A stretch of DNA of 64,000 bases from Eledone cirrhosa (Eukaryota). The notes below the pieces were generated by a model. It searched no databases, was not told the DNA's origin, and saw nothing but the letters and a program-made list of their open reading frames with translations. Of the stretch, positions 1 to 64,000 are shown piece after piece. Made by a program: the position numbers and the translations under genes. Location of the stretch: positions 4,588,001 to 4,652,000 of the forward strand of contig OZ024746.1 of NCBI GenBank assembly GCA_964016885.1, written 5' to 3'. Position 1 is the stretch's first letter; every line of letters begins with the position of its first letter.

Positions 1-713
1 AAGTATTAGTGGAATTAGTAATACTTCCGTAGTCGCATTATTGACGTGAAAACGCTTCAATCGTTAATCTAGGAATCAAAATTGTGTCGCAATTCGATTA
101 ATGGTTTAATAATACAATTATATTTTTGTAATCTAAGATTCATTTCTTCTTTCAAGATGGCGGATTAAAAATATAACTTCAAACGTGATAATGTTTTCAG
201 GATTTCTGAAGATTTATCGAATATATTGTGTGAAGATCAAAATGTTGTGATTTGGGTATATCTATATAAATACATGGTTTCATTGTACTTTAGATACAGG
301 TCATGTCTGATTTAGCAGACCTATGATCAAGGGCGGTCCAACAGTAACCATCATGTCTTTCTCTTTAAGACACAGTATATCTAGGTTTATAGTATCCAAT
401 GTTTTAATGGGTAAGGTGTAATTAGAGGGAGACTCGTTTGGTAGTGTTGTCATGTAATAGGATCATAGTTGGCATGGTAGCGTTGGTTAGCCTCCATTTC
501 ATAGTTTTCTTCTACTCACCACATACCTAATAGCGACTAGAACGAGCTTATGGGATTGTATGTATGTGTGTGTACACACATACATACATACACACAAACA
601 CACATACATACATACACACAAACACACATACATACATACATACACACAAATACACACACATACACACACACACACATATAAATATACTAAGTTAAAGTAT
701 CATACCGTTATAT

Positions 714-998
<285 letters not shown>

Positions 999-1010
999 AT
1001 ATATATGTGT

Positions 1011-1065
<55 letters not shown>

Positions 1066-1078
1066 TGTGTGTGGGTAT

Positions 1079-1123
<45 letters not shown>

Positions 1124-1132
1124 TGTGTGTGG

Positions 1133-1258
<126 letters not shown>

Positions 1259-1389
1259 ATCTACACATACACTGAAACAAAACAAATTCCTACCATGGAC
1301 TGAACATAAAAGAATCAAATTCCCATTGTCACTCTCTACGTCTCCCTCTCTCTCCATCTCTCACTATTATAAGATAAATGGGGGGGGGG

Positions 1390-1610
1390 TCCAGGTGCTG
1401 ACTACCACGTGGTCCGACAATAGAGAAGGCGTTTCCTCGGAAGATAGTGAAGGAGACGCACTGGAAGAGCCATTCCAGCTCGCAAGGCTCATACCTGCGG
1501 GTAGCCAACTCTTTGCCGATGGTTGTGAGCAAGAAAGTGGTCCTAGGATCAAGTATACCAGTTGTCTCCACTGCTGCGGCCTCGACTGTCGGAGAGCGAC
1601 CGATATTTTA
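1390..1610 (-). pseudogene. 3' fragment of a CRE-like (restriction-like endonuclease) non-LTR retrotransposon
   Basis: Translates KYRSLSD/AVETTGILDP...IGKELATRRYEPCELEWLFQCVSFTIFRGNAFSI, matching the RLE C-terminal pattern KY..(P)VAVET.G...FQRISLA..RGNA; frameshifted. Confidence 0.75.
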
Positions 1611-1699
1611 AATGTTTTGTACTTTTCCAAAATATGGCTCGAAAAATAGAAACACAAATCTTTTAATTTTTTAAGCTTCACTTTAAATTATGGTTTTCT

Positions 1700-2500
1700 C
1701 AATTTTACTTTTTAACAATTTAATCAAGGGGTTGGTTCGGTTGTGCTTCAGATTAGGAGAAAGGCAAATAAGTGCAGCTTATTAGATTATTGTGAATTGT
1801 TAGACAGTGTAGTCTTTTCTTAAATCTGTTAAACTACTAATTTTTGCAACACCTAAAATACAGAACCAAAAGGAGTATAAATAAAATATTGGAAGTAAAT
1901 GGTTTAGAAATACATTTCCTGTCTAAAATCTCGTAGCAGTTGAAAGAAATATTGGTTTGACTCGTTATGGGTTTTACAGGTGTCATATAAATGAAAACTA
2001 TACCTATTTTAGGAACACATGAAATCAAAAAATCGAATTTAGCCAATCCTATGAAAACAGTTTTATTGCTTCAATATATCAAATCTAAATCCAACAACAC
2101 TCTTAGGCTTGAAAGAAGTATTGCCATGTTTATGAACCGCCATTGTGCATTAATACGAAAATTGTTGTGGGTAACTCTAATATAATTTAACAAAACATAA
2201 AATAGAATTATCGCTACATAACTTTATCTGTTAGAACTAGGTAAATGTGATATCAACAATACTGTGAAAGCTTTAATGTCTGAATTAATGAGGAAAATAG
2301 AATATAAAGAAACTTTTATTCATCCATTTGGATATAGCTAGTACCATTGTCGGAATTATCAAAAGATTCTAGCTGAAATTTCTGCTATTATTTTAATTCA
2401 ATAAGTATGTCATTCAGTTCAGTTAGTAGTGGGTCATGTTTCTGTTGAATGTCTACCTAGAAATATGGAATGTCTTATATCAGAAACACAAAAACGGTTT
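1700..2500 (-). pseudogene. heavily decayed LINE RT 3' region (I/Jockey-group-like)
   Basis: Scattered peptides IYMTPVKPI (cf. LYK..IRP.) and NPLI; a similar NPLV remnant lies near 14240-14800; many stops. Confidence 0.3.
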
Positions 2501-2846
2501 TCTCACCCTATTTTGACAGATAGCTTATAAAAAAAACCTATATTATTCAATTCATGATGAAAACCCTATAGAAAATATCTAGATACTTAACTATTGAACC
2601 ATCTGTGAGGAGATGAAAAAATAATGCCTTGAATTAACCGTTTAGCATTTACATTATTTTATACTTACTATTGTATTTTCACAGTAAAGGCTTTATCTTA
2701 CATAATTATCTCACATAATATCGAAGCTACGAGATTTTGACGTCATTATTTTGAGAACAATACCTTAATGGAGGTATGAGCAGCCAGTTACAACTCCTAA
2801 TAATATATTCTTTGAAAAGGATTCTGTATTATAAGTAAAACTCCTT

Positions 2847-4105
2847 TAAAATATAGCATTTCCCACAGCTATATTAAAATATAGCATTTCCCACAGCTAT
2901 ATTAAAATAAAGCATTTCCCACAGCTATATTAAAATAAAGCATTTCCCACAGCTATATTAAAATAAAGCCCTTCCCACAGCTATATTAAAATAAAGCCCT
3001 TCCCACAGCTATATTAAAATAAAGCATTTCCCACAGCTATATTAAAATAAAGCATTTCCCACAGCTATATTAAAATAAAGCATTTCCCACAGCTATATTA
3101 AAATAAAGCATTTCCCACAGCTATATTAAAATAAAGCATTTCCCACAGCTATATTAAAATAAAGCCCTTCCCACAGCTATATTAAAATAAAGCCCTTCCC
3201 ACAGCTATATTAAAATAAAGCATTTCCCACAGCTATATTAAAATAAAGCATTTCCCACAGCTATATTAAAATAAAGCATTTCCCACAGCTATATTAAAAT
3301 AAAGCATTTCCCACATCTATATTAAAATAAAGCATTTCCCACAGCTATATTAAAATAAAGCCCTTCCTACAGCTATATTAAAATAAAGCATTTCCCAAAG
3401 CTATATTAAAATAAAACATTTCCCACAGCTATATTAAAATAAAGCATTTCCCACAGCTATATTAAAATAAAACATTTCACACAGCTATATTAAAATAAAG
3501 CCCTTCCCACAGCTATATTAAAATAAAGCATTTCCCACAGCTATATTAAAATAAAGCATTTCCCACAGCTATATTAAAATAAAGCATTTCCCACAGCTAT
3601 ATTAAAATAAAGCCCTTCCTACAGCTATATTAAAATAAAGCATTTCCCAAAGCTATATTAAAATAAAACATTTCACACAGCTATATTAAAATAAAGCCCT
3701 TCCCACAGCTATATTAAAATAAAACATTTCCCACAGCTATATTAAAATAAAACATTTCCCACAGCTATAATAAAATAAAGCATTTCCCACAGCTATATAA
3801 AAATAAAGCATTTCCCACAGCTATATTAAAATAAAACATTTCACACAGCTATATTAAAATAAAGCCCTTCCCACAGCTATATTAAAATAAAACATTTCCC
3901 ACAGCTATATTAAAATAAAACATTTCCCACAGCTATAATAAAATAAAGCATTTCCCACAGCTATATTAAAATAAAGCATTTCCCACAGCTATATTAAAAT
4001 AAAACATTTCACACAGCTATATTAAAATAAAGCCCTTCCCACAGCTATAATAAAATAAAACATTTCCCACAGCTATAATAAAATAAAGCATTTCCCACAG
4101 CTATA
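2847..4105. repeat. 28-bp tandem repeat, about 45 copies (TAAAATAAAGCATTTCCCACAGCTATAT)
   Basis: Period 28 read directly (AGCATTTCCC at 2883 and 2911); few variants; no spacers. Confidence 0.97.
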
Positions 4106-4170
4106 GTTCTAGATAAATAAGTATATTTTCAGTAATTTTAGCTTATATACAACATTATATCTAGATATAG

Positions 4171-4557
4171 TAATTGTTTCTACTTTTGGCACAAGGCCAT
4201 CAATTACCCAGTGCATTACTGGTACTTTATTTTATCGACCCCGTAAGGATGAAAGGCAAAGTTAACCTCGGCGGGATTTGAACTCAGAATGGCAAGGGCC
4301 GTAACTCAGAATGGCATGGCGTCCGACCCTCTACCGATACTGCCAATCCACCGCCATTATTATAGCGGTGGATTGGCAGTATCGGTAGAGGGTCGGACGC
4401 CATGCTTTGACGTATAGAGTTACGGCCCTTGCTATTCTGAGTTCAAATCCCGCCGAGGTTAACTTTGCCTTTCATCCTCACGGGGTCGATAAAATAAAGT
4501 ACCAGTAATGCACTGGGTAATTGCTGGCCTTGTGTACCAAAAAGTAGAAACAATTAC
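4171..4557. mobile_element. two family-A SINEs head-to-head (minus 4171-4355, plus 4365-4557)
   Basis: Both copies full length and mutually inverted, separated by about 9 bp. Confidence 0.93.
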
Positions 4558-4864
4558 TATATCTAGATATAATACTGAATTATAATTTGGCAGATCTATC
4601 CACATGTAGTGGCGTGTAGATGTAGACATTATTTCTTTATAAATAGTAAAGGAGTTGTATGCACGAACACCAAACATTTCAACTAATAACCAACTTCTTA
4701 CAAGCTGCCTCAATCAATTTATTTAAAGTTATCATAAATACAACAATATTGTTACTGTTAAGTGAGCAAATGGTGAGGTCGCTGACGTCCTCGGTGATGA
4801 CTAAATACACACAATTGCACATATACATGCACACACACATACACACAGATATATATATACAATG

Positions 4865-4920
<56 letters not shown>

Positions 4921-5315
4921 ATAGATGAAGGAAGAAATATAATAATGCCATGCTTATATTATAGAGACTACTTACAATTATTGTTTGCGTTCTTTTGGGA
5001 ATACATAATAGCATAATATAGTAATATTCAGCCAAAATATCATTAAATGTAGAAAATCCATCGATTTTGAGGAACTGTGTATATATATATATATAAGTAT
5101 GTACATATATATACATACATATATATTTATATACAAATATATATTTATATACATATATATATTTATATATTTAACTACATATATTTATATTTATATACTT
5201 ATATATATATTTATAAACGTATATATATTTAAATACATATATATATATATATTCAACCATATATATTTAAATATATATATATATATATATATATACAGTT
5301 CATCAAAATCGATGG

Positions 5316-5360
<45 letters not shown>

Positions 5361-5718
5361 TACATATACATATACATATATATGTGCGTTCAAAATCTAT
5401 TTCAAGAACTTTTTAGACAGTAAACCATTTGTCATAGAAATATCACCAAATAAGATATATATGGTGTTGTTGCCATCAGCAATAATAAAATGATTCATAA
5501 TATCTTGATTAAACCAATATTCTAAAGACAAGATGTTAGTAAAATTATCAATCAATCAGACAAGCTACCATTTTACGTGGGTAGTGGGATATAAAGTATG
5601 CAGTACCTGATCAAATACAATAGTTCTGAACATCTGTGTTCAAATCTGGGATCGATTTGGCTTTCAATCATATCGGACGAGTAGTTGTTGTAGTTATTAA
5701 TTTCGTCGTTGTTGTTGC

Positions 5719-5749
<31 letters not shown>

Positions 5750-5751
<2 letters not shown>

Positions 5752-6537
5752 AGTTGCATTTATCTTGCTTTATGTTCATACGAGTTATCACCAAGTCACA
5801 ACCAGTGACCTCAAGAGACAACAAGGTCCGCCATGTTCAAGAAAGAACATACATACACACACATGCATCTTTAGGTGTTTAGACTTGTGATGTACTTATA
5901 TTGACAGAATCTTCCTTAGTATATGGGCAGTTCCCATTAGTACTATCTTTTGTATTTCTCCTATACGCGGGTTTCCTGGGATTTGCGATAAGTAATCATT
6001 AGACCCCTTATGTATCATTCCTAGAGCGCCTACAACCACTAGTATTGTTTTAGTTCTCAATTTCCACATTTTTCCAAGTTCTATCTCCACGTCCTTATAC
6101 TTGCGCAATTTTTCAAATGTTTTTATAGATACATTCTTGTCTATTGGAACAGACATATCAATTAGCAGGCATACCCTCTTTTTAAAGTCCTTCAGTATTA
6201 TATCAGGTCTATTTGCATCTATTTTTCGGTCTGTTTGGATGCTAAAGTTCCACAAGATTGAGATGTGATCTTTTTCAGGTACGGGAGGTGGTTGATGCTC
6301 CCACCAATTCTTTTGATGGGGCAGGTCAAAATGCTTACACATTATCCAATGTATGTATTGTGCAGCTCTGTCGTGCTTGTTTAGGTATTCGGTTGGAGCT
6401 ATAGGACTGCACATTGAAATTATATGATCAATGGTCTCTGGTTGTTTTTTACATACATGGCATAATGGGTTGCATCCATTTTTTATTGTGTTGGCTTGGT
6501 AATTTTTTGTTGGCAGACACTGATCTTGTGCCGATAT
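5750..6537 (-). mobile_element. 5'-truncated R4/Dong-clade non-LTR retrotransposon inserted in a (TAA)n tract
   Basis: RLE-encoding frame plus about 145-bp 3' UTR ending directly in (TAA)n at 5749-5722; (TTA)n also lies at the 5' junction (6545-6563); Dong elements are known to target (TAA)n. Confidence 0.9.
5896..6537 (-). CDS. C-terminal CCHC zinc knuckle plus restriction-like endonuclease of an R4/Dong ORF (truncated, no true start)
   Basis: Open frame ISAQDQCLPTKNY..CHVCKKQPETIDHIISMC..KHD..ILWNFSIQTDRKIDANRPDII..LIDMSVP..EKLRKYKD..VVVGALG..QKIVLMGTAHILRKIL*. Confidence 0.9.
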   Translation of the reverse strand: MSAQDQCLPTKNYQANTIKNGCNPLCHVCKKQPETIDHIISMCSPIAPTEYLNKHDRAAQYIHWIMCKHFDLPHQKNWWEHQPPPVPEKDHISILWNFSIQTDRKIDANRPDIILKDFKKRVCLLIDMSVPIDKNVSIKTFEKLRKYKDVEIELGKMWKLRTKTILVVVGALGMIHKGSNDYLSQIPGNPRIGEIQKIVLMGTAHILRKILSI

Positions 6538-6569
6538 ATATATATTATTATTATTATTATTATTTAAAA

Positions 6570-7595
6570 GGGCGGTGGATTGGCAGTATCGGTAGAGGGT
6601 CGGACGCCATGCTTTCCAGCATAGTTATGTCCCTTTACGATCTGAGTTCAAATCCCGCCGAGGTTGACTTTGCCTTTCATCCTTACGGGGTCGGTAAAAT
6701 AAAGTACCAGTAATGCACTGGGTAATTGCTGGCCTTGTGCCTAAAGTAGAAACAATTATTATTATTATTATTATTATTATTATCGGTAGAGGGTCGCACG
6801 CCATGCTTTGCAGCACAGTTACGTCCCTTTACGGACTGAGTTCAAATCCCGCCGAGGTTAACTTTGCCTTTCATCCTTACGGAGTCGATAAAATAAAGTA
6901 CCAGTAATGTACTGATTTAATTGCTGGCCTTGTGCTAAAAGTAGAAACAATTATTATTATTATTATTTAGGATAGTGGATTAGCAGTGTTGTTAGAGCCT
7001 CGGTCCCACATGCTTTGCAGCATAGAGTTATGGCCATTTACGTTCTGAGTTCAAATCTTGCCGAGGTTAACTTTGCCTTTTATCCTTACGGGGTCGATAA
7101 AATAAAGTACCAGTAATACACTGGTGTCGATTTAATCAACTTTCCCCTTCCCCCAAAATGTTGGCCTTGTGCCTAAATCAGGATCAATTATTGGTCGGTG
7201 TTGGACTGGAAGAGTTTGTATGACGTTGGAGAAACTCTGCGGTATTTGTTCCAGTTCTTTCCGTTCTCATTTTAAATCCTGCGAAAATCTACTTTTTCCC
7301 TTCATCCTTTCGATAAAATAAAATACCAGTCAAGGACTGAGCTTGATGGAATCCTATTTCCCCTCCCCTCAAGGCTTTGCGCCTAAATTAGAAACCATTA
7401 TTATTTGTTGGCAGTATCGGTAGAGGGTCGGACGCCATGCTTTGACGCATAGAGTTACGGCCCTTGCCATTCTGGGTTCAAATCCCGCCGAGGTTAACTT
7501 TGCCTTTCATCCTTACGGGATCGATAAAATAAAGTACCAGTAATACACTGGGATAATTGCTGGCCTTGTGCCAAAAGTAGAAACAATTATCATTA
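6570..7595 (+). mobile_element. tandem stack of 5 family-A SINE copies joined through (ATT)n tails
   Basis: Copies at about 6570, 6782, 6970, 7193 (old) and 7408, all on the same strand. Confidence 0.9.
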
Positions 7596-8286
7596 TTTTA
7601 GATGTTGCTTAGTCCTCTATCAACTCTGAATGAACAGATCGATAACTCTGAATGAACAGATCGATAATGAAAGATTTTCAGTCATTACCACCCCATCCTT
7701 CCCCCATATTCTCGCAGACATTGCGTGATGTGTCACCTTTTTTTTTTTTTTTCAAGACAGTAAAGTGTTATTTGAGGAAGAGTTGGTTGCTATTTCTAGC
7801 AGGTAAAGTAATGAGGTAAAGGCCACCGAAACAGACCAGCCTTTCTAGTAACATGTCTCAATAAATTACAGGAATGCAGGTGATATTATAAGCCATACCT
7901 CAGTCATCTGTGCCACTCATAAACCTTGTAAAAGCTAAAGTGTAAATTGACGAGAAGCCTTTACTCTACTCAGAATCTATAACTTTATTCTGGATAAGAT
8001 CAATATTATAATTGTTTAGGGATTGCTAAAAACAGATGATGGGGTAGTTAATGTGAGGAAATAGTACGGAAATATCACACAGCAGATAAGCAGCGATAAC
8101 AGCAAGTACTTTTTTTTTTCATGTTACTAATGCATATCTCATAATGAATATCCAATAATGCATTTGCAACAACCAAGTTAGTACAAACGTTCGATCAACT
8201 TGATTGCACTTCGGGGATATCTTAGATATTACGTAAATCCATAAAAGTATTAACCCCAGGAGATTAATAGTTCTATCGTAACTGAA

Positions 8287-8325
<39 letters not shown>

Positions 8326-8327
8326 AA

Positions 8328-8515
8328 AGGCGGTGGATTGGCAGTATCGGTAGAGGGTCGGACGCCATGCTTTGACGCATAGAGTTACGGCCCTTGCCAT
8401 TCTGAGTTCAAATCTCGCCGAGGTTAACTTTGCCTTTCATCCTTACGGGGTCGATAGAATAAAGTACCAGTAATACACTGGGTAATTGCTGGCCTTGTGC
8501 CTAAAGTAGAAACAA

Positions 8516-8553
<38 letters not shown>

Positions 8554-8860
8554 AAGGCGGTGGATTGGCAGTATCGGCAGAGGGTCGGACGCCGTGCTTT
8601 GACGCATAGAGTTGCTGCCCTTGCCATTCTGAGTTCAAATCTCGTTGAAGTTGGCTTTGCGCCTTTCATCATTACGGGGTCGATAAAATAGAGACCAGTA
8701 ATGCACTAGGGTCGATATAATCGACTTTCCCCTCCCCCAAAATTGCTGACCTTGTGCCTATATAAGAAATCATTATTAAATACGGGGTCGATAAAATAAA
8801 GTACCAGTAATGTACTGGGTAATTGCTGGCCTTGTGCCAAAAGTAGAAACAATTATTATT
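8328..8860 (+). mobile_element. tandem stack of 3 family-A SINE copies in (ATT)n
   Basis: Copies at about 8328, 8555 and a 5'-truncated one at 8781. Confidence 0.9.
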
Positions 8861-9419
8861 TTGTTCGTTCGTTTACAGACACGTATTGCAGATCACCCTT
8901 GTAAGTTTATTGTTATTCCATTGTTATCCAACACATTTTGTTGGACATTTCATATTGTTCTATCGCTAAACTAACCAGTATCTTCGGAATTTAGTTAGTT
9001 TTTCTCTACCTTTAGCCCTTAGGGAATAAACCTGTGTTTACTTGCCAAACACGCCCTTCAATTTATTAAAATCAAGATGGTAGAATTATGGGTCCCTCCC
9101 ATGTGTTGAGCGGCGGATGGTCCGCAAGACAGAACAGCCAGCTGTCCAACAACAGCAGCAGCAACAACCAAAACCAAAAATTGCGTGCAGCAGGATGTAT
9201 GCATGAACTTGATTTCCCGCCACTGCCAAAGTTTGCAATTGTGAGGGCCGCTGTCGCCACCTCCATAACAATAAACACAGCTAAGACCAACAACTCTACC
9301 ACTACCATCACATCCACCACCACTAACAGCAACACCAACACCACAAAAATATAACAAACAATGAAAAGGAAACTAACAAAAACAATGACGATATCAATAG
9401 CAGCAACAGCATTGATAAT

Positions 9420-9635
9420 GGTTTCTTATATAGGCACAAGGCCAGTAATTTGAGGGGAGGGGGAAAAGTCGATTAAATCGACCCCAGTGCGTGACTGGTA
9501 CTTTATTTTATCGACCCCATAAGGATGAAAGGCAAAGTTAACTTCGGCAGGATTTGAATTCAGATCAGAAAGAGTCGTAACTCTGCTGCAAAGCATGGCG
9601 TCCGACCCTCTACCGATATTGCCAATCCACCGCCC
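9420..9635 (-). mobile_element. family-A SINE (long variant) with target-site duplication
   Basis: Flanked by GCAACAGCATT(G/A)ATAAT on both sides. Confidence 0.9.
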
Positions 9636-10451
9636 TGGCAACAGCATTAATAATAATAAGCATAGAGATACAAGACCCTTGGAAGTCAGGCGTACCTGGA
9701 GGAAATACTGTTGGGGGATATTTTTAGTGATCCTCTCACATATTTAACCTGATAAAAATTAAAAATAAACATCCCTGACCTAATTCACCTTCAGAGTGGC
9801 GTGGCTGTCAACGGGGTCGGCGAGGACACCAAGCTACGTTGTCATATGTGCGGAGCGACAAACACCCTGAGAGATGTTTTGTTTCAACAGAAGATGGGGA
9901 ATCACAGGACCCCCTGCTGTCGTCACCAGGACCTCAAAAGCCACACCAACCTCGGTAGCAGAAGTAACATCAACACCAAAACCAACAACCACAGCAGCAG
10001 CACCAACATCAGAAACAACAGCAACATCAACTACACACCAACAACAACAGTAGCAGAATCACTACCACAACAAGCACCGCCAACGGACAGCGGCAAAACC
10101 GCAAAGGGAGTCTTCCAACGAAGCTCTGCTTCTTTCTCTCTCTCCTATCTATCTCCTTTAAGTACATATTCACACATAGACACACTCTCACCCATATCAG
10201 AGATATCACCTCATGTCGAAGTGAATATGAGGGGAACCCCAAAACCAAAAACAGAAAAGAGGGCACAGGCAAAACCCATGATCTTGCTTTAAACCAGCAA
10301 CCACCAGAAAACACAGAAACACGCCCACAACAACTACAGACGCACCAACAACACCAAACCCACCAACACAACCACCACTACCAATACTACGCCACCAGCA
10401 TTACCACAATCACAACTACCCACAATCAGAAAACACACACGAAGCAACCGT

Positions 10452-10552
<101 letters not shown>

Positions 10553-10619
10553 AATATATATATATATATTTATATACATACATATATATATATATATATA
10601 TGTGTGTATATATATATGT

Positions 10620-11226
10620 CAGGTCACCAGTTGGTGCTACCGGTAACATGTATCCCAGTACAACCTGTCCCATGGTCGGGTCGTTGGCGACTAAACTGGC
10701 AACCCCACCAAGGTTTCTTGGTGAGGAGGGTGACTTTGGACATCCTGCAGGACTAAAAACAAAACCTGTCAAAGGGCAAAGGAGCTCTTAAAAGTCAATG
10801 GCCATCCAAAATCACCGGGAGAGATGACCCCTTAGCCTTTGTCAAGGCAGAATTCTAGGAGTAGGAAAACTCTGATATAACACCTGCAACCCTGATGGTA
10901 TCCAATGATGTTGACTTGTTCTTCTTTTTGGTAAATATCATCTTGGTTAAGAGAGTGGGACTGGCTTTGTGCAGTGCCTTTGCTCACTATAAAAGCTTCA
11001 CGGCACAGGCATTGCTTTATATCTGGAGATCTCTCTGTACTTGTCATCACATGGTACCATGGGCCCAGCACTAAGTGTCAATAATTGTCACAAGTGTAGT
11101 GTTTGTACCAGAGTTTTCAAGTCACTGGCTGGACTAAAAAGTCACAATCGTTCAGCGCTTCGGTAGGGGTTCTCCTACATGGATATCAAGTAGTGGCCGT
11201 ACTCGAAAACGAGTTGGCAGCCACCA

Positions 11227-11227
<1 letters not shown>
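10620..11227 (+). mobile_element. internally deleted RTE-like element (5' UTR-like part fused to C-terminal zinc finger and 3' end)
   Basis: [20 protein letters not shown] at about 11095-11155 resembles the RTE C-terminal C2H2-like finger; 3' end GGCCGTACTCGAAAACGAG..GCAGCCACCAT shared with 59402-59440. Confidence 0.55.
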
Positions 11228-12727
<1,500 letters not shown>

Positions 12728-13314
12728 GAAAGAGGAACAAAGAGAGGGATTCATGTTGATATCAGCAATATTAAAGTGAAACATATTTAGTGTCTATCTT
12801 TTGAAGTAGTTTCAAGTTGTATTGATGTAGTAACACGATGTTTTAAAGAAACGACGCTGCCTTCGTCTATATATGTCTACATTTCATATTTCACAACGTA
12901 AATACTGCACACTAAAATATAGTCACCAAAGATGACTGAATACAGACAAGCTAATTTCTTTGAAGAAAACACTGTATATACTACATAAATCCTGTACACT
13001 CAACTGCTGGTAACGCTTCAACAGCGAACACTGTACTCTCACAACAAACATTTTCGCATACACGCAATACAAGGTTTATAGGTTTATAGTTTGTTGTCAA
13101 TCGTTCATTTGTGCTGTTGTATCAACACAAGCAGAGGTAGTTCTGGCTACTGAACAATATTGTCGACTATTGTCGTAATCTAACACCTAGCCGATGCCGA
13201 ACAAAAGCCGGCAGTGGTCGGCAGCACTGACCACGACAAAGCACAGAACATCAAGTTCGGCGACGAAGCTACATCCTGTCACACACACACACGCACACAC
13301 ACACGCATACCCAC

Positions 13315-13348
<34 letters not shown>

Positions 13349-13365
13349 GTATATATATATATATA

Positions 13366-13590
13366 TGTTTACTAAAATAACAGATTAAAGTTTATGCAAA
13401 GAATCGCTGCTTTCACCCTTAACGGGATCTTCTGAAACATCGTTAAGGGTGAAAAGGGTGAAAGCAGCGATTCTTTGCTTAAACTTTAATCTGTTATTTT
13501 AATAAATATTTGCTCTGCGGTTCTTATATATTTGATATATAGTTATCCTTATCGAGCCCTCTTTGGATTTTAGTCTTCACATTTATTATT
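13366..13590. mobile_element. short inverted-duplicated PLE pseudo-LTR-like element with degenerate hammerhead
   Basis: Arms 13366-13424 and 13441-13508 are inverted; minus strand reads GTTT CAGAAGA T CCC GTTAA GGG T GAAA GCA..TGC(A)T AAAC; between (TA)n tracts. Confidence 0.6.
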
Positions 13591-13614
13591 ATTACTATAT
13601 ATATATATATATGT

Positions 13615-13952
13615 AGATAAATCTACCAAAATATACGGTAGTGTCCAATCCGTATGAAGAACTCAATGTAATCCAAATATCATGAAAAGAGAAGATGTAT
13701 TCAAAATTTTTTCGATGAAAAACACAGGAAAACAGAGTCAAGATAAATTAATAAAAACAATGAATAAAAACAAAAGACAGCATATATATGTGTAGGTATG
13801 TATATTCCCTCTGATAGTTTGTAAAATTTTTACATAGATCTATATGATATACATACCAACACACACATATATATCCTAGAAACGATCGTAAAATGATGAA
13901 TTTTTTAATATAAGGAACTGTTTTTTTTTGTTTTTATTCATTGTTTTTACTA

Positions 13953-13957
<5 letters not shown>
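13615..13957. mobile_element. PLE pseudo-LTR-like element with inverted end and 5'-truncated hammerhead (second copy 36755-37100)
   Basis: Homologous copies; each has an inverted TAATAAAAACAATGAATAAAAACAAA arm and GAAACGATCGTA; flanked by (TA)n. Confidence 0.6.
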
Positions 13958-14010
<53 letters not shown>

Positions 14011-14013
<3 letters not shown>

Positions 14014-14210
14014 ACTGGGTGATGTCTAAAAACATCTGACTGATAAAATGACAAGTCAGTCAATCATATTGGTGGCCTCCCACAGCCCCGGCGGACAGAA
14101 TGGAGAAGGCGTTTCCTCGGAGGACGGCAAGGGAGACGCGCTGGAAAAGCCATTCCAGCTCACTGGGCTCACACCTGCGGCTGGCCAACCCAGCGCCTGT
14201 GGTGGTGAGT
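14011..14210 (-). pseudogene. 3' end of a CRE-like RLE retrotransposon, homologous to 1390-1610
   Basis: LASRRCEPSELEWLFQRVSLAVLRGNAFSILSAG...*, then a short 3' UTR abutting (TA)n. Confidence 0.75.
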
Positions 14211-15026
14211 ATCGCTGATTTACGTAGAGATGAATTTCGAACAGAAATTACAAGAGGGTTTCTAAGTTTGACAATTAGGCATTGTTAAAGGGAGTTAAAC
14301 GATTGTCTGGAATGTAGATGCAACTATAGATTGTTTTATTTTCTAACAAAGTGGAATGGAAGATAATGACAAACTCAGTGAGACATGAACATGGAATTGA
14401 GATGTTAATATAGAACTCTACTGGCGCAGACATTTTTGGTATGTTAATACATTTGAGGTAACAGAAAAGTTTTCAAATGTTAGAGGGGTGGAATATGAGA
14501 GGCATTTAGCATGTTTAATTAGATTTTTCTCCAATTTTAACATTAAATATGTTTCCCCTATTTAATAGCTAACTTTCCGGCAGTTGGCGTCTCTGAATTA
14601 TTAGTTTCTGTTTTCTTTCTCTATATATACTAATTTAGCAGGCCTACTCCTATTAAAATATTCTAATCAGAATTCGAGATTCTCTCACTACTCAGTAAAT
14701 ATGGAGAAATATATATTTGCTAAGGAGGATTAATAATACCGGAATATGACTGGAGTTGTCTCCTGTATTCGCCAAATTATTAAAATAAATCTATTTATTG
14801 ACCAAATATTCTCATCCCACCGATTTATTATTTCTAATTAGATTTTCTTTTGTTCACAATTAATTAACGTTCATTTTTAATTAGAAATATAAAGAACCAC
14901 TAACTTTGTCAATAACTGCGGAATGATTTTATCCAACCCAAGCAGACCAAAAGCAAAATTCAACCTGACGAAATTTGAACACACATAGAGGGAGTTGTAT
15001 AACTAAAAGCTGCATTACGTTTTATT

Positions 15027-15200
15027 ACGGCCCTTTACGTTCTGAGTTCAAATCCCGCCGAGGTTAACTTTGTCTTTCATCCTTACGGGGTCGATAAAGT
15101 ACCAGTAACACACTGAGGTCGATTTAGATTTAATCGACTTTCCCCTCCCCAAAAATTACTGGCCTTGTGTCTAAATCAGAAACTATCATTATTACTATTA
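15027..15200 (+). mobile_element. 5'-truncated family-A SINE
   Basis: B-box, core and ATT tail. Confidence 0.85.
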
Positions 15201-16489
15201 TTATTCTAGTGCCCTTGCTATTCCTCCCAACACGCCACCATAATAGACAAAAATAAATGTGTTATTTAAAAACAACTTTCAGAAAATAGATCAAAGTGTT
15301 GATAAAGTTGAATAAACAGGATTTAAATAAGATATTTTCTAAAATTCTCTCTAGTAAAAATTGAATGTTAGTAACTAGTTAACAGCCAAAATTATGAAGT
15401 GGTTGATAAATGTGCGTTTGTGTCTATTGTGTAGCCAACGAGCCGTGATTGAAAGACAAAAATAATAAATCATATTTTCAATCTAATCTCTGCAAGCTAG
15501 ATTGTTTTTGGTTTTGGCTGCTGTTCGATGTTATTCTGTTATGAGTCTTCATCAACATGAAGAGATTCGATGCGCAAACAGAATCCATAAACAGCTCTTG
15601 CTTGCTAGAAGTTGGTCTGGCGCCAAAAGAATAGATTTCCAGACATTTTCTGATCCCTTGCACTGACACCCTAAACTAGTAAACCACCAACTCAACACAC
15701 CCCCATCCCACACACGTGTTGCTAGATAGGATTGCTGTTGCTGTTTTCATGCGATATATCTATATGGAAGTATATATTACAGAAGTCCAAATAGACTACA
15801 GACGTTTCGTTCTGTATTTAAGATATTTAATATAAAACCCCGTCAAATTAGCTGATGCGTAAAAGGGTCTGACAAAAGGCCTTGCGGTATTTATTCTGCT
15901 TCCTCCAAATCTCGCCGAGATTAACTTTGTATTTCATTCTTCTGGAATCAATACATAAAGTATTTGTCTAGAACCGTGTACTTTCGGAATGGTTAGAGTA
16001 CTTTGCGGTATTTCTTTCGATTATTTGCACTTTGAATAATTGATAAAAAAAAAAAATATCCCAGTTCAAAAATAATCGCCTTAATACCAAATCAAAAGAA
16101 ATCAAACCGTTTTACAATGTGTTACGATACCAGCATTATTGAACACGAATATCGTAGAAATGAAATTCTTTGACTGCTAAAAATAAATATATAAATAGAA
16201 CTGTAAATAACCAAGATCAAATCGATATAATTGCTTGATGTGTATTAAATAGCCACCAAATTGGCCACGAATCGCTGCAAACCCTCATAGAAAGGATAGT
16301 CATATTAAATAATTTAGTCCTAGATACACTATTTTCAAAACAAAAAGAATCTAATCACATGTGAAACGTCTGTGATCATACGTCTATTAAATCAGCGCTA
16401 CTCTGGGCTTAACAACCACTTGCTATGATCTTTAAATTATTGTTTCTCGTAGGATCAGAATAAATGTAGAAAAGTGTACTTTCTGTTTA

Positions 16490-17101
16490 CGAAGATCGGT
16501 TGAAAGGTTCATAGGGTGACCAAGATACTGTGGAATGGGACCAAATGAGGTTTATTTTTCAACATAGTCCCCCCCCCCTCATGGTCCGCATGTGTCTTCC
16601 ATCAGTGTTGCAGTGTTTATATCCCATTGGTGAAGATACTCTCATCCTGTTGATCAAAAGAATCATCAACAGCAGATATAATGTCATTATCATTGCAATA
16701 CTGGTTCCCAGCCAAGTGTCTTTTCATGTTGGGGAACAGATGATTGTCAGATGGGTCCAAATCAGGAGAATAGGGAGGGTGATCAACCAGTTACGCACAG
16801 CAGCCATTGAAACCAAGGACTTTTCTGCCCGAGCATTGTCCTGATGAAATAAAGCCCCTTTCGTCAGTTTTCCTGGGTGCTTGGTCTTGATAGTCACCAC
16901 GGTGCCAAATTTTGTCCATTTTCAAGAGAGGTCGCCACTAGTTACTTCTGAGGTCTTCTTTGAACATTCAGATGTCAGTTTACCTGGAGCAAAATAAAAT
17001 GCAGTTATTAATGGAAAGAGTTAGAATTAATGCATGCAAGATTTCACAGCTCTATCACCACTCCTTCATAGTCAACCTATGAACCTTTCAGCCCATCCTC
17101 G
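16490..17101 (-). mobile_element. internally deleted mariner transposon
   Basis: Imperfect TIRs CGAAGATCGGTTGAAAGGTTCATAGGGTGAC / GTCAACCTATGAACCTTTCAGCCCATCCTCG with TA on both sides; minus strand encodes HQDNAR and HPPYSPDLDPSDNHLF (mariner YSPDLAPSD motif). Confidence 0.9.
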
Positions 17102-17448
17102 TAAAGTTGTGGGAAAACAGAATATCTATAGTGAAATAATACAAAACTTACAGCTCTTGTATTTAAACTACCATCATTTGTCCCTCCTATGATAGGTGCA
17201 CTGAACTATGTAAAAAACAGATTGACACAAAGGCCTGGAAATACTGAAGGTTTACAAGAAAAAAACGAAGCAAACTAGTTTACATCGGCCAAATCCAGTG
17301 AAGATTTCCGATCTATTAAACGAAATTCTCTATATCAGTTTCCTTAAATTTAATTTGCATCAGCTAAAATAAAAACTTACAACATCAGATGAAAACCTTA
17401 AATATTTTAGCGCCAAATTGTGAAAAGATTGTTTGTCAGATATCTTAA

Positions 17449-17668
17449 CCCTTTAGCATTTAAACCGGCCATATCCAGCCAGAATTCCCTCACTTCTTTC
17501 TGTTCAAACTGGCTGTAACCGGCCACTCATACTATTTTTAAGGTATTGTTCTCAAAATAAATAATATCAAAATCTCATTGATTCGATATTATGTGAGGTA
17601 TTATGTAAGGTAAAGCCTTTACCACAAAAATATGATAGTAAATATAAAGTAATGTGAATTCTAAAGGG
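17449..17668. mobile_element. piggyBac-like MITE (copies at 46624-46844 and partial at about 2637)
   Basis: TTAA|CCCTTTAGCATT ... AATTCTAAAGGG|TTAA. Confidence 0.85.
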
Positions 17669-18683
17669 TTAAATACATCTACATTCGACTGAGAACTCAA
17701 TTATCTTGGACAGGATGAAAATGCCAGGTATGATAATGGATACAATAATAAGGAAAGGGCAAAAACGAAAACCTCAAGATGGTAAATAAAATACGTTTAT
17801 CATTACTCTCAGCTTACAACAATCATATCACTGACGACGAATTTACAGTGTAATCCTGACATCTAAATATAGGTTTCTGAATTGGTCACTACCGGAACAT
17901 AGTGAGGGGGATATAAAATCTCGAAAATTACTGGAAATTTCAACATCGATTGGGATATAGACAGATTATATTTCCTATGTAATGAGATCAGCTGTGTACT
18001 TAAATCTATATTTACACCATATGAAACCTGAATTGTAACATTGAAGCAAAATCACCAACAGCGAAAAATGCTGTCTTTCTTCAGTTTGTGAGCACGAAAA
18101 GGATGGCTAATAAACATGAAGACTGACATGAAATAAAAGCTGACAAGATCTCTTTCCAAGAAACATGAGAACAAAACAAAGAACAGTTCACTGAGAAGGT
18201 TGTACACGAGAGTTGAAAGATAAAATGAATAACGTGTACTAAAAGCCTCACATGAAGTACAGAAAAGTTTATAAAATCCCACCTTGAAGATGGCCTTCGT
18301 GTAATCCAAAAGCAAAACATTCCTACCAAGTACATTCTACACAAAAGACATAACCTATTAAACCGGTACTGTAATTATGTTAGCCCGGTGAAAATGGTTG
18401 CTAAAGATCTAGCCGAATAGAGATAAGCCCTGTCAAAAGGATACACAGTAAACCCACCGGGAGTGAGGAATTCTAGGGAGAATATCTTTATAGTAGATGA
18501 AAATAAAATCAATTGAAACTCTCATACTATGATACAGTGTTACTATGATCATGCCTCGACAACAATGTCACTGCCAGTGCTGAAGGTTGTAGATAACCAA
18601 AGTAAAAACCATGACAGAAATATTGGAGTACAGCTTTTTATTTTCAAACCCTGCCAAGTCTCAGGCATTTCCTGCAGCTAGAC

Positions 18684-18958
18684 CAGAGATGGGGAACCTG
18701 CGGCCCTCTATGCTGTTCTGTACGGCCTTTTGAAAGAATAGAAAATATCCAACAAATTTTTAATTTTTATCCATATTTTTGTCTATCTCTTAATATAAGA
18801 TAGGTAGCTTTAATTTTTTTTCTCCTTTTTTAGATAATTAGTGATTACCAAATAATGTAGATTTTATGAATATACAATTATGGTTTCTTGAATGCAGCCT
18901 CATTATACTACAAGTAACTTAATGCGGCCTTTCAACATGAAAAGGTTCCCCACCTCTG
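18684..18958. mobile_element. hAT(Charlie)-like MITE
   Basis: TIRs CAGAGATGGGGAACCT / AGGTTCCCCACCTCTG; homologous to 45906-46370 in opposite orientation; 8-bp TSD not preserved. Confidence 0.75.
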
Positions 18959-19339
18959 TTCCCTTCTCCAGCTCTCGTGGCCATGTCTTGCCCCACGATT
19001 TAGATGATTCATGGCACAAAATTGAGGCTGTTGCTCTACAGATTCTGCCCACGTAAAACTAAGTCATATGCAAGTAAGTCCTCATGGACCCAACTGACAC
19101 AGACTTCTTAAATTCACAGCTTTTCCTTACGTTCTTCGAGACATCACCTACGCCCGCAACAACGGTATATCACAGTTTCCGTAGATATTTCCCTTCTAGA
19201 AGTATATGAAAGATGTAATGATAAACAGTGGCACCCCCCTCCCTCCGCAGCGAACTCCTCCATTGAAGAGAATCAGAGTCGAAATCGTGTGTTCGTGGAC
19301 CACAGACGGATGCAGCCGAAATATTACATACATACATGA

Positions 19340-19342
19340 GGG

Positions 19343-19373
<31 letters not shown>

Positions 19374-19512
19374 GCTGGTGGTGGTGGTGGTGATGGTAGT
19401 AGTAGTGGTGGTGGTAGTGGTGGTGGTGGTGGTGGTGGTAGTAGTGGTGGTGGTAGTGGTGGTGGTGGTGGTGGTGGTAGTAGTGGTGGTGGTGGTGGTG
19501 GTGGTGGTAGCG

Positions 19513-19556
<44 letters not shown>

Positions 19557-19615
19557 GGTGGTGGTGTTAGTAGTAGTAGTAGTAGTATTAGTAGTAGTAG
19601 TAGTAGCAGTAGTAG
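19340..19615. repeat. (GGT)n/(AGT)n microsatellite; also (AGT/AGC)n at 31855-32282
   Basis: Directly visible. Confidence 0.97.
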
Positions 19616-19749
19616 ATGTTGATGTTGTTAGCTTGTTAGATTTTTTGAATGGAAAAGAACCCATTTCTTGGTATTGTCAAACGAGACAATTTGCAGCGAT
19701 AAATCAGAATATGTTGAATTTCTTCGTGTCACTGTACGTGTTCTGTATA

Positions 19750-19787
<38 letters not shown>

Positions 19788-19854
19788 CATAATGTATACA
19801 CACATATATATGTTTATATATATATACCTTCATGTATATATATATATAATGTAT

Positions 19855-19911
<57 letters not shown>

Positions 19912-19971
19912 CATATATATATACATAATTTATACACACATATAACCTTCATATATATGTACATAATGTAT

Positions 19972-20049
<78 letters not shown>

Positions 20050-20201
20050 CTCCCCAGAGACCTTCGCTGATAGCGGCATTTATTGACCGCGAGACATCTA
20101 AGCAAATGATAAAGGGCTACATGCTAATATTTGTAAGACAAAATCTCTATATGTGTGTGTGTGTGTGTGCATGTGTCTATGTTCGTGTATATAAGATACT
20201 T

Positions 20202-20246
<45 letters not shown>

Positions 20247-20305
20247 TACATATATACATATAACATATATACAATAATTTGAGGATGTATATTTAAATGT
20301 CTCTT

Positions 20306-20345
<40 letters not shown>

Positions 20346-20357
20346 ACTTTATTTATG

Positions 20358-20391
<34 letters not shown>

Positions 20392-20396
20392 GTCGC

Positions 20397-20437
<41 letters not shown>

Positions 20438-22661
20438 TCTCAATGTTCTTCAAACGCGCTCCTATCTGCTATGTAAATTATTCCACATCACCACGTTTGC
20501 GTAATTAGCTTTTGAAAGTCTCAGAACAGTTGGACAGCTTTTTAAACTAATCATAAAAGGAGTATATTTATCAATTCTAAATGTTTTCGTTATGTTTATG
20601 TTCTTCTCCTTTTTCTTGTTACTCCAGAACAACAATTGGTGAATTAGTAAAATCGTTAGACAAGATGTTTTGTGAGTTTTTATTCCATCTCTTTACGTTC
20701 TAATTTCAAATCTTACACAGGTCAGCTTTGCCTTTCATCCTGTCTGGATCAATAAAATATGATACCAGTAACGTAGTAGGCTCGATTTAGTCGGCTTTCT
20801 CATGCCCCAAAATGACTGATCTAATTTCATATACCACTGGGGTCAGCTTTGTCTTTTATCCTGTCTGGATCAATAAAATATGATACCAGTAATGCACTAG
20901 GTTCGATTTGGCCAATTTTCTCGTGCACCCTTGTGCGTATATTAGAAACAATAATTACGATTAATATGAGGGCAGCGGATTGGTAGAATCGTTAACAGGT
21001 CGGACGACATGCTTTAGAGTAAATCGTTACGAGTTCAAATCTCGCCATGGTTAACTTTGTCTTTCAGAGTTGGCATGATCAACTTCCCCTCCCCCAAACA
21101 ATTTACTGGCCTTGAGCCGCTGTTTCAAAGAATTATTACTGGTGGATTATTACTCCTGTATTTATTCTGATATTTTACGTTCTGAGTTCAAATCCTGCGG
21201 AGATTAACTTTACATGTTATCCTTCCGGAAGTCGATAAAATAATATGTCAGTTAAGTATTCCCAAATGTTTAATTGTCTACCTATATAAGAATGTTTTCA
21301 AATGATCTTCTTCAGGTATCACTTAAGGAGATACATGAGAGTTTAGAGAAAACTACTGCGCTACAGCAAATGTTATGAAATGTAAGCCACAGTAGTAAAA
21401 ACGACATGATTACATGAGCCTTAACTTTACAGTGGTAGACTAAAGGCAAAACCTGGGTCATAGCATTGCTATGGGATATTCCGGGGCTGCTCAAAATACC
21501 TTATGGAGTTTCTTCTCAATCTCGGGCGTCCCTTTAGTGTTTCTCCCGGTGGTCTGTGCGGTGGATTGTCCTCTCTCAGTTAATATCTTGTTGTCTTTCA
21601 TCCTTTCAAGATCATTAAAAAGTGTTCCACTTCAGTACTGAAGTTGATTCCCCCTCTCTCTATCTATCTCTCTCTCTCTGTCTCACTCTCTGTCTCTCTC
21701 TCACTCTCTCTCACTCTCTCTCTCTCTCTTTCTCTCTCTCAAGACCTGGAGAGAGAATGTACTTCTCCAGATTTAAAGTTCCCAAGACACGCCCCTACAG
21801 CTCTATCAGGAATTACAGCTCTATACAAACTCCTTACATCTGTTACAATCGTACTGTTATCGATTAAATACCAGCTTGGTAAACACTAGGGTCAAATCAA
21901 TAGAATATATTATACCACCTAAACCCGTTCTCTCCAACTTCTGGCCAAATGCCAATGACAGCAATAATTAATATTCTTTCAGTTGTTGCTCTTGTTTTTG
22001 TTATTGTTGTTGTTGTTGTAGTTGTTGATGCTGGTGGTGGTGGTGGTTGTTGATGATGTTGCTGTTGTCCATACTGTTGCGCTGTTAGACTTATTGAGTA
22101 ATCAACATCCACACCAATGTCACCGTCACCACTAGCAACATCGTTATCACCACCACCACCACCACCACCACCATTACCACCACCACCACCACCACCACCA
22201 CCACCACCATTACCAATATGTAAAATTACATAAATTTCATATTACAACATTTGAAAAAAAAACAGAGTAGTTCCATTTTCGTTGATATTCAATATTTTGG
22301 TGGTGTATAATATTTGCCAAAAGGGAAATTGGATTCCGGTTAGTGGCCATTACAAGAATGGTTGTGTGTATAACGGCATGTATTTCATGGAAATAAGTAG
22401 GATTATATATACATGCGTATACGAGAACAAGATATGTTTCAGTTACATATATATATACATATATATATGTATATATATATATATAATAAATATATATGTG
22501 TGTGTATGTGTGTGTGCATGTGTGTGTATACAGTGGGTTGCCAATCGGATATACATAAGTATATACATGAATACACACATGTATATCAACATCCTTTTTA
22601 CATGTTACATGTCGACATACACATGGTATTGAAATCATAAATTTGTGCATGTATTATGTGG

Positions 22662-22852
<191 letters not shown>

Positions 22853-23146
22853 GGGAAGTAAGGATTCTATACAAAACAGTGGATATAGAGAAAAGATGAA
22901 GATGGGAATAGCACAGGAGATATATTTAAGGGTCTGTTTTTCTTTTTTAATTCGTCACTTTTTCACTACTATTACACTATTACTGCATGGCAATTCTCAC
23001 AAACTCGCTACCTAACTAAGGAAACCTCTTCTTGAGTCAAACAACGCCCTACGTTAAAACTATCCATAGTACAGAGTACTCACAACCTCTAACTGGATTG
23101 CCTAAAACGATAACTTGTTATCCCATATATATATGTATATATGTGC

Positions 23147-23244
<98 letters not shown>

Positions 23245-23388
23245 TGAAGTTGGAAATAGCACGGGAAATATATTTAAGGGTCTGTTTTTCTTTTTTGATT
23301 CGTCAAAGGGACGTTATTGAAAAGATAATGTTATTAAAAAAAAAGAGAGGGACAATTCTTTTTAAAATTTTTTATATATATATAAAGT

Positions 23389-23473
23389 CTTCTACAGGAC
23401 TAGAACTGTTTCATTTGTATGAAATCATCAGGGGTGATTTCAAACTAATGAAACAGTTCTAGTCCGGTAGAAG
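23389..23473 (-). ncRNA. type I hammerhead motif in an inverted duplication (family of 52316-52397); stem I disrupted
   Basis: Minus strand CTGATGA TTTCATACAAAT GAAA CAG TTCTAGTC CTG TA GAAG; plus arm restarts at TGATTTC (23435). Confidence 0.6.
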
Positions 23474-24419
23474 TCATTTCTATATGCAGTAAAGATGCCT
23501 ATACTCTACAGGTTTATTTATGTAAACTTTACATACATTTTAACACGGAGTTGTTATACACATAAAGAAATAAGTCAAGTTACATTTCAAAACAATTCAC
23601 AAAAAAGAACGCTAAATATGAACGTTTAAATATAATTATAGAATTAAAAACAAGCTGAAAAAAATATTACCAAGGCTGTGAAGAATTTTAAATTTAATTC
23701 TGATAAAATTTGGTCGAAACTTTTAAAGAAGATCATCAACTATTTTGAAAAATAAATAAAAATACAAAATCATCATGGCTAAACGTGTAAGTCTCCTTCG
23801 ACCAAATCTGGTTACAATCATTATATGCAATGGAGCTACAATCTTAACAAAGATTTACATGAAGCATTTATATAATTTGACCCCACAAAAGTTCGATTTT
23901 ATGCAAAGGTGGCTAAAAATTTGAGGGACTCCGAACACTTAGAATTAGACTCTCTCTCAAAACATTTAAATGAACAAAACGTATCATTAGACTTAAGTTG
24001 ATTCATTTAACGGGACTGTCTGTTCCAAAGCAGTCTGACACTACAAACCAGCCATTAAACATAATTATCTCACTTCCACTGATAGACAGACAGAATGGTC
24101 AGCTAAGTCTAAACAACACACTAATATTTTAGCTGAAATCCATACTTCTACTCTACAAATAAGAACACCGAAAACTTGTGAACATCTTACAAGTTGGATG
24201 AAGAATTATTTTTCAAACTGGCCTCTTCTACCTAAGGTCTCAAGGCCTCGATATCACAAAGGACAATGGTGTGTGGATGCATTTACTGCTTCCGGCAACA
24301 ATTGGACCTTATTTCCCGATTTTATACAGGCATTGGAATGGAATTTAGTTCACCCAAATGTGCATTTTTTTCTTTCTTACAATAAAACGTGGAAAAGTTG
24401 TGGCCTCTTCTGAAAGCCT

Positions 24420-25200
24420 AAGATGATAATTATAGGCATTTGGGGAGAATGTGTCAGATATGATGGACTGAGAAATAAGGAGAGCACCAGAGAATGTGTC
24501 AGATATGATGGACTGAGAAATAAGGAGAGCACCAGAGAATGAATATTGAGAATAGAGTGATCAGAACTCTCAGTATACACACTGCCCATAATACTTTTGC
24601 TGGACCCATATCGCCAACATTTGACCTGCTGAACTGACCTTTACAAGAGCTGAGTGACGTGGATGTGAATACCCGCAAGATGCTGGGTATTACTGGAAGC
24701 TTTAACATCAATTGTGATGTGGATAGACTATATTTCTCACGCAAGGAGGCTGACCGAGGACTAAAATCCATATTAACATCATACGAGAAGCAACATCTTT
24801 AACAAAGGGAAAGGGTCAAACGTCTTCTCACACAGGTTTATAAGCATGAAGAGGATAATATTATTAGGATAGCCACAGGTGGATTGGCAGTATCAGTAGA
24901 GGGTCGGACGCCATGCTTTCCAGCATAGTTACGTCCCTTTACGATCTAAGTTCAAATCCCGCCGAGGTTGACTTTGCCTTTCATCCTTACGGGGTCGATA
25001 AAATAAAGTACCAGTAATGTACTGGTAAATTGCTGGCCTTGTGCCTAAAGTAGAAACAATTATTAGGATAGCCACTGATCTAGAGGAGAGGCTTGAACTA
25101 AAGACTCTATACAATGATCGAACAAAATTATTTTAAAAGGATCAATTCACTGAGAAGCTGGTACATGGGTACTTGAGACAAAAACAGACCATAGATTTAG
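24420..25200 (+). pseudogene. decayed R4/Dong RT-downstream fragment interrupted by a SINE
   Basis: AHNTFAGP..ELSDVDVNTRKML..DVDRLYFSRKEADRGLKSI (cf. DVDRLYLPRKEGGRGL) and KLVHGY; internal 45-bp duplication 24445-24540. Confidence 0.8.
24878..25060 (+). mobile_element. young family-A SINE with perfect 17-bp TSD
   Basis: ATTATTAGGATAGCCAC at 24860-24876 and 25059-25075. Confidence 0.95.
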
Positions 25201-28200
25201 ATGATTATAAATTCTTTGATAATTGTTATTGTTTTATTTTGTCTGTCACAACAAACAATATGGCGTATAGACAATAAATAAGGAAAGATGAGACTAATAT
25301 AAAGTATATTTACGTTCTTATCAGATAATCGTGTCGACTGGATAGGAAAAGAAAATGGCTTCAGCATCAAAGGAGTCCTGATTATCTCTTTCTTAGAGTC
25401 CAGTTGCCCTACTGTCTTCAAATATTTGAATAATTATATGTATGAATTTGAGCGTGTACATACATACATACCTACAAACATATATATATATAAATATATA
25501 TATATATATGTACACACACACACATATATATAATATAGTGTTTTGTTTGTGTATGCATGTATATGTATGTGTATATATGTATACATATATACATATATAC
25601 ATATATATCTAAATATATAAAAAGAAGGTGGGTGAAAGTGAGAGAAAAAAGAGGAAGAGAGTGAGAGCAACATTTTTAAATTAGTTATATAAATAAGTAA
25701 ATAAGTAAACTTTCAATGGCCTCTGCATGAGAGACCAATTTCAAAAGAAAAAAATATGTTTAAAAGCAACATATGAAAAAATAATAGATAAATTATAAAC
25801 ATTAGAATATGTAACAAATTCAATGTATATTAATCATTATCACCAAAGCTGAGTGCGAACATGAAAGTTTTCGGTAAATCTGTTAATAAGTTTTAAAGGA
25901 ATTTTAAATGAAACAAAAAAAAATCATTAGAAAATATAGAGAAATTCTCCCTACTAATAATGATCAAAGCTAATCTAACATTCTCGCGTGAATAAAGCAA
26001 TTATACCGAGAAACCCCTTTTATTTCCCCTTTATTTCCCCTTTTTTATTCCCTCTTTCTCTATTAATTCCTTCATTGTCGTTCGATTTTTCTCCTACTTT
26101 CACTTTCATTTTCTCTACTTTATTTTATCGTTTGTTTTTCTCCTTCGGTTCCACTGGGAAATATCTGTTATTTGGAGGGTTGGTGGAATGCAGCAGACAC
26201 GTCTTCTTTCCGCTTCCTCTCCAAAAAGACAGTAGATAAAACAGGATATACTGGTGTGTTTATGTGTGTAGTGAGACTTAGATGAAATTACTTTAATTAT
26301 GAATATAATCAAGAGATTTCTCCCACCATCGACATTATCTCGGTCTCTCTCTCTCTCACACTTCTTTATTTAATTTATTTATATTATAACATTTCTTTTG
26401 TTTTCATTTGTTTGTTTTTATGTATTTTGTTGTTGTTTATTTGTTATCTTCCAAGACAGTAACTTTGGGGAATTTTCTCAAACATTATGGAATACATTAA
26501 TTAAATGCGGAAAGAAAAGAAAATAGTTTCAAATTCCATGATATACATTCATATATTTCATTTAAGTCGATTGGAAATATAAAAAATAATTATCGTAAAT
26601 AAAGTAAGTAATTGAATGTTATGCCTTAATATATTAGTCTGTGGTCTATGAGAATCATCTGGTCGCAGAGAAAGGGAACAGGATTCCAATGCACCCGTGG
26701 AATGGTAAAATATAGTTTATAGAATAGTGATATATGTTAGAGTTTACTTAAAGATTTTCGTCAGATTTTCTGCATTTTCGAAATAGATGAGCAATTTTAA
26801 AAATTCAATTATCACAAGATCTCAAACGTTTTCATCAAGTAATCCCGTTGGGGTTGTTGTCATGTTATACATAACATACATACATACATACACAAACATA
26901 CATACACACACAAACATACACACACAAACATACATACATACACAAACATACATACACACACAAACATACATACATACACAAACATACATACACAAACATA
27001 CATACATACACAAACATACATACACACACAAACATACATACATACACAAACATACATACACACACAAACATACATACACACACAAACATATATACATACA
27101 CAAACATATATACATACACAAACATGCATACACACATAATATACATACACAAACATACATACACACACAAACATATATACATACACAAACATGCATACAC
27201 ACATAATATACATACACAAACATACATACACACACAAACATACATACATACACAAACATACATACACAAACATACATACATACACAAACATACATACACA
27301 CACAAACATACATACATACACAAACATACATACACACACAAACATACATACACACACAAACATATATACATACACAAACATATATACATACACAAACATG
27401 CATACACACATAATATACATACACAAACATACATACACACACAAACATATATACATACACAAACATACATACACACACAAACATATATACATACACAAAC
27501 ATACATACACTCACAAATATATATACACACACAAACATATATACATACACAAACATATATACATACACAAACATACATACACACACACAAACATACATAC
27601 ACACATAATATACATACGCAAACATACATACACACACAAACATATATACATACGCAAACATACATACACACACAAACATATATACACACACAAACATGTA
27701 TACATACGCAAACATACTTACACACACAAACATATATACATACACAAACATACATACACACACAAACATATATACATACACAAACATACATACACACACA
27801 AACATATATACATACACAAACATATATACATACACAAACATATATACATACACAAACATATATACATACACAAACATATATACATACACACACAAACATA
27901 CATACATAAGATTGAGGAGACTGGGTGTTGGCAAAAACGAAAAAAAGTCTTGATGCTGGTTTTGAGAGTCAAATATACAAGATTTGTAATACACAAACAT
28001 ATATACATAACATACATACATACACAAACATACATATATACATACACAAACGTGTGTGTGTGTGACTTACAAGGGGTTGCCGTAACTTTGACTAAATAAC
28101 ATAGTCTAATGATGACAGGGTGTATAAACCTGTAGAGCGGGAAAAGATGGATCGAACCCGCACATCTTGCTTGCCTTCAGACTCTTTCTAAAGGTGAAGA

Positions 28201-28268
28201 AGTTTCTGATTTTTCTCTTCGGGGGGATATACGAGAGGCGACGGAATAGCTCCTGGCCTTAAGGGTAT

Positions 28269-29443
28269 TGTGAAAGGGTAGAGCTGTTACCTTTACAGGG
28301 GAGGTAGGGCTGTGAAAGGGTAGAGCTGTTACCTTTACAGGGGAGGTAGGGCTGTGAAAGGGTAGAGCTGTTAGCTTTACAGTGGAGATAGGGCTGTGAA
28401 AGGTAGAGCTGTTACCTTTACAGAGGAGGTAGGACTGTGAAAGGGTAGAGCTGTCACCTTTACAGGGGAGGTAGGGCTGTGAAAGGGTAGAGCTGTTACC
28501 TTTACAGGGGAGGTAGGGCTGTGAAAGGGTAGAGCTGTTACCTTTACAGAGGAGGTAGGACTGTGAAAGGGTACAGCTGTTACCTTTACAGAGGAGGTAG
28601 GACTGTGAAAGGGTAGAGCTGTTACCTTTACAGAGGAGGTAGGACTGTGAAAGGGTACAGCTGTTACCTTTACAGAGGAGGTAGGGCTGTGAAAGGGTAG
28701 AGCTGTCACCTTTACAGGGGAGGTAGGGCTGTGAAAGGGTAGAGCTGTTACCTTTACAGGGGAGGTAGGGCTGTGAAAGGGTAGAGCTGTTACCTTTACA
28801 GAGGAGGTAGGACTGTGAAAGGGTACAGCTGTTACCTTTACAGAGGAGGTAGGACTGTGAAAGGGTAGAGCTGTTACCTTTACAGAGGAGGTAGGACTGT
28901 GAAAGGGTACAGCTGTTACCTTTACAGAGGAGGTAGGGCTGTGAAAGGGTAGAGCTGTCACCTTTACAGGGGAGGTAGGGCTGTGAAAGGGTAGAGCTGT
29001 TACCTTTACAGGGGAGGTAGGGCTGTGAAAGGGTAGAGCTGTTACCTTTACAGAGGAGGTAGGACTGTGAAAGGGTACAGCTGTTACCTTTACAGAGGAG
29101 GTAGGACTGTGAAAGGGTAGAGCTGTTACCTTTACAGAGGAGGTAGGACTGTGAAAGGGTACAGCTGTTACCTTTACAGAGGAGGTAGGGCTGTGAAAGG
29201 GTAGAGCTGTTACCTTTACAGGGGAGGTAGGGCTGTGAAAGGGTAGAGCTGTTACCTTTACAGAGGATGTAGGACTCTGAAAGGGTAGAGCTGTTACCTT
29301 TACAGGGGAGGTAGGACTGTGAAAGGGTAGAGCTGTTACCTTTACAGAGGAGGTAGGACTGTGAAAGGGTACAGCTGTTACCTTTACAGAGGAGGTAGGA
29401 CTGTGAAAGGGTAGAGCTGTTACCTTTACAGGGGAGGTAGGGC
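28269..29443. repeat. 42-bp minisatellite, about 28 copies, with a 6-unit higher-order period
   Basis: Unit TGTGAAAGGGTAGAGCTGTTACCTTTACAGGGGAGGTAGGGC; CTGTCACC variant at 28451, 28703 and 28955. Confidence 0.97.
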
Positions 29444-29487
29444 CACTGCAGTAACTGTGTGAATCTGAGAGGGGAATATGTTGAATA

Positions 29488-29687
29488 NNNNNNNNNNNNN
29501 NNNNNNNNNNNNNNNNNNNNNNNNNNNNNNNNNNNNNNNNNNNNNNNNNNNNNNNNNNNNNNNNNNNNNNNNNNNNNNNNNNNNNNNNNNNNNNNNNNNN
29601 NNNNNNNNNNNNNNNNNNNNNNNNNNNNNNNNNNNNNNNNNNNNNNNNNNNNNNNNNNNNNNNNNNNNNNNNNNNNNNNNNNNNNNN
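29488..29687. other. assembly gap (200 N)
   Basis: Run of n. Confidence 1.
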
Positions 29688-29829
29688 GGAATATGTTGAA
29701 TAAAATCATAACTAACTGATCCTCCTGTATTTTATCCCAAACCATTTATATTTGTAATGAACTCCATTAATTCATTGCTGCCTTTCCAAGCAACAATGAT
29801 ATTGTTTCTGTACTTGTCGCTGTTGTTCA

Positions 29830-30167
29830 GTAGACGTTGAACAAAAATGTTTTGCGGCATATAGCTACATCCCTTTGCGTTCAGGAGTCAAATCCCACCG
29901 AGGTTAACTTTGCCTTTCACCCTTACAGGATCGATAATATCAAACACCAGTAACACACTGGGATCGATTTAATCCACTTTCGTCTCCCCCAAAAGTGTTG
30001 GTCTTGTGCCTAAATCAGAAACCATTATTATTGAAGCATAGAGTTACGTCCCCTTTATGATCTGAATTCAAATCCCGCCGAGGTTAACTTTGCCTTTCAT
30101 CCTTACGGGGTCGATAAAATAAAGTACCAGTAATGTACTGTAGTTGCTGGCCTTGTGCCAAAAAATA
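29830..30167 (+). mobile_element. two tandem family-A SINE copies
   Basis: Cores at about 29900 and 30080; the second runs into (GAA)n. Confidence 0.85.
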
Positions 30168-31537
30168 AAAGAAGAAGAAGAAGAAGAAGGCAAAGAAGAA
30201 GAAGGAAGAAGAAGAAGAAAGAAGAAGAAGAAGAAGAAGAAGAAGAAGAGAAAGAAGAAGAAGAAGAAGAAGAAGAAGAAGAAGAAGGGCAAAGAAGAAG
30301 AAGAAGGCAAAGAAGAAGAAGAAGAAGAAGAAGAAGAAGAAGAAGAAGAAGAAGAAGAAGAAGAAGAAGAAGGCAAAGAAGAAGAAGAAGAAGGCCAAAG
30401 AAGAAGAAGAAGAAGAAGAAGAAGAAGAAGAAGAAGAAGGCAAAGGAAGAAGAAGAAGAAGGCAAAGAAGGAAGAAGAAGAAGAAGAAGAAGAAGAAGAA
30501 GGCAAAGAAGAAGAAGAAGACAAAGAAAGAAGAAGAAGGCAAAGAAGAAGAAGAAGAAGAAGAAGAAGAAGAAGAAGAAGAAGAAGAAGAAGAAGAAAGA
30601 AGAAGAAGAAGGCAAAGAAGAAGAAGAAAGAAGAAGAAGAGAAGAAGAAGAAGAAGAAGAAGAAGAAGAAGAAGATAGAAGAAGGCAAAGAAGAAGAAGG
30701 CAAAGAAGAAGAAGAAGAAGAAGAAGAAGAAGAAGAAGAAGAAGAAGAAGAAGAAGAAGAAGAAGAAGAAGAAGAAGGCAAAGAAGAAGAAGAGAAGAAG
30801 AAGAAGAAGAAGAAGAAGAAGAAGAAGAAGAAGAAGAAGAAGAAGAAGAAGAAGAAGAAGAAGAAGGCAAAAGAAGAAGAAGAAGAAGAAGAAGAAGAAG
30901 AAGAAGAAGAAGAAGAAGAAGAAGAAGAAGAAGAAGAAGAAGAAGAAGAAGAAGAAGAAGGCAAAGAAGAAGAAGAAGAAGAAGAAGGCAAAGAAGAAGA
31001 AGAAGAAGAAGAAGAAAGAAGAAGAAGAAGAAGAAGAAGAAGAAGAAGAAGAAGAAGAAGAAGAAGGCAAAGAAGAAGAAGAAGAAGGCAAAGAAGAAGA
31101 AGAAGAAGAAGAAGAAGAAGAAGAAGAAGAAGAAGAAGAAGAAGAAGAAGAAGAAGAAGAAGAAGAAGAAGGCAAAGAAGAAGAAGAAGGCAAAGAAGAA
31201 GAAGAAGAAGAAGAAGAAGAAGAAGAAGAAGAAGAAGAAGAAGAAGAAGAAGAAGAAGAAGAAGAAGAAGAAGAAGGCAAAGAAGAAGAAGAAGAAGGCA
31301 AAGAAGAAGAAGAAGGCAAGAAGAAGAAGAAGAAGAAGAAGAAGAAGAAGAAGAAAAGAGAAGAAGAAGAAGAAGAAGAAGAAGAAGAAGGCAAAGAAGA
31401 AGAAGAAGAAGAAGAAGAAGAAGAAGAAGAAGAAGAAGAAGAAGAAGAAGAAGAAGAAGAAGAGAAGAAGGCAAAGAAGAAGAAGAAGACGAAGAAGAAG
31501 AAGAAGAAGAAGAAGAAGAAGAAGAAGAAGAAGAAGA
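30168..31537. repeat. 1.37-kb (GAA)n tract with recurrent GGCAAA interruptions
   Basis: Directly visible. Confidence 0.98.
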
Positions 31538-31866
31538 CAAATAAAATCATTTATTTCTCAGAGATAGCAGTTAGTGGAAATTATTTCTTTCATTTGAGAA
31601 AGCTCTTAACAGTATTAACTGTTTAATGTGTCTGCCACGGTTTCACCGTCTCAATGCACTTAAGTGCATTATCTATGAACAATATGTTATGGCTGATATT
31701 GCTGTTGTTGTTGTTGTTGTTGTATCTACTGTCGTTATTATCATCATCGCCACATACATCATCCTCATACTTGTTTTACTCCACCATTTTCCCCATCATC
31801 ATCATCAATAGCTGTAATGGTTGTAGTAGTAATAGTAGCACAATATTAATAATAATAGTAGTAGTG

Positions 31867-31906
<40 letters not shown>

Positions 31907-32065
31907 GTAGTAGTAGTAGTAGCAGCAGCAGCAGCAGCAGCAGTAGCAGTAGTAGTAGTAGTAGTAAGTAGTAGTAGTAGTAGTAGTAGCAGCAGAGCAG
32001 CAGTAGTAGTAGTATTAGTAGTAGTAGTAGTAGCAGGCAGCAGCAGCAGTAGTAGTAGTAGTAGT

Positions 32066-32097
<32 letters not shown>

Positions 32098-32192
32098 TAG
32101 TAGTAGTAGCAGCAGCAGCAGCAGTAGTAGTAGTATTAGTAGTAGTAGTAGTAGCAGCCAGCAGCAGTAGTAGTAGTAGTAGCAGCAGCAGC

Positions 32193-32232
<40 letters not shown>

Positions 32233-32690
32233 AGTAGCAGCAGCAGCAGCAGCAGCAGTAGCAGTAGTAATAGTAGTAGTAGTTTTGAAGAAGACAAGTA
32301 TAAACGCTTATAATAGAAATTGGAAAATGTCTTAATCTAAAAACTATTTTTAAACATTTTACTACTTCAAGTTTTATATACATATAGAGTTGTGTATATA
32401 TATATATGTGTGTGTGTGTATGTATGTATGTAGGTGTATGTGTGTGTGTGATATATATATATATATATATATATACAGAGAAAGAAGGAGAGAGGGAGAT
32501 AAATACGTATAGACGACCACACATATATATCTATATCTTATTTATAAGGACATTTAAAAATACTTCCATTATGATGGATGTATGTATATGAGAATATATA
32601 TATAATATATATATATACCTATATATGTGTGTGTGTATATATATACATATATGAATATAATTTCATATTCTTGATTTTTTTCTAAAATTG

Positions 32691-32725
<35 letters not shown>

Positions 32726-32929
32726 GTGACAATGTGTATGTGTGTGTGTTTGAGTAATTGTTAAGATACTATTGTGTCAAAAGAGTTGAAAAAAAATGAA
32801 AAAGAATTTATAACGAGAAAATATTAAAGCTAATTCAGGCGTGATGTTTCATAGACATCACTGAGAAACATCAGTCTGTTAAAATGATTGTAGTTGTGTG
32901 CAGTCCGATCACCAAAGTTCATGGGTACC

Positions 32930-33053
<124 letters not shown>

Positions 33054-33133
33054 TAGATATATGATATAAATATATATATATTTATATCATATTTATATGT
33101 ATATACATACATATAAATATAATATATATATAA

Positions 33134-33191
<58 letters not shown>

Positions 33192-33294
33192 CTGTGTGTG
33201 TTTGTATATATAAATATATATAAATATATATATATATATATCATATTTATATGTATATACATATATATAATATATATATATAAATTTATATTTG

Positions 33295-33333
<39 letters not shown>

Positions 33334-33786
33334 ACAATATATGTATAAATTATAAGTATATATATATATATATCATATTATATATATATATATTATCTGG
33401 TTTGTTTGAAGCATTGTTTAAAGCATATAGTGTAGAAAATGATATGTTTAAGAAGGCTAAGACAATGCGAATCGGACGATAACATGAAGGCAACAACATA
33501 TATATGTTTGTATATATATATATACATATATATATATTGGAAAATGTGTGAAATCCTTGGTATAGTTAGTATATTTGAAAAAAAGAAAAGAATGACTTCA
33601 CTTGTAGTTCTAAACAATTTTATTTAATTTTATAATATTATAATTTGAAAATTTGGTTTTGTAGATCTAGTAAGTTCTTTGTTAACTTCGCTGGGGAGAC
33701 TTTTTAAAGATTCCTGGTTTAACTTTCCTGGAGAACTTTCTAGCATTCGTCTGTGGCGATTGTCAAACTGATCTCAGTTTGAACAG

Positions 33787-34160
<374 letters not shown>

Positions 34161-34165
34161 ATATC

Positions 34166-34206
<41 letters not shown>

Positions 34207-34267
34207 TAGGGGGGGGGGGGAAGCTATACACGCATGTGTGTGCGGTATCGTTGACAAGTATTTATTC

Positions 34268-34343
<76 letters not shown>

Positions 34344-34989
34344 TGCATTCATTACGTACGGCTGCATAAATATCAGCATGTGACCATGTTATACATATAT
34401 ATATATATGAGAGAGAGAAATGCGACATATATGTGTGTGTATGCGTATGTATTTATATATATATATGTGTGTGTGAGTGTATGCGTGTGTTTTTTCACTC
34501 ATATGCTTTGGTGTTTGTGAACATTAAGAAAATTTCATTTTCATTTAAATTGTTCTAAAGAGAACAAAGGACAAAAGGAAATGTAGGTTTTTATGGAGAT
34601 ATACAATGATAATGTGTCTATGGCGTCTGGTATCGATGACATCTCTGTGGCGCAGCATATGTTGGATAATTGTTATATACTCATATGGTTTGTGTATGGC
34701 GGAGAGAGAGAATATGTTTGTGTGCATGTGTGTGTGTGTGCATGCGCACATTTATATGTATGTGTGTGTGGTTATGAGTGTGTATCCATATGTGAAACAC
34801 GAAATACAGACAACTGCAATATAAAGTATTTTTATTAACACTTCTTTTGTATTTTGTACACATTTCTCTCTTCCTCTATCTCTCTCTCTCTCTCTCCACA
34901 ACTTCAATGGACCTGTTATTTTTATCTAAAGACATTTTTTTCCAATTCCATCCCGCCCGTCCCCTCGATCTATCTTATTTCTCATTCTT

Positions 34990-35025
34990 TCTTCTGATGA
35001 AGGACTAGCGTCCGAAACGTTAAGA
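34990..35025 (+). ncRNA. minimal type I hammerhead ribozyme
   Basis: TCTT CTGATGA A GGAC TAGC GTCC GAAA CG TT AAGA: stem I TCTT/AAGA, stem II GGAC/GTCC, stem III ACGT; predicted cut after 35021. Confidence 0.8.
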
Positions 35026-35112
35026 CCCTCTTCCTGCTATATCAAGCGTTAACCTAATATATCCCTTCCATATACTGTACCGAATGCGTTGTTATTTCTG
35101 TTTACCTTTTAC

Positions 35113-35298
<186 letters not shown>

Positions 35299-35312
35299 AT
35301 ATATATACATAC

Positions 35313-35413
<101 letters not shown>

Positions 35414-35515
35414 ACGAAGGAAATGTGGTAAGGCACCAGGTGGGCCATAACGCACCAGAGTACTCGATACTTTAGGTAGTAGAGTGGATAATAGAAAAAG
35501 GTTCTGGACCCCAAC

Positions 35516-35588
35516 GGCAGAGCTCAAGCCGTTTCGACAGCTATTTCTGGAATCCAGAAATAGCCGTCGAAACGGCTTGAGCTCTGCC
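35516..35588. repeat. near-perfect 73-bp palindrome containing the 3' half of a hammerhead
   Basis: 36-bp arms, 1 mismatch, 1-nt loop; minus strand GTC GAAA CGGC TTGAGCTCT GCCG TT GGGG. Confidence 0.8.
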
Positions 35589-35602
35589 ATCCTGAACCGT
35601 TT

Positions 35603-35660
<58 letters not shown>

Positions 35661-37098
35661 TAATAAAATTATTTATACTTATATATAAACTTTGACACTA
35701 TTGATACCAACGTATCTTTATGAATGTTCTGTAGAATAAGAATTTAATTATATGTTTAAGCTTTACCAATGCTCTGATGATTCCAAACGGTTGTGTGGAG
35801 GAGGCGATTGTCAGGAATGGAATGTATTAAACATAGTTTTGATTGTTCTGTACTTTATATATATATTACACACACATTAATTTATCCCTTTGGCTTTGTT
35901 CCCCACTAAATCTAAGGAGTCTAAATTGATTCAAAAAATCATTTCTTGTTTCTGAGTCGGGGTCCACGTTAGTTAATTAATGTACCACGGCCTGGCAAAA
36001 TAACTCCGTGTCACTTTGAAAACAATATTATTATTATTTTCACTTTTTTTACGAAACTAGTTGAGAGCCTCAATTTTGGAATAAATGTAATTCATTTATT
36101 CGCGCCATTCCTTCTGCACCCACACAGGATGACTACTACAGTCTGTGAGCAGTGTTCCAACAAGGTTGATGCTGAAGAGGATGAAGCAGTTCAAAATTGC
36201 TTACATAATCACTGGTTGATATCCACGTACGACTAAGACTACAATAAAGAGATAACACAATACAAAGCAAGCTCTGTATACACCCCCTACACACACACAC
36301 TTATATTAATATACTTTTTCTCACAGCCTCGTACTTACAAGCACACACACACTCTTTTACTTACATATACACACACATATCCTCTTAGCTTTGTACGGAC
36401 GTATAATAACACACACACACACAGACACACGCGCACAAGTATAGTTCTATATACAAAACGTTTTTCTTTTCCATTTCAGGTAGACGCGCTCCATTATCCA
36501 CTTTTCTAAACAAGTATATCATCCACAAAACGCCAGCATCAACAGTTTTCCAAAAGATGACAACATGAATGGACCTGTTATTTTTATCTAAAACATTTTT
36601 TCCGATTCCGCCTCGCCCGTCCCTTCAATCTTTCTAATTTCTCATTCTTTCTTCTGAAACGTTAAGACCCTCTACTTGTTAACCTAAAATATTCATTCCA
36701 TATACTGTACCGATTGTGTCGTTATTTCTCTTTAGCTTATATATATATATATATTAATAAAAACAATGAATAAAAACAAAGAATAATATATGCTGTCTTC
36801 ATATATATGTGAAGGTATGTATATTTCCTCTGATAGTTTGTAATATTTTTACATAGATCTATATGATATACATACCAACACACATATACATCCTAGAAAC
36901 GATCGTAAAATGATGAATTTTTTAATATAAGGAACTTGTTCTTTGTTTTTATTCATTGTTTTTATTAATTTATCTTGACTCTGTTTTTCCTATGATTTTC
37001 ATCGAAAATTTTTGAATGCATCTTCTCTTTTCATGATATTTGGATTACATTGAGTTCTTCATACGGATTGGAAACTACCGTATATTTTGGTAGATTTA

Positions 37099-37193
<95 letters not shown>

Positions 37194-37371
37194 AAATACG
37201 TTCCTTCACGCACAAGGCGCCAAGGTACGCATGTATTGTCCAACCAAATGCCAGTGTGGTTCAATGGCGGGTTAATAAATTAACGAGCCAGAACAAATAT
37301 AAACAAGGTTTAGTAAATAATGAAAAAGTTTCAAAATAAATTTTAAAAAATTGACTTTACCTACTATAGTT

Positions 37372-37455
37372 ACCTTTACCGATCGGTTTCGAATCCCAAA
37401 AATAAAACGGAGACCATACGGCCTTCGTTGCAAAGAAAGATTCTCGTCAGAAGGT
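37372..37455 (-). ncRNA. type I hammerhead ribozyme, fully canonical core
   Basis: ACCTT CTGACGA GAATC [43 nt] GATTC GAAA CCGATCGG TA AAGGT: 5-bp stem I, 5-7-bp stem II, palindromic stem III ACCGATCGGT, GUA cleavage triplet. Confidence 0.88.
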
Positions 37456-37793
37456 TCTTTTCATTCAAAGAATATAAAATTCCTGAATTTAAATCACAAA
37501 CTAGCGCTATCAAAACTGTTCCTGGGATGAGAGTGGATGATGTAGAACAGGTTTATCAAGGGCCGTAGCAAAGATAGAGGCAAAAGGAGGTAGGTCAAAC
37601 TAGCCACAGCTATTGCTAGCAGCAGTCAGAACGACCAAATTTGTTCTCAACGTTAGTGGAGGTAGTAGTAATAGGAAATATATATATTAGGTAAGTATGT
37701 TTTGAAACAGCGAGCGATATTAAAATAAAACCTTTCGCCGTATTTTTTACTTAAGAAATTTTAGCCTAATAGAAATAGAAAAAAGTTGAGTAT

Positions 37794-37864
37794 TGAAGTA
37801 CATGGGAGTCGAACCCACATCTTTGGTTATCCAGACCATTGTGCTACCATTACACTTACACATC
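37794..37864 (-). pseudogene. 71-nt tRNA-like cloverleaf (anticodon GGA) inside 26-bp inverted repeats
   Basis: GATGTGT AA GTGT AATGGTA GCAC A ATGGT CTGGATA ACCAA AGAT GTGGG TTCGACT CCCAT GTACTTC A; T5 run 9 nt downstream. Confidence 0.65.
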
Positions 37865-38056
37865 ACCCCTCGCTGTTTCAAAACATTCTTACCTGTCGTT
37901 ATACTTGCTAAGAATTTAGTTTCTAATTTGAATGGAAGGAGATGGGTGCTGTGTTGGTGTAATGATAGCATAAATGTATGTATGTGTGTACACATGTATA
38001 AGTGTGTGCATGTGCGTGTTTTTATATATGGATATATTCATATATATATATATATA

Positions 38057-38918
38057 TAATTACATAAACGGAGAAAGCTATTAGCGATACTCCGACCAAT
38101 TTCCAACTCACTCAACAAACATTAGGAAATACCGGAGTATATTCCCAATTAAACGTTTGGGGTGCTAACTATATTGTATTGTGTGGATAATTGGTTGTAT
38201 TATTTTATATGAGATATATTAAAGATCTCATTCCCCAAATGATCGTTTCATTATAAGATTTCTACATGGTGGGTGAAATTATACCAAGTTATGTAGAAGC
38301 TTGTGTAAGATCAATGGATTCTTATTCAAGTGAGCTCTTATAAATATTCAGTTGGTGCCCAAGTAATATTAATATTAATAACTAAATCAATATCAAAATT
38401 TAGCGATAATCACCATCAGTGCTAAAAAGATCTGTTAGGTTGTAAGTCCAGCAGTTCTAAAGAAAAATCTCACACTGTCCCGAAGATGGGAAGAGGAGGC
38501 TACCGTGAAAAAATAATATACACGCAGGTCATTGAACTCTAACAAGAATTGAAGCCTCGTGGATATGAACAAATAAATATGTGTGCACTGTTTAAGGACA
38601 CATAGAGATATTTTCTCAGGCAAAATAACAGACATGAGATACAAACAATCAATATTCATATTAAAAAAATAAACAAAGAGAGTCATACCTTATATCGGGA
38701 AAGTTCATATCTGGTAATCCAAGAGTATATTACATAATTACATAAACGGAGAAAGCTATTAGCGATACTCCGACCAATTTCCAACTCACTCAACAAACAT
38801 TAGGAAATACCGGAGTATATTCCCAATTAAACGTTTGGGGTGCTAACTATATTGTATTGTGTGGATAATTGGCTGTATTATTTTATATGAGATATATTAA
38901 AGATCTCATTCCTCAAAT
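38057..38918. repeat. 184-bp near-identical direct repeats (38057-38240, 38735-38918) around about 495 bp, between (TA)n tracts
   Basis: Directly visible, 2 mismatches seen. Confidence 0.9.
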
Positions 38919-39068
38919 ATATATATATATATATATGCAAAAGTTTTATTTAAAATTGTTGGGTTACAACGAGTAAATATTTTATAACTGATATAAAAGC
39001 ACTCAACAAGTTTTGGAGTATTTTACGATATTAAACAAATGGAAACTACATTTATAAAACCATATTTA

Positions 39069-39130
39069 TTTCATTATATATATTTCAGGGATATCATATT
39101 AAAAATATAGTATGCCCTCTTCAGACAAAA
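39069..39130 (-). ncRNA. type I hammerhead ribozyme (left arm of a 139-bp inverted repeat)
   Basis: TTTTGT CTGAAGA GGGCATACTATAT TTTTA ATATGATATCCCT GAAA TATATA TA ATGAAA. Confidence 0.72.
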
Positions 39131-39269
39131 TACAATATATAAACAGTTTTATAAATAAATTTGACATACCTTAAAACTTTACAACTTCCATTTAAAAAGT
39201 TGTTATGGTAGTGAAAATGTTAAGGACAGTTAGAAAGAAATTTATTTATAAAACTGTTTATATATTGTA

Positions 39270-39331
39270 TTTTGTCTGAAGAGGGCATACCATATTTTTA
39301 ATATGATATCCCTGAAATATATATAATGAAA
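39270..39331 (+). ncRNA. type I hammerhead ribozyme (right arm of the 139-bp inverted repeat)
   Basis: TTTTGT CTGAAGA GGGCATACCATAT TTTTA ATATGATATCCCT GAAA TATATA TA ATGAAA; stem III palindrome ATATATAT; predicted cut after 39325. Confidence 0.75.
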
Positions 39332-39373
39332 TAAATATGCTTTTATAAATGTAGTTTCCATTTGTTTAATATC

Positions 39374-39430
<57 letters not shown>

Positions 39431-40151
39431 TTGCAAGGTTTTTGATATGAAATCGTGTGTCGAAACAAATATATATATATATATGTATGTATAACTAAAC
39501 TGCATTTAGAGGTTTCATGATTCTGTGTCAGAGGTGGGTGTAAAGGGGGGGGGGGGGTATAAAGTACAACAACAATAATAACAATAACAAGATGGAAGCG
39601 ACACTTCCCAACAATAGTCAATAAGAAAAATGGCTGAAGAAAAGATGTTTCAGCTAATTTTTACCCCTCTCACATTTACCATTGGACACAATACATAAAG
39701 CTACCGGGAATATTCCCAATAATTAGACAACAGATACATAATATTAATGGTTGTCTAGGAATGATGGTGACGAAAGGTGGTCAGCAATGACCAAGGGAAA
39801 TCACGCTGTTATTTCTGCATGGACACAACAGTTGGGTACTATCATTTACCTAACTATTTATATATCTACTTATCAAAGTGTCAGATGCTATTGTCCATCT
39901 CTTCTTCCCTGTGTTTTATATATCCATATGTATTTATCTGTCCGTCGGTCTGTCATTCCCTAGCGCAAAATCTCTCTCTCTCTCCCCCTCTCTCTCTCTT
40001 TCTCCCCCCTCTCTCTCTCTCTCTCTCTCTCTTATATTGAGTCATATATCTTTTAAATTTGAATTATTGGTCATCTCAACCAAGATCCATTGACCTTATT
40101 TATGGCGAAACATGATCATCATACATATTAAATATATTTTGATACCTTAAC

Positions 40152-40228
<77 letters not shown>

Positions 40229-40309
40229 ATAACAGCTCATTTTTGACGAGAGGTGGAAAAACAAAACCAAATAATTTCTCTGAAACATATTTGATACATC
40301 GCTGGAGAT

Positions 40310-40870
40310 TACTCTTTTATTCTTTTACCTGTTCCAGCCATCCGGCTGAGGCCATGCTGGGCACCGCCCTTGTTGCTACACATTCTATCTCCAGGCCATG
40401 TTGGCTGGCCATTGGTGCAAGAGGGAGTTCGTTGCTGCTGCCCTTTAGGTTATCATCTGGGATCCTAGATAACAAGGTGTCGAGATGTTTCTTGAAAATA
40501 CCCACCTCCACACCATGCAGATCTCTCAAATTTCTTGGCAGCTTGTTGAAGAGTTGAGGGCCTTTGAACGCCAGGCTATTGCAATATCTGCTCCTTATTC
40601 TGGATGTGAAAGACGGTACCTTCGGCACCACACATGACGTCCTGTTCGGGGGGGAGGGGGTCCAGCCCCCAATGCCAAAGTTTGATGCTAGTCCCTCCAG
40701 GATTTTCCATATGTATATCACTGCGTATCTCTCCCGTCTTCGTTCCAAGGAGTTTCAGTTCTTTTAGCCTCTCCCAGTAGCTTATCTCCTTCATCGTGGC
40801 AATCCTCTTGGTGTGGATTCGTTGGATTGCCTGAAGCTCCGTAGTTAGTTTGATACTCTGGGGGTGACCA
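40310..40870 (-). pseudogene. 3' end of a CR1-group LINE (ORF2 C-terminus, 3' UTR and TAAAAGA tail)
   Basis: ELQAIQR..SYWERLKELKL/ERRRERYAVIYIWKILEGL..NSLAFKGPQLFNKLP..FKKHLDTLLSRIPD; frameshifted. Confidence 0.85.
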
Positions 40871-41701
40871 TTATTGTGATAACACGTATTCAACAAATAT
40901 CTGATATTTTCACAATTTACATATTTTCAAATACATTGTCGTCGAGCCTCATGTCAACCCTAACTAAATAATCATATAATCACATGAATTGCGGCATGTG
41001 CCAGCAAACCTAGCTGCTATCTAAATTACATAATTTACATAGTTTATCTACTAAATTACATAATTTATCTACTAAATTTCGTAGCTGTTGATTAAATATA
41101 TTTTATTCCTTATTTAAAGATTCACTTCTTTAAAATTTTCCATATCTATATGCATATATACTTGCGTATAATATCAATATGCACACTACACATGCACGGA
41201 GGGTGGTTTTTCTGCTAGTTTCATTAATGACGAGTGACCACGTAGAGACTCTATCATTAGCTCATATACTTTAAATATGTCCTACCTTTACAGGAACAAA
41301 GATAGAGAGGCTACTACAACGTAGAAGGACCATATCCATATTTATTTGCTATATTTATACCTTCAAAGCGACTGAATACGTCTCATTGGAAAATCCAAAT
41401 ATGTTAAATTATTATTCTCGTTATTTACAGAGATCAGGGAAAAAAGTTTTAGGTTTTGAATTAGGAAAACAAAAACTTTGACAAACAGAGAGAATTCTAT
41501 ATTTTTGTTTGTAATAAACTGTTGTATTTGATGATTTTCCTATAAATTATTGCATAGAAAAATCATCAAAGTCTAACGGTTTCTTAGTTGATCTTTTCAT
41601 TTACATAGTTTGCACAGAGTTCAAAGCTAAAACACACACGAGCACACAGATACAAACTTGCACACACACATGTATGTATATATAGAGATGTGTGTATAAC
41701 G

Positions 41702-41736
<35 letters not shown>

Positions 41737-42262
41737 GATGTATACTTCCCAAGTCGTATGTATACGGATATTCGCCATTATATCACTGTATACGGACGCC
41801 TGCAACATGTACCTACCATATATCTAAGAATATATATATATATATATAAATGAACTGATGCATGTATTTCAACATATACACTAGACAATATGCATACGTA
41901 CATACATATGCTGGTTTTTCACAGTTCCTCCCCATTGCCACCACTGCCATTGCTGGCTGTTGTATTTCATGTTAGCCTGGTCTTCTTTTTATTCATGTTT
42001 TATGTGCTAATGTATTACTTTATCATGAATATTATTTATCACTTTTATTACAAGTTTCTCTGATCTCTTGTTAAAAATATCATTTTCATCTCTTCCTCAC
42101 TCTTTCTCTTGCCTCACTCTTCACCCATTTTTAGTTGTCCCTCATATTTTTTCTGTCTATCAATCTAGCGTTGTCTAATTTATCTGTCTGTCTGTCTGTC
42201 CCTCTACCTTTCCGGCTATCTGCATATATATCTATTCAGATAACTATCAGTGGAGTATTTAC

Positions 42263-42365
<103 letters not shown>

Positions 42366-42548
42366 TACATATATATATACATATATATATGTATATATAT
42401 ATGTATATATGTATATATACATATATACATATATATATACATATATATATATATACATATATACATATATATATACATATATATATATATACATATATAC
42501 ATATATATATACATATATATATACATACATATATACATATATATATAC

Positions 42549-42607
<59 letters not shown>

Positions 42608-42696
42608 CATATATACATATACATATACATATATACATATACATATATACATATATATATATATACATATATACATATATATATATACATATATAC

Positions 42697-42727
<31 letters not shown>

Positions 42728-42743
42728 CATATATATATATATG

Positions 42744-42790
<47 letters not shown>

Positions 42791-42793
42791 GTA

Positions 42794-42907
<114 letters not shown>

Positions 42908-43251
42908 GCTCACATGTTTTCTTGAATAAGTTAATCGACTCCCGATTTCATCAGACCAACGTCAGAAGGCGTCATCCATTTAGAATTCTGTGCGTTACCA
43001 ACACTCCAGAAGTTTCTTTCTCTCTCTCTCTCACTCACTCTCTCTCTCCCCCTCTCTCTCTTTCTCTCACTAGACCATTCTCTTCAATTTCAATCTATAA
43101 TTATACTTATTGGCTCCCCCCCCCTCTTCTTTTTTTGGACTCTCTCTTTCTCACACACACATACATACACATTCTCACTATTACCATCTCTCTCCTCACT
43201 TTCTCTCACATGCACACGTACTCTCTCACACATACATATTCTCTCTGTTAG

Positions 43252-43282
<31 letters not shown>

Positions 43283-43544
43283 GTCCCTCTCTATATATTT
43301 TCATGCGAACTCATCATTCTATAGAACTGTCCTAGGAAACCATGGAGCGTTTGTGGTGACATAGGTTCTATTTTGAGATAAATCCCTTCAATTGTTCATC
43401 TATTTACTCTTGTGATTTGCAGCAGCAATCAATAAGCCTGTAGACCATCGACCTCTCCATCAAATCCTTGGCCTTCATTAACCCCAGACGTATACAAAAA
43501 TAATTAAATAAATCAGTAAACAAAATATAAAATAAATAGACATA

Positions 43545-43727
43545 AGGAGACCTACGGGTAGACCCCGAAAAAGATGGTTGGCTAACATCCATGAGCTTGG
43601 CTGATCTCTCCTAGGGATACAGCGGGATCAGTTGGAGGCGGTTGCTTCTGACAGGACCTGCTGCAAGGTGTGTTTCAGGACTTTGCCCTCATGACCCTCT
43701 CAGGAATAAGTGGACAAAGAAGAAGAT
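43545..43727 (+). pseudogene. 3' end of an RTE (Expander/Rex3-like) LINE; related fragments at 53670-53885 and 58590-58797
   Basis: RRPTGRPRKRWLANIHELG*SLLGIQRDQLEAVASDR, then GAAGAAGA tail. Confidence 0.75.
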
Positions 43728-43756
43728 TAATTGTATATAAATTAGGAATCTGTATA

Positions 43757-43939
43757 ATTGTTTCTACTTTTGGCACAAGGCCAGCAATTATTCCAGTGTA
43801 TTACTGGTACTTTATTTTATCGATCCCTTAAGGATGAAAGGCAAAGTTAAGCTCGGCGCGATTTGAACTCAGACCATAAAGGGCCGTAACTCTTTGATGC
43901 AATGCATGGCGTCCGACCCTCTACCGATACTGCCAATCC
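43757..43939 (-). mobile_element. family-A SINE; further minus-strand copies at 46990-47180, 47991-48177, 50751-50852 and 60385-60574
   Basis: Same consensus; the 60385 copy has TSD TATGGTACT(A/T)ATTAAT. Confidence 0.9.
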
Positions 43940-44474
43940 AGCATGAAGTTGTGTTTTATGTATTTTTGTCTCTTATATAAATGTCAGAGGTTTGGGCCTA
44001 AAAGTTTATTTGACCCTGTGGTATAATATACAGTAACAGGGCCAACATCGTCCCCTTTCGGGACCACTGCAGTGAAGGGATAAATTCTATGATCATTTCT
44101 TACTAAATCAGAAAAAAATGCCACTAAATCTCGATAGCTCAAAAATGACGATTAATTTTATATTCTCCATCCTGTCCACTGGACCCTAGCTTTTTATAAT
44201 GATAAGATATATTTGGTGACTGTGTTTACTTGTTGAACTACAGAGTACACCGAGTGCATAAATCTTACAATAAAGCCAGAAGATGGGTCAGCTAGCTTGT
44301 AGCTTTTATCTACTCAGGCGCTTATCAAATACTCTGTTATATACAAGGTTGTGGAGATCTTTAAAGATAAGTGTAGATGGGTTTTGTTTTCAATTAATAT
44401 GACTCACAATTCATGAGCCATTATGGAAATGTTTCAATGTGCATGTGTAAATGCAGATACATGTGCATATAGAT

Positions 44475-44510
<36 letters not shown>

Positions 44511-44656
44511 GCATCCATCCATACACGCACACACACACGCATATATATATATATATATATATACATGCAGCCATCCATACACGCACACGCACACACACAT
44601 ATATATATATATATATGTATGTGTGTATGTGAATGCGTGTGTTTGTGTATGTATGC

Positions 44657-44728
<72 letters not shown>

Positions 44729-45393
44729 GCATACATACACAAACACACGCATTCACATACACACATACATATATACATAGAAATGGTGGGATAAAGAAGC
44801 GAAAATGTCACCTGCTGGTGTATGACTTTACTTTGTAAGGCGACAGGGGACAAGATGGCGTCACACAGCAATGTCAACACCTTGCCGTGAAGTAGGAGAG
44901 GAAATAAATGAATAGCCATCGATTTTATAAATAATAGATAAATCCTTCGACAAAATTTGAAAGCATTTTTTGTTTTTTACGACACATTCATTTTAAGAAC
45001 CTTTTTCGTTTGGGCTTCTGGATCCCTAAATAATTTTAACAGCAATACTCCGCATAAATTTAATATTAAGATAATTTCCAGCTGACTGGATAAAGTGTTA
45101 GAATTCCTGACTTAGTCACACCGCTGTTCAAGTTTGGTCTGTTAATCTTCATATATTAAATCATGCTTCTTCTTCTGTAATGGTTAATCTTCCATTGATG
45201 TTGTTGATTAGATATTATTTAACCCAGAGGTGGAGAACCATTTCATCTTGAAAGGCCACATTAAGTTACTTGTAATATAATATGGCCACATTCAAGAAAC
45301 CATAATTTTATATTCTTAAAATTTACATTATTTGGTAAAAATCTCATTTGTGTCTAGACTGAGCATTATGGTGCTGATGCCACATTGCACATA

Positions 45394-45717
45394 TACATAC
45401 ACATATTATTACATAAGTGATACTGGTGGTACATACACACATTATTACATAAGTGATACTGGTGGTACATACACATATTATTACATAAGTGATACTGGTG
45501 GTACATACACACATTATTACATAAGTGATACTGGTGGTACATACACATATTATTACATAAGTGATACTGGTGGTACATACACACATTATTACATAAGTGA
45601 TACTGGTGGTACATACACACATTATTACATAAGTGATACTGGTGGTACATACACACATTATTACATAAGTGATACTGGTGGTACATACACACATTATTAC
45701 ATAAGTGATACTGGTGG
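45394..45717. repeat. 36-bp minisatellite, 9 copies, fused to the 5' end of a family-A SINE (45712-45897)
   Basis: Unit ACATACACACATTATTACATAAGTGATACTGGTGGT. Confidence 0.95.
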
Positions 45718-45905
45718 ATTGGTAGTATTGGTAGAGGGTCGGACGCCATGCTTTGACGCATAGAGTACAGCCCTTGTCATTCTGAGTTCAAATCCCACCG
45801 AGGTTAACTTTGCCTTTCATCCTTACGGTGTCGATAAAATAAAGTACCAGTAATGTACTGAGTAATTGCTGGCCTTGTGCCAAATGTAGAAACAATTATT
45901 TAACC

Positions 45906-46370
45906 CAGAAGTGGGGAACCTTTACATCTTGAAAGGCCACATTAAGTTACTTGTAATATAATAAGGCCATATTCAATAAACCATAATTATATATTCTTAA
46001 AATTTACATTATTTTGTAAACATTTAATTACTATCTACTAATTATCTAAAAAAAACGAGAAAAATTAACTTTAAAGCTAACTACCTTTAAATGACTTTGT
46101 TGTGACTGCTGTAGGAAAGTATTGAGGTCCTTATGATCTTTAAGGTCCTTATAATTGAGGTCCTTATAATTGTTTAATTCTGTCCATGTGAATTATATCA
46201 TTGAATTTTCTTTTACTCTTTCGTATTTAAAATACGTTCATCTTATGTTTAAATTGAAATAATAAGAGATAGACAAAAACATAGTAAAAAATTTTAATGT
46301 ATTGGAAATGTTTTATTCTTTCAAACGGCCACACAGAATGGCATTGAAGGCTACAGGTTCCCCGTCTCTG
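45906..46370. mobile_element. hAT(Charlie)-like MITE
   Basis: TIRs CAGAAGTGGGGAACCT / AGGTTCCCCGTCTCTG; flanks ATTTAACC / GTTTAACA (6/8 match). Confidence 0.75.
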
Positions 46371-48585
46371 GTTTAACACATCAGCCCTAAGGCAAGCAGC
46401 GCTATCGTGAAAGGCTTTTAAGCTCGGCCTAACCCGGGTTTCTTTGTTAATAGGAACCACATTGACTTTCCTTTTTAAAACTTCAGTTAATGGATATTTG
46501 ACTGTTATTTTTAGCATGTAACGCGGCCACATAGAAGCTTTCTCTCACTTTGTGTTCCGGTCTGGTCAGTTGAACTGCTAAAAATAGCAGCTAAATCTAC
46601 TTTATACTATAACAAAATCTTAACACTTTAGCATTTAAACCGGACATATCCGGCCAGAATTCTCTCACCTCTTTCTGTTCAAACTGGCTGTAACCGACTG
46701 CCTATACTGATGTTAAGGTATTATTCTCAAAATAAATAATATCAAAATCTCATAGCTTCAATATTATGTGAGATAATTATGTGAAGTAAAGCCTTTACCG
46801 TGAAAATATAATTGTATATATAGAGTAATGTGAATGCTAAAGGGTTAGGAAAAGGAAGAACACAATAAATAACGCACACCGTCTTAAAGACAGATGGAAT
46901 GGTCATGGTTGGGATGTCTTTAATAATGAGTCCAGCTGATCAGGGCTGAGTAACAAAACCCATCCTCCAGACCAAAAGGATAACATATAATAGTTTCTGG
47001 CACAAGGCCAACAATTTTGGGAGAAAGGTAAGTCGACCCAGTACATTACTGGTACTTTATTTTATCGACCCTGTAACGATGAAAGGCAAAGCTAAGCTCG
47101 GCGGGATTTGAACTCAACGTAAAGGGACGTAACTTTATGCCACAAAGTATGTTGTCTGACGCTCTACCAATTCTGCCGCCCTGAGGTCACTGTGTTCTCC
47201 CTTAACTCCAGTTTGATATATAAGGGGGGGGGGGGGTTACTGGATTTCTCTCCCCTTCTCTATATAGTCTCCTCTCCCTTTTCTTCCACCACTACCTCCT
47301 CTATATAGTCTCCTCTCCCTTCTATTCCACCACTACCTCTTCTATATACCTCTCCCTTCTCTTCTTAGACTAATAAATTAGAAAGATCTTCTGGGTATTG
47401 GCATTTGCATTTTTTCGCGTTTACTTTGGTGGTTGGAGGGGGGTGATGATGGTGGTGGTGGTGGTGTTGGTATGTGTCTGGTGGTGGTGGTGTTGGTATG
47501 TGGTGGTGGTGATGGTGGTGGTGGCGGTGTTGGTATGTGTGTAATGGTGGTGGTATGGTCGTAGTGGTGTTGGTTTCGTTATGTTGATGTTGGTGTAATG
47601 ATGGTGGCAGTAGTTATTGTGGTGGTTGTATTTCAATAGTAGTAGGGATAGGGGAAGATCTGATACGGTCTCTAGTCGTGGTAGAGGTAATGGTGGTGGT
47701 TTTTGTAGCATCCGTCCTGGTTGTTAGGGGGTAGGGAGGTATGGGGGAAGGAGAAACGCATTTTAAATTTGTCCATATTGGCTGAAGCCGACCCGTGGAC
47801 CAGATGTCAAAGTAGCGGAAAAGAGATGCTGTAGTGTTTCCCACAGTGTGTCATTTAACCTTGTGCCTACTTGTTGTCCCTTGAGAGTTAAATGTCTCGG
47901 CGATCAACAATGCAGTTTTCTGGTAGCAAAATAAGAACCACTGCTGGCTGATACCCTGTCAAATAGGCAGCGAATAGGCAGAGTTGTTATAATTGTTTCT
48001 ACTTTTGGCACAAGGCCAGCAATTATCCTAGTGTATTACTGGTACTTTATTTTATCGACGCCGTAAGGATGAAAGGCAAAGTTAACCTCGGCGGGATTTG
48101 AACTCAGACCATAAAGGGCAGTAACTCTTTGCTGCAAAGCATGGCGTCCGACCCTCTTCCGATACTGCCAATCCACCAGATAGATTTATAGTACTCGTTC
48201 TGGCATTCTTAGTTCAAATCCCACCGATGTCAAATTTGTCTTTCATCCACTCAAGGTCGATAAAAAAGTACCAGTCAAGTACTGGGATCGATTCTTCCTC
48301 TATATCTCTTTCTCACTTCCATTCTCACACTCTCTCTATCCTTCTCTGGAAGAAATCTGCTGTAGTCAGACCTAGAGAGGAGATGGGTTTCGCCAAGTTT
48401 AAAATTTGCCCTATAAACGCCCTGTGTAAATACGATACCCCTACTCCCTCGGAATTTACGGATCCATGTACCCTGCTGAATATGACATTCAAGGTCTTTG
48501 GAGAAATACATTGATACCACAACTTCACAGTTCATAACCAGTGTTACTTAACAATGTTGAGAACAATAACACCGTTGGTGATAGA

Positions 48586-48676
<91 letters not shown>

Positions 48677-48680
<4 letters not shown>

Positions 48681-48918
48681 CAGTTCACACCTATGCGGGT
48701 TTAGCTGGCCTCCTCCAAGGTATATCTCGTTGGAGGTGTCTTCAGTAATATAATGATAGGGACCCCAGTCCTATCATCTCATTTCTACAGCTGAGTAAAC
48801 TGGAGCAATGTGAAATAAAGTGTCTTGCTCAAGGTAACAACACATCACCCGGTCCGAGAATTGAACTCACAACCTTTCGATTACAGGCCCAATGCTCTAA
48901 CCACTAAGCTAAGCATGG
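48677..48918 (-). mobile_element. CORE-type tRNA-derived SINE (family B) with (CA)n tail
   Basis: Near-identical inverse of 54028-54270; CCTTGAGCAAGACACTTTATTTCAC..CAGCTGTAGAAATG resembles the CORE domain. Confidence 0.85.
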
Positions 48919-50282
48919 TTAAACAACGGTTTAACCATGGATTGACAGACGGTTTAATGACCAGAGTTACAAGGCCGGTAATTGGGTTTCAATGCAGCGA
49001 TTTATCGGTTTTCATTTCGATGTGTGTATATTTCGCCGATATATGTGAACACGTACGTGTATAGGCGAGCACAAACATACACATACACTCACTTACACAC
49101 ATACACAGACACATACATGCACACACTTGTCCAAGACACCGCGCAGTAGGATTGAAGCCGAAATCACTTGGTTATGAAGTATAATTCTTAACCTTATAGC
49201 TATGCCTGGCTTATTCCCATAAGTTTGTCGATAGAGGACGAGGGTGCTTCAGCCAAGCTGCTTTCTTCCCCTTGACTTATTACATGAACATAAAAGGGTT
49301 CAGTGATGTTACAATGATACAATGACCTAATGGATTACGTGACATTATTTGCTGTGAAGAGATATTACAATATTATGATACTCTATACTGAAGTGTTAAA
49401 CAGTCTCTTTATAGTATGTAGAATATTCATATGAATAATCCTGAGTCATATTTCTTTGCAAACTTCTACGCTTCAAGTCGCAGTATCACGATATACTAAC
49501 ACGAATGCCACATGGTTAAAATCGGGAAATGGATGGCTTTTTGGAGTAAGCAAACAACAAGAAATGGAAATCATTTAGCTGAGAATTAAATAATATTACT
49601 TTTTTTCCTTCGGTCAACTAATTTTTCAGGTTTAATGTAAACATTTCGTTCAAAGCTTTGCCTTTTCTGAAGTCAGCAAATTAATATGTAGATGTTTACT
49701 TGAGGAAAATATTACTTGAATTTGCTAACTTTCACTTTTGGTATTATCTGTCACCCAAACCAATGAAATATGTTTTATTCAAACAATATGTAAAGCAAAT
49801 AAAGAAGAAATGCTGTAGCAATAAATTAACCAAATGCAGCTCATTACTAATGGGAAATATTGGATAGAAGAAAAATAGTTATTCTCTTTCTCTTCTCCTA
49901 CTGTCATTATTCAAATATTTCATAATATTTTGTTAAAGTCTTTGTTAGCGGGTTTGTGTTAGAAAACTGGTTTAAAAGACAAACGATGGGGGTTTCGTAT
50001 TGACCCCGACAAAAATATTTATTTTCAATTGCGAGAAGCACTTCATTGTTGGAGTAATTAATAAACGTTTCTTTAGCTATAAATAGTAAACTATAACTAT
50101 CTGATGAGTAAATCATGTGATCAATGAACTTCAAATGGAAAATATAGAAAGAATTCCGAGTAGAAACGACATAAAAACGCTAGCTTAAGAATAAAAGTGA
50201 TTCTCCGTGATATGTAAATAGGTAGAGATAAGAGCTTGCCTTGAGATCATAATTGTTGTATTTGAACAATAGATAATAAATC

Positions 50283-50655
50283 TTAGGTCCCAAATAATAG
50301 AGGGGTGGAATAAAGGAGAAAGAAGATTGAAATAAGCGGGGGTGGGGTGGAAAATCGATAATTTTTCTTGGTTGTCTCCGTTGACTTTTTCTTAAAAACC
50401 AGAATTAGTCGTTTAGTTTACTTATTGAGACCGCAACCCATTCTATTTATTTTATAACATATGGGATTTCTATAATGTACTTTTTTTGTCCTGTATAATG
50501 TTTTTTAATGTCTAAAGAAGATTAATTATCGCAGGAATGCTACCACTTAAAATAAAATTTCGCTGGAGATAGATTAGGAAAATTTAATAATCAGAGGGGA
50601 GGGTTGAAAAATTAAAAAAATTAATAAGCGGGGTGATTATTCGGGACCTAGAAGT
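50283..50655. mobile_element. MITE of uncertain superfamily (partial second copy 61156-61445)
   Basis: Inverted ends TAGGTCCCAAATAAT / ATTATTCGGGACCTA; homologous body in the second copy. Confidence 0.7.
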
Positions 50656-52276
50656 ACATCTAAACTATAATAAAGTAAGTTGTGCGGGACTGCGTCCAGA
50701 ATATATTTTTTATCCCGTTTGTAAAATAAGTTGGATTAGTTTAAATAAATAATTGTTTCTACTTTTGGCACAAGGCCAGCAATTACCCAGTGTATTACTG
50801 GTACTTTATTTTATCGACCCTGTAAGGATGAAAGACAAAGTTAACCTCGGCAATGAATGACTATTACATCATTTATCTACTAAATTTTGTTATTCTTGAT
50901 TAAATATAAATAATTTTGTTGCTTATTTTAAGATTCACTTTAAAATTTTCAAATGTCAACATTTTCGGTTAGCGATCGCTTAAATAAACATTCTTATATT
51001 TCCGTCACTAATTTTCTCCTAATGCAGTTTACATATAATATCGTCTTTTTTTAATGTATCATGGATTACGTTACTGATTACATAAGACAGTGTAACGTAG
51101 TCTTCGTTCAATTTCTGTGGATATTGTCAATTACGATTTTATTTGATGTATCATATCTACATGTATATATACTTGCGTATAATATCAATATACAGACTAC
51201 ACATGCTAGCAGAAAATGTTCTACTAGTCTCAATAAAAGAGGTAAAACATTCTTTAAATACTTAGAAATAGAAATGTTGAAGATCTAGAATATGATCGAA
51301 CATGCCAACCCTGGACGCCATAAAACCTAATTTTAAAATATAGAAAAATGAAAGCGCAATTTTCTGAAGTTCAACATATATATTTTCATTGAAATTATAA
51401 ACATTTCTTTTTTAGAAACTGTTATGTTTTTTGTGATTTTGTATTTGTTTTTTTTTTAAACGAATAATTCGAATAATTAAAGAAAGTTAGATAACATCTA
51501 TACACGGAACTTTCAATGTTAACTGAAGTTGGAATGATGCAGAAAGAAAAAGAATGAGAATTTCAAACGAAGTTTCTGAAAATCTCGCTTATATGAAAGG
51601 CAGTGAGAGACTTGTCCTTTCCTACGTATCTCTGTATCTTTCTATTGTATTTAAATACGATACTATTGTCTGAACTTGTTTGCATAAAATGTTGTTTATT
51701 TGCGACCCCACTCAGAAAATAATTGACACATTCAACCTTTAGCTAATAATTTAAATTTAGTTTTTCTTATTCAATTATTTGGCCTTCTTTGCAGAGTTAG
51801 ATATTATAGTCATTATTCACTGAAGGGGAGGGTTGGTTTGTAGCTTCGAATGGAAGTAGATTTGTTAACCCTAATTGACTTATACAATAATTAAACTTAT
51901 ACAGTAATTAGAAATACTTTGAGAAGAATCCATATTTTGCTAATTTATAAAATAAGACCTCATTAAGAAACATCTCATGAGAGAAAAAGTATGAATTTGA
52001 TAGAAAATTAGAAAATTAGTATTTAACATAGAAATTCATTAAATGCTGCAGTTAAAACTGAGAAACGTATTCAACATATTCGATACTTACACATGCAGTG
52101 ATGTACAGTTGATTTGATTATATATCATTAATTCGTTTATTGATTAGTGTATTCACTAAATATACAATTACGCTGGAGAGTAATAAGGTGTAATGTTCTT
52201 TTAATGATGAAGTCGAAGTTGGAGAATGATGTATTAATTCGGTGACTTCCGTAATCTCTCTCTTTCTCTCTCTCTG

Positions 52277-52316
<40 letters not shown>

Positions 52317-52320
52317 AATC

Positions 52321-52369
52321 GCTTCTACAGGACTAGAACTGTTTCATTCGAAGAAAATCATCAGGAAAC
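52321..52369 (-). ncRNA. type I hammerhead ribozyme with U-U-closed short stem II, in an inverted duplication
   Basis: GTTTC CTGATGA TTTTCTTCGAAT GAAA CAG TTCTAGTC CTG TA GAAGC: stem I GTTTC/GAAGC, stem III ACAG/CTGT, GUA triplet. Confidence 0.72.
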
Positions 52370-52470
52370 AACAGTTCTAGTCCTGTAGAAGCCATTTCTA
52401 TATTAAAAAGTTATACTCTGTTATTTATTGAGTACCTTACTTACTGTGGTTACCCCCGATTGAACACGGG

Positions 52471-52555
<85 letters not shown>

Positions 52556-54027
52556 TTTGTAAGAGTGCATGTGTGTGTGTGTGTGTGTGTGTGTGAAGGG
52601 AGAGGAAGAAGGTGGGGAGTCAGTAAGGAGGGAAATTTCGGACTGCCTGTAGGTTGTTACTAATTTACTTATTGGAAAATGATATTTTTCGACATGAAAT
52701 ACGGGCTTCTATCAGTAATCTCTCCATATCAAGTCCCTACCTCTAGATATCCCCCTTATCTTAATGTTACTCCAACGTCATCGTTCCTGTGTCAATTAAA
52801 GTTTGTTTCTACCGCAGTATTTTCTGACCATTGTATGTAATGGTTCGGTCTAGTCAGTATTATCAATTTGACATTCAGTAAGCTGGATGCAGCATGGCCG
52901 AATATTTAAGAAGTTCTCTTTGGAATCATGAGGCCTCGAGTTCGATCTCACTGTTGGATTCTACCTATAATTCAAAGAACCAGTCAATGAATAACATTAA
53001 AGTCAGACGTGTCTGGAATGTTCAATCACTTACTAGTTAATTTCATGTACATGCTGTTCTGTTGATCGAACAAATCGAACCTTGTTCGTCGCAACCGACG
53101 GTTGTCCATTTGATTCAATAGGAATTTATTAAGTACTATGTGGTCATGACCTCCAGTTCATTTCAACCAGTAAAATACTCTAAAACTACTTATCTAGAAA
53201 AGTTGTGGTTATTGTGTCCAAAGCAATATGGCTCCTAAATGGATTCAGTAAATTCTAGCGTCTTGATTTAAAACTGAAATATCACTCAAACTAATGTGTC
53301 AATAGTCCAGTTAGTGAACATCACTAATGTAATGAAATCATGTGTTATAATTACTATTATCGATAAAATAGTTGCTAGGATATTCTGCAAAACAATTTGA
53401 ATCCCCCTGAGAAGACTAATATATTTAAGATGATGTCTATCCGAAGAATGCATCATGAAACTCGTCAGTGGTTCTCACCAGAACAAGTAGGTTTAATGAA
53501 ACGAAGCAGAATATTTATAGAAATTTATACATTGATACGTTGGTTCTAGTGAAGGTACATGGCTTAGTAGTTAGAGCGTTGGGCTTACAATCGGAAGATT
53601 GTGAATTCGATTCTCGAACGGGGTGATGCGTTGTGTCCTTGAGCAAGACACTTTATTTCGCGTTTCTCCAGGAAAGAATCGATAGATAGATGTTAGGGGT
53701 GAAACCAACCGACAGGAAACCTAGGAGTAGAATGATTGGAGAACGTCCATGAGTTCGACTGATATCGTTTAAGGATACAGCCGGATCAATTGTGTTCAGT
53801 TGTTTTTGACAAGAGCCACTGGAAGGAGTATTTGGGGGGGGGGGTCTGCCCCATGACTCTCTCGGGAAGAAGAAGAAGAAGAAGAATACTTATGGTTGTG
53901 TAGAAGCTTCATTTACACGACTTACACAAAGCTTTAGGGGTTTCTAGCCGCTATCTCCAGATAAACTACAATACTAAAGCTGTTTCCAAAAGGTCTCGTA
54001 TATATATTCTACTGGAGCTAAATGAAA

Positions 54028-54270
54028 GCGCATGGCTTAGTGGTTAGAGCATTGGGCTTGCAATCGAAAGGTTGTCAGTTCAATTCTCGGACCGGGTGAT
54101 GTGTTGTTTCATTGAGCAAAACTTTATTTCACGTTGCTCCAGTTTACTCAGCTGTAGAAATGAGATGATAGGGAATGGGGTCCCTATCATTAAATTACCC
54201 AAGACACCTCCAACGAGATATACCTTGGAGGAGGCCAGCTAAACCTGCATAGGTGTGAGCTGTCACACAC
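54028..54270 (+). mobile_element. CORE-type SINE family B; other copies at 53557-53670, 55430-55630, 56065-56120(-) and 63478-63655
   Basis: A box TGGCTTAGTGG, B-box-like AGTTCAATTCT, CORE-like body. Confidence 0.85.
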
Positions 54271-55325
54271 ACGCACAAATGAAATGCTTAAAGCAAATTC
54301 CAACTCATGACTTATAGGTTTGTTTTTTGTGTTTTTTATACCGAACCTACTTTACACATCTATGACTAATTTAAAGAATTCCAGATAGCTATGTATCATA
54401 CAGAACATCAGACGTAACCGAAACTCTCTGAAAACTTTAATTTTCTATGAACAGTGTCAAATGTATTTGTCAGATATATATATATATATATATATATATA
54501 GGAACGGTTTCTCACTGCAGTTTCACTGAAGTCAATAAGTAGCAAACATCATTTCATTAAGAAGATAAATGTTCTGCCAGATGATTAACGAGATGTGACC
54601 ATGTGATTCTGAGAACACCTTGTAGGCTACAGATAACAATAATAATATCGATAAAGCGATTTCCTTTGTACAGAACCACCATAATTTCGCGCCTCCAATC
54701 CTAATGGACAGAACCATCTTTCCAGTATATTTTTATAACAATGGCTATAATAGATTTCTTGCTTCCACTTTGGCGTAGTTCTACATCTCAGATGAAATAC
54801 CATATTTCCCAAATGACCTTCTAAAGCTGGTTTGTTTATTGCCTTGTTAATCTCATTATATCTTCACAAATGACAATGAAATTAATACCATGCACAAACA
54901 AACGTACATTCACACAAAACAACATGAATATAGTCAGCCATATCGTGTGTATGAGTGAGTATATACGTTCATAGAAACATAAATAGAAACAGCGCTACCT
55001 ACACGATATATACTCACACTTATATTGTGGCAGACGTAAGATATTACATATGCCCAGTCTTGTCACCACCTGACCTGTCCACTAATATTGTGTTAGTGTA
55101 TATGTGAGGTGTGATATGAATGTATACTGTAAGTTCTATTTGGTGTTATTTAATACATACACATGTATAATATATACAGACATAATAATATAGTTATAAC
55201 TGTATATATGTATATAGAGTCGGTAATATGGTTCAGGGGAGAAATCAGAAACGTATTTATTAGAAAGGGAAAGAGAGAGAGAGAGATAAACACACACACA
55301 GGTACGAACACGCATATATATACAT

Positions 55326-55418
<93 letters not shown>

Positions 55419-55633
55419 TGTGTGTGTGTGTGGTTAGAGTATTCGGCTTACAATCGTAAGGTTGTGAGTTTGATTCCCGGCGACACGTTGTGTCCTTGAG
55501 CAAGACACTTTATTTTACGTTGCTCCAGTCCTCTCAACTGGCAAAAATGAGTTGTACCGGTAATTCGAAGGTCCAGCCTTGTCACATTCTTTACCACGCT
55601 GAATCTCCCTGAGAACTACGTCAACGGTACGTA

Positions 55634-55765
55634 TACTAACAATACACCCTCTAATGGTACTACAGTACATGTACTAATAATAGTACTAACAATACACCCT
55701 CTAATGGTACTACAGTACATGTACTAATAATAGTACTAACAATACACCCTCTAATGGTACTACAG
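55634..55765. repeat. 50-bp tandem repeat, 2.6 copies
   Basis: TACTAACAATACACC at 55634, 55684 and 55734. Confidence 0.9.
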
Positions 55766-56013
55766 TGTAGGTAATGTCCCAACAGAATTAACTAAACGAC
55801 CACAACACAAGATAAACCACATTCCACCCTACATCACGAGAAGGAAAGATTTTTCGAAGAAGCTTTTAAAAGTTTTTTTAAGAGTTTTTTTTATATTTTT
55901 CAAGTTTTTTAAAGGTTTTTATGTCGTCGGAAGACTTCAGGCTATCCAAATTGACAGTCTTCAGTGAAATATGTAAACCTAAATCAACTGCCTATGGCCT
56001 CCGATCTTTTTAA

Positions 56014-56067
<54 letters not shown>

Positions 56068-56274
56068 CTGGAGCAACGTGAAATAAAATGTCTTGCTCAA
56101 GGAAACAACACATCACCCGTGGGATGGCGTCATCGTATGGCTAAAACAGCACGTGCTGTGACGAGCGGCGCCGAATGGTGCCCGACAGACTGGTCGGTCA
56201 AGGTGATCAAGGATATATATATATATATATATATATATACATTGAGTTCTATCTACACCAGACGTAGACTTCAC

Positions 56275-56310
<36 letters not shown>

Positions 56311-58888
56311 TATTAAGGATGTGCTCAATCGCAGAAATGTTATAAAGATAGCTCATAAAATAAGGTCAAGACTCTTAAAAGACGGAAACAGGAGTTGTCA
56401 TTGATCGGAGACCAGGAAAGAATTAGCACTGGTTGTTTTTATATCAAATTTAAGATTATTCTGGAAGGGGTTTATGTTTTCTAAAATTTAACATTATTCA
56501 CTACTTGTATCAAGTTAGTTTCAGTAGCTTAAAAATCCTTTTATATTAGACGAGGTCTGGCTCTTCCTCTTATGCTGTAGGGCTTAATCGTGGTGGGGAT
56601 ATTATTAATGTCGAAAGTTTTCATCGACCTGTTAGAAATAGCAGCCAACTCCCCAGTCATAAAATAGAAATGACACATTGAGCATCGCTGTTCTAGATTT
56701 AATAGTCTTGGCTGATCACATTTGGTCATAGTTGTGCTTAGTTGGGGTAGACCTGGGGTTACACAACAACAACAATAATATTGCTAGACAAAACAAAAAT
56801 TATAATTCATTACATTCATAAATGACAGACACTTTTGCCCCTTATAAATAGTGTTTATTTCATAAATATTTGATGGGTGAAGGATAAATATGTCAGCGCC
56901 AAAATTTGAATTCAGAACATAGCTAAATATCGCTTCTGCCACTCTATAAATTAGTAAAGATAGGCTTGATCGATTTAATTAAGCCGAGTTTATTAGAGAA
57001 ATGTGTTTTGTTAACCTTAAAGGATTAAATGATCAAGTCAATTTGTACTCAGTGCGTAAAGAGGCATAACTAAATGATTCTTAAATTTAACCCAAAGCAC
57101 ACAATTTGAGGGTAGCAAAACATTTTATCTAATCCATATCAGTAATTGATTGAACCTTAATTTATCGATTCTGGAAGAATTATCGATAAAATAAATCTTA
57201 GTTAAGTTCTGAAGCCCGATTGAAATTTTGGATCAAAACCTAAAACTGCATAATTAAATGCCGCATGTCAATCGGTCTGTCGAACTTGCAGTCCATTGCC
57301 TTCAGATAAATAAACAGAATCATGATTCAATGTTAGTTACTACAATGGTTTTGAAATAAGTGATGAAGAAATATTTGGACTTCAGGATTCTTCTAAGTAA
57401 ACTATATACAGAAGACTGGTTATATTACTTCAATAATATTAGTCAAAGAAATATCTGCTAAAGAGTTACTATATGCAGTGGATTGATTAAATGACACAGC
57501 TTAAATCCTAAACACTATGATTCCTTGAAATAAACATCAGAAAATATTATTATATAAATATTATTGTCCTTATTTTATTGTCGATATTCGATGCAAAACC
57601 ATTTCTTTCTAATGATTTTTTTTTCCTTCGGTCATTTATTTTACCATTTCCTGTCTATCCGACTTACTCTCTCAAACAAAACAACTTCCGTGAATTTAGT
57701 TTACATCTAAAGATGGTGGAATACATTAGCAACACCAAATTGGCAAGCGATAAACTTCACTGAACATTTACGCTCCATTTCATCAACAGCATATAACTTC
57801 TCTCTGAATTGGATAAAGAGAAGGAGAGTGGCAGTTGTCCCCCAAAGGATACGGACCCAAATCAAGTTGATAGAATTTATTGCATGATTATTTCAAAGAC
57901 ATCAAAAACAAAATCGATACAGCCAATAAATTGCAACCAGTTAACTATGTCGTCACAGTATGTGTTTTGTTGCAATTTTATACGGGATTGTTGCAGCAGC
58001 TGAAAACATATAATGCACATGGTTAAAATTAGACATTTTAACTGCAGCATTCAATGTACTGCAGTTTAAAACAACTGTTGAAACAGTCACATATAAATAT
58101 TGAATATTTATGTAGATGCATGTTGTGTATATTTGCGTAGATATGTTTGTGTGTATGTTGTTTTAAATTGGCTGTTTGTAGTTGGCTGTTTGTGAATTTC
58201 GGGGTTATATATATTTCGTTTGGGTTGTAAATATAGAGATATTATCGTATGCATTTCTTTTTGTAAATACTTGGTTATTAATAATGTAAATATCATTAGA
58301 AATGAGAATATTAGATATTTCTATTAGTATTTCCTTGTTTAAAAGCATGTTTAAATACGAAAGTGCATTACTTTCATCTATTTGAGATTGTGACCTTTTG
58401 CAAGTTTCGTCCATTTGTGTTTCTCAGTACAACACTGCAACATATTTGACAGGATCCACTCTTTAACTGTTCCATGGAATCTTCACAAAGGTCCATAAAT
58501 ACTAAAGACGATGTGGCCTTTGTTCCATTTATGCCGACGACTATTTGAGAATATTTTGTTCGGAGAATTAACATGTGGTTGGAATGTTTCAGGAAAGAAT
58601 CGTTGGACAGATTTGACGGGAAAAGACCAGCCGGCAGGAAACCCAAAGGTAGTCCCACCCCGAATAAGATGGTTGGATAACATCCATGAGCTTGGTTAGT
58701 CTCACTTAGAGATCCAGCAGGGTCAGTTCGAGATAGTTGCTTCTGACATGACCGTTGGAGGGTGTTTGAAGACCCTGCCTCCACGGCTCTCAGAAGAAAT
58801 TAATTTAGGATCAACGAAATAAATACATATCAGCAACACTATCTTATTTTAACCAACATTAATATTAATAGAAAAAAAAAATGAAAGC

Positions 58889-58960
58889 CTCCCCGGCGGG
58901 GAATCGAACCCCGGTCTCCCGCGTGACAGGCGGGGATACTTACCACTATACTACCGAGGA
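58889..58960 (-). tRNA. trnD-GUC: tRNA-Asp (GTC)
   Basis: TCCTCGGTAGTATAGTGGTAAGTATCCCCGCCTGTCACGCGGGAGACCGGGGTTCGATTCCCCGCCGGGGAG, 72 nt, canonical eukaryotic Asp; oligo-T terminator downstream. Confidence 0.97.
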
Positions 58961-60199
58961 TCAGCTGTACTCAGCATTTATTTTAGCTGTTTTGTTCAGC
59001 TTCTGACGATTAATTCAGTGAGTTGTTTACTGCTGGTTTTATCAGCGAATAATAAGCATGGATAGCATTCTCTATATCTCTCGTCCTTGTCACCAGTAGT
59101 ATGGCTGTATGTGTGTGTGTGTGTGTATCTGTATATGTATGTAGGTAGATATGTATGTGTGTATCTGTGTATGTGTGTATGTAGATAGGTATGTATGTGT
59201 GTATAGATATGTATGTGTGTATGTGTCTCAGTAGATACCGATGATGTTGATCTTTTCTTCTTTTCGGGTTATAGCTACTGTCGCTCAGAGAGTGGGATTG
59301 GCTCAGTGCACAGTCTTTCCTCACTTTAAAAAATATCTTCCCGCACAGGTATTGCACGATAGAATTAATTAATAATTATTAATAATGGTATATCGTGCAA
59401 TGGCCATACTCGATAACGAGGGGGCAGCCATCATCATCATGTGTATCTGTATGTATGTGTATTCATGTGTATTAATTATTTATATTTATTGGCTAAAATA
59501 TATGAATAACTTTTTAATAAACATATATTTTGATTGTATTAGTGACGGCGAGTTGACAAAATAACTTGTGGTGTTTGTTACAGCCCTCTGCACTCTCATA
59601 GCAAACTCCAACTTGTCAAGTTTACCTGTCATCTTTTCGGAGTTGATATAATAAAGTACAAGTCAGGGACAGTGGATTGACTGAATTATCAAAACCTCGG
59701 TATTTGTTGTGGTGGGGAGACTTAAGGCTTTGCCCGGTTTAAAACAGCCAACTAGTTTTGGGGTGTTTCTAGCGGTGTTCCAGTCTACGGTTTGAGAATA
59801 CAGTCTTCCTATTAGTCAAGGAGCCGCTGAAAGTGTGTGAGCCATAGGCGCTACTTTTCTCTTCGTGACCTAACGGTAAAAAAGTGCCATATTTTACAAA
59901 TAAACCTGCACTGAAGTCTACAGTGAATAAAAACGTGAACAGTAACCTTGGATGAACAAAGCCGTCTCCACAAGACGACATCAACTTAGTATTGAAGGAT
60001 CGCATATAACCTCTCAATAAAATAACATTACAGACAATAAATCAATTGACAGTTGTATAAATAACATTACAAATATTGATGGAACTATGAAAGAAAAAGA
60101 AAAAGAAAAAAGGGATAAAAACAAAACCAAGCAACGAACAGGGAGGGAAGGAGTAAAGAAGGGCAGATCTGACTGTGTAGGAAAGTAGGGGAAAGGGCT

Positions 60200-60320
60200 A
60201 TAAATGCTGCTGACGATCCGATTTTACGGAGGAGCTCGGCAATGTGGAATCCGAGGACGTTTGAGGTCCCGATGGTGACCGGTGTGAAGTGGAAGCGGCC
60301 GGAGAAACCCCAGTATTTGC
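60200..60320 (-). pseudogene. third CRE-like RLE remnant
   Basis: KYWGFSGRFHFTPVTIGTSNVLGFHIAELLRKIG (cf. KY....F.FVPVA.ET.G..G). Confidence 0.5.
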
Positions 60321-62879
60321 TCTCAACTATACAGTGCTCCCACTGTTTATCACAATGAACTCTATCATTTTATGGTACTAATTAATTGCTTCTACTTTTG
60401 GCACAAGGCCAGCAATTATCCCAGTGTATTACTGATACTTTATTTTATCGACCCCGTAAGGATGAAAGGCAAAGTTAACCTCGGCGGGATTTAAACTCAG
60501 ATCGTAAAGGGACGTAACTCTATGCTGAAAATCATGGCGTCCGACCCTTTACCGATACTGCCAATCCACCGCCCTATGGTACTTATTAATGACAATGTGA
60601 AAGTGGTGTGTTTAGTTGTGACAATAACTATTTATTGACATGATTATTCTGTAAGGTTTGTTTTAATCATGAATTAATCAAGAGGTCGGCACATTGATGG
60701 AATTGTTAGAGCATCGAACAAAATGCTTTGCAGCATTTAGTTACAGCCCTTCACATTTTAAGTTCAGATCCCACCGAGGTCAACTTTTCCTTCCATCCTT
60801 CCGGGATCGGTAAAATAACGCATCAGTCTGGTACTGGAGTCGAGATAAGCGATTTTCTCCTCCCCTGACCCCCGCAAATTGTTGGCTTCGTGCCTTAATT
60901 AGAGATGATTATGATTTAGTAAGGAGAAGAAGGGCAACACCCATGATCTATATATATGGGCCTCCTTAGTGCAGAGAGGGATGAAGGAAGTTGTTCTTAA
61001 ACCAGAGAGCTGGCCCGAATGTTTGAAAGAGAGTAGGTTCCGGTTAAGGCCCACAATTTCTGGTATTAAACCAAGCGATGGTTGTCTACCACCCAAGAAC
61101 AGGAACGATCTCTGTGATAATGGGCTTCCACAGTTTCCGTTTACCAAATGTTGTCTACTCTTGGGTCCCAAATAATGAGGCGGGGGTGCAGGGAAGCGGT
61201 AATTTTTCGAGGTTGTCTTCGTTGTTTGTTTTTTAAAACCAGAATTAGTCGTTTAGTTTACATATTGAGACCCCAACCCATCCTATTTATTTTATAACAC
61301 ATGGATTTCGAGTAATGTTCTTGTCTTGTCATGTATATTTTTTAATGTATAAAGAAAATTAATTGTCGCAGGAATGCTACCAATTAAAATAAAGTTTCGC
61401 CGGAGATAGATTAGCAATATGTAATAAGTATTTGTGTGGGTGGGGTTGATACCATCAATTTGGACAACACGTAATTGTAATATGTACTTCTGAAACTCCC
61501 ACAAAGTACAGGAATAATTCTTAGCTATGAAACAAATCTCTGTCAACCATAACTTTATTGAGTTACATGCTAAACTTTTTAACAGTCTTCCATATTTCTG
61601 AGTCACAGATTAAATTAGTAAACTGTATGTTAAATTCCTTTGTTTTGTCGGAAATCTTTTCAAGATTATTGTTTAAATGTTTAGTAATGAAATTAAGTGA
61701 GCCAATGACTTGCAAATATAAACTTGAATCTATTAATCATGGAATAGAAGTTGTTTCGAAATAATTGCTCATAAATATTCTCTTTCTCGCTGATTTTCGA
61801 TGAGATGTCCATATCCCATTGGGCAGCTGAATTCAACAACAATACATACATACACACATACACATACACACACACATCTTCCCCCCACACCCACAGGCCG
61901 ATAAAATTCGAGTTTTCAGTAAAACTTGGAATGTTAAAATATATTTTCTAGATCGCTCTCGACCTCAACAAGTTTTAGTATTTTACACACTTTTGTAAAC
62001 CATAGAAAATCCTTTAGCATTAACTAATGAGTTTATTAAAGATTTCGTTAAATATGGATAATTTTTATTTAATGACTTTTAGGATACCATTATAGATTTT
62101 GCCCTAAACACATGTGAAAGACGTATGTAAATATGTTAAAATATTTTGTGAAAGACAAATAAACAAATTCGGTTACGAATAATAGTATTCTTTATATGGT
62201 AGGCAAAAATGTTGGTTTTGTAAAGCAATTTAAAGAAGTTGCTGTTGAACTGGTGCATTATTTAACGTATTATGTATGCATCAAGGAGTACTGTGCACAA
62301 AATGTACCGCACGCAAGTTCTGTGGACAAAAGCAGGTTTTAAAGATTCCATGGCTATAATGAGAGTTTCTACAAAGATAGTCTATTTGATATCTATCAGT
62401 GTTTTGTATAAATGGGGACTCTATTTTTAAATAATGTCGAATCAGTTTACCATATTACCAATTGGTGAGTGATTAAATGTACAGTTTGTACATACGAAGA
62501 TATGGGACACGATTTCCTCTTTTAAATAAATTCTTCTTCGCCCACTTTTACCTAAATATACTGAACAATTCTTCCTTTTCCCTAGCAGTTTTGGATTCCG
62601 ATCCATCCTAGATCTCACACATCCCCTCTTACTATCACGTAAACCACACAAATAAATCCCCTCTCCCTAATACAAATCTCTCGACCCTTATCTATAGTTC
62701 ATCTTGGTGTCTACACACGTATAGGTTCCATTTTCTCCCACTTTACCTCGCGTTATATACATTTATCTTTCGTACCTATCTCTTTTTCACCATCCAAACC
62801 ATCCTTTCCAGACCATCCCAGCACCTACCCGATCGTCTGGTCACTGCCTCATCGTAATTACCCACCACACATCTACAAA

Positions 62880-63180
62880 CTAAAAATAAACATGCCACCC
62901 GCCTCCCCCGGACTCGATGGCACATCTAGGAAATTATTTAGTAACAGCTCCGAAATGTCTGTATTAATATGCCTGGCTGTACATATAGTTTATCCTTGAT
63001 CCATTAGATATAGCTAAATCGTTATGTCCCTTCACATCCCCAGTAGTCAAAACTTGCAGCTTTAAATCCCACAAGGGATCCATCCATTCATAGCTCTACT
63101 GCGATTCCTGGGACATTCTTCAGGCAAAAAATACAGCAGACATTTCTTAGAAACAGTCACTCATCTCTAAAGCAACTGCT
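62880..63180 (+). pseudogene. possible old LINE RT N-terminal remnant
   Basis: SPGLDG motif and a degenerate PFIALL segment. Confidence 0.3.
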
Positions 63181-63264
63181 TTAGATATATATAAGGATGT
63201 CAAAATTAAATATACTACTGGAGGTGGTATTTTCACTTTATCAATGAAAATAAAAATAAGCAGC

Positions 63265-63336
63265 CTCCCCGGCGGGGAATCGAACCCCGGTCTCCCGCGT
63301 GACAGGCGGGGATACTTACCACTATACTACCGAGGA
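63265..63336 (-). tRNA. trnD-GUC: tRNA-Asp (GTC), identical to 58889-58960
   Basis: Same 72-nt sequence; T5 terminator about 9 nt downstream. Confidence 0.97.
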
Positions 63337-64000
63337 CTGACTTGCTTCTGAACTGAATTTAGTAGTTTTGATTAGGGACTGAAGATTAGCTGCTACAGTG
63401 TGCTATTTACTATGTTATCTTTCTAGTTTACGTCTACACCATCACTGCCTTCTATGATATTTCTAATTATATCTAGGAGGCGCGTGGCCTAGTGATAAGG
63501 GTGTTCGACTTACGATCACAATGTTGTGAGTTCAATTCCTGGGTTGGGTTGTGCGTTGTGTTATTGAGCAAAACTCTTCATTTCATGTTGCTCCAGTATA
63601 CTCAGCTGGAAATAAGTACCAACTGCGGGGGTTGACCCTGCGATGGACTAGTGTCCTAATGAGCTTTCTAGCTTGAGACAGACCTTAAACTTAGATATCT
63701 TAGGGCGCTAGTTAGAAAATATTAAACCAAATCCAGGACTTAGCGATCTTTCAGTTTTACCTTTTCATCCAGCTAGCACCATTTCGTTTTGCAGTCTGGA
63801 CCTAAGTAATAGCATTTATTAACTTTTTAAAATCTAATTCGAAGAGAGGCAAAGGCAAAAACTTGTGGTAAAGAGAAAACTAATAGTGAATAGAAATCAT
63901 AATTCTCCAACATATTAGGGGGCTGAAAATTCCTGGCTTGATCACTGCTACAGAGGCCAAGTTGGAGGCACAAACATCCGAGTTCTTTTTACAGGGCTTA

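What the first reader, a model, noticed from the sequence alone, without database searches (positions are those of the whole stretch)
37689..37894. tRNA-like cloverleaf (anticodon GGA) packaged between 26-bp inverted repeats, directly upstream of the HHR element
Seen: AGGTAAGTATGTTTTGAAACAGCGAG (37689-37714) and its inverse (37869-37894, 25/26 identical) enclose a 71-nt cloverleaf with A/B boxes and a T5 terminator. It lies on the same strand as, and about 100 bp upstream of, the HHR element, and each repeat begins with a perfect splice donor AG|GTAAG. Established: eukaryotes normally lack tRNA-Ser(GGA) and Ser tRNAs have a long variable arm (4 nt here), so this is not an ordinary tRNA. Inference: a mobile Pol III cassette (tRNA-carrying MITE or PLE pLTR) that might drive ribozyme-element transcription.
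Basis: partly seen in the sequence, partly recalled or inferred. Interest (0 to 1): 0.7.

Follow-up and report, generated by a model that had tools for sequence, protein, structure and literature searches.

The report
Ribozyme-free tRNA passenger of Penelope retrotransposons
The supposed tRNA cassette is the middle of one back-to-back insertion of an abundant 257-base repeat that carries a tRNA look-alike and is likely pasted into TA microsatellites by Penelope-type retrotransposons; the ribozyme element next door is a separate, likely younger insertion that it probably does not drive.

Summary
The cloverleaf (Rfam 47 bits) and the 25/26 inverted repeat are real, but there is no TIR cassette. 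The sequence belongs to a 257-bp (also ~270 and ~283-bp) tandem-unit repeat with at least 2,006 exact 20-mer hits in a 3-Gb genome. The insertion spans 37691-37970: two arms joined head to head at a 3-nt microhomology. The right 'repeat' is the start of the second arm, which runs 76 bp further into a second tRNA. Copies show the Penelope-like (PLE) signature: partial tandems, inverted 5'-truncated arms, (TA)n targets, and a tail at one end only (40 of 56 inverted copies), as do Neptune PLEs in this genome. There is no ribozyme. Linkage to the hammerhead element fails: 1 of 191 other sites has that family nearby, the neighbour is 99.8% identical to a sister copy versus 93% to consensus for the tRNA arm, and T6 follows the tRNA. 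The splice donor is a rare variant (6 of 158). 5' breaks pile up just 3' of tRNA A58 (34 of 122), suggesting m1A58. This scan noted the family earlier elsewhere in this genome, and analogues in a sea urchin.

The parts
37691..37871 (-). Main arm of the insertion: unit positions ~46-254 of the 257-bp tRNA-bearing repeat, ending at the 'tail' 3' end; carries internal deletions
   Evidence: L001 1503-1683; 167 of 180 aligned bases identical to consensus
37794..37864 (-). tRNA-like cloverleaf (unit 53-123): GGA in the anticodon position, pyrimidine at 37, intact B box and A58, A box with two substitutions in this copy
   Evidence: not called by ARAGORN
37779..37784 (-). T6 run (T5 in consensus), a candidate Pol III terminator and part of the 3' strand of the leader/trailer helix
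37869..37970 (+). Inverted second arm: unit 231-257 then 1-75 of the next unit; its first 26 bp are the 'right inverted repeat'
   Evidence: L001 1681-1782, 92% identity
37869..37871 (.). Head-to-head junction of the two arms, with a 3-nt overlap (microhomology)
   Evidence: arms overlap at L001 1681-1683
37948..37970 (+). 5' 23 nt of a second tRNA-like module, cut off in the D arm
37689..37714 (-). 'Left inverted repeat' = 3' tail of the main arm (unit ~231-256)
37681..37688 (.). Short (TA)n remnant between the tRNA repeat's 3' end and the HHR element's 5' end
   Evidence: sequence
37192..37680 (-). Neighbour, separate family: one 483-bp unit of a young hammerhead retrozyme ending in (TA)n
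   Evidence: 2,043 candidates; full-length hits 97-100%
37372..37455 (-). Type I hammerhead core of the neighbour (approximate limits); predicted cleavage after unit position 298
   Evidence: not matched by Rfam at gathering score

Best explanation
The feature is the centre of a single two-armed insertion of a 257-bp non-coding, tRNA-bearing tandem repeat that is likely copied by Penelope-like (probably Neptune-type) retrotransposon enzymes, and the 26-bp inverted repeat exists only because the second arm starts inside the tail sequence that ends the first. Shown: unit structure, copy abundance, tandem and inverted arms, tail at one end only, (TA)n flanks, no ribozyme match, independence from the HHR neighbour. 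Inferred mechanism: tandem copies are transcribed into multimeric (or circular) RNA, most likely from the A/B boxes of an upstream unit with read-through of the T5, as described for Schistosoma Sm-alpha. A PLE GIY-YIG endonuclease cuts a (TA)n run. Both ends prime cDNA at two fixed AT-rich sites of the unit (about 220 and about 257), and the two 5'-truncated cDNAs are joined head to head by short microhomology. The tRNA domain likely folds in the RNA and is likely methylated at A58, which often stops the RT. The HHR retrozyme likely landed later in the TA run at this copy's 3' end because both families use the same target.
For: Unit and arrays: 29 successive unit hits in one array; subfamily of ~283 bp. 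Abundance: 603 exact 37-mers and 2,006 exact 20-mers, reversed-pattern controls 0. Architecture: 27 of 51, 56 of 87 and 41 of 83 insertions are inverted. Tail+short ends occur in 20 of 27 and 40 of 56, same-class ends in 0 of 27 and 3 of 56. TA-rich flank at 60 of 78 3' ends vs 8.7% background. This matches the published PLE layout (PMC8557442, passages). In-genome controls: two autonomous Neptune-type inverted insertions each have one tailed and one short arm ending in (TA)n (L126, L136), and the HHR neighbour has ends at 378 vs 482-7. 18 of 126 arms run more than 40 nt into the next unit. 5' ends: 34 of 122 at unit 108-116 (A58 = 108) vs 1 of 122 at 98-107. One locus joins a 5'-truncated PLE arm head to head with a tRNA-unit arm at a 2-nt microhomology (L228).
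Against: No sequence shared with any sampled autonomous PLE (50 GIY-YIG loci and 11 other PLE loci; best hits 16-44 nt at E about 0.02 or worse), so the partner is not identified. The promoter step is weak: the T5 ten bases after the tRNA is present in all three subfamily references, and 5' ends at the expected start are not enriched in the sample not selected on the tRNA (8 of 122 at 43-58, p 0.44), only in the tRNA-selected one (15 of 143). The break hotspot peaks at 113-114, not 109, overlaps the T-stem, and could reflect structure plus microhomology. No excess of substitutions at A58 (3 of 226; sample partly selected for an intact A58). The second compound locus (L227) has two short outer ends and fits two events as well as one. 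The window's second arm ends at unit 75, an atypical end.
Confidence: 0.78

Rival explanations
1. Same PLE passenger, but the tRNA module is a processing signal that replaces the hammerhead: host RNase P / RNase Z cut a read-through multimer into unit-length RNAs.
For: The unit has no ribozyme match, yet its tRNA sits about 100 nt upstream of the short end, where the neighbour has its hammerhead (80 nt). The neighbour's 5' ends cluster at its cleavage site (11 of 39, p 1.4e-6), and 12 of 122 tRNA-unit 5' ends lie at 117-125, around the RNase Z site at 124 (p 8e-4 against uniform). The whole acceptor stem is kept, extended by a leader/trailer helix with a 3-nt bulge.
Against: No significant cluster at the RNase P site. 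The 117-125 cluster could be the shoulder of the A58 peak. The long helix may block processing. The predicted minimum-energy fold of the tRNA alone is not the cloverleaf (-16.3 vs -13.9 kcal/mol).
Confidence: 0.25
2. An ordinary LINE-dependent tRNA SINE (head 47-123, body to 257) whose tandems and inversions arose secondarily.
For: Several copies are single 47-257 monomers ending in (TA)n (L007, L008, L011, L014). A and B boxes are present.
Against: 49-64% of insertions are inverted (27 of 51, 56 of 87, 41 of 83), with the one-end tail rule. The arms are not the contiguous pieces expected from twin priming on one RNA. 18 of 126 arms cross into the next unit. No tRNA parent was found (best 48-49 identical positions over 71, to another repeat).
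Confidence: 0.08
3. One reading: a TIR-bounded Pol III cassette (MITE) that drives the downstream HHR element.
For: The 25/26 inverted repeat, the cloverleaf and same-strand adjacency in the window. One other HHR copy also abuts a tRNA unit (L043).
Against: Homology runs past the right repeat. 1 of 54 other matches has both repeats. HHR family near 1 of 191 other sites. T6 lies between the tRNA and the HHR element. Divergence differs.
Confidence: 0.03

Closest known systems
Animal non-LTR retrozymes (Cervera & de la Pena 2020, PMC7229834, passages; Li, Clavereau & Pollet 2026, 10.64898/2026.07.22.740005, part 1 of 5 plus term search)
   Same: Short non-coding tandem units in the 170-400 nt range, proposed to be non-autonomous PLE passengers
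   Different: No hammerhead; a full tRNA cloverleaf instead; no sequence link to a sampled PLE pLTR. The 2026 preprint has 0 occurrences of 'tRNA'.
PLE insertions and non-autonomous Chlamys elements such as MRC1 (Craig et al. 2021, PMC8557442, passages and supplement searches)
   Same: Partial tandems, inverted 5'-truncated copy, 30-40 bp tail at one end, (TA)n targets; HHR can be absent
   Different: MRC1-type elements generally share 3' sequence with an autonomous family, and none was found here. No tRNA module was seen in the passages read.
Schistosoma Sm-alpha / Sj-alpha (as reviewed in PMC6765202, passages)
   Same: SINE-like tandem units with a Pol III promoter, where the upstream unit transcribes the next
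   Different: Sm-alpha carries an active hammerhead; this unit has none, and has a T5 straight after the tRNA.
tRNA-derived SINEs (SINEBase definition, PMC3531059 section 4); octopus OK/OR1/OR2 SINEs (Ohshima & Okada 1994, seen only as a reference title)
   Same: Short, more than 100 copies, tRNA-like module with A and B boxes
   Different: Often tandem and inverted; tRNA internal to a permutable unit; no LINE partner.
Helenus TRIMs (Kojima 2024, PMC10886601, passages)
   Same: A tRNA-like sequence carried inside the repeat of a non-autonomous retroelement of a non-LINE class
   Different: Helenus has two LTRs, PBS, PPT and 4-5 bp TSDs; here the ends are variable, with no TSD visible.

Membership tests
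MITE / TIR DNA transposon | Terminal inverted repeats shared by copies and marking both ends | tested here: not met
   1 of 54 other matches spans both repeats; homology continues 76 bp beyond the right repeat
MITE / TIR DNA transposon | Fixed-length target site duplication | tested here: inconclusive
   Flanks are (TA)n at 60 of 78 3' ends; a TA duplication cannot be read there
Non-autonomous PLE derivative | Partial head-to-tail tandems with 5' truncation | tested here: met
   18 of 126 arms cross into the next unit
Non-autonomous PLE derivative | Inverted 5'-truncated copy, with a tail at one end only | tested here: met
   20 of 27 and 40 of 56 inverted copies are tail+short; same rule in Neptune L126, L136
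Non-autonomous PLE derivative | Microsatellite insertion bias | tested here: met
   60 of 78 vs 8.7% background
Non-autonomous PLE derivative | 3' sequence shared with an autonomous PLE | tested here: inconclusive
   None among 50 of 150 scored GIY-YIG loci (10,596 candidates) or 11 other PLE loci; Naiad and Hydra loci were not sampled
Non-autonomous PLE derivative | Mobilisation in trans by PLE RT/EN | not testable with these tools
   One suggestive chimera (L228) and one ambiguous (L227)
Non-LTR retrozyme | Type I hammerhead in each unit | tested here: not met
   No ribozyme hit inside units in 3 tandem loci at Rfam E up to 5; the core-motif scan of 125 sites found hits only in flanks by my reading
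tRNA SINE (SINEBase) | Interspersed, non-tandem, with a 5'-terminal tRNA head | tested here: not met
   Tandem and inverted copies are common, one array has 29 unit hits, and the tRNA lies at unit 53-123
tRNA SINE (SINEBase) | At least 60% identity to a cellular tRNA over 60 nt | tested here: inconclusive
   Best of 23 sequences: 48-49 identical positions over 71 with gaps, to another repeat-borne tRNA; only 63 of about 552,091 candidates were scored
tRNA SINE (SINEBase) | Pol III transcription and a LINE partner | not testable with these tools
   Needs RNA data and Pol III ChIP
Functional tRNA-Ser | Long variable arm and purine 37 (recalled textbook features) | tested here: not met
   4-nt variable region, T at 37, mismatch at the top of the anticodon stem (alignments)

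The most novel reading that the evidence does not exclude
A class of PLE parasites in which a host-recognised tRNA mimic replaces the hammerhead ribozyme. The cell methylates it at A58 and RNase P/Z cut the multimer. The genome's thousands of truncated copies would then be a fossil read-out of germline tRNA modification and processing on a transposon RNA, with a convergent example in sea urchin.
Probability: 0.25. Interest if true: 0.78.

Novelty: new variant of a known kind. Interest (0 to 1): 0.5.

Why it matters
The published non-autonomous PLE passengers that I found (retrozymes, MRC1) carry a hammerhead or share ends with their helper, and SINEs are defined as LINE-dependent. A tRNA-bearing, ribozyme-free unit with the PLE end signature would be a SINE-like partner of a different RT class. 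At 257 bp with thousands of insertions, it makes the undefined PLE integration mechanism (two priming sites, two cDNAs, head-to-head joining) and the role of the hammerhead directly testable. It also warns that GGA 'serine tRNAs' in this genome's annotation are repeats. The specific claim that prompted this finding (a TIR cassette driving a ribozyme element) is not supported, and the family was already noted several times by this scan.

Tried and rejected
TIR/MITE reading: rejected. Splice-donor function: rejected, minority variant in 6 of 158. Ribozyme in the unit: no Rfam hit. A GAAA-palindrome half-core is present by eye, but no matching first half or stem I. Search for the helper PLE by shared sequence: negative. 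Short motif look-ups in the Craig 2021 supplement gave only scattered 9-10-mers, including one on the opposite strand of octopus Naiad 3' regions, taken as chance. PF26215 is not in the library. tRNA parent: not found in the genome sample or in phages (3 hits of 25 nt, E 0.7). Sharp Pol III start at unit 47-53: suggested by best-scoring copies, not confirmed. m1A misincorporation, and an A-to-G editing excess over unit 76-140: not seen. L227 as proof of template switching: downgraded. Expression: no RNA holder listed. In one search, run X6 (type not on record) covered the HHR family but not the tRNA family at 95% likeness, which is not usable as evidence. Whole-unit folding is weak (z -2.1 sense, +0.7 antisense). 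Literature: searches found no description of a tRNA-bearing PLE passenger. The library lacks most subscription papers and Repbase/Dfam, and bioRxiv supplements are closed, so a prior annotation may exist.

Full report
1. Observation. The two 26-mers match at 25 of 26. Rfam finds a tRNA at 37864-37794 on the minus strand (47.1 bits); ARAGORN does not. The fold has GGA in the anticodon position, T at 37 and a 4-nt variable region, so it is not a decoding serine tRNA (textbook criteria, recalled). The run after the tRNA is T6. The hammerhead core is about 340 bp away; the HHR element's 5' end is about 114 bp away.

2. What the repeat is. The window lies in a 3.0-Gb genome. I treated it as an octopod by inference from its repeat content; no call names it. 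The 206-bp query gave 1,726 candidates (40 scored, 55 matches). Most matches stop at or before query position 183-186, and 1 of 54 non-self matches spans both repeats. Aligning 48 tRNA-containing pieces gave a 257-bp unit with the tRNA at 53-123. A ~283-bp subfamily and a ~269-bp form (one copy used as reference) also exist. Exact-pattern counts are 603 (37-mer) and 2,006 (20-mer), with reversed controls 0. One array has 29 successive unit hits. In unit terms the window insertion is a minus arm 46-254 (37871-37691) joined at a 3-nt overlap to a plus arm 231-257/1-75 (37869-37970). The inverted repeat is simply unit 231-256 occurring in both arms. The AG|GTAAG match is a variant found in 6 of 158 tails, the window's included.

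3. Architecture across the genome. Three samples were mapped: best-scoring hits (51 insertions); 79 sites taken in position order by the tRNA pattern (87 insertions); and 76 sites taken in position order by a pattern outside the tRNA (83 insertions). Duplicate loci of one site and pieces under 40-60 bp or at locus edges were dropped; the samples overlap at a few sites. Inverted insertions number 27, 56 and 41. One outer end lies at the tail (about 245-4) and the other about 35-60 nt earlier (190-236) in 20 of 27 and 40 of 56. Both ends are of one class in 0 of 27 and 3 of 56; the rest include an odd end, as does the window copy. 60 of 78 3' ends have TA-rich flanks against 8.7% background. The 83 of 143 is an undercount, because the longer subfamily's tail was scored as flank. 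Craig et al. (PMC8557442; passages; supplement searches) describe this layout for PLEs: partial tandems, an inverted 5'-truncated copy, a 30-40 bp tail at one end, and (TA)n targets. They also say cephalopod Naiads are long-inactive remnants. The genome has 10,596 GIY-YIG candidates. Where RT and EN were both seen in the 50 loci examined, EN is C-terminal; three translated ORFs carry the zinc-finger linker of Neptune type. Two such inverted insertions each have a tailed and a short arm ending in (TA)n, an in-genome control.

4. The HHR neighbour. It is a 483-bp unit family (2,043 candidates, full-length hits 97-100% identical) with the same two-ended layout. The window copy is 488 of 489 identical to a sister copy; the tRNA arm is 167 of 180 identical to consensus. 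The family is absent from the flanks of 125 tRNA sites and present about 900 bp from 1 of 66 more. 1 of 24 other HHR sites abuts a tRNA unit through a TA run, and Neptune 3' ends do likewise at L182 and L200. A shared target explains the adjacency, and T6 argues against read-through in this copy.

5. Who mobilises it. No shared sequence was found with 50 GIY-YIG loci or 11 loci of another PLE family. Among 427 ends scanned (133 non-TA; duplicates not removed), two abut PLE coding-region sequence directly. L228 joins a 5'-truncated PLE arm head to head with a tRNA-unit arm at a 2-nt microhomology, both outer ends in (TA)n, which fits one event. L227 joins a 2.5-kb Neptune arm to a unit tail without TA, but both outer ends are short and the tRNA part is complete on its own, so two events fit as well. 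PLE dependence therefore rests on architecture.

6. What the tRNA does. The consensus keeps 20 of 20 scored stem pairs, A and B boxes and A58, and sits on a 17-18-bp leader/trailer helix that includes the T5. 18 of 126 arms run into the next unit, so templates are multimeric or circular. Following a lead from earlier scan notes, I tested 5' breakpoints in the sample not selected on the tRNA. 34 of 122 fall at 108-116 (A58 = 108), 1 at 98-107, 12 at 117-125 and 8 at 43-58. Two ends on the third reference were left out, and five ends scored at 93 are fold-back artefacts that belong near 113 and were left uncorrected. m1A stalls RT, and TRMT6/61A acts on GUUCRA T-loop motifs (PMC6076376, passages), so an m1A58 stop followed by trimming to microhomology at 113-115 is the likeliest reading. 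Against it, the peak is 4-5 nt downstream of the expected stop and overlaps the T-stem, and A58 shows no excess substitutions (3 of 226). For the source of the RNA I put a Pol III promoter acting in tandem arrays, as reviewed for Sm-alpha (PMC6765202, passages), at about 0.5; a processing signal replacing the hammerhead at about 0.25; an inert passenger at about 0.25. The neighbour's 5' ends cluster at its cleavage site (11 of 39, from best-scoring hits), which is the pattern a processing role would predict at 53 or 124; only the 124 region shows a modest excess.

7. Comparison with what is known. It works like a non-LTR retrozyme or MRC1 but lacks a hammerhead. It is not a SINE by the SINEBase definition (PMC3531059, section 4), not a MITE, and not a Helenus TRIM (PMC10886601, passages). 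PMC7229834 (passages) and the 2026 preprint (part 1 of 5 and term search) link retrozymes to PLEs; I saw no tRNA-bearing unit in what I read. PMC13282606 (passages) lists mostly unclassified octopus SINEs. PMC8969392 and PMC3747384 were read as passages. Searches found no description, but Repbase/Dfam and the 1994 octopus SINE paper could not be checked. DNA contigs of four other coded organisms hold relatives, one (X4) with many strand-switch joints.

8. Verdict. The underlying family is a new variant of a known kind, already noted several times by this scan in this genome, with analogues in a sea urchin. Interest 0.5.

Noticed in passing
L243, L245-L253 (about 1190-2930 in oriented loci): A separate dispersed ~1.7-kb repeat family, 91-98% identical, starting with TC and a short hairpin next to TA runs (Helitron-like by recall), carrying an internal full tRNA cloverleaf, mostly with anticodon GGC.
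   Followed up: partly
window 58889-58960 and 63265-63336 (-): Two identical tRNA-Asp(GTC) genes, 60.4 bits, with unrelated flanks; they look like ordinary genes.
   Followed up: partly
window about 34000-34190 and 34956-35143 (+): 188-bp direct repeat with a minimal hammerhead (core at 34038) ending in (TA)n: the pLTR-like end of another PLE-type element; the PLE arm at L228 has a similar hammerhead 3' half.
   Followed up: partly
G000:C3:271498900-271506100 (L225/L226): Array of about 28 head-to-tail copies of the tRNA unit, 82-95% identical to consensus; a candidate source of multimeric RNA or a satellite in the making.
   Followed up: partly
L242, L244: Clusters of tandem tRNA-Thr(AGT/TGT)-like genes and variants on contig C1.
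   Followed up: no
window 39024-39162 / 39238-39376 and 38053-38240 / 38731-38918: A 139-bp 99% inverted pair and a 188-bp 98% direct pair beside the finding, both next to TA runs; probably further PLE-type insertions.
   Followed up: no
L121-L123: Long open Neptune-type ORFs (938, 844 and 1,096 codons stop to stop), with close relatives at 92-98% protein identity: recently active families and candidate helpers.
   Followed up: partly
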